From a virus, in the IMG/VR virus record IMGVR_UViG_3300023213_000414: 38,885 bases of DNA. The stretch is one strand, 5' to 3'. The position numbers were made by a program, and so were the translations under genes. Of the stretch, positions 1 through 38,885 are shown piece by piece; position 1 is the first letter of the stretch, and each line of letters begins with the position of its first letter. The notes below the pieces were generated by a model. It did no database searches. It was not told where the DNA came from and worked only from the letters and a program-made list of their open reading frames with translations.

Positions 1-127
1 CTTCGTACACTCGGTTTGTACCATTCTTCTATTCTCCCGTTATCCCTCACATTCACAGCGCATCAACACAGTGCTCTCGCAGGAAACCGTGTATTTGCAC
101 GCCCTGAACTAAGACATTGACCATTCC
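1..127. repeat. Terminal direct repeat, copy 1 (identical to 38759..38885)
   Basis: Base-by-base comparison: cttcgtacactcggtttgtacc...gacattgaccattcc occurs at both window ends. Confidence 0.95.
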
Positions 128-172
128 CCCATCCCATGATTTTCTGTTAATGCACGCTAATGCACCTTCTTT

Positions 173-688
173 ATGCGTCCCGCTAAGATATACAACGCTG
201 AACAGCTCGGATTCTTCGCGGCAAGGCTCATCAAGCAGTATTGGGATGCTAGGAAAATCCCATGCCCAGGCTCCATGCTGTCTCAACATTTGGGTGTTTT
301 AATCAACAAGTCAGGGCTTGGTGGGCTTTATTCCATCGTCGATACCGAGGCGATGAAGCCCTTCCACTGCATCCTTTCACGCCGTGGAAGGCGTGCATTC
401 GTTCCTATCGAAGTCTGGAATGGGTATACCGAGGAGGAGAAGCAGTATACAGAGCTCAGGGTGTTCACTAAACGGTATCTAATGAAGCGTAGTCCTAGTC
501 CGGCTCAGGCTGCTGAGTATGACGTAAGGAATCCCATAACAAATCCACCGCAGGGGAACAATGCCAACCCGAATCAATACCGAGGAAAGAAGTTCGGTGA
601 GGGATACCTTGAGCCCATAGACATGGACGATATCCCACCACCTATTCCACGTGGAACGATCGATGATCCGGAACCAGACGCAGCTTAG
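173..688 (+). CDS. Hypothetical early protein with Pro/Asn-rich acidic C-terminus
   Basis: 171-aa ORF, first gene to the right of the control region. No Shine-Dalgarno (SD) motif upstream, so possibly a short or absent leader. Antisense ORFs here look spurious. Confidence 0.5.
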   Translation: MRPAKIYNAEQLGFFAARLIKQYWDARKIPCPGSMLSQHLGVLINKSGLGGLYSIVDTEAMKPFHCILSRRGRRAFVPIEVWNGYTEEEKQYTELRVFTKRYLMKRSPSPAQAAEYDVRNPITNPPQGNNANPNQYRGKKFGEGYLEPIDMDDIPPPIPRGTIDDPEPDAA

Positions 689-804
689 CCGTCTAAGAAT
701 GAGACAATCGTCTACTTGGCACGCATCGAACCAACCCACTGATTCATTTCGAACATTCCTGAAATAAGCGAAATGCTGTAAAGAGCTTTGTCGATTCACA
801 TAAT

Positions 805-846
805 CCATCGTCTTGCACTCAGCTTCAATCGTCTTCCATCGTCTTG
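805..846 (+). promoter_or_regulatory. Three phased direct repeats of ATCGTCTT (candidate operator or iteron set)
   Basis: ATCGTCTT at 807..814, 828..835 and 838..845 (spacings 21 and 10 nt). A variant ATCGTCTA lies at 707..714. Sits in a 200-nt intergenic spacer upstream of the ATG at 889. Confidence 0.35.
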
Positions 847-888
847 GCATGCGAGTAGCAATACTCATCTACTAAGGAGTGTGTGTAA

Positions 889-981
889 ATGAACTACTTA
901 ACCGTGAAAGACAGGATTCATTTAAATGCCGTTCTCATCTATGCGATCTGTTTAATCCTAAGCATGTGGGGGAACGGATGA
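889..981 (+). CDS. Small hydrophobic peptide (30 aa, one predicted TM segment), not in the ORF track
   Basis: ATG at 889 is preceded by AAGGAG (874..879). Translation is MNYLTVKDRIHLNAVLIYAICLILSMWGNG. Its TGA overlaps the next ATG (ATGA at 978..981). The same AGGAGTGTGTGTA..ATGAAC initiation cassette recurs at 1361..1378. Confidence 0.35.
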   Translation: MNYLTVKDRIHLNAVLIYAICLILSMWGNG

Positions 982-1247
982 TTAAATTTTCGAAAGAAGA
1001 GGTGGCTAGCATTGCGAAGCTTTATCAAGTATCGGTTCCTCAGGCGAAATCCATTTTATGGAGTGATTTTTTTGAACAAAAACTAGCTGAAATAGAGGTT
1101 AGGTTCCAAGGAAATTTTAATCCAGGATGGAGATTCGATTGCTACTGTTTCGACTGCAAAAAGGGAAATGTATTTTTGGCCCCTAGTAGCATTCGGGAAT
1201 TTATTTTGAAACATGCAAATCATAAAACCAAAACGATGAAATTATGA
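978..1247 (+). CDS. Hypothetical protein (89 aa)
   Basis: In-frame ATG (MIKFSKEEV...) within track ORF 879..1247. The GTG at 879 overlaps the SD itself, so it is a less likely start. Confidence 0.45.
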   Translation: MIKFSKEEVASIAKLYQVSVPQAKSILWSDFFEQKLAEIEVRFQGNFNPGWRFDCYCFDCKKGNVFLAPSSIREFILKHANHKTKTMKL

Positions 1248-1372
1248 CGAGATTGAATGGAATGCAGCCTTAGTTTACCTCGTCTGTCTCATTCTCAGTA
1301 TGTATTAAGCCGGTAACGGCACTGCCCTTGGACCTAATAGGTTCAGGGGTTAGTGCATTGAGGAGTGTGTGT

Positions 1373-1753
1373 ATGAACAGTAGAAAAAAGTATACGCTTA
1401 TTGAAGAATTAACAGCTCTTCTTAAAGAAGAGCATGCGGGGTGCGAAGACAATACTTGCATTATTCGCAATGATTTTGCCGAACAATATCCAATAGTCAT
1501 CTTTGAAGACTTTGCAAGCTCTGGTGCCGCATCAAAGAAGTTCAGTCGGCTCTTCGGTGAACTGCGATCTTGTTACAAGTCTTGGTGGAAGCTTCTTAGG
1601 CGAGATTGCGGCCGACTTTGTCGGAATGTTCCGCATCAAACATGTTCATGCAATGCAGTCATTTGGGATTTATATGGCGACTACAACGAAGGAAACCATG
1701 TTCGTTGCGCTTCTTGTAACAAGGCTTTGAATTGGCATCCAGAAACAGATTGA
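1373..1753 (+). CDS. Hypothetical Cys-rich protein (possible zinc-binding)
   Basis: ATG at 1373 with GAGGAG 7 nt upstream, in frame with track ORF 1328..1753. Several CxxC-like pairs (CSCN, CASC). Confidence 0.5.
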   Translation: MNSRKKYTLIEELTALLKEEHAGCEDNTCIIRNDFAEQYPIVIFEDFASSGAASKKFSRLFGELRSCYKSWWKLLRRDCGRLCRNVPHQTCSCNAVIWDLYGDYNEGNHVRCASCNKALNWHPETD

Positions 1754-1861
1754 AATGAATGTGAGGTAGGCGCTGTCTATCTCCCATTTTTCTATCTTGA
1801 CACACACTCAAGCACTGCGGCTCCGACGGTGTAAAATATCGGGCCAAGAATTGGAGGAAAG

Positions 1862-2080
1862 ATGAAAATAGCAAAGGTTCAGACATCCGATCGTCGGATA
1901 GATTTAGATATTGGAATCCATAACAAACAGATGCGCCACGGAATCCAGTGGATTCCAGTGGCTATTGTGCTTGGTAAACCAACGAATACAGACGCCCATT
2001 TATTTAAATTGTCTGTCCTCGCCGATATCCCAGCTCTATTCGAAATCGAAAAAAATGTATTCGGATATCCAGAGGATTGA
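1862..2080 (+). CDS. Hypothetical protein (72 aa)
   Basis: ATG preceded by GGAGG (1851..1855). Its stop overlaps the following gene region. Confidence 0.45.
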   Translation: MKIAKVQTSDRRIDLDIGIHNKQMRHGIQWIPVAIVLGKPTNTDAHLFKLSVLADIPALFEIEKNVFGYPED

Positions 2081-2088
2081 GGAAAATC

Positions 2089-2376
2089 ATGAGAACAGTA
2101 GCATTCGTTATGTGTCTATCTTTACTTGGTTACGCCTGTACATCTGATTCAGATTGCAGATACGGCGCTGTCTGTTTGAGACAAAATCAATTCGATACTT
2201 ATGGCGTCTGCACAGGTGGAGACCAACCAGGGAACCGTTGGGATAATCATCCCATTATCAACCGATTAAATCCCTCATCCGGAATTGGAAAGACATGCAC
2301 TTACGACGGAGATTGCGGTGGGTTCCAAAGCCATTGCGTGAAAGAAGGATTCGCGACTTACGGAGTATGCATGTGA
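2089..2376 (+). CDS. Exported cysteine-rich mini-protein with two internal Cys-repeat modules
   Basis: ATG at 2089 with GAGGA 5 nt upstream. N-terminal hydrophobic signal (MRTVAFVMCLSLLGYAC). Two modules with the pattern C-x5-C-x5-C-x(8-9)-YGVC. Confidence 0.55.
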   Translation: MRTVAFVMCLSLLGYACTSDSDCRYGAVCLRQNQFDTYGVCTGGDQPGNRWDNHPIINRLNPSSGIGKTCTYDGDCGGFQSHCVKEGFATYGVCM

Positions 2377-2455
2377 GCTTTTTCTACTATATATGGCTTT
2401 GGTATTCAAACTGGAATCATGATCGCTTGTATGCCTCGCTTGTACGGGAGGAAAG

Positions 2456-2719
2456 ATGGACCGAGAAGAAAAGATTAAAATAATCGAGCTAAGGATTGTG
2501 AAGGAATTGCGTCAACATCAAGAACAGCACTTTACTGGGTTCCCGATGCAAATGCTTGCGGCTAAGTATAGTAAGGCGATTTCAAACGGCTGCGGTTCAT
2601 TCCCGGAATTCATCGAGAGTATGCGGCAACGTGGATTGATTCAGGTGGCCTATTCTGAGCATGGAGCGAGGACTGTTTTCTTGGGCGCTAGCAAGACTGA
2701 GACTAAGGTATGGTTTTAA
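2456..2719 (+). CDS. Hypothetical protein (87 aa), possibly winged-helix-like
   Basis: ORF with GGGAGGAAAG immediately upstream of the ATG. Confidence 0.45.
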   Translation: MDREEKIKIIELRIVKELRQHQEQHFTGFPMQMLAAKYSKAISNGCGSFPEFIESMRQRGLIQVAYSEHGARTVFLGASKTETKVWF

Positions 2720-2820
2720 TTGTTAATCTCGCTCGCGCGACCCTTGGAGATGCGCGCTGGTATTATGCCCAGGGGCATGGTATTCCAAAGGCTGTTTTTT
2801 TTCTACGCTGGAGGGAGTAA

Positions 2821-3174
2821 GTGAAAGACGATGCCGAAAATAAGAAAACGACTAGTAAGACACTTATCGGTGACTCAGGTTTCAAAGCGGAAGTCACTGA
2901 AGAGAATAAGAATCCAAAATCAATCGAAGGGCAACGTGCCGCCTCTCTCATTAAAAGAGCAGGCTCTTATCTCTGCCCTGTTGGATTTACCTATAAAGGC
3001 TTCGCTGTCGTCCATTTTTTCGAAAAACAGGCTGTGGAGGGTCCTGAGTATTCAATGGCCTGTCAAACCGAGGTCAAGGAAGTGAATGAAGGGCATGCGG
3101 ATATAGGATGGAAGAGTTTGCGTTCCGCATTGATGAATGCTTATGGAAGAAGCGATCCGAGGAATAGACAATGA
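2821..3174 (+). CDS. Hypothetical protein (117 aa)
   Basis: GTG start preceded by GGAGGGAG. ATGA overlap with the exonuclease gene at 3171..3174. Confidence 0.45.
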   Translation: MKDDAENKKTTSKTLIGDSGFKAEVTEENKNPKSIEGQRAASLIKRAGSYLCPVGFTYKGFAVVHFFEKQAVEGPEYSMACQTEVKEVNEGHADIGWKSLRSALMNAYGRSDPRNRQ

Positions 3175-3992
3175 AGCCAGGAATCTATCCATCTTTACCT
3201 ATTAACGAATACCATTCAGGCCCGGGGCTTTCCTCGACTGATTTAAAACAGCTCTTGAAGTCTCCGAGACATTGGAAAGCGAGTAAAGAGAGTGAAAAAA
3301 AGCAGAATGCTTATCAGATTAAGGGTGAGTTAGTCCATGTTCTCCTGCTTCAGCCTCAGGAATTTCAGGAAAAATTCGCAGTCGGGGATTTCAAAATCCG
3401 AAGGGGTAAGGAATACGATAAAGTATGCGCAGAGAATGAAGGAAAGACAATAGTTTCCCAAGAAGAGTATACAATAGGATGCGCCATTCGCGATTCAGTT
3501 CTCTTGCAAGCCAAAGAAAATGAACATCTTAATCGCGCACTTCAAGGTCAAAAGGAGCATTCGTTCTACTGGGAAGATAAAGCGACTGGGATTTTATGCA
3601 AGGCGCGCCCGGATATTCTGAATCTTGAAACCAAGACTATCTCCGATTTGAAAACTACTTCAGATGCAAGCTTCGATGCCTTCCAACGCGATGTAGTCGA
3701 GTATATGTACTTCTTGAGTATGGCATTCTATGAGACTGGCGTTAAGGTCTCGGGACTGAAACATCAATTCATCGCGATTGAAAAGACTGAACCATATCCA
3801 GTCGCTCTTTACACTCTCTCAGTTGATGCGATAGCGATAGGGCATAAGTTCGCTAGGAAAGCTTTGAACTGTTATGCTGATGCTATTTCGACAGACTCCT
3901 GGAATGGATATCCAATGGAACCTATTGAGATGGGTTTACCTCAGTGGACGAACTACAAGTATTCTTTTGCCGCAGGAGATCCTAATGAATAA
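3171..3992 (+). CDS. PD-(D/E)XK-family recombination exonuclease (RecE/DUF3799-like)
   Basis: N-terminus GIYPSLPINEYHSGPGLSSTDLKQLLKSPRHW is typical of phage PDDEXK exonucleases. D..D.K-type core (RPDIL...ISDLKT). Directly upstream of RecT and overlapping it. Confidence 0.7.
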   Translation: MKPGIYPSLPINEYHSGPGLSSTDLKQLLKSPRHWKASKESEKKQNAYQIKGELVHVLLLQPQEFQEKFAVGDFKIRRGKEYDKVCAENEGKTIVSQEEYTIGCAIRDSVLLQAKENEHLNRALQGQKEHSFYWEDKATGILCKARPDILNLETKTISDLKTTSDASFDAFQRDVVEYMYFLSMAFYETGVKVSGLKHQFIAIEKTEPYPVALYTLSVDAIAIGHKFARKALNCYADAISTDSWNGYPMEPIEMGLPQWTNYKYSFAAGDPNE

Positions 3993-4869
3993 TAATGCCA
4001 TTACTCCTTCAGTAGAAGCCGGACGATTCCTTTCGAAAGAAAAAGTCCATCTTATAAAACAGCTTTACTGCAAACAAGCCAGTGACACTGAGCTTCAGCA
4101 TTTCCTTGAAGTTTGCGAGAGCAGGAGACTCGATCCTGTCCTGAAACAGATTTATGCAGTTTTCAGATTCTCCAGGAAAGAGAATCGCGCGATCATGACG
4201 ATTCAGGTAGGAATCGATGGTCAGCGGTCTCTCGCGAGTAGAACAGGGGAATATGCTGGTAACGACGCTGCTAAATTCGAATGGCAAGAAAATGGTCTTC
4301 CATCAAGTGCTACTGTCACAGTTTACAGAATGGTGGCTAATCAGAAATGTGCTTTCACAGGTATCGCTCATTGGGATGAATATTTCCCTAAAGACGAGAA
4401 GCTTCAGAACTTTTGGAAATTAATGCCTAAAGGACAGCTTGCAAAATGCGCGGAGGCTCTCGCTCTACGAAAAGCATTCCCTGGTGAGTTATCTGGACTG
4501 TACGAACCATCTGAGATGGATCAGATTGGACCCGAGAAGATTCTTCAAGTCAGAGAAGTTCCAAAGCCAGCTCCTAAATTAGTTCCCCAAGAAGTAAAAG
4601 AAATAACTGGTTTTGCTCAACCAGAAGTCGATCCGTTCTTTCCCAAGACTGATTTAGAACAAAAGTATGAGCTTTCTGAGTATGTAGTCCCGGCAGGTTC
4701 TTTCAAAGGAAAGAAGTTAAAAGACATTTCCCATCTTGAATGGAGAAAATATGTCAGGGAAGTTGACGAGAAATTGAAAGATCCGCAATTCCCAGAAGGA
4801 ATGCGTAAAGATGCCCATCAACTTTTGGGTGTCATTGAAGATTACTTAGCTAAGACACCTAATGCCTAG
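3985..4869 (+). CDS. recT: RecT-family single-strand annealing recombinase
   Basis: In-frame ATG at 3985 with AGGAG 6 nt upstream. Motifs LDPVLKQIYAV...QVGIDGQRSLASRTGEYAG...LAKCAEALALRKAFP are characteristic of RecT. Confidence 0.85.
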   Translation: MNNNAITPSVEAGRFLSKEKVHLIKQLYCKQASDTELQHFLEVCESRRLDPVLKQIYAVFRFSRKENRAIMTIQVGIDGQRSLASRTGEYAGNDAAKFEWQENGLPSSATVTVYRMVANQKCAFTGIAHWDEYFPKDEKLQNFWKLMPKGQLAKCAEALALRKAFPGELSGLYEPSEMDQIGPEKILQVREVPKPAPKLVPQEVKEITGFAQPEVDPFFPKTDLEQKYELSEYVVPAGSFKGKKLKDISHLEWRKYVREVDEKLKDPQFPEGMRKDAHQLLGVIEDYLAKTPNA

Positions 4870-6106
4870 AAATTTCCCAGACCTGATTTCTGCTTATCTG
4901 GAATATGCGGAAGGCCAGGAGAGTACCGATCGCATCAGGAAATGGTCTTTTATTTCCATCTTAGCCGCCTGCCTTGAAAGGCGGGTTTATATGGATATGG
5001 GTGATTATTATCATCTATATTGCAATCTCTACGTCTTTCTCATCGCAAAATCGGGGGTGATTAAGAAGACCACTTCTTCAGCCCTTGCGGTTGATTTAGT
5101 CAGGTCATTCTCCGGAATGAGAATCATGGCCGAACGTTTAACGGCCGCCTCTCTTATCAGTCAATTAGCTAAATCAGGAAAGACCTTCGAATGTTCAGGA
5201 AAGATAGTTCGTCAATCTCCTGTCTTTGCTTATGCCCCTGAGCTTGCCGTCTTTATGACAGAAGTCTTTGGTTCCATCACGGAGCTTCTAACCACATTCT
5301 ACGATTCTCGCCCCGATCAAAAGCACGGAAAGGACAATCCATGGGTAAATGAGACTATTAAAGGCGGTAGAATTGAGATTCACGGACCGCTGCTCAATAT
5401 CTTAGGCGCTAGTACAAAAGCATGGCTTAGGAAGTGTATCCCTAATTCTGAGAAAGAGGGTGGGTTTACGTCTCGAATCGTTTTCGTGGTAGAGAATGGG
5501 TTACCTGACAAATGGATTCCATGGCCACAGAAAAAACCAGGTACAGAGCTATATGAAGAAAAGATAATCGAGGATTTGCTTCAAGTATTCTCTCTAATAG
5601 GAGAAATGAAGCCCACCCCAGAAGCTAAGGAGCTTTTCAGCCGATGGTATATCTCCCATCAAACGAATGTCGCTGATAGAAATCAGGACGCCAGGATGAG
5701 CGGATACTTTAATCGAAAGGGAGATTCCGTAAGAAAGCTCGCAATGATTCGATCTGCTAGTCAAAGGAATGATCTACTTGTTACTGAAGACGATATGCGG
5801 TGGGCTTGCAGAGAATTGAATGCTTTAGAACTTGATTGGAGAACAGCCTTCGATCAAGTGATTCCTTTGAGCGGAGTAGAATATGAGATTTATGAGTTGA
5901 TGCATCAGAAAACGATGATTCGAAAAAAAGATATCTTTCTTCATTTTGATAAAATCCCAGTGATGAATGTCATGCAAGCTCTGCACACATTGAAAGGGAT
6001 GGGTGAAATCATAGAATGCAAAAAACCATTGGGATTAAGTAAGGAGAAGATCGAATACTATGCCCTTCCTGGATGGGAAGGAAATTGGGAGAAGACGAGG
6101 AATTAA
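4862..6106 (+). CDS. Hypothetical 414-aa protein, possibly replication-associated (NTPase-like?)
   Basis: Long ORF overlapping recT by 8 nt, last gene of the plus-strand early block. Only weak Walker-like strings (AKSGVIKKTT, RIVFVVE). Function not established. Confidence 0.5.
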   Translation: MPRNFPDLISAYLEYAEGQESTDRIRKWSFISILAACLERRVYMDMGDYYHLYCNLYVFLIAKSGVIKKTTSSALAVDLVRSFSGMRIMAERLTAASLISQLAKSGKTFECSGKIVRQSPVFAYAPELAVFMTEVFGSITELLTTFYDSRPDQKHGKDNPWVNETIKGGRIEIHGPLLNILGASTKAWLRKCIPNSEKEGGFTSRIVFVVENGLPDKWIPWPQKKPGTELYEEKIIEDLLQVFSLIGEMKPTPEAKELFSRWYISHQTNVADRNQDARMSGYFNRKGDSVRKLAMIRSASQRNDLLVTEDDMRWACRELNALELDWRTAFDQVIPLSGVEYEIYELMHQKTMIRKKDIFLHFDKIPVMNVMQALHTLKGMGEIIECKKPLGLSKEKIEYYALPGWEGNWEKTRN

Positions 6107-8512
6107 TCATCTAGATGGAAGAGGGATGTTTACTCTAGCACCTGGTGCCCCTGAAACGATAACCGGATGAGCTCCGGGCTGATTTCTATATCCACCAATC
6201 TTCGCTAATTGCTCTACTACGTTTGGATTAATAGTAGGAGTCCCCATTTGTGGCGAAGTTTGTTGCTGAGCGTTTTGTTGTATTCTTGCTTCATTGGCAT
6301 CGGCAGCCATTCCCCGCTTTTCTAACTCTATATTTCTTGCAGCGGTAGCTGCTGAAGCCGAGGCAGTTGGGACATATCTTTTCACAGTGGTCCTGACGCC
6401 ATTCTGAAGGGTTGTAGGAATGTCGGCCACTTTCATGTTACTCGTGAGACTTTCCATAAGCCTGCGAGCTTCGATGATCTTGGCTTTCAAAGCCGGCCCC
6501 TCAGCGGAATCGATCATGTCCTGAAAGCCTTCATCAAGAAGGTAATTTACTTTAGTCTTAGAGGAACCGAGACCAGACATTATATTATGAACCGCTTGCA
6601 CAGGCTCGACAGAATGCTTCATCAGCATTTTAACGCCCTCTCTAACTGCCGATTTCTGAATGTCAGTTAAAGATGATTGTCCTTCTGCTTTCGCCCCCTC
6701 CAATAACATCTTTTGGAAAACGGTGAGATCCTTTTTGTCAAACAACCTAGAAACCACAGCTTCATTATCAACATTGTTGATGTATTTAAGAAGACTTCCG
6801 GCTTGGACATATCCATTGGGTGAAAACTTCTTTATCAGGTAATTTACCATCTGTCCCTGTAATCCATTCCATTCTGGAGAATCATTCCCGAGGACATTCT
6901 TAGTGGCTTCTAGAAAATTTGCTTTTTCAGCCTTGTTCCCACCTAGAATAGCGTTTAGAAATGTCTCTCTCGAACCTTCATCTCTAAGAATGCCTTTCAT
7001 ATCCCGAACGGCACCTATCTGATCGTGAAATCTTTGGAACTCGTTTATCCAATTATCAGAGGTAACACCTGGGATTTTGGAACCATTAGGAGCGTACATT
7101 TGGTTGATGAAGGCATTCCTATCAGAGACCGAACCTTTCCAAACTTTCTCGTAAAGACGAGCGGCTTCATCGGCTCCGGTTGTGGTGGGTGTTTTCTTAT
7201 CGAACTTAGAAAGCTTCCCAAGCTTCTCTATATCAGAGAACATCTCTTCTGGGAGAGTCCCGCCCTCGGCGCCGGCCTGACCAACTAACTTGTTATAGTG
7301 ATTCGCAAGCTTATCCAATGCCCCTTGAACATCAGGCTTTACTAGATTGAGCTTATCCGCATCGATCAAACCAATTTCAGTATTGTCAGCCTTTCCTCTA
7401 GGGAATCCATAGCCATAATCAGTCAAGGTGTCTTTCAAAGACTTCAAGGTATTGTCCATTGAGACTTTCTTACCCTGTTGATTGGCCATCGAAGTCACTT
7501 CGCCCTTGATCTGACCAACCATTCCTCCAAGCCTATCTTCCGCTTTATCAAAGACATTCTTTAGCCCACCAGCAAAAACTTCGGGTTCATCCAAAGAAGA
7601 CGCGTGAGGGTAGACAACGTCCAGAAATTGATTAAAAGCGTTTCTGATACTGGCGAGCTTCGTGGTAGCGGCTCCAGCAGTTCTTTCAATCGCTTCTGTC
7701 GCTAATGGAAATTCTTTGGAAATAGCAGATCCAACTTTTCCGATGAGATTCCTAGCGCCCAGTAATGTCCCACCAATAATTGGGGAAGCCACGGCATTCA
7801 CAGCTGTACTTTTAGCCACATCTTCAATTCCGCTTCCGGTCTGTGGCTGTGCCGAGACTTTATTCAAAGCTGAAATCATTCCTTGCCTGGTTAATCCTTC
7901 GGCCGCGCCACCCGCAGCTCCAGATAGGGCAAGGCCAACAGGCCCACCTTCTCCGGTAGTCATTGTTTGGGTTCCAACATTCGCGGCTAATGGAATAGCG
8001 TTTAAAGCGTTGAAAATGACGAAATCAGCGATAGGACCATAAACCTTGTCATCCATCTTTCTAAAATTTTCATCTTTATTAGGCCGAAAAAGAAGGCTCC
8101 CACCAGGCCCATCTTTCACATTCTCAGCTCCGAACATACTTTCGAAGGCTTGCTTTTGTTCTTTGGGATTTCTTCCAAGCCTAGCCCGCATTTGAGCGCC
8201 AATGACTTTCAGCTCCTGAGGGAGATGTTCCCACATTCCCTGTCCAAGAGATCGTAAGCCGTCTTCTGGAATGTGTTTTATCCCTTCTACCTGAGAATCT
8301 ATTTGCGAAAGAAGATCATCGGCATATTTGTCATGATTTATAGGAGTAGGCGTATTGTCTCTTTGAAGAAGATCATGAACTTTTTGAATCTTTTGAGGAT
8401 CAGTTAAAGGTGGTGGAGTCGGTGATGATTCCGTTTGTCCCGTTGGAATAGGATTTGGATTGCTAGTAGGAGTAATGGGTGCCGGACTCCCATCTGGATT
8501 CAAAAGAGGCAT
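6107..8512 (-). CDS. Large virion protein (801 aa), putative internal virion/ejection protein
   Basis: Last and largest gene of the late operon. Pro/Thr-rich N-terminus. The position resembles T7 gp16-type proteins. No enzymatic motif recognised. Confidence 0.45.
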   Translation of the reverse strand: MPLLNPDGSPAPITPTSNPNPIPTGQTESSPTPPPLTDPQKIQKVHDLLQRDNTPTPINHDKYADDLLSQIDSQVEGIKHIPEDGLRSLGQGMWEHLPQELKVIGAQMRARLGRNPKEQKQAFESMFGAENVKDGPGGSLLFRPNKDENFRKMDDKVYGPIADFVIFNALNAIPLAANVGTQTMTTGEGGPVGLALSGAAGGAAEGLTRQGMISALNKVSAQPQTGSGIEDVAKSTAVNAVASPIIGGTLLGARNLIGKVGSAISKEFPLATEAIERTAGAATTKLASIRNAFNQFLDVVYPHASSLDEPEVFAGGLKNVFDKAEDRLGGMVGQIKGEVTSMANQQGKKVSMDNTLKSLKDTLTDYGYGFPRGKADNTEIGLIDADKLNLVKPDVQGALDKLANHYNKLVGQAGAEGGTLPEEMFSDIEKLGKLSKFDKKTPTTTGADEAARLYEKVWKGSVSDRNAFINQMYAPNGSKIPGVTSDNWINEFQRFHDQIGAVRDMKGILRDEGSRETFLNAILGGNKAEKANFLEATKNVLGNDSPEWNGLQGQMVNYLIKKFSPNGYVQAGSLLKYINNVDNEAVVSRLFDKKDLTVFQKMLLEGAKAEGQSSLTDIQKSAVREGVKMLMKHSVEPVQAVHNIMSGLGSSKTKVNYLLDEGFQDMIDSAEGPALKAKIIEARRLMESLTSNMKVADIPTTLQNGVRTTVKRYVPTASASAATAARNIELEKRGMAADANEARIQQNAQQQTSPQMGTPTINPNVVEQLAKIGGYRNQPGAHPVIVSGAPGARVNIPLPSR

Positions 8513-9753
8513 TAAAAGCCCGCTTTCTTAGCAGCATCCTCACCGTACTTCGCAATCGCCGCCTTTTTAATAGCGGCCTTCCTATCAGGATTACTTTCCT
8601 TATCATAAGCCTGTTTAGCCAGCTGGGCTTTTTGGTCGGTAGGAGAGACGCTAGCTTCTGGTTCTTTAGCTGTTGTCTTGCCTTTTATCCCCAAATCCTG
8701 AGCCCCCTCAAATCCTTCACCAGCCCAAGAACCACTTTGTCTAACCTTGGCCTTTCTATAGGCATTCGCTAGACCAGTTATAGCAGATTTTTGATTAGGA
8801 AGCGCCCCACCGAGTAAAGTAGAAACCATATTATCATGCTGTTTCTGATATGAGCCGCCCATCTCATTTACTTCACCCTCAATTTGATGAATGAAATCTG
8901 GCGTAGCCGATTCTTTCGTTACACCACTTAATCGTTGTAAGAGATTGCTAAAGTCTCCCTCTACGGATTTATATATCCCACGCTCTCTTGAACCTTCAGC
9001 ACTTTGGGCAGCACCTATCTCAACTTTCGTTTTTTCATTGGAGATAGTGCTCATTAACTGTTGGGTAAGCTTGAAAGCATCGCCTTCTTTTCCTTTCGCC
9101 ACCAAATCTTTAACTCTGGCGATAGCTGTCAAAGCATTTTCAATCGGCTTTTGAGCCGAGAGATATTGTTGTTGTCCAGACCTGGTTTCAGTGGATGCCA
9201 GTCTTTGCTTCGATAAATCAAGTCTTTGACCCATCATTCCTAGCATCGCCGCCTTACTACTTAATTGTTCAAAAGTATTGGCAGTGAGTTTATTCCCAAA
9301 AAGCCCACGGAAACCCTCCATCGCCTTTTGAAAAGCTTCTGGATTTTTGCTTTTGATTCCAGTGAGGTTTTCATACAGGGAGTTCCAGTCGGCTTGCATC
9401 TTCTCATCATTCGCCGCTGCTACGAATTCGGCTCCGGATTGTGGAGTTAGAATACCGGCCTGGGTGTAATTCTCCTGCCACATCTTCCCCTTAATCTTCT
9501 TTAGCGGACTATCGGATGGAAGGGTGGCAAATTCATTGTAATCATCAACCATCTGTTGGCCGAGTTTGGCGTTGAATTGCCGTTTTATCTCTTGATGCTG
9601 AGCGATCTGTTCTTGCAAGGACTGCTTTTGTAAATCGAGAGACGCCATCGAATGAGCCCAATTGGCTCCGCTTGCTACACCCTGAGCCAATCCAGAGACG
9701 GCATCTGTCCTGGGGGTTCCGGCTGAGACTAGACTTGCAAAATCATCTGCCAT
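8512..9753 (-). CDS. Putative internal virion protein (413 aa)
   Basis: Gln/Ala/Lys-rich, helix-prone ORF with a TAATG junction to the downstream gene. Follows the 358-aa Gly/Ala/Gln-rich protein. Confidence 0.4.
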   Translation of the reverse strand: MADDFASLVSAGTPRTDAVSGLAQGVASGANWAHSMASLDLQKQSLQEQIAQHQEIKRQFNAKLGQQMVDDYNEFATLPSDSPLKKIKGKMWQENYTQAGILTPQSGAEFVAAANDEKMQADWNSLYENLTGIKSKNPEAFQKAMEGFRGLFGNKLTANTFEQLSSKAAMLGMMGQRLDLSKQRLASTETRSGQQQYLSAQKPIENALTAIARVKDLVAKGKEGDAFKLTQQLMSTISNEKTKVEIGAAQSAEGSRERGIYKSVEGDFSNLLQRLSGVTKESATPDFIHQIEGEVNEMGGSYQKQHDNMVSTLLGGALPNQKSAITGLANAYRKAKVRQSGSWAGEGFEGAQDLGIKGKTTAKEPEASVSPTDQKAQLAKQAYDKESNPDRKAAIKKAAIAKYGEDAAKKAGF

Positions 9754-9754
9754 T

Positions 9755-10831
9755 TCACACCGTAGCCTGTCTTGAGGTTGGAATATTCTGAGGTAATGAT
9801 GTGATTAAACTTGCCCCAAAGTTTCCTGTATATCCACTTGGATTATAGGCCCCGGTTTGCATGTTTCCTGCCCCAAAACCCCCAGCCCATGGGCCAATTT
9901 GGGTTGTAGTAGGACCAATTCCTGGTGTACTTGTCATTGTATTTGCCCCAATCGCATATCCAGCAAGCTGTCCTGCCCCAGCCGCAGTCTCGGCTAATCC
10001 TTTTCCAAAAGCTGCCTGTCCAGCGAAAGGTCCACCAGCAGTATTCACTACATTTCCCTGGGCACCTACAACTCCAAATGGGTTTAATGGATTGGCGGAC
10101 ATTGCCCCGATAGTAGCCTGGGTTTCACGATTAGCTGCTTGTTGAAATCCGCTCAAGGCTTCATTGGAGGCGAGGAGATTTTGCCCAAAGGCTTGGATAG
10201 TTTGACCGGTGATATTAGCTTGCCCAGTTTGTTCAAGGCCGGCCAAACCTGCATATTGTTGACCAACTGTTTGAATCGCATTCATCTGAGCGGAATTCAA
10301 AGTCAGGGCAGAATTGTTATCGAATTTGGTCATTGCTTCGATGCCAGCGGAGGAAGTCATCCATCCGGGACCCATTTGAGAAGCAAGATTACTCACCATC
10401 TCTTGGCGTTGATAATTCAGTTGGGTTTGAAGTGGCTTCAGAATTGCTGCTGATTGTCCGATAAGTAAATCGTATAGATTTTTTCCGGCAGCTTTCACTT
10501 GAGGATCAAGGGCATTCAAGGAATCTTGTGCCTTTTGAATACTCGAAAGATTCGCCGTCAGGGCTTGTTCTTGAGTAGAGAAGATCTTATTAATCGATTG
10601 GATTTCGCCAGGTGAAATAGCGGAGACACGTTGGGCTTCTGCGATCCCTTGGGTCCTTGCTTGGATCTGCTGCTGAAGGGCAGTCTGGGCTAACTGAACC
10701 TGCTGTTGAGCGGCCGTAAGCTGGGCCTGTCCGGCTTTCCCTGCCGCCGAAGAAGAAATGATATCCCCGGCAACATTTCCCGCCACCGCTGCCCCACCCA
10801 GGATTAACGCTCCAGTTGTCCCTATCGACAT
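9755..10831 (-). CDS. Gly/Ala/Gln-rich virion protein (358 aa), putative internal virion protein
   Basis: Low-complexity N-terminal coiled-coil-like region (QQQVQLAQTALQQQIQ) and a Gly-rich C-terminus. Lies in the structural operon. Confidence 0.4.
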   Translation of the reverse strand: MSIGTTGALILGGAAVAGNVAGDIISSSAAGKAGQAQLTAAQQQVQLAQTALQQQIQARTQGIAEAQRVSAISPGEIQSINKIFSTQEQALTANLSSIQKAQDSLNALDPQVKAAGKNLYDLLIGQSAAILKPLQTQLNYQRQEMVSNLASQMGPGWMTSSAGIEAMTKFDNNSALTLNSAQMNAIQTVGQQYAGLAGLEQTGQANITGQTIQAFGQNLLASNEALSGFQQAANRETQATIGAMSANPLNPFGVVGAQGNVVNTAGGPFAGQAAFGKGLAETAAGAGQLAGYAIGANTMTSTPGIGPTTTQIGPWAGGFGAGNMQTGAYNPSGYTGNFGASLITSLPQNIPTSRQATV

Positions 10832-10833
10832 TT

Positions 10834-11232
10834 CTACTCCTGGAATCTTAAGACACAGTTTGTCATATTATGCTCTGTCACTTTGAACCCATTCTTAACA
10901 TATAGCCTGATAAGACCATTGGATTTTAGAGAAGAAAACAGGGCTTTCACATTGAAAAGTTTAGCCTCTTGAATCAAGCGCCCCAGTAGTAATTCTACCC
11001 CGACCTTCCTGTCCTTTCTAGGCGCTTCAGGATTTACGACAACGAACTCGATTAAGCCCCAATATTTCGTCATTAGATAGAGCCAGCCAGCGCACAGTTC
11101 ATGTTTTTCAGTATGGGCTATCATCCCAAACTCAGAAAGGGCATCTTGAGGCACTGGGGGCCAGCCATGGGCCTTCCACCATGCCTCTAACATCGGGTAG
11201 TCTTCTTGTTTTATCATCCTCAAATGAATCAT
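10834..11232 (-). CDS. GNAT-family N-acetyltransferase
   Basis: 132 aa. Start pattern IRMIKQEDYPMLEAWW, acetyl-CoA-loop-like RKDRKVGVELLLGRLIQEAK, and C-terminal LYVKNGF. Confidence 0.65.
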   Translation of the reverse strand: MIHLRMIKQEDYPMLEAWWKAHGWPPVPQDALSEFGMIAHTEKHELCAGWLYLMTKYWGLIEFVVVNPEAPRKDRKVGVELLLGRLIQEAKLFNVKALFSSLKSNGLIRLYVKNGFKVTEHNMTNCVLRFQE

Positions 11233-11846
11233 TGCGTCACTGGCAGAAAGAAAACCTTCACAAGCCTTCCCGTTTCTATCGAATCTCCGAAGGCTTGCAT
11301 AGGATATCTAGAATGATATCTGGGGGACCAGAAGAGGATAAGCCTGTTGAATTTCATTGGGATCATTTCTGTCATTTCCCACTTACTCTCATCAAATCCG
11401 TCCTGATAGACAGAGCCCCAAAGCTCTTTTGTGTCTTTCAATCCTCGCTTAGCAAGTCCATTACTATCTTCATGATGAGAAAACCCATGAACACGATGCC
11501 GCCAAAAAGCAGTGCCACCTTTGCAATGCTCAGGAAGATTAAGAAATAAAATCCCGGTAAAGGTTCCGATGAGAACATCACTATGGATAAAGGTCTCATT
11601 CTTTTCATTCGCAAGGTATCTGCGGTACATCACGGTTGGATTATGGAATTTGAGACCTAAATGATGTTCAATTCTTTTTACGTTGCTCTGCTCATTCAAG
11701 AGAGAGATGCCACGATACTTCACGCCATTATGATCGATCGTTCGATAGGTTGATTTCAAAGCACGCTGACGTTCGTTTAACGGATTGGCTAGGAAGTTAT
11801 CGATCTTGTAGATGAAGTCTCGATAAGCATAATCTTCATATTTCAC
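11229..11846 (-). CDS. 2OG-Fe(II) oxygenase superfamily-like protein
   Basis: HxD (FIHSD) followed by a distal His/Arg region (NRLILFWSPRYHSR). Size and spacing fit the double-stranded beta-helix oxygenase fold. ATGA overlap with the GNAT gene. Confidence 0.45.
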   Translation of the reverse strand: MKYEDYAYRDFIYKIDNFLANPLNERQRALKSTYRTIDHNGVKYRGISLLNEQSNVKRIEHHLGLKFHNPTVMYRRYLANEKNETFIHSDVLIGTFTGILFLNLPEHCKGGTAFWRHRVHGFSHHEDSNGLAKRGLKDTKELWGSVYQDGFDESKWEMTEMIPMKFNRLILFWSPRYHSRYPMQAFGDSIETGRLVKVFFLPVTQ

Positions 11847-11883
11847 GCAAATTTACTCCGTCCTTACGTGATAAAATGAAAGT

Positions 11884-12342
11884 ATGAAAAAAGCTATTGT
11901 AATAGCTATCTTCATTTTTTCGGGGTGCGGTGGAATGAATCAAATAGATTCCGAATTCATAGCATTTACCAGTGAATTCGAAAACCTTCTTACCCAAAAC
12001 AGAGTAAGAGATAGAATGGAAAACCTCATAATGAGATTCGCATCGGATGCTGAACTGACGGATGAGCAATCCGGAAGATGCATCAGGAAACACGGATTCG
12101 GAAGAAACTTGATCCTGATGAATAAAAACATCTGGAGCACTAAATCTGAGTTCTCCAGAAAAATGGTGATTTTTCACGAGCTAGGTCACTGTGTCTTGGG
12201 ACGAAAGCATAATGAAGAAATGATCAAAGAGGATAATTGGGACATTCCAGTGAGTATTATGTATCCGATTACGGATGGACTTCGGCCTGATAAAGTCTCT
12301 GGGTATGAGTCAGAGTTAATTAAGTTTTCTGAGAAATTTTAA
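11884..12342 (+). CDS. Lipoprotein mini-metzincin-like zinc metalloprotease
   Basis: Signal with lipobox-like MKKAIVIAIFIFSGC. HELGHCVLGRKH is HExxH plus a third His, one residue longer than the metzincin consensus. Met-turn-like SIMYP. It is the only plus-strand gene inside the late block. Confidence 0.65.
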   Translation: MKKAIVIAIFIFSGCGGMNQIDSEFIAFTSEFENLLTQNRVRDRMENLIMRFASDAELTDEQSGRCIRKHGFGRNLILMNKNIWSTKSEFSRKMVIFHELGHCVLGRKHNEEMIKEDNWDIPVSIMYPITDGLRPDKVSGYESELIKFSEKF

Positions 12343-14327
12343 TTTCCCCTTTGTCCAATTGCAATAATCGAAAAATCGAAATCCGCCCCTACCCCAATAT
12401 TATTGGTAAAAATATTAACACTTCCAACTGCGGCCGAAAATGATCCAGCGATTGCTTGAGAATTTTGAGCAATTCCAGGTATGACTATTGGCACATCCGC
12501 GAACGCTACTGTGAAATTTACAGTATAAGAGCCTGCCGAAGCCCTTGTGGCGGTTGCCCCTTCTCCGGCCGTCAACACCATTGATGCGCCATTATAATGG
12601 AATGTCGCTCTGATTATTTTTAATCCTGATCCGCCAGTGGAAGCAGATATTACAGCCGGATAAACAGAATTTACTCCGCCAACGTCATAAACTCCTAATG
12701 TTTTAGGCCCAAGACTTCCCGTTAAAGCTGCCGCCGCCAAAGTATTCGGATAAAAAAGACCATTGGCACCTCCAGACGAAGCGAGGCCACTACCACCAGC
12801 ATTGGTTAATTTGGTTCCTCCTGACCCTCCTCCGACGGTCAGACTGTTGACTATCAAATCTATCAATTGGCCTATAATAGTCGATCCTCTTCCGGGAAGA
12901 GTTAGTTGATGATAATCGACGATGGAAACTGAAGAAGAAGTAATTAAACTCCCACCGTCTGTAGAAAATGATCCTACACACCTCCAAGGCTTTGCAGGAT
13001 GATATTGACCGAGTAGATCGTATTTTCTTTCATATGGAGCAATGAAGCTCGTTTTGATATCTCCGGTATTGGTGACGTAAGTGTAATACTGTGTAGAAGC
13101 AAGCAAGCTTGTTCCCGTATCTAGGGTTGTGGATACATTCCAAATAGCCTGAGTGAGCTGAAATGGAAAAGTAACACCGTAAACAGAAACCTGTTGGTTT
13201 ACCCTTGTTTGCCTAACTTGAGTGGTAGATAGAAATTCAATCTCGATCGTATTGAGTAAATTAAAAGGCTTGAAGAAATCAAAGCTTCTAGCTGCTACGA
13301 CATTACTCGTATCGATAATACAGAATCCCAAAGGAACCGCATTCGTGGCAGCAAAGCTCACTCCGTTATATTTTTTCCAAGTTGTATTTACAACGTCATA
13401 CCAGTAATCCCCAACGGATGGGGTCGATGGTTGAACTACAGATACGGTGGGTTTGTTGTAAGTAACATCAAGCCCCGGAGTGTTAGAATTGAAAGTGGCG
13501 AAGATCCACGCCAGATTCATCAATGTTACGGTGTCGCCATTTGAAACCGTACTTCTAGCTATCCAGTTATCGCTTTGATCAAATCCTGCCCCACGAATAG
13601 CATTTTTCAACCTGTTGTTAGTAGTATCAACCTCTGCTACGAAATATTCAGAACCGTGCTTGAAAGCAGCATATGTTCCGTTCCTAGCTGTTATGTTGGC
13701 GCCGATCGTATTGATGTTTAAAAAGGTTCCGAATTCTCCTTGAGTCTGACTGCTTTGTTGTCCTGTTAAAGAAGCGTCATTTACTATGGCGGTATTTCCA
13801 GCCCCCGGAGCCACGGTAAGTCCAGACAGCGTAATGTCTGCTACGTAATTTCTCTGGGTTCCGTTAATGAAAGCGATGAAATTAGTCACGGTCGCTTTCA
13901 GAGTAACTGAATCAGCAACTCCAGAAGCCACCAAGAACATCGGCTGTCCGTTAGCATCAACTCTTCCGGAAATAATCCTGGTTGTTGGAACGGTAAATAA
14001 AGACTGAAGCTGGCTTGTGATAGCGGCTATAGATTGCGCTGGTGCTTGATACCAAAAAGAATTACCAGTAATAGAAGCGAGTACGAATCTCAACTGTTGG
14101 ATATCTTGCTGATTCGTTAAAGCAAGAACTTCAGTTCCTAATCCACCGGGAGATAACTGAGCCTGCATTGCCGCAACGGTAGGAGCAGATCCATTTGTTG
14201 AATTAGCAGAACTGAGCGTATCAGAGCCTGCTTTCTGGAGGATGTTGTTCAGCTCAGCATTGAGATCAGTATTGTTGAAGTTCTCGTATCCAAGCCAATT
14301 CTTAAGCCTCGCAAACATGAAACTCAC
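12339..14327 (-). CDS. Tail fibre / receptor-binding protein (662 aa)
   Basis: The N-terminal NNTDLNAELNNI motif is common in podovirus fibre N-domains. Long Ser/Thr/Asn/Gly-rich beta-type body. Position after the tail-body genes. Confidence 0.6.
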   Translation of the reverse strand: MSFMFARLKNWLGYENFNNTDLNAELNNILQKAGSDTLSSANSTNGSAPTVAAMQAQLSPGGLGTEVLALTNQQDIQQLRFVLASITGNSFWYQAPAQSIAAITSQLQSLFTVPTTRIISGRVDANGQPMFLVASGVADSVTLKATVTNFIAFINGTQRNYVADITLSGLTVAPGAGNTAIVNDASLTGQQSSQTQGEFGTFLNINTIGANITARNGTYAAFKHGSEYFVAEVDTTNNRLKNAIRGAGFDQSDNWIARSTVSNGDTVTLMNLAWIFATFNSNTPGLDVTYNKPTVSVVQPSTPSVGDYWYDVVNTTWKKYNGVSFAATNAVPLGFCIIDTSNVVAARSFDFFKPFNLLNTIEIEFLSTTQVRQTRVNQQVSVYGVTFPFQLTQAIWNVSTTLDTGTSLLASTQYYTYVTNTGDIKTSFIAPYERKYDLLGQYHPAKPWRCVGSFSTDGGSLITSSSVSIVDYHQLTLPGRGSTIIGQLIDLIVNSLTVGGGSGGTKLTNAGGSGLASSGGANGLFYPNTLAAAALTGSLGPKTLGVYDVGGVNSVYPAVISASTGGSGLKIIRATFHYNGASMVLTAGEGATATRASAGSYTVNFTVAFADVPIVIPGIAQNSQAIAGSFSAAVGSVNIFTNNIGVGADFDFSIIAIGQRGN

Positions 14328-15985
14328 GATAAACCTCCCACCGTCTGAGATTGAGCTGCAAGCCTGTAATAAATATAAGCCCTAACAAGCCGAACATCTT
14401 GACCTAACCCGCCATTATAGAAACGCAAAGAAATAGTCCTTCCTTTGCCGTAAATCCTTTGTCTTCTATAGAATCCACCCAATCCATCTATCCTACTTGC
14501 ATTCAACGGCATTTCATTCAAAGAACTTCTGGCTGAAAGATTGAAAGTATAAGTTTTCTGAAATCTTTGATCGATGAAAACATCCATCGAAACATCCCAG
14601 TCACCAGTAGGTTCATACTCTATTTCTATAAACTCATATTCCTTTTCCTGTGAAGCCTGAGAAGCATCGATATTACTGAAATTCATGAAAGGAGTCTGAC
14701 AATCAAATAAGTAAGCGGACTGCTTGGTTGTATCTGTGGCACTCCCGACCCATCTATCAGCAACATCCATTTCATAAAAATTGCCATCAGAGCTACCATA
14801 GAATGGCTTAGGTATTTTCTGAGCATTCCTCACCAGAAATAGACAGTTGGGCTTGTCCTTATTGATCCACGCTATTCTTGGAATCTTCTGTGGATTCTTG
14901 AAATCGATAACTGCGATACGATCCGATGAATTCCCGACATTACTCTGAAAGGTACAAAGAATTTGTTGCTTCTTAGAATAATAAACCATGCTGCGAATCT
15001 TGACCACATCAGGCCTAACCTCAGACTCCGAAAAACGGAAACAACCTTGAGTGTGAAAAATATCACTTGCAATGGTGTCGCCAAAAACAAGAGCAGCGAG
15101 AAGAGAAGTAAAGCTTCCATAATTATTAGCAACAATAAGATCATTCAATGCTACGGTCGCCGACTGAGGCGAGCACGCCCCAAAGTCATCTGAGTGTTTC
15201 GTGAAGAACCAGTTTGCTCGATTCGAATCAGTATCCACCAGATAATAGAGGCCCAAAGGATACTTGAACACATAAAGCCTGCCACGAAAAACACAACCGC
15301 AGACGATGCCATCATATTCCCCAGGATAAATATTGTAAGAGAACGCGGCCCCTATTGTTTGGAAGTCTTCATGATTCGTAACAGAACTAGCATAAACAGC
15401 GTGAGGATTACCTGTGTTTCCCCATGCATACATGGCTCCTTTGTGAATCACTCCACCAAAAGGCTGCGATGTTCCGGTCCAATCGGCTGCCGGCATAGAA
15501 ATATTGTGCCTTAGTGCCGTATCTCCACTAATGACCTGAGGAATATCATATCCATCGAAAACAAAAAGCTTCTTCGGATTATTTACCAGCTCGTTTCCAC
15601 CAACAACCATAGCGTTGTAATTGTTAGTATTAAGAGCGGTAGGAGCTCCCACATCTGGTGTGATTGGTGTTTGGGTGAAATAGTTTGGAAATTTAAAAAT
15701 CTGTCCATTTGAACAAAGGGCGAAGAGTCTCTGATTTTGAGATTGGGAATCGGGGTACATCTCCTGGGCTCTGACGATAGGCGCAGGGCAAGGGATACTA
15801 TTCCAGATTCGAGATCCATAATCTTTCTCCAGTATTTGATTGTAGTAGGTAACATTATTAGCACGGATCAGGGCTGTTGCCGGGATATTCGATTGAGCAG
15901 CATCAGTAAAAAGCCCAGATTGGCCGATGTTTATCGTGGCGATTAATCCGTTATATCCAGCTATGTTTGGATTCCCGGAAATCAT
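14324..15985 (-). CDS. Tail structural protein (nozzle/tubular B-like), 553 aa
   Basis: Large ORF between the adaptor-like gene and the fibre. I prefer the ATG at 15985, which forms an ATGA overlap with the upstream stop; the track start at 16003 is also possible. Confidence 0.45.
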   Translation of the reverse strand: MISGNPNIAGYNGLIATINIGQSGLFTDAAQSNIPATALIRANNVTYYNQILEKDYGSRIWNSIPCPAPIVRAQEMYPDSQSQNQRLFALCSNGQIFKFPNYFTQTPITPDVGAPTALNTNNYNAMVVGGNELVNNPKKLFVFDGYDIPQVISGDTALRHNISMPAADWTGTSQPFGGVIHKGAMYAWGNTGNPHAVYASSVTNHEDFQTIGAAFSYNIYPGEYDGIVCGCVFRGRLYVFKYPLGLYYLVDTDSNRANWFFTKHSDDFGACSPQSATVALNDLIVANNYGSFTSLLAALVFGDTIASDIFHTQGCFRFSESEVRPDVVKIRSMVYYSKKQQILCTFQSNVGNSSDRIAVIDFKNPQKIPRIAWINKDKPNCLFLVRNAQKIPKPFYGSSDGNFYEMDVADRWVGSATDTTKQSAYLFDCQTPFMNFSNIDASQASQEKEYEFIEIEYEPTGDWDVSMDVFIDQRFQKTYTFNLSARSSLNEMPLNASRIDGLGGFYRRQRIYGKGRTISLRFYNGGLGQDVRLVRAYIYYRLAAQSQTVGGLS

Positions 15986-16965
15986 CTTTGTTGGATGAGC
16001 CAATAAGGAATGGCTGTATCATCAAGACGCGGGATCAACTGGCCGAACATCTTTCCAAGCTTCTGCTGTCCTTGGTTAGCCATCTTCATGGCAAGGATTC
16101 TTTGACCGGCAAGGACACGAAAGTTCTCAGCGTCAGCTGGCTGTTTCTTATCCAGATACATATAATACCCAGCCATCAACTCCAGAACATCCCTATCTTC
16201 AAATGGGACGAGCGGAATCGAATTCGAATCATCAGTCAGGAGCGGTTGAGTAGAAATGAAATCGTAGTCAACCCTGATCGCAGTCGAGACGTACTTATTG
16301 AATCTCAAGACTGTGTTGCTGTCTGAGTAGCTAACGATGGTGAATCGGCTGGGAATGTCGTTAAGTAAAAGCTCAAGGGGCCACTTCTCCCAGAACACGT
16401 TGTAATCCATGTAATAGATCCTGCCCATATCCTGTGGCAGCTCACCAAATTCCAAGACACGTGTGTTGTATTGACGTAGTGGATCTGCAAGACGAAGTAT
16501 TCCTTTGTTAAGATTCACTGTGAGTGGGATGGCGTTAAAACCATACGTTCCAGATGGCTCAACGAATCCAAAATCCAAAGTAAATGCCATAGTGGCGGCC
16601 GTGTGAGTCGCAATCGTGTAATACGAAATAGTCTGGGAATTACTTGGGTTAGTGACAACGAAGTTATACCCTTGAAGGCTAATCGGTGGGGCGATGGAGA
16701 ATGTTCCGTTGACACTTCCCTTAGTAACCGTAGCCGCACCAGTTGTGTAATTAGGAAGAAATAAAAACGAAGCGGTCTGTCTCGCCCAAGGCCAAACCTC
16801 TCTTACTTCTGGGGAGAATATGGAATTACCCTTCAGGATATCTGAATATCCACGGTTTACGTATTTGATAGCGAGAGAGTGAAGCGGAGAGGTTCCGTCG
16901 GTTAATTCACCAACACGCTGAAGAGTTCCCTTTATGATATCTGAAGTGGAATATGTGTTGGCCAT
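15982..16965 (-). CDS. Tail structural protein (327 aa), adaptor/tubular A-like by position
   Basis: ORF in the structural operon. No recognisable motif, so the call rests on position only. Confidence 0.4.
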   Translation of the reverse strand: MANTYSTSDIIKGTLQRVGELTDGTSPLHSLAIKYVNRGYSDILKGNSIFSPEVREVWPWARQTASFLFLPNYTTGAATVTKGSVNGTFSIAPPISLQGYNFVVTNPSNSQTISYYTIATHTAATMAFTLDFGFVEPSGTYGFNAIPLTVNLNKGILRLADPLRQYNTRVLEFGELPQDMGRIYYMDYNVFWEKWPLELLLNDIPSRFTIVSYSDSNTVLRFNKYVSTAIRVDYDFISTQPLLTDDSNSIPLVPFEDRDVLELMAGYYMYLDKKQPADAENFRVLAGQRILAMKMANQGQQKLGKMFGQLIPRLDDTAIPYWLIQQR

Positions 16966-16974
16966 ATTTCATAC

Positions 16975-17712
16975 TCACACAAGAGAGTAATAAGCACCAA
17001 ACTGATTACTTGCATTAGGGGTGCTGAAGTAAGGGATTAATCCTTGTCCGCCCTCAAGTAAGAATGGTTTAGAATCAGGGAAACTTAGTTGAACATACGC
17101 ATTATTCGGAACGTTTTCTACCAGTTCCAAAACCCCAGCAAGCCATCTGAAATTGGCTGAAACTGGACCCGCCGGAGCTGTGGTGCTCTGAACGAAAATT
17201 GTATATTGGTTTTGATTTAATTGGGCAGGACCACCCTTAACCCAATCCGTAGGCGGCTGAAAAACAATCCAAGTATCGCCCGTTGCGGAATAATCAACTG
17301 GAACTTCCAGGGTGGGAAGCGTAACTAGAGATGTTCCATTCCAATACTTGTAAACAAAAGTTCCTCCAGCGGCTGCTGTTGATATTGTTAATCCAAGCAT
17401 TCCAAATTGAGAATTCGCCTGAGCGTAGAATCCATCATTATTGGCTCCGCTGAAAATGACCGATGCTGTTCCGGTATTTAAAGCAGGCGTCAAATCTGTA
17501 TAAACTGGACCAACGTTTACGAATTGCCAAATTCTAGTTTGTGCATTGATAAAAAGTTGGAGAATTCCAACGTTCTGAACTCCACCAGAGTTGTTGAACG
17601 ATCTGGCGTTATAAACATTTACCTGGTTGGCAGAAGGAACTGGAAATGCCGACAATTTCCCTTTGGTCGGGTAGGCCACCAAAGAGGGCTTAGGTGAGCT
17701 TCTGATCGACAT
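16975..17712 (-). CDS. Hypothetical structural protein (245 aa)
   Basis: ATG at 17712 preceded by GGAAAGAGG. Overlaps the upstream gene by 23 nt. Confidence 0.45.
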   Translation of the reverse strand: MSIRSSPKPSLVAYPTKGKLSAFPVPSANQVNVYNARSFNNSGGVQNVGILQLFINAQTRIWQFVNVGPVYTDLTPALNTGTASVIFSGANNDGFYAQANSQFGMLGLTISTAAAGGTFVYKYWNGTSLVTLPTLEVPVDYSATGDTWIVFQPPTDWVKGGPAQLNQNQYTIFVQSTTAPAGPVSANFRWLAGVLELVENVPNNAYVQLSFPDSKPFLLEGGQGLIPYFSTPNASNQFGAYYSLV

Positions 17713-18037
17713 TCGCCTCTTTCCTTTCTACCCGTTGAGGCTGCCCGGCGGCGATAGAACCAATTAATTTTCCGTTCTCGTTATAACGTCTCTCGGTGCC
17801 GTTCTCATCTTTTCTGATGTAATAGACACCATCGTTACCATCAACTACTCGTCTATATGGTTGATATTTCAAAAGCTGGCCAGTCTTTGGTTCTACAATA
17901 TGTGTTCTAAGATCAAAGCCATTTCCTGGCCATTCAAGAGTCTTTTCTATATGTTCCTTCATATTTTCTGGAACATCAGACCACTTAAATTGAAGGCCTT
18001 CTCTAAGTTCTATCTTTTTGGAATTCGCTTCAAACAT
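17690..18037 (-). CDS. Hypothetical protein (115 aa)
   Basis: ORF in the head-tail joining region of the late operon. Confidence 0.45.
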   Translation of the reverse strand: MFEANSKKIELREGLQFKWSDVPENMKEHIEKTLEWPGNGFDLRTHIVEPKTGQLLKYQPYRRVVDGNDGVYYIRKDENGTERRYNENGKLIGSIAAGQPQRVERKEANVDQKLT

Positions 18038-18038
18038 T

Positions 18039-18362
18039 TCACCATCCTATTGCCTGAATTACTAGACTAACCGTTTGTGCTCCAGATGCTTCTACATCAG
18101 CAACGGTACCCCCATCAGGATAGATACGAATCGTCTGGTTCGCGCTATCCCATTTATATTGAGTGGCATTGGCGGGTGTTCCGGAGATCACGATCAAAGA
18201 CTCAACTACAGTAGTAAATCCGAATAAAGAAGCCGGGGCCGCTAAACCATTAGAATAAGCCTGTGCTGTATAGGCAATGGTTCCAATCGCTACTTTCCTT
18301 CTGCCGCTTTCGCCAAACCCAACAGCAGGATAAGCAAAAGTACTGGTAAAAGTAGAAGCCAT
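18039..18362 (-). CDS. Hypothetical small structural protein (107 aa), possible decoration/connector protein
   Basis: Beta-rich ORF downstream of the capsid gene. Positional inference only. Confidence 0.4.
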   Translation of the reverse strand: MASTFTSTFAYPAVGFGESGRRKVAIGTIAYTAQAYSNGLAAPASLFGFTTVVESLIVISGTPANATQYKWDSANQTIRIYPDGGTVADVEASGAQTVSLVIQAIGW

Positions 18363-18375
18363 TGACCCGCCTTTC

Positions 18376-18831
18376 TTACGAACTCAACACAAGTTTCGAT
18401 TGATTCAAAGCCGTTTGTGGCGAATCATCTGAAAACACATCAAATAAAGCAGCTCCAGCAGCGCCACCACCGGCCGCCGCTGTCTGAACATTAAAAACAA
18501 GTTGGAAAGGACCGGCGAACAACTGCCCACCAGAAACTCCCTGGGCTTCGAAATCCTTGTAATAACAAGTATCAGCCGGTACCGCTCCCGGAATATTTAG
18601 GGTGGCCAAAACGATTTGTCCGGCCGAACTTCCTAGAGTCGGCCTAATGATGGCCTGAACCACGATATTCCCAGTGGAAACCGTTGCGGTCGTTACATAA
18701 GAGATGAATCGCCAAAATCTTTGAGGTCCCCAATACAACCGATATGGAGTAGCAACTCCAGTAGCAGTCAGGGAGATGGGTGCCTCGGTCCCTACCTGGA
18801 GCCTATGGCCCCAACGTGTGTCGTATGACAT
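18376..18831 (-). CDS. Hypothetical structural protein (151 aa)
   Basis: ORF immediately downstream of the major capsid gene. Confidence 0.4.
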   Translation of the reverse strand: MSYDTRWGHRLQVGTEAPISLTATGVATPYRLYWGPQRFWRFISYVTTATVSTGNIVVQAIIRPTLGSSAGQIVLATLNIPGAVPADTCYYKDFEAQGVSGGQLFAGPFQLVFNVQTAAAGGGAAGAALFDVFSDDSPQTALNQSKLVLSS

Positions 18832-18849
18832 TTTTATTCTCCCTTCAAA

Positions 18850-19797
18850 TCAGGCAGATGTTAGATGAATAACGCGAGCCTCACCAGGATTACTCGTAGT
18901 CCAAATCAAACCAAATTGAAGAATTCCGTACCAGGCAACTCCCCTGGACCGACCATAATCAGTAGGGATTCTGGCCCTTAATTCCGGATCTTCAGCCACT
19001 GCCATAGCAACGGCATCCGCTCCGAAGAAGACCGCTTCTCCTTGGGAAGTTTGCGTCCCCGGAGATGGCGAAAGGGCTCCAGTATTGTTGATTTCAATAA
19101 ACCGGACATTCTCCATTCTTCCGATCTCGGAATTATACTTAGCTTCCGGATCTGTGTAACGATGCCAAGGTTCCCAAGCCGGATCATTCATAACGCCACG
19201 CTTGGCCTTAGTAGAAACGAGACAGATGTAATCATCTCCCTCAAACGGCGGAATATTCAGGGTTGAATACATATAATCACGAATCTGTTCAATCCCGAAA
19301 AGATTTAGGTTTGCGGTGGCTACCTGAGAAGGAGTTCCGTTTGTATCGAAATTGATCGAGGTAACTCCAGTCATCTCAGCTTTGATTTGACCCGTCTTAA
19401 AGGCTGCGGCAGCAGCATTATCAAGAACTACCTTCATTTGGTCTTTCAAAGCGCGCTGAACGATATTTTCGATATTGTACTCAGAAAGATCAGTGGAAAG
19501 AGACGTATAAGGAACCGATCGGCCCCACTCAAGAACCGTGATGCTGACCGTTGTAATAGTCAGGGTGTCTTCTGGAATTTGCACATTTTCCTGGAGAACA
19601 CCGGAAGTGGGGATCAGAAGCCTGGAAATCCGAGTCACAGTGACCGATTCACCACGCTTTTTTCCATATCCCGGTTCAGGGGTTACAAACTGCATGAATT
19701 TAGTTTCTACAATTGCAGCGAAACGAAGTTGTTCGCTCATCGCATGACTCTTGTAGACCCCTGACGGCGAATCGAAAGTCCAGGTGAATTGTGCCAT
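18850..19797 (-). CDS. Major capsid protein
   Basis: 315 aa, directly after the scaffold-like gene and portal. The N-terminal pattern AQFTWTFDSP...LRFAAIVETKFMQFV...GYGKKRGESVTV resembles phage major capsid proteins I recall. Not verified by search. Confidence 0.65.
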   Translation of the reverse strand: MAQFTWTFDSPSGVYKSHAMSEQLRFAAIVETKFMQFVTPEPGYGKKRGESVTVTRISRLLIPTSGVLQENVQIPEDTLTITTVSITVLEWGRSVPYTSLSTDLSEYNIENIVQRALKDQMKVVLDNAAAAAFKTGQIKAEMTGVTSINFDTNGTPSQVATANLNLFGIEQIRDYMYSTLNIPPFEGDDYICLVSTKAKRGVMNDPAWEPWHRYTDPEAKYNSEIGRMENVRFIEINNTGALSPSPGTQTSQGEAVFFGADAVAMAVAEDPELRARIPTDYGRSRGVAWYGILQFGLIWTTSNPGEARVIHLTSA

Positions 19798-19818
19798 TTG
19801 AGAGGTCCTCCCCTATTT

Positions 19819-20592
19819 TTAGGCTTTGGGTGCCCTAACTTTTCCCTTGGGTCTTAAATCTATAACTTGAGACGTAAAATTCTTCGGTTGTGCGACCGGA
19901 AGCAGAGGGGCCGGAGGGATTTCACCACTACCTCCTAATGCCACAGCCGCCCCAGAAGGAACCACAGTTTCCGTCACCCCTACAGATCTCTTTACCTGAT
20001 CGATCACTTTCCTGGATTCCTTGGCTAGATAATCCCCAACTTCCTTCTGCGTTCGAATATTACTTATGACCGCAGAGTGTTGCCCTAATGTCAATTGTAC
20101 TATGTCCTTCACCTTAGCCAAATCCGGATTTTCAGAATAAAAGCGACCCCAGAATTGCTCATGATCACGCCGCGCGTCTTCTTTTTTCTGCATCCTACTT
20201 TCAGCTTCTTGGACCGCCAACTCAAAGGCCTCATCCGGTTTTGAATAGATAAGCTCCGAAAATCTTTCTTTGTTAGAAGGGCCAATTGGCGCTGGAGGAG
20301 AATTGGGAATGGTGGGATTGACTCCTTTACTAGCGTTACTCGCGATAATCCCTTCTAAACCTTTTACATAAGTCAAAAGTTCTTCTTGGGTTTTGATTTC
20401 CATCAACCCTTTATACAATGGTTGGTTTGATAGAGGAATAGTGGCGGGTGTGTTCGCCATTGCTGGGGAATTTACGGTTTGTCCTTCGGGTGGCTGACCT
20501 TCTGGCGAAGTGGGATCTAATGGTCCCCCTATTACAATACCTGCTTTTTCCGGAATAGGTGCCGGGACATTACCGCCGATATTATCAGGCAA
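19819..20592 (-). CDS. Scaffolding protein (putative)
   Basis: Sits between portal and capsid. Pro-rich N-part and a charged helical C-part. The TTG at 20592 follows AAGGAG with a 6-nt spacer; the track start at 20640 overlaps the upstream gene by 56 nt. Confidence 0.5.
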   Translation of the reverse strand: MPDNIGGNVPAPIPEKAGIVIGGPLDPTSPEGQPPEGQTVNSPAMANTPATIPLSNQPLYKGLMEIKTQEELLTYVKGLEGIIASNASKGVNPTIPNSPPAPIGPSNKERFSELIYSKPDEAFELAVQEAESRMQKKEDARRDHEQFWGRFYSENPDLAKVKDIVQLTLGQHSAVISNIRTQKEVGDYLAKESRKVIDQVKRSVGVTETVVPSGAAVALGGSGEIPPAPLLPVAQPKNFTSQVIDLRPKGKVRAPKA

Positions 20593-20863
20593 GATCTTCT
20601 CCTTCTTCTTGATGCAGCCTTTTAGCCGCGTAATCACCACGAGCTGCTATGCCTTTTATTCTAGTCTTAAGATCTTCAATTGCACACAATTGAGCCACGT
20701 GACAGGCGAGAACTAATTCAGTGTAAGATCCGTTTCTAAAATTCGATTTCAAACTATTTACAGTTGATTTCTCAACTTCCTCGAATATCGGCCCCATCCA
20801 TTCAAGCAAAACATTCGCTGTTCGGCCATCATTAAGTTGAGAGATTAAATCATCTTCTGGCAT
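20585..20863 (-). CDS. Hypothetical protein (92 aa)
   Basis: ORF between portal and scaffold. Confidence 0.45.
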   Translation of the reverse strand: MPEDDLISQLNDGRTANVLLEWMGPIFEEVEKSTVNSLKSNFRNGSYTELVLACHVAQLCAIEDLKTRIKGIAARGDYAAKRLHQEEGEDLA

Positions 20864-20877
20864 TCATCTACCCTTGT

Positions 20878-22785
20878 TTATCCGGCCGGATGCGTCATTC
20901 CAATGTTATTAGCCCCTCTGGGAATTGCTATTCCACCTTCGCTTGCCGAAGAATTCATTGCTTGCGGGATCTGACTCTGAGGATTTGTTCCTCTTCCACC
21001 TTGGGTATTTTGCATCTGAGCTTCCGCCATCATTTGCATTTCTTTTTGTCTTTGCGCCTGTTCTTGTTCAGAGGCCACAATTTTGGAATCATCGATATCC
21101 AAAGACTTGATAATTTCTCCCAGTAATTTAGTCATCGAATATTTTCGAGTGAACTCCTGCATCATCTGGGGACTTGCTCCGATGCTTTGAAGAAGGGCTT
21201 GGATTTTTCTAAAGTCCTGCATCTTATTCAAGGTCTGAGAGAGGCCAAATACCTTATACTTATGGCCCATGGCCGTCTGAGCGAAGATTTCTTCTGGAGT
21301 CATACTAGACACAAACTTGGCCTGTTCTGAACCCACGATCGCTTTTACTTCTTCAGTATCTAAATCGTTCATGTGTTGCGCCATCACAAGCCAACAACAA
21401 TCTAGAAGAGGGGCTACCATTTCCTCTTCGATCACCTTGACTATTCCATTCATGATGCCAGTTAAGGATTGATTACTGGCTACGATTTCAGTGGCCTTAA
21501 CCTGTCTTTGAGGTAAAGAACCGGTTCTGAAATCATTCGTAAGAGCAGACTGATCAAATTCCCGATTCATCATTTGAAGCATATTCATCGACTCGGGAGT
21601 CATCGCAGACGTATCTATTCTCTCAAGAACCTTGCCACCGGGAGGACAAGATGAATTCACCAGAAGCGTCGTAGCGGGGGCGATTCCTTCAGAAACCTGG
21701 GCCGAGTTTTCAAGCCATGATGGACGAAGTTGCTTTATCCCATGAACCTCCATCATGGCTGCGTCCACATTCAGGTTGTAAAGTTCATTCATCGCTAAAT
21801 TATGCCTTGTGGGCGCGTCCATCAGGGCCTTATGCCAAACAGAAAGCGGAACTCTGATGATTGGACTAATAACAAATGGGCTTCTTGCGTGCCAAAATGG
21901 ATTTTTCTTGGGGGGCCGGATCAGATTCCCCTGCGCATCGATCGCCGATACGCAATTTTCCATTATCACTTTACCGGTATGTCTTTCTACTAAAGCTCCC
22001 CAGCACTCATAGATCGTTACCTGTCTCCGATATTGAGACATAGTAATATTCTGTCCGGTCTCTCTTGATTTCTTGGCTTTCTGAAGATCATCTACAAAAT
22101 ATGTGATGTTATTTACAGCATTGATATCAAAGTCATCCGGATTTTCTTCCGCCACTTTCTTAAGCTGATGCCAATCCATCTCGATTCTCTGGACTTCATA
22201 TAGACGGCGTCCAGTCGGGTCAGGAAAGTAATCTTCTTGCCGGATCAAATTCAAATCCAGTTGCCATACACGCTTATCCTTTCTGACGAGTTCCCTGTCT
22301 TTACTTCCAATGTCAGACGCCTTTGGCCTGGCCTCAAACCTGGTTCTATTTACATATTTTCCACCCACTTTCACAATCATGAGGGCGCCAAGAAGGCCAA
22401 ACTTTATGGTGTCGTTAAAAAAGTTAGGGAACTTGTTCTTTTCAAGCTGCCTCAAAAGAAGGAGCTCTATTGATTTCGGGTTTATCTTTATGTCTTCTGG
22501 CTTTTCCCCTGGCTCTAATTCAACCCGAAACCAATCTCCGATATCCATCAATCCTTGTTGAAGGAAGCTGCATAATTGCTCCACAGCAATCGCCTGCTTA
22601 GCCAGAAACTCCTTGCTTTGTCCCCTCTTCTTGTGACTGAAGTCTTGCCTGAGATGATAAACCTCGTAATTCTGTCTGTTCTGAAGATAACGATTCCTGC
22701 GAGCGGTCTCGGCTTCGTCTTTGTAATTCCAAATGGCCTGAGCGATGGGATTTGGAAAAGAAAGTGGTGGTGTTTCGCTAATCAC
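20878..22785 (-). CDS. Portal protein
   Basis: 635 aa, ATGA-coupled to the terminase ORF upstream. Size, position and a Gln/Met-rich acidic C-terminus are typical of portals. Confidence 0.7.
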   Translation of the reverse strand: MISETPPLSFPNPIAQAIWNYKDEAETARRNRYLQNRQNYEVYHLRQDFSHKKRGQSKEFLAKQAIAVEQLCSFLQQGLMDIGDWFRVELEPGEKPEDIKINPKSIELLLLRQLEKNKFPNFFNDTIKFGLLGALMIVKVGGKYVNRTRFEARPKASDIGSKDRELVRKDKRVWQLDLNLIRQEDYFPDPTGRRLYEVQRIEMDWHQLKKVAEENPDDFDINAVNNITYFVDDLQKAKKSRETGQNITMSQYRRQVTIYECWGALVERHTGKVIMENCVSAIDAQGNLIRPPKKNPFWHARSPFVISPIIRVPLSVWHKALMDAPTRHNLAMNELYNLNVDAAMMEVHGIKQLRPSWLENSAQVSEGIAPATTLLVNSSCPPGGKVLERIDTSAMTPESMNMLQMMNREFDQSALTNDFRTGSLPQRQVKATEIVASNQSLTGIMNGIVKVIEEEMVAPLLDCCWLVMAQHMNDLDTEEVKAIVGSEQAKFVSSMTPEEIFAQTAMGHKYKVFGLSQTLNKMQDFRKIQALLQSIGASPQMMQEFTRKYSMTKLLGEIIKSLDIDDSKIVASEQEQAQRQKEMQMMAEAQMQNTQGGRGTNPQSQIPQAMNSSASEGGIAIPRGANNIGMTHPAG

Positions 22786-23663
22786 AGCTCAAATCTCGAT
22801 TCCGAGAAATTATTCCATTGATAAGATAATGTTGGCACATCTGTAATTGTACTAGGCCTGGTCGTTAAGATACGAGAGGCAACATATTGAAGGCAATCCT
22901 GGATATGAGAGTGGATATCCTTTTTAGGACGCAACTTGTTAGGTTCCAGTTCTAGAACCTTATCATCGTAACGATAGCCGCCTTGAAAGCCACGGACAAG
23001 GACGGGACAGTTGGGAAGCGAAACCTGAAAACATAGTCCATTCTTAGTTCTTCTGGTTAGCCAATGGTCCACTGCGCTTTTTCTTTCCTCCCATGAAACC
23101 GGTCCAGGAATGATATTGCGGAATCCATTTTCATCGATAATTTTGGCGCAAGTGCCCTCGTCGGTGTCTTTCCTTGCTTCTCCGGAAGGATCTATAAAAA
23201 CGAGGAAGTCTTTGGCATGATCCTGCCATAGTGGAAAACTTACCCTGAGCTGTGGAACTAACCATGCCACAAATCTTTTGGCGCCCATGTTAATGGCGGT
23301 GAACTCTTTTAAACAGCACAGCGTATCTTCTTGTAATTGGCACACAAGACATGCCGGAGTAAGTCCAAAATCAAATCCAAGAAGGAGCGGAAGACCAACG
23401 TAGGGGATGATATCCATCTTATTGCCATGCAGATTGATATCCCAATCAGCAAAGACAGAAAGTCCCTCATATGAATCCCATTGTAGTTCATACTCTTGCT
23501 TAAATCTTCTGGAAGGCATGGAAGATTTGATTTCTTGTATTTCCTTAGAATCTACTTTTTCTGGATCGGCAGAATAGTGCAACTGGAAAACAACGAATCT
23601 GTTTTTTGGATTTCTCCATATCTCTATACCTCTGGAAGGAAAAAGATGTTTCTCAGTAATCAT
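22782..23663 (-). CDS. terL: Terminase large subunit, C-terminal part (lid segment plus RNase H-like nuclease domain)
   Basis: FKQEYELQW (the QEY element ending the ATPase lid). Nuclease acidic residues in LLLGFDFGLTP, VFIDPSGEARKD and HIQDCLQY. Confidence 0.75.
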   Translation of the reverse strand: MITEKHLFPSRGIEIWRNPKNRFVVFQLHYSADPEKVDSKEIQEIKSSMPSRRFKQEYELQWDSYEGLSVFADWDINLHGNKMDIIPYVGLPLLLGFDFGLTPACLVCQLQEDTLCCLKEFTAINMGAKRFVAWLVPQLRVSFPLWQDHAKDFLVFIDPSGEARKDTDEGTCAKIIDENGFRNIIPGPVSWEERKSAVDHWLTRRTKNGLCFQVSLPNCPVLVRGFQGGYRYDDKVLELEPNKLRPKKDIHSHIQDCLQYVASRILTTRPSTITDVPTLSYQWNNFSESRFEL

Positions 23664-24325
23664 AAAGACCCAGACGTAGTACTTAAATCAAGCTCGTCAT
23701 GAACCAATCTTTTAAAGAAACCAGGACCAGGAGAAGACACTACTGTCATTCTTCCACCGCCCTCTAGAGTTGGGATCGATGCAGAATACATTTTTTCAGC
23801 ATCTTCCCAAAAAGCAGCTTCATCTGCCAATATCCCAGAAAACGTAAATTGGCGTAACTGATCGGCTCCCGACGCAAATCCCTGAATTATGGAATTTGTT
23901 TCATGAAGAGATAACTTACAATAAGTCAGCTCCCATTTTGGGATAAACTCCTTTGGTAATTGTTCTTTATCCAAATTCTCCAAAATGAAATCTGATTTCT
24001 TAACCAGATCGTGGCTATCATCTTCTTTCTTACTTACAAAGGCGTCGTGCCTACCGATATGAAAAGTAGCATCCCAGGTGTAAAGGGCAATATTCACCCA
24101 AGACATTTTCATGCGTCTGGATTTTGGAATCAGAATCATTGGCTCTTTTTCCCATAATCGGACGTAAAGTTTTAGGTAGTCTAGATAGACTGGGAATGGT
24201 TTTACCGGATTTTTCTTATCGGCAGGATCTAAGGTTTTTACTACCTTTAAGAATTCCCAAGGATCATTTCTGATTCGCTGAACACGCTCTAACCATTCGT
24301 CTTCACTAGTTGGGTTAATCAGCAC
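23660..24325 (-). CDS. terL: Terminase large subunit, N-terminal ATPase core
   Basis: Deviant Walker A (LIPKSRRMKMSW), Walker B (GILADEAAFW) and coupling motif (VVSSPGPG). Ends in an ATGA overlap with the next ORF. Confidence 0.75.
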   Translation of the reverse strand: MLINPTSEDEWLERVQRIRNDPWEFLKVVKTLDPADKKNPVKPFPVYLDYLKLYVRLWEKEPMILIPKSRRMKMSWVNIALYTWDATFHIGRHDAFVSKKEDDSHDLVKKSDFILENLDKEQLPKEFIPKWELTYCKLSLHETNSIIQGFASGADQLRQFTFSGILADEAAFWEDAEKMYSASIPTLEGGGRMTVVSSPGPGFFKRLVHDELDLSTTSGSL

Positions 24326-24328
24326 CGA

Positions 24329-24775
24329 TTAATATTTGGAACCAGCTTTTAAGCTCTTAAGATGTTTCTTCGGATCTGGCTTTTCACTGTGTTGTTCTTT
24401 ATGGGGGGCACTATGAGATTTTTCCTGATACATGTGGCCGCCCTTACCTTCACCATGGTGCGCTTGGTCTTTGGTGGAGCCTTTTGAGGTCATGGGAACA
24501 TGATCCGGATGATCCTGACCCATGGGAGAGGGAACAACCACATGTTGGAGTCCGGATGCACTCAATGGAACCTCATGGTCTCCGTGATGAAGATCGGCTA
24601 GCGGAAGCTTTTCCAGAGTTCCCGTTGGGGCGCTATCGGCAAAAACGTCCGAATCCATCATTTTGTCTTTCATGGTCATCTCCTGATCATAAGGTCGTTT
24701 AAGCCGAGCTCCCAGTCCCTTACCTTCGTAAGACTCCCTGGATCGATTCATATCTCTGTCTTTGGCATGAATCAT
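24329..24775 (-). CDS. Histidine-rich, low-complexity protein (148 aa)
   Basis: About 14 His by my count (HHGDHEVP, HPDHVP, HHGEGKGGH, HSAPHKEQH). Occupies the slot just upstream of terL where a small terminase usually sits. Confidence 0.5.
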   Translation of the reverse strand: MIHAKDRDMNRSRESYEGKGLGARLKRPYDQEMTMKDKMMDSDVFADSAPTGTLEKLPLADLHHGDHEVPLSASGLQHVVVPSPMGQDHPDHVPMTSKGSTKDQAHHGEGKGGHMYQEKSHSAPHKEQHSEKPDPKKHLKSLKAGSKY

Positions 24776-24810
24776 TCGAGCCCCTTTACAAAAAGTATAT
24801 CACAAGAAAA

Positions 24811-25209
24811 TTACGAAGCTGGCAATTGAAATACCTGGACCGCCCAATCGATATTGTTGTTAGCGGCCCCAGTTACTTGTACTACCGCGTTAGTACCGCT
24901 GGCCACGATCGTACACCCCCACGCCACCTGATCTTGAGAAGCATATTCAGAAAGAAGATCATTTACCGTGACAACCCCAGCCACGTTTTTTATACGGGCG
25001 GTTCTAGTAAAACAGGCAGAATCTCCAGCGCTTCCAGCACTTCCGCCGGTTCTATAACCCGAAGCATTCACCCTCATCAACATCACGCTGTTATTAGGAA
25101 TTGGCACTGAAACTATATTTCCAGAGCCTCCACTGGTTGTGGTAGTAGTCCCGGTGGCTACGGGAACCGTTGTGACGTTTACAACTGAACTCTGTATTCC
25201 CTGGCTCAT
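24811..25209 (-). CDS. Ser/Thr/Gly/Asn-rich beta-type protein (132 aa)
   Basis: ORF in the late operon. No signal peptide. Composition resembles its three upstream neighbours. Confidence 0.45.
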   Translation of the reverse strand: MSQGIQSSVVNVTTVPVATGTTTTTSGGSGNIVSVPIPNNSVMLMRVNASGYRTGGSAGSAGDSACFTRTARIKNVAGVVTVNDLLSEYASQDQVAWGCTIVASGTNAVVQVTGAANNNIDWAVQVFQLPAS

Positions 25210-25253
25210 TCGTAACCCCTAATCTACTTGGCCATATCCCTTCTGACCAGCGT

Positions 25254-25664
25254 TCAATCACTTCCCATTGCCCTAACAGATAAAGACACATTAACTGTCC
25301 CTAAAACAATGAGTGTGACGTTTCTTATTTTTATGTGCTGAGTATCGATCACCGAAATTACAGGTAAATCAACATTCTTAGCATCCCCAGCTAAGACGCC
25401 ATATGTGAAGGTTTTTACGGCTGTTCCCCCGCTATCGAAAACTCCGATCTCAAAAATAGCTGCTACACTTGCGTTCAAGGTAGCCTTTATCGAAGTAAAT
25501 GTTTCTGTCGTACTTCCGGTGGAGAATGCTCCGCTGTCTAAAAGACTTTGATTTGCTCCGGGATTAGAAATATCCCCGCTAGTTAAAAATAAAGGCCCAC
25601 CCCCAGTGAATGGGGGCACCGCCGCAAACAATGGAAATGACAAAATCAAAAACAGAAATTTCAT
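25254..25664 (-). CDS. Exported protein with signal peptide (136 aa)
   Basis: ATG at 25664 follows GAGGAG. N-terminus MKFLFLILSFPLFAAVPP. An alternative ATG at 25676 forms an ATGA overlap with the upstream stop. Confidence 0.5.
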   Translation of the reverse strand: MKFLFLILSFPLFAAVPPFTGGGPLFLTSGDISNPGANQSLLDSGAFSTGSTTETFTSIKATLNASVAAIFEIGVFDSGGTAVKTFTYGVLAGDAKNVDLPVISVIDTQHIKIRNVTLIVLGTVNVSLSVRAMGSD

Positions 25665-25672
25665 TACACTCC

Positions 25673-26512
25673 TCATTGTGCGTCGTATCCTATTAGGGTC
25701 ACTTTTTCGAAAGAAGCCGCCCCTGGGGCAGCGGTGAATTCTAGGGTCATCGCCGTGTTGGCGCTTCCTACTATATTGAACCCACATTGGCTAATGGTGT
25801 CTACCGGAAACCCACCACCACCAAGGACCGCAACACCTATGGAAATCATATCAAGGGAGAGTAAGACAGTTCCGGCACCAGAAGCGCCATCTCTCAGATT
25901 CAAAACCTTAGCATTATTATTTCCGCTAAGCTGAGAAGAAAGTTTCGCTATCACGCAATTCGCCACATGCCTTACCCCAACCCCACCTGCGGCCTTACTA
26001 GCGCTCGCAATAACTCCGATCGCCGGAAAACTTGTGGCGGTCCATGAACCTGGCTCTGTAGTCAAAAGAGAACCCACGGCATTGGTGTTGGCTAAGTTTG
26101 CTGCTGTACCCGCGTTTAAACCATTCTCGGCCGAATCGAACAGTTCCACTTCAATCGCAGATTGATCGCTAGGTAGTGTTACGGGAATGCCGTTCGCCAT
26201 AGTCTTCTGACCCAAAGTCACAGAAGATCCGCCAACCTGAGTAAGATTTACATTAGTAAGGGATGGGAAATTTACAACTGTGGCCGAGACTGAATCTGTC
26301 CCACTGGAGAGTGTCCATGTTCTTCCAACAGACCACGTTCCGAATTGAGCCACCTGAAGAGAAGTATTGGTGATGAAGCTGTTTATGGCCCCAGACGTAG
26401 AATTCAAAGTATTTCCACTCGAATCAAAAACATAGGTATAGATAGTCCCTGGACTAATGTCCGCCATAGCAATCTGAGGCGAAAGAAACAAGAATAGAAA
26501 CAGAAGCCTCAT
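25673..26512 (-). CDS. Exported protein with signal peptide (279 aa)
   Basis: N-terminus MRLLFLFLFLSPQIAMA/DISPG has an AxA-type cleavage context. Ser/Thr/Asn/Gly/Ala-rich mature part. Confidence 0.5.
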   Translation of the reverse strand: MRLLFLFLFLSPQIAMADISPGTIYTYVFDSSGNTLNSTSGAINSFITNTSLQVAQFGTWSVGRTWTLSSGTDSVSATVVNFPSLTNVNLTQVGGSSVTLGQKTMANGIPVTLPSDQSAIEVELFDSAENGLNAGTAANLANTNAVGSLLTTEPGSWTATSFPAIGVIASASKAAGGVGVRHVANCVIAKLSSQLSGNNNAKVLNLRDGASGAGTVLLSLDMISIGVAVLGGGGFPVDTISQCGFNIVGSANTAMTLEFTAAPGAASFEKVTLIGYDAQ

Positions 26513-26862
26513 GTAAGTTCCGTAATCATTAAAGTTCCAGAGATGACGCTTCCTATCGCGCTAATTGCCCCAAGATAAATAGGAGAAGACATAAAATATG
26601 TTGATTTAGCCGTAAGAGAAAAAGTAAATGTACTAGAGCTTGCTGTCGCTGCAAAAGCTACCATAACAATGGTCGCATTTGAATTGTTATACAGGACAAT
26701 CCCTTTCCTATTCGGATTAGCTGCAAGAACAGAAAAAGAGGAGTTGGAAATAGACGGAGTAGTAATAGTTGCATTACTAGCGGTGGGTCCCGATCCGCCA
26801 ACAACAACAACTTGGTTCTTATTGGCTGTATTAAATACTGAGCTAGCTGCCGATCCACCCAT
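26509..26862 (-). CDS. Ser/Thr/Asn-rich beta-type protein (117 aa)
   Basis: ORF ATGA-coupled to the 279-aa gene. Confidence 0.45.
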   Translation of the reverse strand: MGGSAASSVFNTANKNQVVVVGGSGPTASNATITTPSISNSSFSVLAANPNRKGIVLYNNSNATIVMVAFAATASSSTFTFSLTAKSTYFMSSPIYLGAISAIGSVISGTLMITELT

Positions 26863-26863
26863 A

Positions 26864-27034
26864 TTACAAAGGTTTTCTGTTTTTTAGGTTTGCTTTCTTA
26901 AGAGATTCTCTCAAGGACTTAAGATCAACCGGACCCCTAGAGCCGACCTTTCTGTCTTCCAATGCTTGTTTCTTAACTCTGAATTCCTTTATCTTGGCAA
27001 ACTGAAAAACGATATTTTTCTTGTCGTTCCTCAT
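26864..27034 (-). CDS. Small highly basic protein (56 aa), not in the ORF track
   Basis: My translation: MRNDKKNIVFQFAKIKEFRVKKQALEDRKVGSRGPVDLKSLRESLKKANLKNRKPL. Its ATG overlaps the upstream TGA (ATGA at 27031..27034), and its TAA ends 1 nt before the next ATG. It exactly fills an otherwise empty 168-nt gap. Confidence 0.5.
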   Translation of the reverse strand: MRNDKKNIVFQFAKIKEFRVKKQALEDRKVGSRGPVDLKSLRESLKKANLKNRKPL

Positions 27035-27558
27035 AAATGTTTCTTTACGAAATCATCAACCATATCGGTAAGCGTATTCGGATTGTCTTCTGTTTTTTTA
27101 TATGGCACAACAGTGTTGGGATTTTGAGCCACACCTTCTATTACGGTTTCTTTAATATTTTCTACGGGTGTGACGTTTTTGGCGTCCAGTTTTTCGTAAA
27201 GAGCTCTGACTAGACTACCCTCATGCTCAATGGTTTGTTTTGGTTTACCAAGGGATCTGTCGAAAACTTCTTGGGCAGCTTGGAACCTAAGCTGTGGTTT
27301 CACATTTGGATTGTTAATTATCTCTTCGGTAACATCAATTGCCTGTGGGAGAATGGAATCAAAGCGCTTCTTAGTATTGGCACCAAATAACCTATAACGC
27401 GTGTGCTTAATCTCAAACTGAATTCTGCCATCTTGGAGTTTGTTACTTACGGTTTGGGTGCTTATGCCAAGCTCTGAAGCTATTTGAGTATTGTTAAAAC
27501 CATTAGCGGCCAGATAGATTAGCATTTGGTCTGAGTTCGATTGGAGGTCTTTGGCCAT
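27031..27558 (-). CDS. HTH DNA-binding protein; candidate small terminase subunit or late regulator
   Basis: The N-terminal LIYLAANGFNNTQIASELGISTQTVSNKL is a LuxR/sigma-r4-type helix-turn-helix. First gene of the late block. The start codon is uncertain because no SD is present. Confidence 0.5.
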   Translation of the reverse strand: MAKDLQSNSDQMLIYLAANGFNNTQIASELGISTQTVSNKLQDGRIQFEIKHTRYRLFGANTKKRFDSILPQAIDVTEEIINNPNVKPQLRFQAAQEVFDRSLGKPKQTIEHEGSLVRALYEKLDAKNVTPVENIKETVIEGVAQNPNTVVPYKKTEDNPNTLTDMVDDFVKKHL

Positions 27559-28372
27559 GAGTTATTCTGAGACCATTACCTATAATTCGGCGGCCTCTTT
27601 TTCCTTTGATTCTACCTTGGTTCAGGTTCTAGCGGGAGCACTTACCTTGGTTGGCCCTCCATATACTCTTACAAACCCCATCACAACAAGTCAGCATCAA
27701 AACACCATTTCAGGGTTAACTTCGTTTTCTGAAGTCAGCACCCTTCCGGCGAATACCGCCATTCAATACCAATTGGTATTAAACGCGATTCCTTATTGGT
27801 ACAACTCAGTCTTGGCTAGCTGGCAGGTAAGTAACGGGACTTTCGCCCAAAGTAACCCAGCGTCCGTAATCAACACTCAGGCTCCGAATCTATTCTCTCA
27901 GCTCAACTTAATAACCCCACAATTCATGGGGCTTAACATTTTTTTGAACACGACAAACAATCTTAACGCACCTATACTAACGAGCAACACTATTGGGTAT
28001 TCATGGGTAAACTCTAATGCGACAGCAATCAACCAATGCCTTATTACTGGCTTTTTGGCCGATTTACTTGGTGGTAATCCTTTACCTACTCCAGCTAACC
28101 CAGTTCAGTTACTTATCGGATGCGATCGCGGTTTTATGCATGGGAATCATTTTGTTGAACCCTTTACGAAGATATTTAATTTCAACGCTTCTGGGTATTT
28201 ATCGGCAAACACCATCGAGACTGCGACACCAGGAGTAAAACTAAATTTTTCGATTACCTATTCTGATGGTTTGAGTCTAAAGACCACAAAACTTGTAAGC
28301 GCAATCGTGCCGAATCAACCACAAATCAGTCTTTCAAACTTAACAACACCCGTTCCATATGACTTCGGGTAA
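27557..28372 (+). CDS. Asn/Thr/Ser-rich protein (271 aa), possibly virion/tail-associated
   Basis: ATG at 27557 with GGAGG 9 nt upstream. Composition is like fibre or adaptor proteins. Function not established. Confidence 0.45.
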   Translation: MSYSETITYNSAASFSFDSTLVQVLAGALTLVGPPYTLTNPITTSQHQNTISGLTSFSEVSTLPANTAIQYQLVLNAIPYWYNSVLASWQVSNGTFAQSNPASVINTQAPNLFSQLNLITPQFMGLNIFLNTTNNLNAPILTSNTIGYSWVNSNATAINQCLITGFLADLLGGNPLPTPANPVQLLIGCDRGFMHGNHFVEPFTKIFNFNASGYLSANTIETATPGVKLNFSITYSDGLSLKTTKLVSAIVPNQPQISLSNLTTPVPYDFG

Positions 28373-28391
28373 TATTTAAAGGGAGGTCAAG

Positions 28392-28601
28392 ATGCATCGA
28401 AGACCATCGGCCCATGAAAGTAGGAGCGGTGAAAAATTCATCAAAGGGGCAATAAAACATCCTGGTGCTTTACATAAACAGTTGGGTGTTCCAGAGGGAC
28501 AAAAAATACCTTCGGCAAAGCTCGCTAAAGCGGCCCACGCCGGAGGAAAACTTGGTCAAAGAGCTAGGTTTGCCCAAACCTTAAAAAAACTTCATAAGTG
28601 A
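28392..28601 (+). CDS. Small basic protein (69 aa)
   Basis: ORF with AGGGAGG upstream. Lys/Ala/Gly-rich (GALHKQLGVPEGQKIPSAKLAKAAHAGGKLGQRARFA). Confidence 0.45.
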   Translation: MHRRPSAHESRSGEKFIKGAIKHPGALHKQLGVPEGQKIPSAKLAKAAHAGGKLGQRARFAQTLKKLHK

Positions 28602-28609
28602 GGTGATCC

Positions 28610-28909
28610 GTGCCCGCTAAAAGCAAAGCCCAGGCTAGATTCATGAGGGCGGCCCTCTCGGGAACCCTTAAGAGCGATGGCCCTAGCAAATCAATTGCTA
28701 GTGAATTTGTTTCTGGAGTTCCTACAAAAGGACTTCCCGAGAGAATTGGTAGCTCTGGAGTAACTGGAAACCCAGGTCCTACGAGACCAAGACGACCAAG
28801 CGGATTCGAAAGCAGAGAAGGTTCCAAGAATTACATGAGAAATAATCCCACGGCCACAATGTTAGGTAGTTCAAAATCTGCTGGCAAAGGAGATAGATAT
28901 GGATACTAA
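28610..28909 (+). CDS. Small protein with DUF3008-like N-terminus
   Basis: GTG start after GAGGTG. MPAKSKAQARFMRAA...KGLPE resembles the MPAKSK...-type family I recall as DUF3008. Not verified. Confidence 0.4.
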   Translation: MPAKSKAQARFMRAALSGTLKSDGPSKSIASEFVSGVPTKGLPERIGSSGVTGNPGPTRPRRPSGFESREGSKNYMRNNPTATMLGSSKSAGKGDRYGY

Positions 28910-29138
28910 ATCTAGGTTTGATATATTTGATATATCTCATCCTCATTATGATCATCTAGGTATTTTCAAAGAAGGCGATCACATGGTTCAAGGATATTGG
29001 CCGATGGAATTAGTCTTAGGTTTGGATGCTACCGAAATAATGTATTACGAAAAAAATGGTGAAGATAGGGACGAAGACGAATTACAAAAATATCGTCACA
29101 ATCCAGAATCTTCTAAAGATAGGATATACGAGAGATAA
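28899..29138 (+). CDS. Hypothetical protein (79 aa)
   Basis: ORF overlapping the previous gene by 11 nt. Confidence 0.4.
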   Translation: MDTKSRFDIFDISHPHYDHLGIFKEGDHMVQGYWPMELVLGLDATEIMYYEKNGEDRDEDELQKYRHNPESSKDRIYER

Positions 29139-29139
29139 A

Positions 29140-29340
29140 ATGGCGGATTTTTATTTAATTAAATTACAAGATCATAGCGGTTCAATAACATGGGATGTTT
29201 TCCAATTAGATGATGTAAATACTGATAAGCCGAACAAGAGATGGAATGAATTTAAAAATAAGGGAATGACAGTCACTTATTTTGAGGCAACTGAAATCTT
29301 GGCCAACAGGAGAACTCAAAACAATAAACTTAGAACCTGA
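29140..29340 (+). CDS. Small protein, paralog A (66 aa)
   Basis: ATG 1 nt after the upstream TAA. MADFYLIKLQDHSGSITWDVF parallels the next gene's MGDFFLVKLTDWNDSGNYKVF. Confidence 0.5.
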   Translation: MADFYLIKLQDHSGSITWDVFQLDDVNTDKPNKRWNEFKNKGMTVTYFEATEILANRRTQNNKLRT

Positions 29341-29348
29341 GGTGAAAA

Positions 29349-29540
29349 ATGGGAGACTTTTTTTTAGTAAAACTTACGGATTGGAATGATTCTGGTAATT
29401 ACAAAGTTTTCGAAGGTCCAGATAACACAGCTGCATTAGCTTTCTATAACCAGAATAAACAGGCTTATCCTCAGGCTGCCTATTTCGATGTAAGCATCAA
29501 TCAACCCAACACTATCGTTCAGGATAATATGAACCCCTGA
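29349..29540 (+). CDS. Small protein, paralog B (63 aa)
   Basis: N-terminal similarity to the 29140..29340 product. GAGGTGAAAAATG initiation context. Confidence 0.5.
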   Translation: MGDFFLVKLTDWNDSGNYKVFEGPDNTAALAFYNQNKQAYPQAAYFDVSINQPNTIVQDNMNP

Positions 29541-29543
29541 TGA

Positions 29544-29900
29544 ATGATGAATCTTTTACAAAAGCAACAACTCTTTTCAGTAATGACGGCAAAGCTCATC
29601 GAAAAGGCGAGTGAACTTGGATTTGGATTAACGTTAGGAGAGGCGTGGCGTTCAGATGAGACCGCTAATCTCATGGCCCAAGAAGGAAAAGGTATTTGCA
29701 AGTCCGATCATAGGACAAGGCTAGCGATAGATGTTAATCTAATCCAAAATGGAAATTTTCTTACAGATCTGGAATCTTATAGGGCATTGGGCCAATGGTG
29801 GACCAGTCAATCAACGGATGAAATTGAATTCTGTTGGGGTGGAAACTTTCCAAAACCAGATGCTGATCATTTCTCTTTTGAGAATAATGGCATCCGATAG
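29544..29900 (+). CDS. Peptidase M15 (VanY/L-alanyl-D-glutamate peptidase-like) endolysin
   Basis: 118 aa. Zinc ligand pattern in SDHRTRLAIDV and PDADHFS. Overall pattern (LGEAWRS...Q...G...S.H..rlAiDv...wGG.f...D..HF) is typical of small M15 phage endolysins. Confidence 0.75.
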   Translation: MMNLLQKQQLFSVMTAKLIEKASELGFGLTLGEAWRSDETANLMAQEGKGICKSDHRTRLAIDVNLIQNGNFLTDLESYRALGQWWTSQSTDEIEFCWGGNFPKPDADHFSFENNGIR

Positions 29901-29908
29901 GAGGAAAA

Positions 29909-30202
29909 ATGTCTGTAAAACAGGTTTCGGTAAATGTCTGCGGAGAGGTTGATTCTCTTCTCGATGTTGTTCTAACAGCTATTAAAGACGTAAAAGCTGG
30001 GAAAAGTGCCCTATCGGTTGTGACAGATGTGGGTCCTACTTTGGTTGGGGTATTAACCTCCATCGGAGAGTTGTCTTCTGAGCTTAAGGATAGAACCGAT
30101 TTAGAAAGAACGATCGCTTTGAAGGCCGCTGACTTTGCGGATGTTCTGGTTCCAGTTCCTGCACCAGCTCCTGCTCCCGTCCCGGTTCCAACAAATCCTT
30201 AA
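29909..30202 (+). CDS. Hypothetical protein with C-terminal Pro-Ala/Pro-Val repeat
   Basis: 97-aa ORF after the endolysin. C-terminus VPVPAPAPAPVPVPTNP. A lysis-accessory role is possible but unsupported. Confidence 0.4.
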   Translation: MSVKQVSVNVCGEVDSLLDVVLTAIKDVKAGKSALSVVTDVGPTLVGVLTSIGELSSELKDRTDLERTIALKAADFADVLVPVPAPAPAPVPVPTNP

Positions 30203-30214
30203 AAGGAGGGCTCA

Positions 30215-30448
30215 ATGCCTTGGTGGTTATCATTTTTGATGCCTGTAGTGGAATATTTCGGGAAAAAAGCCCTTCAATATGGACTTTCCTGGGTTGAAAC
30301 AAAATACCCTGGTTCTAAGGCTATCGTGGATAAAATTCTAGGATGGCTTGGAGAACAGGCTAGCAATGGAAATCAAGATGCCGTGAAGGTACTAGCATCC
30401 CATGTAGACAATCTTGTCTCTAAAAATCCGGGTGTTGTTGCAAATTAA
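30215..30448 (+). CDS. Hypothetical protein (77 aa), short hydrophobic N-terminus
   Basis: ORF with AAGGAGG upstream, last gene before the terminator. MPWWLSFLMPVV is weakly hydrophobic and not a convincing holin. Confidence 0.4.
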   Translation: MPWWLSFLMPVVEYFGKKALQYGLSWVETKYPGSKAIVDKILGWLGEQASNGNQDAVKVLASHVDNLVSKNPGVVAN

Positions 30449-30502
30449 ACTGATTTGTGTGATCTAAGAATCCTTCGCTTCACTTACTCCAGTGGAAGAT
30501 AG

Positions 30503-30546
30503 GGTGCGGTTGACTTAGGCATTGGGTCAACTGCACCTTCCTTTTC
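30503..30546 (+). terminator. Rho-independent terminator of the plus-strand block
   Basis: 12-bp stem GGTGCGGTTGAC/GTCAACTGCACC (30503..30514 with 30526..30537, one G-T pair that works only on the plus strand), 11-nt loop, then TTCCTTTTC. Confidence 0.6.
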
Positions 30547-30760
30547 ACGGACCCTTGATCCGCTTAAGTTCACCTTTGATTTCTGCTATGTCTTTTTGGA
30601 TTTGCTCGATCTTAGGATTCAGATCATTGAGAGAGATTGTATTACTCGCAGTCGCCAGGTGAATATTAGCAAGCCAATAGGCTCCACCACCTATGACCAA
30701 CACTGCCGTTCCCAAGGGAATCCAAGTATTTTCAGTGAGGGTTCTTACGGTCTTCGTCAT
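30545..30760 (-). CDS. Single-pass membrane protein with coiled-coil tail (71 aa)
   Basis: TM segment WIPLGTAVLVIGGGAYWLANI followed by KIEQIQKDIAEIKGELKRIK. Last gene of the minus-strand early block. Confidence 0.45.
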   Translation of the reverse strand: MTKTVRTLTENTWIPLGTAVLVIGGGAYWLANIHLATASNTISLNDLNPKIEQIQKDIAEIKGELKRIKGP

Positions 30761-30774
30761 GTAAAAATCTTACA

Positions 30775-31053
30775 CTAACGTTCATATCGAAGCATGTATT
30801 GATAGAGCCTTCCTGCTTTTTCGAGATCGAATCTTCCGACGAAATATTTATTGCAATAAAAGCAGAGCAGGCCCCTTACCTTACCTGTCTTGTGGTTATG
30901 ATCGACACACAAAGCTCTCTTGAATAAGGAACTTGGTTTCCGGCATATGTCACAACAGCCCCCCTGAGATTTGAGTTTTCTATTGAAATCCTCAAGAGAG
31001 ATCCCAAACTTCTTCTTAAGGTATTGATCTTTTACTTTATCTTTCTTAGTCAT
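30775..31053 (-). CDS. Recombination endonuclease VII-family (His-Cys box) nuclease
   Basis: CCDICRKP...LCVDHNHKTGKVRGLLCFYCNKYFVG matches the Endonuclease_7 motif. I chose the ATG at 31053 (MTKKDKV...); the track start upstream runs through a GC-rich hairpin. Confidence 0.75.
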   Translation of the reverse strand: MTKKDKVKDQYLKKKFGISLEDFNRKLKSQGGCCDICRKPSSLFKRALCVDHNHKTGKVRGLLCFYCNKYFVGRFDLEKAGRLYQYMLRYER

Positions 31054-31057
31054 AAAC

Positions 31058-31110
31058 CGGCTGGGCGGTAGGGTTTGAACCCAATGGTTGTCGCGAGACC
31101 CGCCCAGCCG
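31058..31110 (-). other. GC-rich 11-bp stem-loop in a 93-nt intergenic spacer
   Basis: CGGCTGGGCGG (31058..31068) is perfectly complementary to CCGCCCAGCCG (31100..31110). The 31-nt loop contains GGGTTTGAACCC and GTCGCGAGAC sub-palindromes. On the minus strand the stem ends 4 nt before the endonuclease VII ATG. Confidence 0.5.
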
Positions 31111-31146
31111 ATTATCTCCCACCATTCGACTAATGGGAAACGCGTT

Positions 31147-31641
31147 TTATTTCCAAAGCTCTTCTTCTTTTCCTGTGTCGGGGTTCAACCACTTACCATA
31201 AAAGACCTTCTTATGCCCAATCTTTTTATCATCGTATTTACCCTCAAGGACCTTTGCTGGGGTGTCTGGACGAATAAAGAATTCAAAGTCAGCAAACCAA
31301 TGTCTTTCGTTTTCTCCGTTACAGAATTTGCTTTCGTTGATTTTAATGATCACATGAATCCAATAATTATCATCCGGATGTTCCTTCCATCTTTGGACGG
31401 CCGACTTATATCTATTTCCGGAAGTATTCATCGTTTGTACTTTAGGAAGATTCGAGTTTGACCATTGGTTCCAGATAAAAGCTAATGGCGGAAGGTCAGT
31501 AGAAGGAAGTCTCTCTTCTTTTTTCTTTTCCTTTTTTGAAGTTAACTTCACCAGTTCCCCGTGGATATCTCTAAGAAGATTAACTTGGAGAAGAAGCGTG
31601 TCTTGAAGGAGATTGTAGATATCGTCTATGTGAGTAGCCAT
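31147..31641 (-). CDS. Hypothetical protein, possibly DnaD/replication-associated C-terminal domain
   Basis: 164 aa. The C-terminal pattern RWKEHPDDNYWIHVIIKINESKFCNGENERHWFADFEFFIRPDTPAKVLEGKY resembles conserved phage replication-associated C-terminal domains. Recalled, not verified. Confidence 0.35.
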   Translation of the reverse strand: MATHIDDIYNLLQDTLLLQVNLLRDIHGELVKLTSKKEKKKEERLPSTDLPPLAFIWNQWSNSNLPKVQTMNTSGNRYKSAVQRWKEHPDDNYWIHVIIKINESKFCNGENERHWFADFEFFIRPDTPAKVLEGKYDDKKIGHKKVFYGKWLNPDTGKEEELWK

Positions 31642-31654
31642 ATGCTATATCGCA

Positions 31655-32056
31655 TTATATCGATCTTCCTATTCCTGGAATATGACTACTAAACTCCGGC
31701 AAACCATCTCCATCTACGCAACACCAAAGATGAAGACAATAGGGGTTGATATTCACGTGGTTCTTTTCTTCTGGAAAAACCATTATTGCCTTATTATTTT
31801 TTCCTACGAAAAGTCTTTTTACTTCGGTAATCTCTTCGTAATTTGGAAGCCTGTCTTTCCTGGAAAAAGAAACATGGACCGAGTGTTTTCCGTCTGATTT
31901 CTTGGTATTGTCTATCAAAACCAGAAGATGCCTATTTCGATAAGCTCTTTGCATTGGTGGAGGTTCCATTGCTGGAATTTCTTTCCAATCGATAGGAAGA
32001 ATTGGGATTATCCAATCCATAGCCTCTACTTCGATAGCTCTATCTATTACGTTCAT
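31655..32056 (-). CDS. Conserved phage hypothetical protein (133 aa)
   Basis: ORF with HVSFSRKDRLPNYEEITEVKRLF...VNINPYCLHLW, a pattern I recall from many phage genomes. Function unknown. Confidence 0.45.
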   Translation of the reverse strand: MNVIDRAIEVEAMDWIIPILPIDWKEIPAMEPPPMQRAYRNRHLLVLIDNTKKSDGKHSVHVSFSRKDRLPNYEEITEVKRLFVGKNNKAIMVFPEEKNHVNINPYCLHLWCCVDGDGLPEFSSHIPGIGRSI

Positions 32057-32289
32057 TGATACACCTCTGGTCTACATTTCGGACAAGGAACTTTCTCTAA
32101 AGCTTGTGGTAGTCCTATCTGTGGTTGAATGTAAGCTCTAAGAACAGATTGTTTGTAACCACAGATTCCGCAATATGGAATTGGAGCTCCTCGGAGGTTA
32201 TCCTTCTTTTCAGATCGTTTAATCATAAAACCCCAAGAACGCGAACCGTGTTCAGTGTTTCCCAGAGGGTTTGAGGTTCCAGAAGACAA
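32053..32289 (-). CDS. Small zinc-ribbon protein (78 aa)
   Basis: CGICGYK...CPKC. TTG start 5 nt after the strong purine SD AAGGGGGAGGGGGG. An internal ATG (MIKRSEKK) is the alternative start. Confidence 0.4.
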   Translation of the reverse strand: MSSGTSNPLGNTEHGSRSWGFMIKRSEKKDNLRGAPIPYCGICGYKQSVLRAYIQPQIGLPQALEKVPCPKCRPEVYQ

Positions 32290-32307
32290 AAGAACCCCCC
32301 TCCCCCT

Positions 32308-32776
32308 TAATAAGATACTATTCCCTGGCTCATCGCGCCTGTATGCCGGGATTATGTATTTTCCCTTAGCGCAACTAACTACCTGCTTAGTGGACGACGG
32401 CGTAATACAGCGATGCGACTAGCTAGCACCTGGGCCCCTTAGTCCCCTCGGTGGTCCGTCCCACTTTCCGATAAACCTTTCCCGTCAGGAATCGGTCCGT
32501 CAGACAACTCTGTTTCCACAAGGAGCTCACTCTTGGAAACTATGCTTATAGGGTTTCCCCTAGAAGAATCTGAAGATCCCACAGCTTCATAGGCAGTGCC
32601 GCCTCAGCTGATGTAGGCCCGAGTCAGGGCCTTACCCCAATTTACTGGCTGAAAGGATGGATTGCTTATTAAACAGGAATGTGTTTAATGAATTCCATCC
32701 ATTTTCAGCCAATGGATGTAGCTTTACTAAGGGCTGATTGAAATGGTCAAGAAGTTTTTGGCGTATTCAATCGGCC
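32308..32776. ncRNA. ORF-free, GC-enriched, hairpin-dense region: candidate structured non-coding RNA (family unknown) or replication origin
   Basis: The track shows no ORF of 60 aa or more in any frame across about 470 nt of an otherwise tightly packed genome. Hand GC counts: 37/60 (32401..32460) and 36/60 (32581..32640), against 24/60 and 28/60 in flanking coding rows. Contains a 25-bp composite hairpin (32647..32710) and several other helices. Confidence 0.4.
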
Positions 32777-32989
32777 CTAGTAATTCTTAGGCTTTCCCTT
32801 CGGAACATACATATCTTCAGGTTCTCGCCCCCATTTATGGATAACGTTAGGATCATGCTGGGAGCAACAGTAGAAGGATTTGCTCGTTTCTAGGACCTTG
32901 AACTTCCTAGTGCAGCCAGGAGCCTGGCAGAAACGCCACTCCATCTTAAGTCTGTCTGGATACTTAGGGTCTGAGGTGGGGTTATCCAT
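32777..32989 (-). CDS. Small Cys/His-containing protein (70 aa)
   Basis: ORF with C..PGC...CCSQH. No clear SD. First ORF after the 33016..33054 terminator. Confidence 0.35.
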   Translation of the reverse strand: MDNPTSDPKYPDRLKMEWRFCQAPGCTRKFKVLETSKSFYCCSQHDPNVIHKWGREPEDMYVPKGKPKNY

Positions 32990-33015
32990 TTAACACGGTG
33001 CTAAAGCCAGAATTT

Positions 33016-33054
33016 AAGAAAAATGGGGTGTAAGACACTATTGCCCCACACCCC
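33016..33054 (-). terminator. Rho-independent terminator (minus strand) after the exported-protein genes
   Basis: On the minus strand: GGGGTGT (33054..33048), loop, ACACCCC (33031..33025), then ATTTTTCTT (33024..33016). Confidence 0.5.
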
Positions 33055-33123
33055 ACCAGTCCATGTTCATTTCCCATATAAGATTGTCGGCTGTGTTTTG
33101 GTTTATTTCAAATCCAGAGAAGA

Positions 33124-33597
33124 TTAGAAATTAGATCTGCATGTATAGTACGCGCAGTAATGTTGAGTCTGTCCGGGGCCGGCTGTGCAGGGTCCAGGGT
33201 CCAAATTGGCCAATCCGCTATTGGTGGTACCGCCTGCAATTGTGATTACGTCAGTAAAGACGTATCTTAAATGATGAACCTCGCAAGGATCAACTGGAGG
33301 ACCGAATCCAGCTGGAATCCATGTTCCCGATCTATATGTAATTCCACCACCTTCTGCAAAGCAGCCGTCGCCACCTAAAAAAGTTAAGCCAGTGCCGGAG
33401 GCACCGCCAGGGCCAAGATTGAAAGTTATGGAATTTATGTCAGTTAAAAAAGTACTGCAATCGGTAACAGACGCCTCTACTGGATATACGACTATAAGAG
33501 ACTTATCAACACCACCACAATTTGTGTCTCCGTTACTTTTCCATTGATTTGCAAAAAGATTGACGCAAAGAAACAATATAATGAATATACGATTCAT
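33124..33597 (-). CDS. Exported Cys-rich protein (157 aa)
   Basis: Signal peptide MNRIFIILFLCVNLFA/N. About 8 Cys in the mature part. Gly-rich. Confidence 0.5.
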   Translation of the reverse strand: MNRIFIILFLCVNLFANQWKSNGDTNCGGVDKSLIVVYPVEASVTDCSTFLTDINSITFNLGPGGASGTGLTFLGGDGCFAEGGGITYRSGTWIPAGFGPPVDPCEVHHLRYVFTDVITIAGGTTNSGLANLDPGPCTAGPGQTQHYCAYYTCRSNF

Positions 33598-33606
33598 AAA
33601 TTCTCC

Positions 33607-34317
33607 TTAATAGTTTAAATACGAGCGTCCAAAATAATTCGCCCCATCGAAGTAAAGATCCACAATATCGGTCTTATTTGCTCCGCTTCCTGTGGGAGAT
33701 ATTCCCCCTGACCATTTTACGGAGAGTGGCCAAGTGTATGTTCTTCCGCCTGTGGCATCTTGCAAGAAGTGAATGCGATACAATCCGCCTGTTTGAGTTC
33801 CCGCGATCGTGATAGTAACGTTAGCGGTCACCGTGGTTTTTTGGACCGGACAACTAGTAAAAGTAAGGGTAAGAGCGGCACCAGAATTTCCGGCGTTATT
33901 CTCACAAGGATCTCCTCTATATCCGTTTAAGGTAACTTGAGTTCCGATTAAGTCTACCGGCTGAGAATCATTAAACATCCTTGCGTGTCCATTAGCCCCA
34001 AAACCAAAAAACATAGTACCAAGCCCACCGTTGGCACCAAAACCGGCAGAAGATAAATAAATTCCAGAAAATCTTCCTTGATTTTCCTCTGGAAAAATCA
34101 AAGCATTTAATTGGGGGCTATAGATTATTCCAGAACTAATCAGATCTGGATGTTTCTTGAAATCACCTCCAAACATCGCAATTCCACCATCGGGGCACTG
34201 ATTATCCGTGCAAGAAACGGATTTTACGTTGAGTTTGGTTCCTTGAAAACCAGGAGGTGGTGCCGAGAGTAAATTAAAAGATAAAAGAAAAACAACGCCC
34301 AGAAAAATATTTTTCAT
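33607..34317 (-). CDS. Exported protein (236 aa) with conserved phage-type C-terminal beta domain
   Basis: Signal peptide MKNIFLGVVFLLSFNLLSA/P. The C-terminal LYRIHFLQDATGGRTYTWPLSVKWSGG...DIVDLYFDGANYFG resembles a module I recall at the C-termini of phage fibre/structural proteins. Unverified. Confidence 0.5.
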   Translation of the reverse strand: MKNIFLGVVFLLSFNLLSAPPPGFQGTKLNVKSVSCTDNQCPDGGIAMFGGDFKKHPDLISSGIIYSPQLNALIFPEENQGRFSGIYLSSAGFGANGGLGTMFFGFGANGHARMFNDSQPVDLIGTQVTLNGYRGDPCENNAGNSGAALTLTFTSCPVQKTTVTANVTITIAGTQTGGLYRIHFLQDATGGRTYTWPLSVKWSGGISPTGSGANKTDIVDLYFDGANYFGRSYLNY

Positions 34318-34344
34318 TCGACCCCCGAAATTAGGATCAGACTA

Positions 34345-34536
34345 TCACTGCTTTTGGTTTAAGAACAGATGACCGGCCAGGACCCCGGCGAAGAAGGGAA
34401 TCGACATATGCTGACGTGCTGCCTTAGTGATGACGTAGGATAACGTCGCCTGATCGCCATGGAGTAAGTAGATAACAAAATCGTAAGCCAGCAAGAAACC
34501 GACCACGGAGAGAATTACGATACTGGTCAGTTTCAT
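34345..34536 (-). CDS. Small two-TM membrane protein (63 aa)
   Basis: Hydrophobic segments IVILSVVGFLLAYDFVIYLL and IPFFAGVLAGHLFL. Confidence 0.5.
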   Translation of the reverse strand: MKLTSIVILSVVGFLLAYDFVIYLLHGDQATLSYVITKAARQHMSIPFFAGVLAGHLFLNQKQ

Positions 34537-34538
34537 TA

Positions 34539-34862
34539 CTATTCCATTTCTCGGAGGGCTTGGCGGCCCCGATTACCCGATTCGGTGCAGAGAGCTACTG
34601 TCCAATGCATATCTTTAGCATAAAAATCCAACGCCTCCCTCGCTACCCTAAGCCGCCTGATCAATTCCTTCACGGTTTGGGGATTGGCGGCGGCGATGAA
34701 TCGCCCATCAGCAATTTCTCTGACCGCTCCAGTGTTTGGTTCATGATGGCTCGATTGAAATAGATTCGATGATGGGCCATGAATATACCCATGGCAATTA
34801 CAAGTCCACTCTCCCGAAGTCGCCTCATCACATAGCTTTTCGAGTTCGGTGAGGGAGATCAT
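34539..34862 (-). CDS. Ead/Ea22-like protein
   Basis: EATSGEWTC...IADGRFIAAANPQTVKELIRRLRVAREAL matches the characteristic Ead/Ea22-like pattern (W..., FIAAA.P..v..L). Confidence 0.6.
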   Translation of the reverse strand: MISLTELEKLCDEATSGEWTCNCHGYIHGPSSNLFQSSHHEPNTGAVREIADGRFIAAANPQTVKELIRRLRVAREALDFYAKDMHWTVALCTESGNRGRQALREME

Positions 34863-35305
34863 TGGTCAGTGTAATTGTCGTCGCTGTCATCCAGCCCACA
34901 ATCCCCTCTAGTCTTATGCTCATCACAAAATAGACGAAATTCTTTACCAAGGGGATCTGAGGAATGGCCCTGATTACAGTATTTCTTTTTAAGGAATTTC
35001 TTTACTGTGCTAGCCTTTTGGCATCCCTCTTGATCGCAGAATTCACCTTCACCAGCAAAATAGGCGTGACCGGCTTCAGCGGCCTTATGGAATTGAGCGT
35101 AAAGAAATCCACAAGCTGTCTCGATATTATAGAAGCCGGTTTCGTATCTGACTTGCCCCTTTCTCAGAAATTTAACGCTGGCAGAAATTCGCCATTCATC
35201 TCCACTTAGTTCACTAGTCTTGTATCTAGGTACAGTTTGAATCCTGATTTCATCGAACGCTTGTGCATCTGGACGAATAGCCCGACTTTCTTTTTTACCT
35301 AACAT
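34859..35305 (-). CDS. Hypothetical Cys-containing protein (148 aa)
   Basis: ORF with ATGA coupling to the downstream gene. Confidence 0.45.
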   Translation of the reverse strand: MLGKKESRAIRPDAQAFDEIRIQTVPRYKTSELSGDEWRISASVKFLRKGQVRYETGFYNIETACGFLYAQFHKAAEAGHAYFAGEGEFCDQEGCQKASTVKKFLKKKYCNQGHSSDPLGKEFRLFCDEHKTRGDCGLDDSDDNYTDQ

Positions 35306-35705
35306 TTCTTCTCACCCATTTTCGCATTCGCACCCATCGTTTCTCTGGAATTTCTTCAGATCTCTTGTATTCGAAATCTCGATCATTTTCATGGGCGATT
35401 TCCGCCGCCATCGCTGGCGCAATATTAAAAAGCTTAGCCACTTGTTCTCGGTCGTATGGATCGACTTCCGAGAGGTCTAATCCGCGAGCCTTACAAATGA
35501 CACCCATTGTGCAGCACTCGCCTTCAGGCGTAACCAATTCCTCGGCGATAAGCCGTTTCTCCGTCATCGCATCCATAGCTGTGGCGAGTTCTCTCAAGAA
35601 AGCCTGCCCTCTTTTTCCTTTGATTGATTGAGCCACGGCTTGTTGCCAAAACTCAGGCGGCATTCCATCGCCATCCCAATCATCCGAGTAACCGCTTCGA
35701 CCCAT
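35295..35705 (-). CDS. Conserved prophage-type hypothetical protein (136 aa)
   Basis: The ORF pattern GKRGQAFLRELATAMDAM...CCTMGVICKARG...NIAPAMAAEIAHEND is recalled from prophage hypothetical proteins. Function unknown. Confidence 0.45.
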   Translation of the reverse strand: MGRSGYSDDWDGDGMPPEFWQQAVAQSIKGKRGQAFLRELATAMDAMTEKRLIAEELVTPEGECCTMGVICKARGLDLSEVDPYDREQVAKLFNIAPAMAAEIAHENDRDFEYKRSEEIPEKRWVRMRKWVRRNVR

Positions 35706-35707
35706 GA

Positions 35708-36283
35708 TTATTTTCCCTTCTCCATCTCAATCAATTCCCCATACTCCACGGTCCCGCCCTCAAGTCTACCGCAGATGATTCGTTTCTCTTCTGGAGTCGG
35801 TAGCCGCCAAAGACAGAGGCCAGAGAATATTCTTAAGCCGCCTTTCAGGGATTTCTTGCAAAGGATCGATGTTCCCGCTTCGATGCCCCAACCCGCTTCG
35901 ATGCCCCCACCCGCTTCGATGCCCCAACCCGCTTCGATGCCCTCACCCGCTTCGATGCCCTCACCCGCTTTGATGCCCCAACCCGCTTCGATGCCCCAAC
36001 CCGCTTTGATGCCCCAACCCGCTTCGATGCCCCCACCCGCTTCGATGCCCCAACCCGCTTTGATGCCCCCACCCGCTTCGATGCCCCCACCCGCTTCGAT
36101 GCCCTCACCCGCTTCGATGCCCCAACCCGCTTTGATGCGAGTCTTAGCTTTAAGCGATCCCGAGACTTTTAACCATTTTTCACCTAAGTCGATTTCTATT
36201 TCGGCATCGGATTCAATAGAACCTTGGAATTCATAGGCCCAACCAATATCAACGAGACCGGGGTAGTTTTGGGTGATTTTCAT
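35708..36283 (-). CDS. Hexapeptide tandem-repeat protein (14 x GxGI[E/K]A), predicted beta-helical, acidic
   Basis: 191-aa ORF on the same strand as its neighbours and ATGA-coupled at 36280..36283. It has unique N- and C-terminal regions flanking the repeat. The other open frames across the repeat are low-complexity artefacts. Confidence 0.6.
   Translation of the reverse strand: MKITQNYPGLVDIGWAYEFQGSIESDAEIEIDLGEKWLKVSGSLKAKTRIKAGWGIEAGEGIEAGGGIEAGGGIKAGWGIEAGGGIEAGWGIKAGWGIEAGWGIKAGEGIEAGEGIEAGWGIEAGGGIEAGWGIEAGTSILCKKSLKGGLRIFSGLCLWRLPTPEEKRIICGRLEGGTVEYGELIEMEKGK
35874..36138. repeat. Tandem array: 14 complete copies plus one partial copy of an 18-nt unit (CCCGCTTCGATGCCCCAA)
   Basis: I split the array by hand into 18-mers. 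Copies differ only at unit positions 8 (C/T), 16 (C/T) and 17 (A/C). Confidence 0.95.
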
Positions 36284-36564
36284 TCTTCAATCTTTCTTAT
36301 GTCTATCAGACAGACGGTGAAATCTCCAAAATCGCTAATATGCCACTCGATAGAATCGAACCTGGTCCGACCATCAAGATGTTGTCTACCGAAAGTTTTG
36401 TTAACTTTCTTCAATTCCTCTCGAAGAATAGCGTTGGCTCGTCTAGTTATTGATTGCGCCAATACGACGTCCATTTCTTTGCGGGCATTTTCTGGCTCAC
36501 ACCAACATTGAGCGAATTCGCTTGGATCAAAAAAATTCTGCCAATCCCGAGGGGGCATTACCAC
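36280..36564 (-). CDS. Hypothetical protein (94 aa)
   Basis: ORF ATGA-coupled to the repeat-protein gene. Confidence 0.45.
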   Translation of the reverse strand: MVMPPRDWQNFFDPSEFAQCWCEPENARKEMDVVLAQSITRRANAILREELKKVNKTFGRQHLDGRTRFDSIEWHISDFGDFTVCLIDIRKIEE

Positions 36565-36616
36565 TCCTCATTACCAACAAATGTTTTTCTTACAATTGTG
36601 GATTGGTAACCCCGTC

Positions 36617-36799
36617 TTAGCCATTTCGATCACCGCCCCTCTTTACAGACAAAATCTGAAGAATCATTTTCTTATTTTTCCCAAACCCAAATGTTCTCCG
36701 TTGTGGAGCGTAACCTCTCTCTAATAAGAAATTGTTCACGGCCATTCGATACATCTCTTTTTCTGATTCGGATAAAGATAAGAAAACCTTCAGGCTCAT
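36617..36799 (-). CDS. Hypothetical protein (60 aa)
   Basis: I prefer the ATG at 36799 (MSLKVFLSLSE...), which forms an ATGA overlap with the upstream stop. The track start is 36820. Confidence 0.4.
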   Translation of the reverse strand: MSLKVFLSLSESEKEMYRMAVNNFLLERGYAPQRRTFGFGKNKKMILQILSVKRGGDRNG

Positions 36800-37179
36800 T
36801 TCACGATATCCCCAAGACACCAGACACGCATTAAACCATTCTTATCTTTTCTAGATAGCGATCTCTTTGATCTACTAGAAAGACTCTGTCGCAATTTCGT
36901 AACTTGATATGGTGTAAGATTACCAATGGAATCTCCGTATATCATCCTTTTCGCAATTTCCGAAAACGGAACTCCTGACATAGAAGAATGTAGTGGGATT
37001 GGAATGCCTTTTTCTATTCCTAAGTTATTTAATTCTGAATTTGTATCCATCAAAACATCTCCATTCCTTTCCATACTGCCCATGCCACTAACATTAAATA
37101 TCCGATCGAGAACAGCCCCAAGAGAATCTCTTCTGTAGTAATAGGGCCTTTCATTTCTGATCCCTGAGCTCCCTATCAA
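36796..37179 (-). CDS. Hypothetical protein (up to 127 aa; start uncertain)
   Basis: The track start overlaps the upstream gene by 29 nt. Internal Met codons are possible starts. Confidence 0.4.
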   Translation of the reverse strand: MIGSSGIRNERPYYYRRDSLGAVLDRIFNVSGMGSMERNGDVLMDTNSELNNLGIEKGIPIPLHSSMSGVPFSEIAKRMIYGDSIGNLTPYQVTKLRQSLSSRSKRSLSRKDKNGLMRVWCLGDIVK

Positions 37180-37339
37180 CCACCTCTATCTGTGCCTCAA
37201 GCATCTGAGCCGAGAGGCTGAAATCATCCCTAGCTCTGAGTAACCCGAGCCGGTATCCTTGAAGCCATGCTTTAAAAAGAGGATTGGGTTCGGGTTTGTT
37301 GATATGGGAAGACAGAATCTTGGTTTTTTCCTTTGGCAT
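37151..37339 (-). CDS. Hypothetical protein (62 aa)
   Basis: ORF in the early minus-strand block, diverging from the methyltransferase-like gene. Confidence 0.4.
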   Translation of the reverse strand: MPKEKTKILSSHINKPEPNPLFKAWLQGYRLGLLRARDDFSLSAQMLEAQIEVVDRELRDQK

Positions 37340-37392
37340 TGCCTAGGTCTTCTAACCAATCCTAGAGAGATTCTCAATGGGAAAATTCATTT

Positions 37393-37953
37393 ATGAAGGT
37401 ATTAATCGCATGTGAATTTAGCGGGCTTGTAAGAGAGGCATTTAAAGCCAAAGGGCATGATGCTTGGTCTTGTGATTTGCTCCCTACGGAAATTCCTGGG
37501 CAACACATCCAAGGTGACGTTCTTTCAGTTTTAGCCAATGGTTGGGATTTAATGGTTTGTCATCCCCCGTGTACTCACCTTGCCGTATCAGGGGCAAGAT
37601 GGTTCAAAGACAAGCAAAAAGAACAGATAGAAGCACTTGGGTTTGTTAGGAAATTGCTTGCCGCCCCGATAGATAAAATAGCCCTAGAAAATCCCGTCAG
37701 TATCATTAGTTCTAAAATCAGGAAACCAGACCAAATTATCCAGCCTTGGCAATTTGGGCATGGAGAAACAAAGGCTACTTGTCTTTGGCTAAAGAACCTT
37801 CCGTTATTGATTCCAACACAGATTGTGTCAGGACGAGAAAACAGAGTTCATAGAATGGCGCCATCCGATGACCGATGGAAGGAACGTAGCAGAACCTTTC
37901 AGGGCATAGCAAAAGCAATGGGGGAACAGTGGTCATTTGTTGTCAATGGATAG
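37393..37953 (+). CDS. Compact DNA (cytosine-5) methyltransferase-like protein (186 aa)
   Basis: Motif I-like IACEFSG, catalytic PPC motif (CHPPCTHLAVSG), and ENP in place of ENV (ALENPVS). Much shorter than canonical C5 methyltransferases and has no obvious target-recognition domain. Confidence 0.55.
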   Translation: MKVLIACEFSGLVREAFKAKGHDAWSCDLLPTEIPGQHIQGDVLSVLANGWDLMVCHPPCTHLAVSGARWFKDKQKEQIEALGFVRKLLAAPIDKIALENPVSIISSKIRKPDQIIQPWQFGHGETKATCLWLKNLPLLIPTQIVSGRENRVHRMAPSDDRWKERSRTFQGIAKAMGEQWSFVVNG

Positions 37954-37972
37954 TCGCCTTCATATCTTTCGT

Positions 37973-38179
37973 TTAGACCACCATCGGTCCATCATCCTTC
38001 ATTTTTATTCCAGGTGCCTTGGGATCTCTTTCTTTTCTTAGACCGAGACTGTGTCTTAGACAGCTTTGATGGAATGGGAACTTCTGTTTGTAAAGGATGA
38101 GGGATTGTTTCAGGGCAATTTCCTTAGAACATCCCTTACAAATTGGAAACGGACGTGGATTTCTTTCTAACTTAATCAC
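37973..38179 (-). CDS. Hypothetical Cys-containing protein (68 aa)
   Basis: ORF with CKGC...H..C, ATGA-coupled with the upstream ORF. Confidence 0.4.
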   Translation of the reverse strand: MIKLERNPRPFPICKGCSKEIALKQSLILYKQKFPFHQSCLRHSLGLRKERDPKAPGIKMKDDGPMVV

Positions 38180-38358
38180 CCAGGTTTAATCTTGTCTAAG
38201 CCCGTCTCCCTTAGGAAGCGTTGTTTTCCTAACTGAGACAAAGGAATCCAGTATTTATCCCAAATGGAAACTATTCTGGGATTATCCATCCTCGGGTTTC
38301 TGTGCCAGAACCGAAGGCATTTCTTGAGAAGATAAGCATCTGAACCCCTATCCACCAC
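38176..38358 (-). CDS. Hypothetical protein (60 aa), first gene of the leftward early block
   Basis: ORF directly adjacent to the control region. Confidence 0.4.
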   Translation of the reverse strand: MVDRGSDAYLLKKCLRFWHRNPRMDNPRIVSIWDKYWIPLSQLGKQRFLRETGLDKIKPG

Positions 38359-38758
38359 AGTGTTATACCTATCCTAGACACATAGTGTCAATACTGAAAA
38401 TTAATGAGATGGGGGGAAGGTGTATCAGAGCAATCACTCCCTCACTCCTCATACTAAGCCCTTCGTCTTATCGTATTTATACCCTGCGATACGTATTCTA
38501 TTGCTTTGAATTATGCTGAGCGTCTTCGTGTCTATGCGTATTTATGCGGTGCTAACTATATGATTGCATTGCATAGACAGTATTATCAGACGCATAGACT
38601 ATCGGTACATGTCCTGTTTCACACCGTTCACTAAAGGTCACTTCGAGTTAAGCCCAATCAGTTACCCAATGATTTAGAGGAATTGGACGAAAGAAAAATC
38701 GTGAACGTAAAATATATATATATGTGTATATGACAACCTTGGGGGGTCTAGTTTTCGA
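38359..38758. promoter_or_regulatory. Divergent early control region (continues into 1..172 on the circle) with repeated motifs and an AT-rich tract
   Basis: About 572 nt without convincing ORFs between divergent gene blocks. GCATAGAC occurs 3 times (38571..38578, 38592..38599, inverted at 38530..38537). CTTCGT..CGTATTTAT occurs twice (38461..38480, 38524..38545). Palindrome GACACATAGTGTC at 38377..38389. (AT)n/TGTATATG tract at 38711..38732. TAATGCAC twice at 148..155 and 158..165. Confidence 0.5.
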
Positions 38759-38885
38759 CTTCGTACACTCGGTTTGTACCATTCTTCTATTCTCCCGTTA
38801 TCCCTCACATTCACAGCGCATCAACACAGTGCTCTCGCAGGAAACCGTGTATTTGCACGCCCTGAACTAAGACATTGACCATTCC
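38759..38885. repeat. Terminal direct repeat, copy 2 (identical to 1..127)
   Basis: Same 127-nt string as the window start. Consistent with a circular-assembly overlap or a short direct terminal repeat. Confidence 0.95.

Follow-up and report, generated by a model that had tools for sequence, protein, structure and literature searches.

The segment at 32290..32776 is most plausibly, and still tentatively, explained as a non-coding spacer within a leftward (minus-strand) early operon, in which stem-loops at a stop codon would serve as a barrier or processing site and are followed by a G-rich leader and a Shine-Dalgarno sequence. The window, i.e., the whole stretch of 38,885 nucleotides that was analyzed, represents the tightly packed circular genome (about 38.76 kb) of an uncultured phage. 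The segment would be co-transcribed with its neighbors, presumably from the minus strand, and would work at the RNA level without being a free-standing folded RNA. Starting on the stop codon of a zinc-finger gene, the minus transcript would carry hairpin H2 and then hairpin H1 (Table 1), whose shape suggests a barrier. Possible roles are shielding of the upstream message at its 3' end, processing by a double-strand-specific (RNase III-type) enzyme, or a factor-dependent pause or attenuator. Through such a barrier, upstream gene and replication cluster would become uncoupled. The next approximately 350 nt would form a leader, G-rich, C-poor and otherwise unstructured; being poor in C, it could stay untranslated without inviting Rho-dependent polarity. 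The leader would end in a G5AG6 run acting as Shine-Dalgarno sequence for the ORF that opens the cluster. The anatomy of the segment, its folding statistics, the gene order and the strand composition were read directly from the DNA. Understood in this way, the segment is an orphan regulatory spacer of an uncultured phage without close relatives, which is worth recording without being a discovery.

Table 1. Features in and around the ORF-free zone (positions in the window).
Feature	Position	Strand	Characteristics
78-aa CxxC...CxxC ORF	32053..32289	-	First ORF of the replication-side cluster; 4-nt overlap with the DUF7694 gene
ORF-free zone	32290..32776	no strand	487 nt between two minus-strand genes; no ORF of at least 60 aa; no Rfam, tRNA or tmRNA match
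GC-rich (0.53) stretch	32290..32640	-	G-rich and C-poor on the minus strand; no excess folding; presumed untranslated leader
G5AG6 run, then TTCTTTTG	32295..32306	-	GGAGG core, with the TTG start codon of the 78-aa ORF 8 nt further on
Small G+C-rich hairpin, AGGCCC/GGGCCT core	32613..32637	no strand	z -2.6 (plus), -1.8 (minus); borderline
H1	32646..32711	no strand	26 bp (9+7+10), 2-nt bulge, small internal loop, 6-nt loop
H2	32724..32783	no strand	On plus 25 bp (6+12+7), one bulged A; covers TAG stop 32779..32777 of the 70-aa gene
70-aa zinc-finger gene	32777..32989	-	W-R-x-C-x4-C ... Y-C-C-x2-H; stop codon within H2
Intrinsic terminator	33022..33057	-	Strong; 16-bp stem, then TTTTCTT; upstream of the 70-aa gene

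The initial annotation had described an ORF desert of 470 nt (32308-32776) with frequent stop codons in all the frames read. Both observations were confirmed in a reading of six frames, and the zone free of ORFs of at least 60 aa extends over 487 nt. It is the second-largest ORF-free zone of a genome that has only two large ones; apart from these (32290..32776 and 38359..38885) all gaps measure at most 143 nt. The stop codons are mixed in type and spread over the six frames, so that no recoding pattern emerges, and stop-codon recoding was rejected on these grounds and because TAG serves as a genuine stop. A hidden small gene was rejected as well, since no small ORF in the zone is preceded by a ribosome-binding site. 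A self-splicing intron splitting one gene does not fit either. The 70-aa protein aligns over its full length with complete homologs of 68-117 aa, the 78-aa ORF starts independently behind a ribosome-binding site of its own, and no intron model matches. In agreement with the initial annotation, which could not assign the segment to any RNA family, an Rfam 15 covariance scan of the whole window, taking in group I/II introns, RNase P, tmRNA, 6S, riboswitches, GOLLD, ROOL and HEARO, gave no match at gathering thresholds. At E up to 10 the region 32000-33200 yielded miRNA/snoRNA chance matches of at most 19 bits, against thresholds of 33-90 bits, and ARAGORN detected neither tRNA nor tmRNA in the window. 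PHROG and Pfam scans (41 entries, about 31 ORFs) revealed no integrase, reverse transcriptase or protelomerase indicative of an attP, retron or DGR context; five large proteins of the structural module were left without assignment.

All genes from 30545 to 37179 lie closely packed on the minus strand, which favors the interpretation as an operon spacer. The 70-aa gene upstream of the segment is absent from the gene calls of the source and its product has no word-index match. An exhaustive phmmer search retrieved eight remote homologs (E 4e-7 to 5e-4), with which it aligns along its length, and judged from these alignments the gene is real; the location of its stop codon inside H2 is a further argument for the spacer. 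The 78-aa ORF downstream is likewise missing from the source's gene calls and has no homolog among 5.8 billion proteins. Its codon score is +0.09 when read in frame and drops to -0.28 and -0.67 when read out of frame; GC3 is 0.28, and it is probably a real gene. The GGAGG within G5AG6 precedes this ORF of coding-like codon bias, which again speaks for the spacer. The ORF is followed in the replication cluster by DUF7694, a DnaD-like C-terminal domain and endonuclease VII.

A sigma-70-like promoter on the plus strand was not found between 31500 and 33150, even at 8/12 matches, and this absence, together with that of a credible internal small ORF, supports the proposed spacer. For the downstream cluster no convincing minus-strand promoter was detected either (best 8/12 at 32381/32356), which counts against it. 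The same applies to the strong terminator at 33057..33022, which may limit the minus-strand transcription reaching the segment, and to the length of 350 nt, more than one would expect of a simple leader where the genome is this compact. No promoter or operator motif is common to the segment and other intergenic regions.

In a genome-wide folding scan of 200-nt windows (n=1,544), with z taken as the residual from a regression on composition, 32601-32800 was the top outlier (residual z -6.0 on plus, -5.0 on minus). The dense secondary structure proposed initially applies only to the right-hand 170 nt or so containing H1 and H2, whereas the left 356 nt fold like shuffled sequence (z -0.65 plus, +0.57 minus). 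The helices and repeats listed in the initial annotation were all recovered at the same coordinates. H1 reaches -32.4 kcal/mol (z -6.9) on the plus and -30.0 kcal/mol (z -7.4) on the minus strand, H2 -31.0 kcal/mol (z -8.4) and -20.6 kcal/mol (z -5.8), respectively, and the significant folding of both on the minus strand, like their joint rank as top outlier on either strand, is a point in favor of the spacer. Paired lengths are 26-28 bp for H1 on either strand, and 25 bp (plus) and 21 bp (minus) for H2. The AGGCCC/GGGCCT hairpin is matched by 5 to 8 of 200 shuffles, and the smaller helices, with z from +0.5 to -2.6, are at chance level. A derivation of H1 and H2 from a duplication with subsequent divergence was rejected, as the likeness of their 5' arms (TTTACT..GGCTGA..ATGG) is equaled in 12% of shuffles. 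The z of the whole-segment fold (-4.97 plus versus -2.99 minus) derives entirely from H1 and H2. Whole-segment folding scores can rest on one or two hairpins, and local z values and a genome-wide background are needed before the term "structured RNA" is used.

It is extremely unlikely, and disfavored here, that the entire 470 nt, on whichever strand, make up a single large RNA fold belonging to a new class. A GC content above the genome level, the G-rich composition of the minus strand, which resembles that of structured RNAs, and one GNRA-type loop (UAGGG-GAAA-CCCUA) on the minus strand would be in line with such an RNA; however, the left 356 nt behave like shuffles on both strands, Rfam gave no match at E up to 10 and no homolog was found in the collections searched. 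The minus-strand ensemble is moreover diffuse (centroid -57.8 versus MFE -113.6 kcal/mol) and consists of a string of short independent hairpins. Of the candidate novel structured RNA suggested initially, an exceptional non-coding zone with two helices beyond chance is retained; a single dense RNA of 470 nt is not, as three quarters of it fold like shuffles, no Rfam family matches and a plus-strand promoter is missing. The lack of excess structure in the left part fits a leader and not a ribozyme-like RNA.

Concerning the strand, the T-G pairs at 32735/32773 and 32667/32690 were confirmed, and the plus-sense transcript that they had been taken to hint at is less well indicated than claimed: H2 favors the plus strand by 10 kcal/mol, which also counts against the spacer on the minus strand, whereas H1 is nearly even. 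H2 has three G.U pairs on plus, whose minus counterparts are C.A mismatches (0 G.U), and H1 has one on plus and two on minus, balanced and without strand preference. We consider it quite unlikely that a plus-strand non-coding RNA, antisense to the leader, the ribosome-binding site and the start of the 78-aa ORF and ending at H1/H2, down-regulates the replication cluster by pairing. The lower whole-segment z on plus, the greater stability of H2 on that strand, the UUCUU that follows H2 there as a near-miss of the terminator rule and the left part, C-rich, G-poor and unstructured on plus, are all compatible with such an RNA. However, the whole-segment z is owed to the two hairpins, H1 shows no preference, the overall G.U count (4 plus versus 2 minus) is not significant and the promoter is lacking. 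A C-rich, unstructured and untranslated RNA would also be a good substrate for Rho and unlikely to accumulate. The OOP RNA of phage lambda, of about 80 nt, is an antisense regulator of phage early genes. The geometry of the present locus would allow something similar, a short plus-strand RNA that has a strong end hairpin and runs across the end of a minus-strand gene; unlike OOP, the candidate would measure 400-500 nt, has no detectable promoter and would end in a terminator without a proper U-tract.

With regard to the type of hairpin, no U-tract (criterion 5 T in 8 nt) follows H1 or H2 on either strand and the terminator scan reports neither, which excludes simple intrinsic termination. The element at 33057..33022 is the only convincing hairpin plus U-tract terminator of the genome, which sets H1 and H2 apart from that class. 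The missing U-tracts also weigh against the proposed spacer, whose processing or barrier function is deduced from hairpin shape. In early operons of the T7 type, intercistronic hairpins such as R1.1 are processed by RNase III. H1 and H2 resemble them as stem-loops of 20-26 bp with a bulge or internal loop, located between cistrons of one early transcript, just after a stop codon and without a U-tract, and by structure they would qualify for RNase III-type cleavage in terms of length (at least 20 bp of mostly continuous dsRNA). In contrast to T7, there is no sequence similarity, only two hairpins occur instead of a series between every early gene, and the opposite strand gives H2 the more stable fold. 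Another known arrangement is put of phage HK022, a processive-antitermination RNA with two adjacent stem-loops acting in cis. Here, too, two neighboring stem-loops would lie in an early transcript upstream of genes needing read-through, but they are about twice as long and follow a gene instead of coming just after a promoter, and no put model is among the Rfam matches. Should either hairpin be identified as a defined signal for processing or antitermination, it would represent a new cis element for the switch from early to replication genes.

The four GC counts made by hand in the initial annotation (37/60, 36/60, 24/60 and 28/60) are exact, and the raised GC holds for 32290-32640 (0.53); in the hairpin part (0.38) it does not, this being under the genome mean of 0.44. 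A GC of 0.53 corresponds to the 97th percentile of 300-nt windows and is equaled by several coding stretches. The plus strand of 32290..32640 contains 31.6% C and 21.4% G. On the minus strand, G accordingly exceeds C. The flanking coding sequence shows an excess in the same direction and a smaller one, which argues for the spacer. G-tracts of at least three number 12 on minus versus four on plus. TTTCCC occurs in five plus-strand copies across 32258-32798, a marginal accumulation (16 of 500 shuffles). The direct repeat of GGTCCGTC reported initially is located correctly and has no meaning beyond chance, because 89% of shuffles hold some 8-mer at least twice. A CsrB-like GGA sponge was rejected, GGA being unenriched.

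This composition would also suit a different history. The left 350 nt may be a functionless, decayed remnant of horizontally acquired DNA, either the dead part of a moron-like block with the zinc-finger gene or a destroyed gene, with H1 and H2 as old transcript ends of the block; we regard this as rather unlikely. It would account for the GC contrast (0.53 in the left part and 0.47 in the 70-aa gene versus about 0.41 in the adjacent cluster 30545-32289), for the moron-like position of the 70-aa gene between an upstream terminator and downstream hairpins and for the left part being devoid of structure or motif signals. A weak in-frame likeness to the tails of homologs (E 0.1-0.2) points in the same direction, and a longer ancestor is conceivable in view of protein P0069, in which the finger is fused to a domain that is HNH-like by eye. 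However, the finger profile finds no decayed copy (all scores negative), tblastx gives a best E of 0.15, and tblastn with the zinc-finger homologs does no better than E of about 0.1 in the desert. Stops cover all frames without leaving a long remnant frame, and a compact genome whose other gaps are at most 143 nt should have lost 350 nt of junk by deletion. Neither a decayed zinc finger nor a nuclease domain like the C-terminal part of P0069 was detected in the segment. In P0069 itself, the finger of the 70-aa protein occurs twice and the C-terminal part looks HNH-like by eye only.

The search for homologous regions recommended in the initial annotation was performed by BLAST against phages and plasmids and yielded no match to the segment. 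No likeness to it was found in 50 loci of related gene context, where tblastx also gave no coding similarity (the best E of 0.15 mentioned above), nor in 47 viral loci bearing the phrog_25637 neighbor. Viral-contig searches with the DnaD-like protein, DUF7694 and the zinc-finger alignment returned nothing. Viral, metagenome and genome collections scanned for patterns gave chance matches only, among them a 31-mer from Myxococcales without a hairpin and a 16-mer in L132/L133. The closest phage (contig L001) shows about 59% identity in one neighboring protein only (DUF7694); several genes are in common in loose synteny, but neither the segment nor hairpins like H1 and H2 have a counterpart there.

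The G5AG6 run at the end of the segment is the only paired run of at least five G in the genome, where G5 runs are rarer than expected (41 versus 75.5). The minus strand from 32306 to 32287 reads GGGGGAGGGGGGTTCTTTTG (GGGGGAGGGGGG-TTCTTTTG), and with a G4Hunter score of -1.76 the run is the top non-coding 25-nt window. From its sequence, the run would be a very strong Shine-Dalgarno at ideal spacing for the 78-aa ORF and is fully explained as a ribosome-binding site.

The initial annotation had named a replication origin as the main alternative. An origin or priming site would act at the DNA or R-loop level, either by palindromes for loading and unwinding or through priming of DNA synthesis, for which transcription of the G-rich strand would produce an R-loop or a hybrid G-quadruplex at G5AG6; we regard this as rather unlikely. 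The segment does lie directly upstream of the cluster of the 78-aa ORF, DUF7694, DnaD-like and endonuclease VII genes, the genome has just one other non-coding zone, H1 and H2 remain significant when folded as single-stranded DNA (H1 with z of about -6 on both strands), and the five TTTCCC copies on one strand, the G-tract asymmetry and the likeness of G5AG6 with its T-run to mitochondrial CSB II would fit as well. However, the typical elements of an origin are missing and the alternative is without positive support. Iterons of at least 12 nt do not occur, leaving the chance pair of GGTCCGTC and the TTTCCC copies. DnaA boxes (TTATCCACA) form no cluster; with one mismatch, 12 are present in the whole window versus 9.6 expected, none of them in the segment, the nearest at 32836-32844. 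There is no AT-rich unwinding tract; GC is 0.53 in the left part and 0.38 in the hairpin part. Gene orientation flips at about 30400, where the cumulative skew turns too, and the skew has no inflection at 32290..32776. Compared with the origin of phage lambda, the model of iteron-type phage origins, a segment of no or low coding content with a palindrome beside replication-initiator genes is a common trait; the body of the present one is GC-rich and lacks iterons and an AT-rich tract, and the DnaD-like ORF spans only the C-terminal domain of O-like initiators, with no origin-binding domain identified.

A specific form of priming was considered with respect to CSB II (GGGGGAGGGGGGGTTTG, core G5AG7), which in human mitochondria stops transcription and makes a primer (PMC4176368). 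In terms of sequence resemblance only, GGGGGAGGGGGG-TTCTTTTG has a CSB II-like core with a T-rich run, a near match (G5AG6 versus G5AG7). Like CSB II it follows a G-rich sequence, adjoins replication functions and, with respect to the presumed transcript, would lie on the non-template strand; unlike CSB II it is one G shorter and perfectly placed as Shine-Dalgarno. To our knowledge, no stop-and-prime mechanism of this type has been reported for a phage. Conceivably, leftward transcription over the 12 G-tracts would reach G5AG6-TTCTTTTG, where an R-loop or DNA:RNA G-quadruplex would halt the polymerase and leave a primer upstream of the replication genes, with H1 and H2 folding the 5' part of the primer, as in ColE1 RNA II. 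Such a transcription-primed origin would be new to phages and is very unlikely. If the G-rich leader and the CSB II-like run did prime replication, a mechanism of mitochondria and ColE1 plasmids would extend to phages. The other ORF-free zone, 38359-38758, contains an (AT)n tract besides repeated GCATAGAC/GTCTATGC-type motifs; by these elements it resembles an origin or control region more closely than 32290..32776 does.

The contig represents a circularly closed, complete phage genome of about 38,758 bp (~38.76 kb), since positions 1-127 are an exact repeat of 38759-38885 (a terminal duplication of 127 nt). No relatives among cultured phages were detected; the portal protein gave no tblastn match and the exonuclease shares at most 35% identity with its best matches. 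The genes are packed end to end. Only two large stretches are free of ORFs of at least 60 aa, namely 32290..32776 (487 nt, termed the segment here) and 38359..38885, which extends into the terminal repeat, and all remaining ORF-free gaps comprise 143 nt or less. Minus-strand genes flank the segment on either side and form a long block (30545-37179). Upstream of it in the direction of transcription are a 157-aa gene, an intrinsic terminator and a 70-aa zinc-finger ORF, and downstream follow a 78-aa ORF and the genes for a DUF7694 protein, a DnaD-like protein and endonuclease VII. The initial annotation had described an ORF desert with raised GC and dense secondary structure at this site; all of its coordinates were correct, its four manual GC counts were exact and the desert holds in every one of the six frames. 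Recoding of stop codons was ruled out as its cause, because TAA, TAG and TGA all occur among the stops. The raised GC holds for 32290-32640 (0.53, at the 97th percentile among windows of 300 nt, equaled by several coding regions), but not for the hairpin-bearing right end (0.38; genome mean 0.44).

The limits of the non-coding zone are decided by the gene status of the two flanking ORFs. Both were left uncalled by the gene caller of the source, although ORFs of 63-77 aa elsewhere in the window are present in the protein collection. With an exhaustive profile-free search, eight remote homologs of the 70-aa ORF were found, including complete proteins of 68-117 aa which align along its length and have the pattern W-R-x-C-x4-C...Y-C-C-x2-H in common with it. 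One protein, P0069 (264 aa), contains two such fingers and its C-terminal part appears HNH-like by eye. Judged from these alignments, the 70-aa ORF is a real gene, whose product is one of a family of small finger proteins (W-R-x-C...Y-C-C-x2-H) that has no name. The boundary on the right side (32777) thus stands, as does the overlap between the adjacent hairpin H2 and the stop codon of this gene. The 78-aa ORF, for which the protein search returned no homolog whatever, has two CxxC pairs, an in-frame codon bias with low GC3 as in its neighbors and a GGAGG 8 nt ahead of its TTG start, and is probably a gene.

For the folding analysis, the genome was scanned in 1,544 windows of 200 nt and the folding energy was regressed on composition. 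On both strands, no other part of the genome is as strong a folding outlier as 32601-32800 (residual z -6.0 and -5.0), whereas windows over 32150-32600 gave residuals of -1.9 to +1.2 and the left 356 nt folded alone reached z -0.65 (plus) and +0.57 (minus). Dense secondary structure is therefore restricted to two long hairpins at the right end, H1 and H2, which were the only significant ones among the individually tested helices. The AGGCCC/GGGCCT hairpin was borderline (z -2.6 on plus, -1.8 on minus), the other helices listed initially did not exceed the level of shuffled sequence, and the direct repeat GGTCCGTC is a chance occurrence. These folding statistics do not support the proposed structured RNA of 470 nt and speak against a single large structured RNA, which is extremely improbable. 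Both the non-coding zone, which is unusual, and its two very strong hairpins are real.

Coordinates of the segment's hairpins and of further features in the window
Feature	Position	Strand	Remarks
H1	32646-32711	both	26 bp, z about -7 on each
H2	32724-32783	both	25 bp, z -8.4 plus, -5.8 minus
Intrinsic terminator	33022-33057	minus	16-bp stem then TTTTCTT; only convincing one of the genome
Promoter-like site	33111..33083		just upstream of the terminator
70-aa ORF	32989..32777	minus	zinc finger
78-aa ORF	32289..32053	minus	
DnaD-like protein	31147-31641	minus	164 aa
Other large ORF-free zone	38359-38758, continuing into 1-172		between divergent gene blocks
ORF with 18-nt repeat	35708..36283	minus	191 aa; repeat at 35874-36138
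Signal-peptide-like pair	33124-33597; 33607-34317	minus	
Terminase ORFs 1 and 2	24325..23660; 23663..22782	minus	4-nt overlap

In comparisons with known RNAs, the segment matched neither a tRNA nor a tmRNA, and no family of Rfam was hit although E values up to 10 were allowed. An intron splitting a gene was ruled out, as the 70-aa protein itself is complete and none of the intron models gives a match, and a GGA-rich protein sponge was not supported. The BLAST search for homologous regions in phages and plasmids yielded nothing. The nearest phage by a neighboring protein (contig L001, DUF7694 identity 59%, GC 53%) has several genes in common with the window in loose synteny, but contains neither the segment nor comparable hairpins; 47 viral loci with another neighbor gene showed nothing similar, and pattern scans of viral, metagenome and genome collections gave chance matches only. 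A decayed acquired remnant would agree with the jump in composition and with the zinc-finger gene being bracketed like a moron. This reading is nevertheless unlikely, being hard to reconcile with the very compact genome and with the lack of any coding trace: neither a decayed copy of the neighboring zinc finger or of the nuclease-like C-terminal domain of P0069 nor coding similarity to any fetched locus was detectable in the segment. With no homolog found in these collections, the segment is regarded as an orphan spacer with a putative regulatory role.

Our preferred, tentative reading is that of a spacer of a leftward early transcript, comprising an H2/H1 RNA barrier, a leader and a strong ribosome-binding site; the anatomy and the statistics are observed, and from them we infer the direction of transcription and the role of the hairpins. 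H2, beginning on the zinc-finger gene's stop codon, and then H1 would act as a barrier at the RNA level, be it as 3'-end protector, as double-strand-specific processing site or as factor-dependent pause. RNase III-type sites, like the early sites of T7, have such a size and interrupted-helix shape, and H1 and H2 resemble them in these respects. Intrinsic terminators were ruled out for both, as no U-tract follows either hairpin on either strand, and a canonical terminator is used by the same genome 250 nt away. The latter follows the 157-aa gene and, given the adjacent promoter-like site, may double as leader attenuator for the 70-aa gene. The next 350 nt of the transcript (G 31.6%, C 21.4%) have a G-over-C skew of the same sign as the flanking genes, and stronger; such a G-rich, C-poor leader could remain untranslated and still not provoke Rho. 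The last element of the segment is G5AG6, the sole paired run of G5 or longer in a genome in which G5 runs are strongly depleted (41 vs. 75.5) and seem to be selected against, and it would serve the first ORF of the replication cluster as a very strong ribosome-binding site. Genome-wide, G-runs are densest in an 18-nt tandem repeat (14.7 copies, 92% identity) encoding G-I-E/K-A-G-W/G/E hexapeptides in a protein without PHROG match. Five plus-strand copies of TTTCCC, out of 23 on that strand in the genome, fall within 32258-32798 (540 nt). Such a count was reached by any hexamer in only 16 of 500 shuffles of this region, which hints marginally at a GGGAAA motif repeated along the transcript.

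The main point against the spacer reading is the preference of H2 for the plus strand, where it has three G.U pairs that are absent on minus, a difference worth 10 kcal/mol. The plus-strand polarity initially taken as weakly hinted at by T-G pairs thus holds for H2 but not for H1, which is equally stable on both strands (one G.U pair on plus, two on minus). A plus-strand antisense RNA would account for this asymmetry and for the UUCUU after H2, but is rather improbable, as no sigma-70-like promoter was found on the plus strand in 31500-33150 even with a relaxed threshold. Across the whole window, sigma-70-like matches are fewer than in shuffles (23 vs. 34.2 and 23 vs. 31.3); the host may use another promoter type.

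The alternative of a replication origin fits both the location of the segment and the predicted folding of H1 and H2 as single-stranded DNA. We consider it unsupported and unlikely, since every classical origin feature is missing: no iterons, DnaA-box cluster or AT-rich tract were found in the segment, nor iterons in the adjacent replication genes. The DnaD-like protein matches only the C-terminal third of O-like/DnaD-like initiators of ~300 aa, and no origin-binding N-terminal domain was identified anywhere near its gene. A better candidate is the other large zone without ORFs, which contains GCATAGAC/GTCTATGC repeats as well as an (AT)n tract (about 38710-38735). Its repeats comprise the inverted pair GTCTATGCGT / ACGCATAGAC, one more copy of GCATAGAC and two of the GCGTATTTAT type, and it resembles an origin or control region more than the segment does. 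On its minus strand, the segment contains GGGGGAGGGGGG-TTCTTTTG, which is nearly identical to the human mitochondrial CSB II GGGGGAGGGGGGGTTTG. CSB II stops transcription via a DNA:RNA hybrid G-quadruplex and makes the replication primer, even with phage-type polymerases (PMC4176368). [quoted passage not shown]

Further observations concern other genes. Two products encoded in the middle of the early operon have N-termini resembling signal peptides by eye, and the 236-aa protein of this pair gave weak tail-fiber PHROG matches; both are conceivable as moron-like proteins with a surface or exclusion function. The large terminase is apparently encoded in two ORFs, the first resembling the ATPase part (phrog_2 236-416) and the second the nuclease part (413-593), which could reflect a true gene split but also a frameshift or an error in sequencing.
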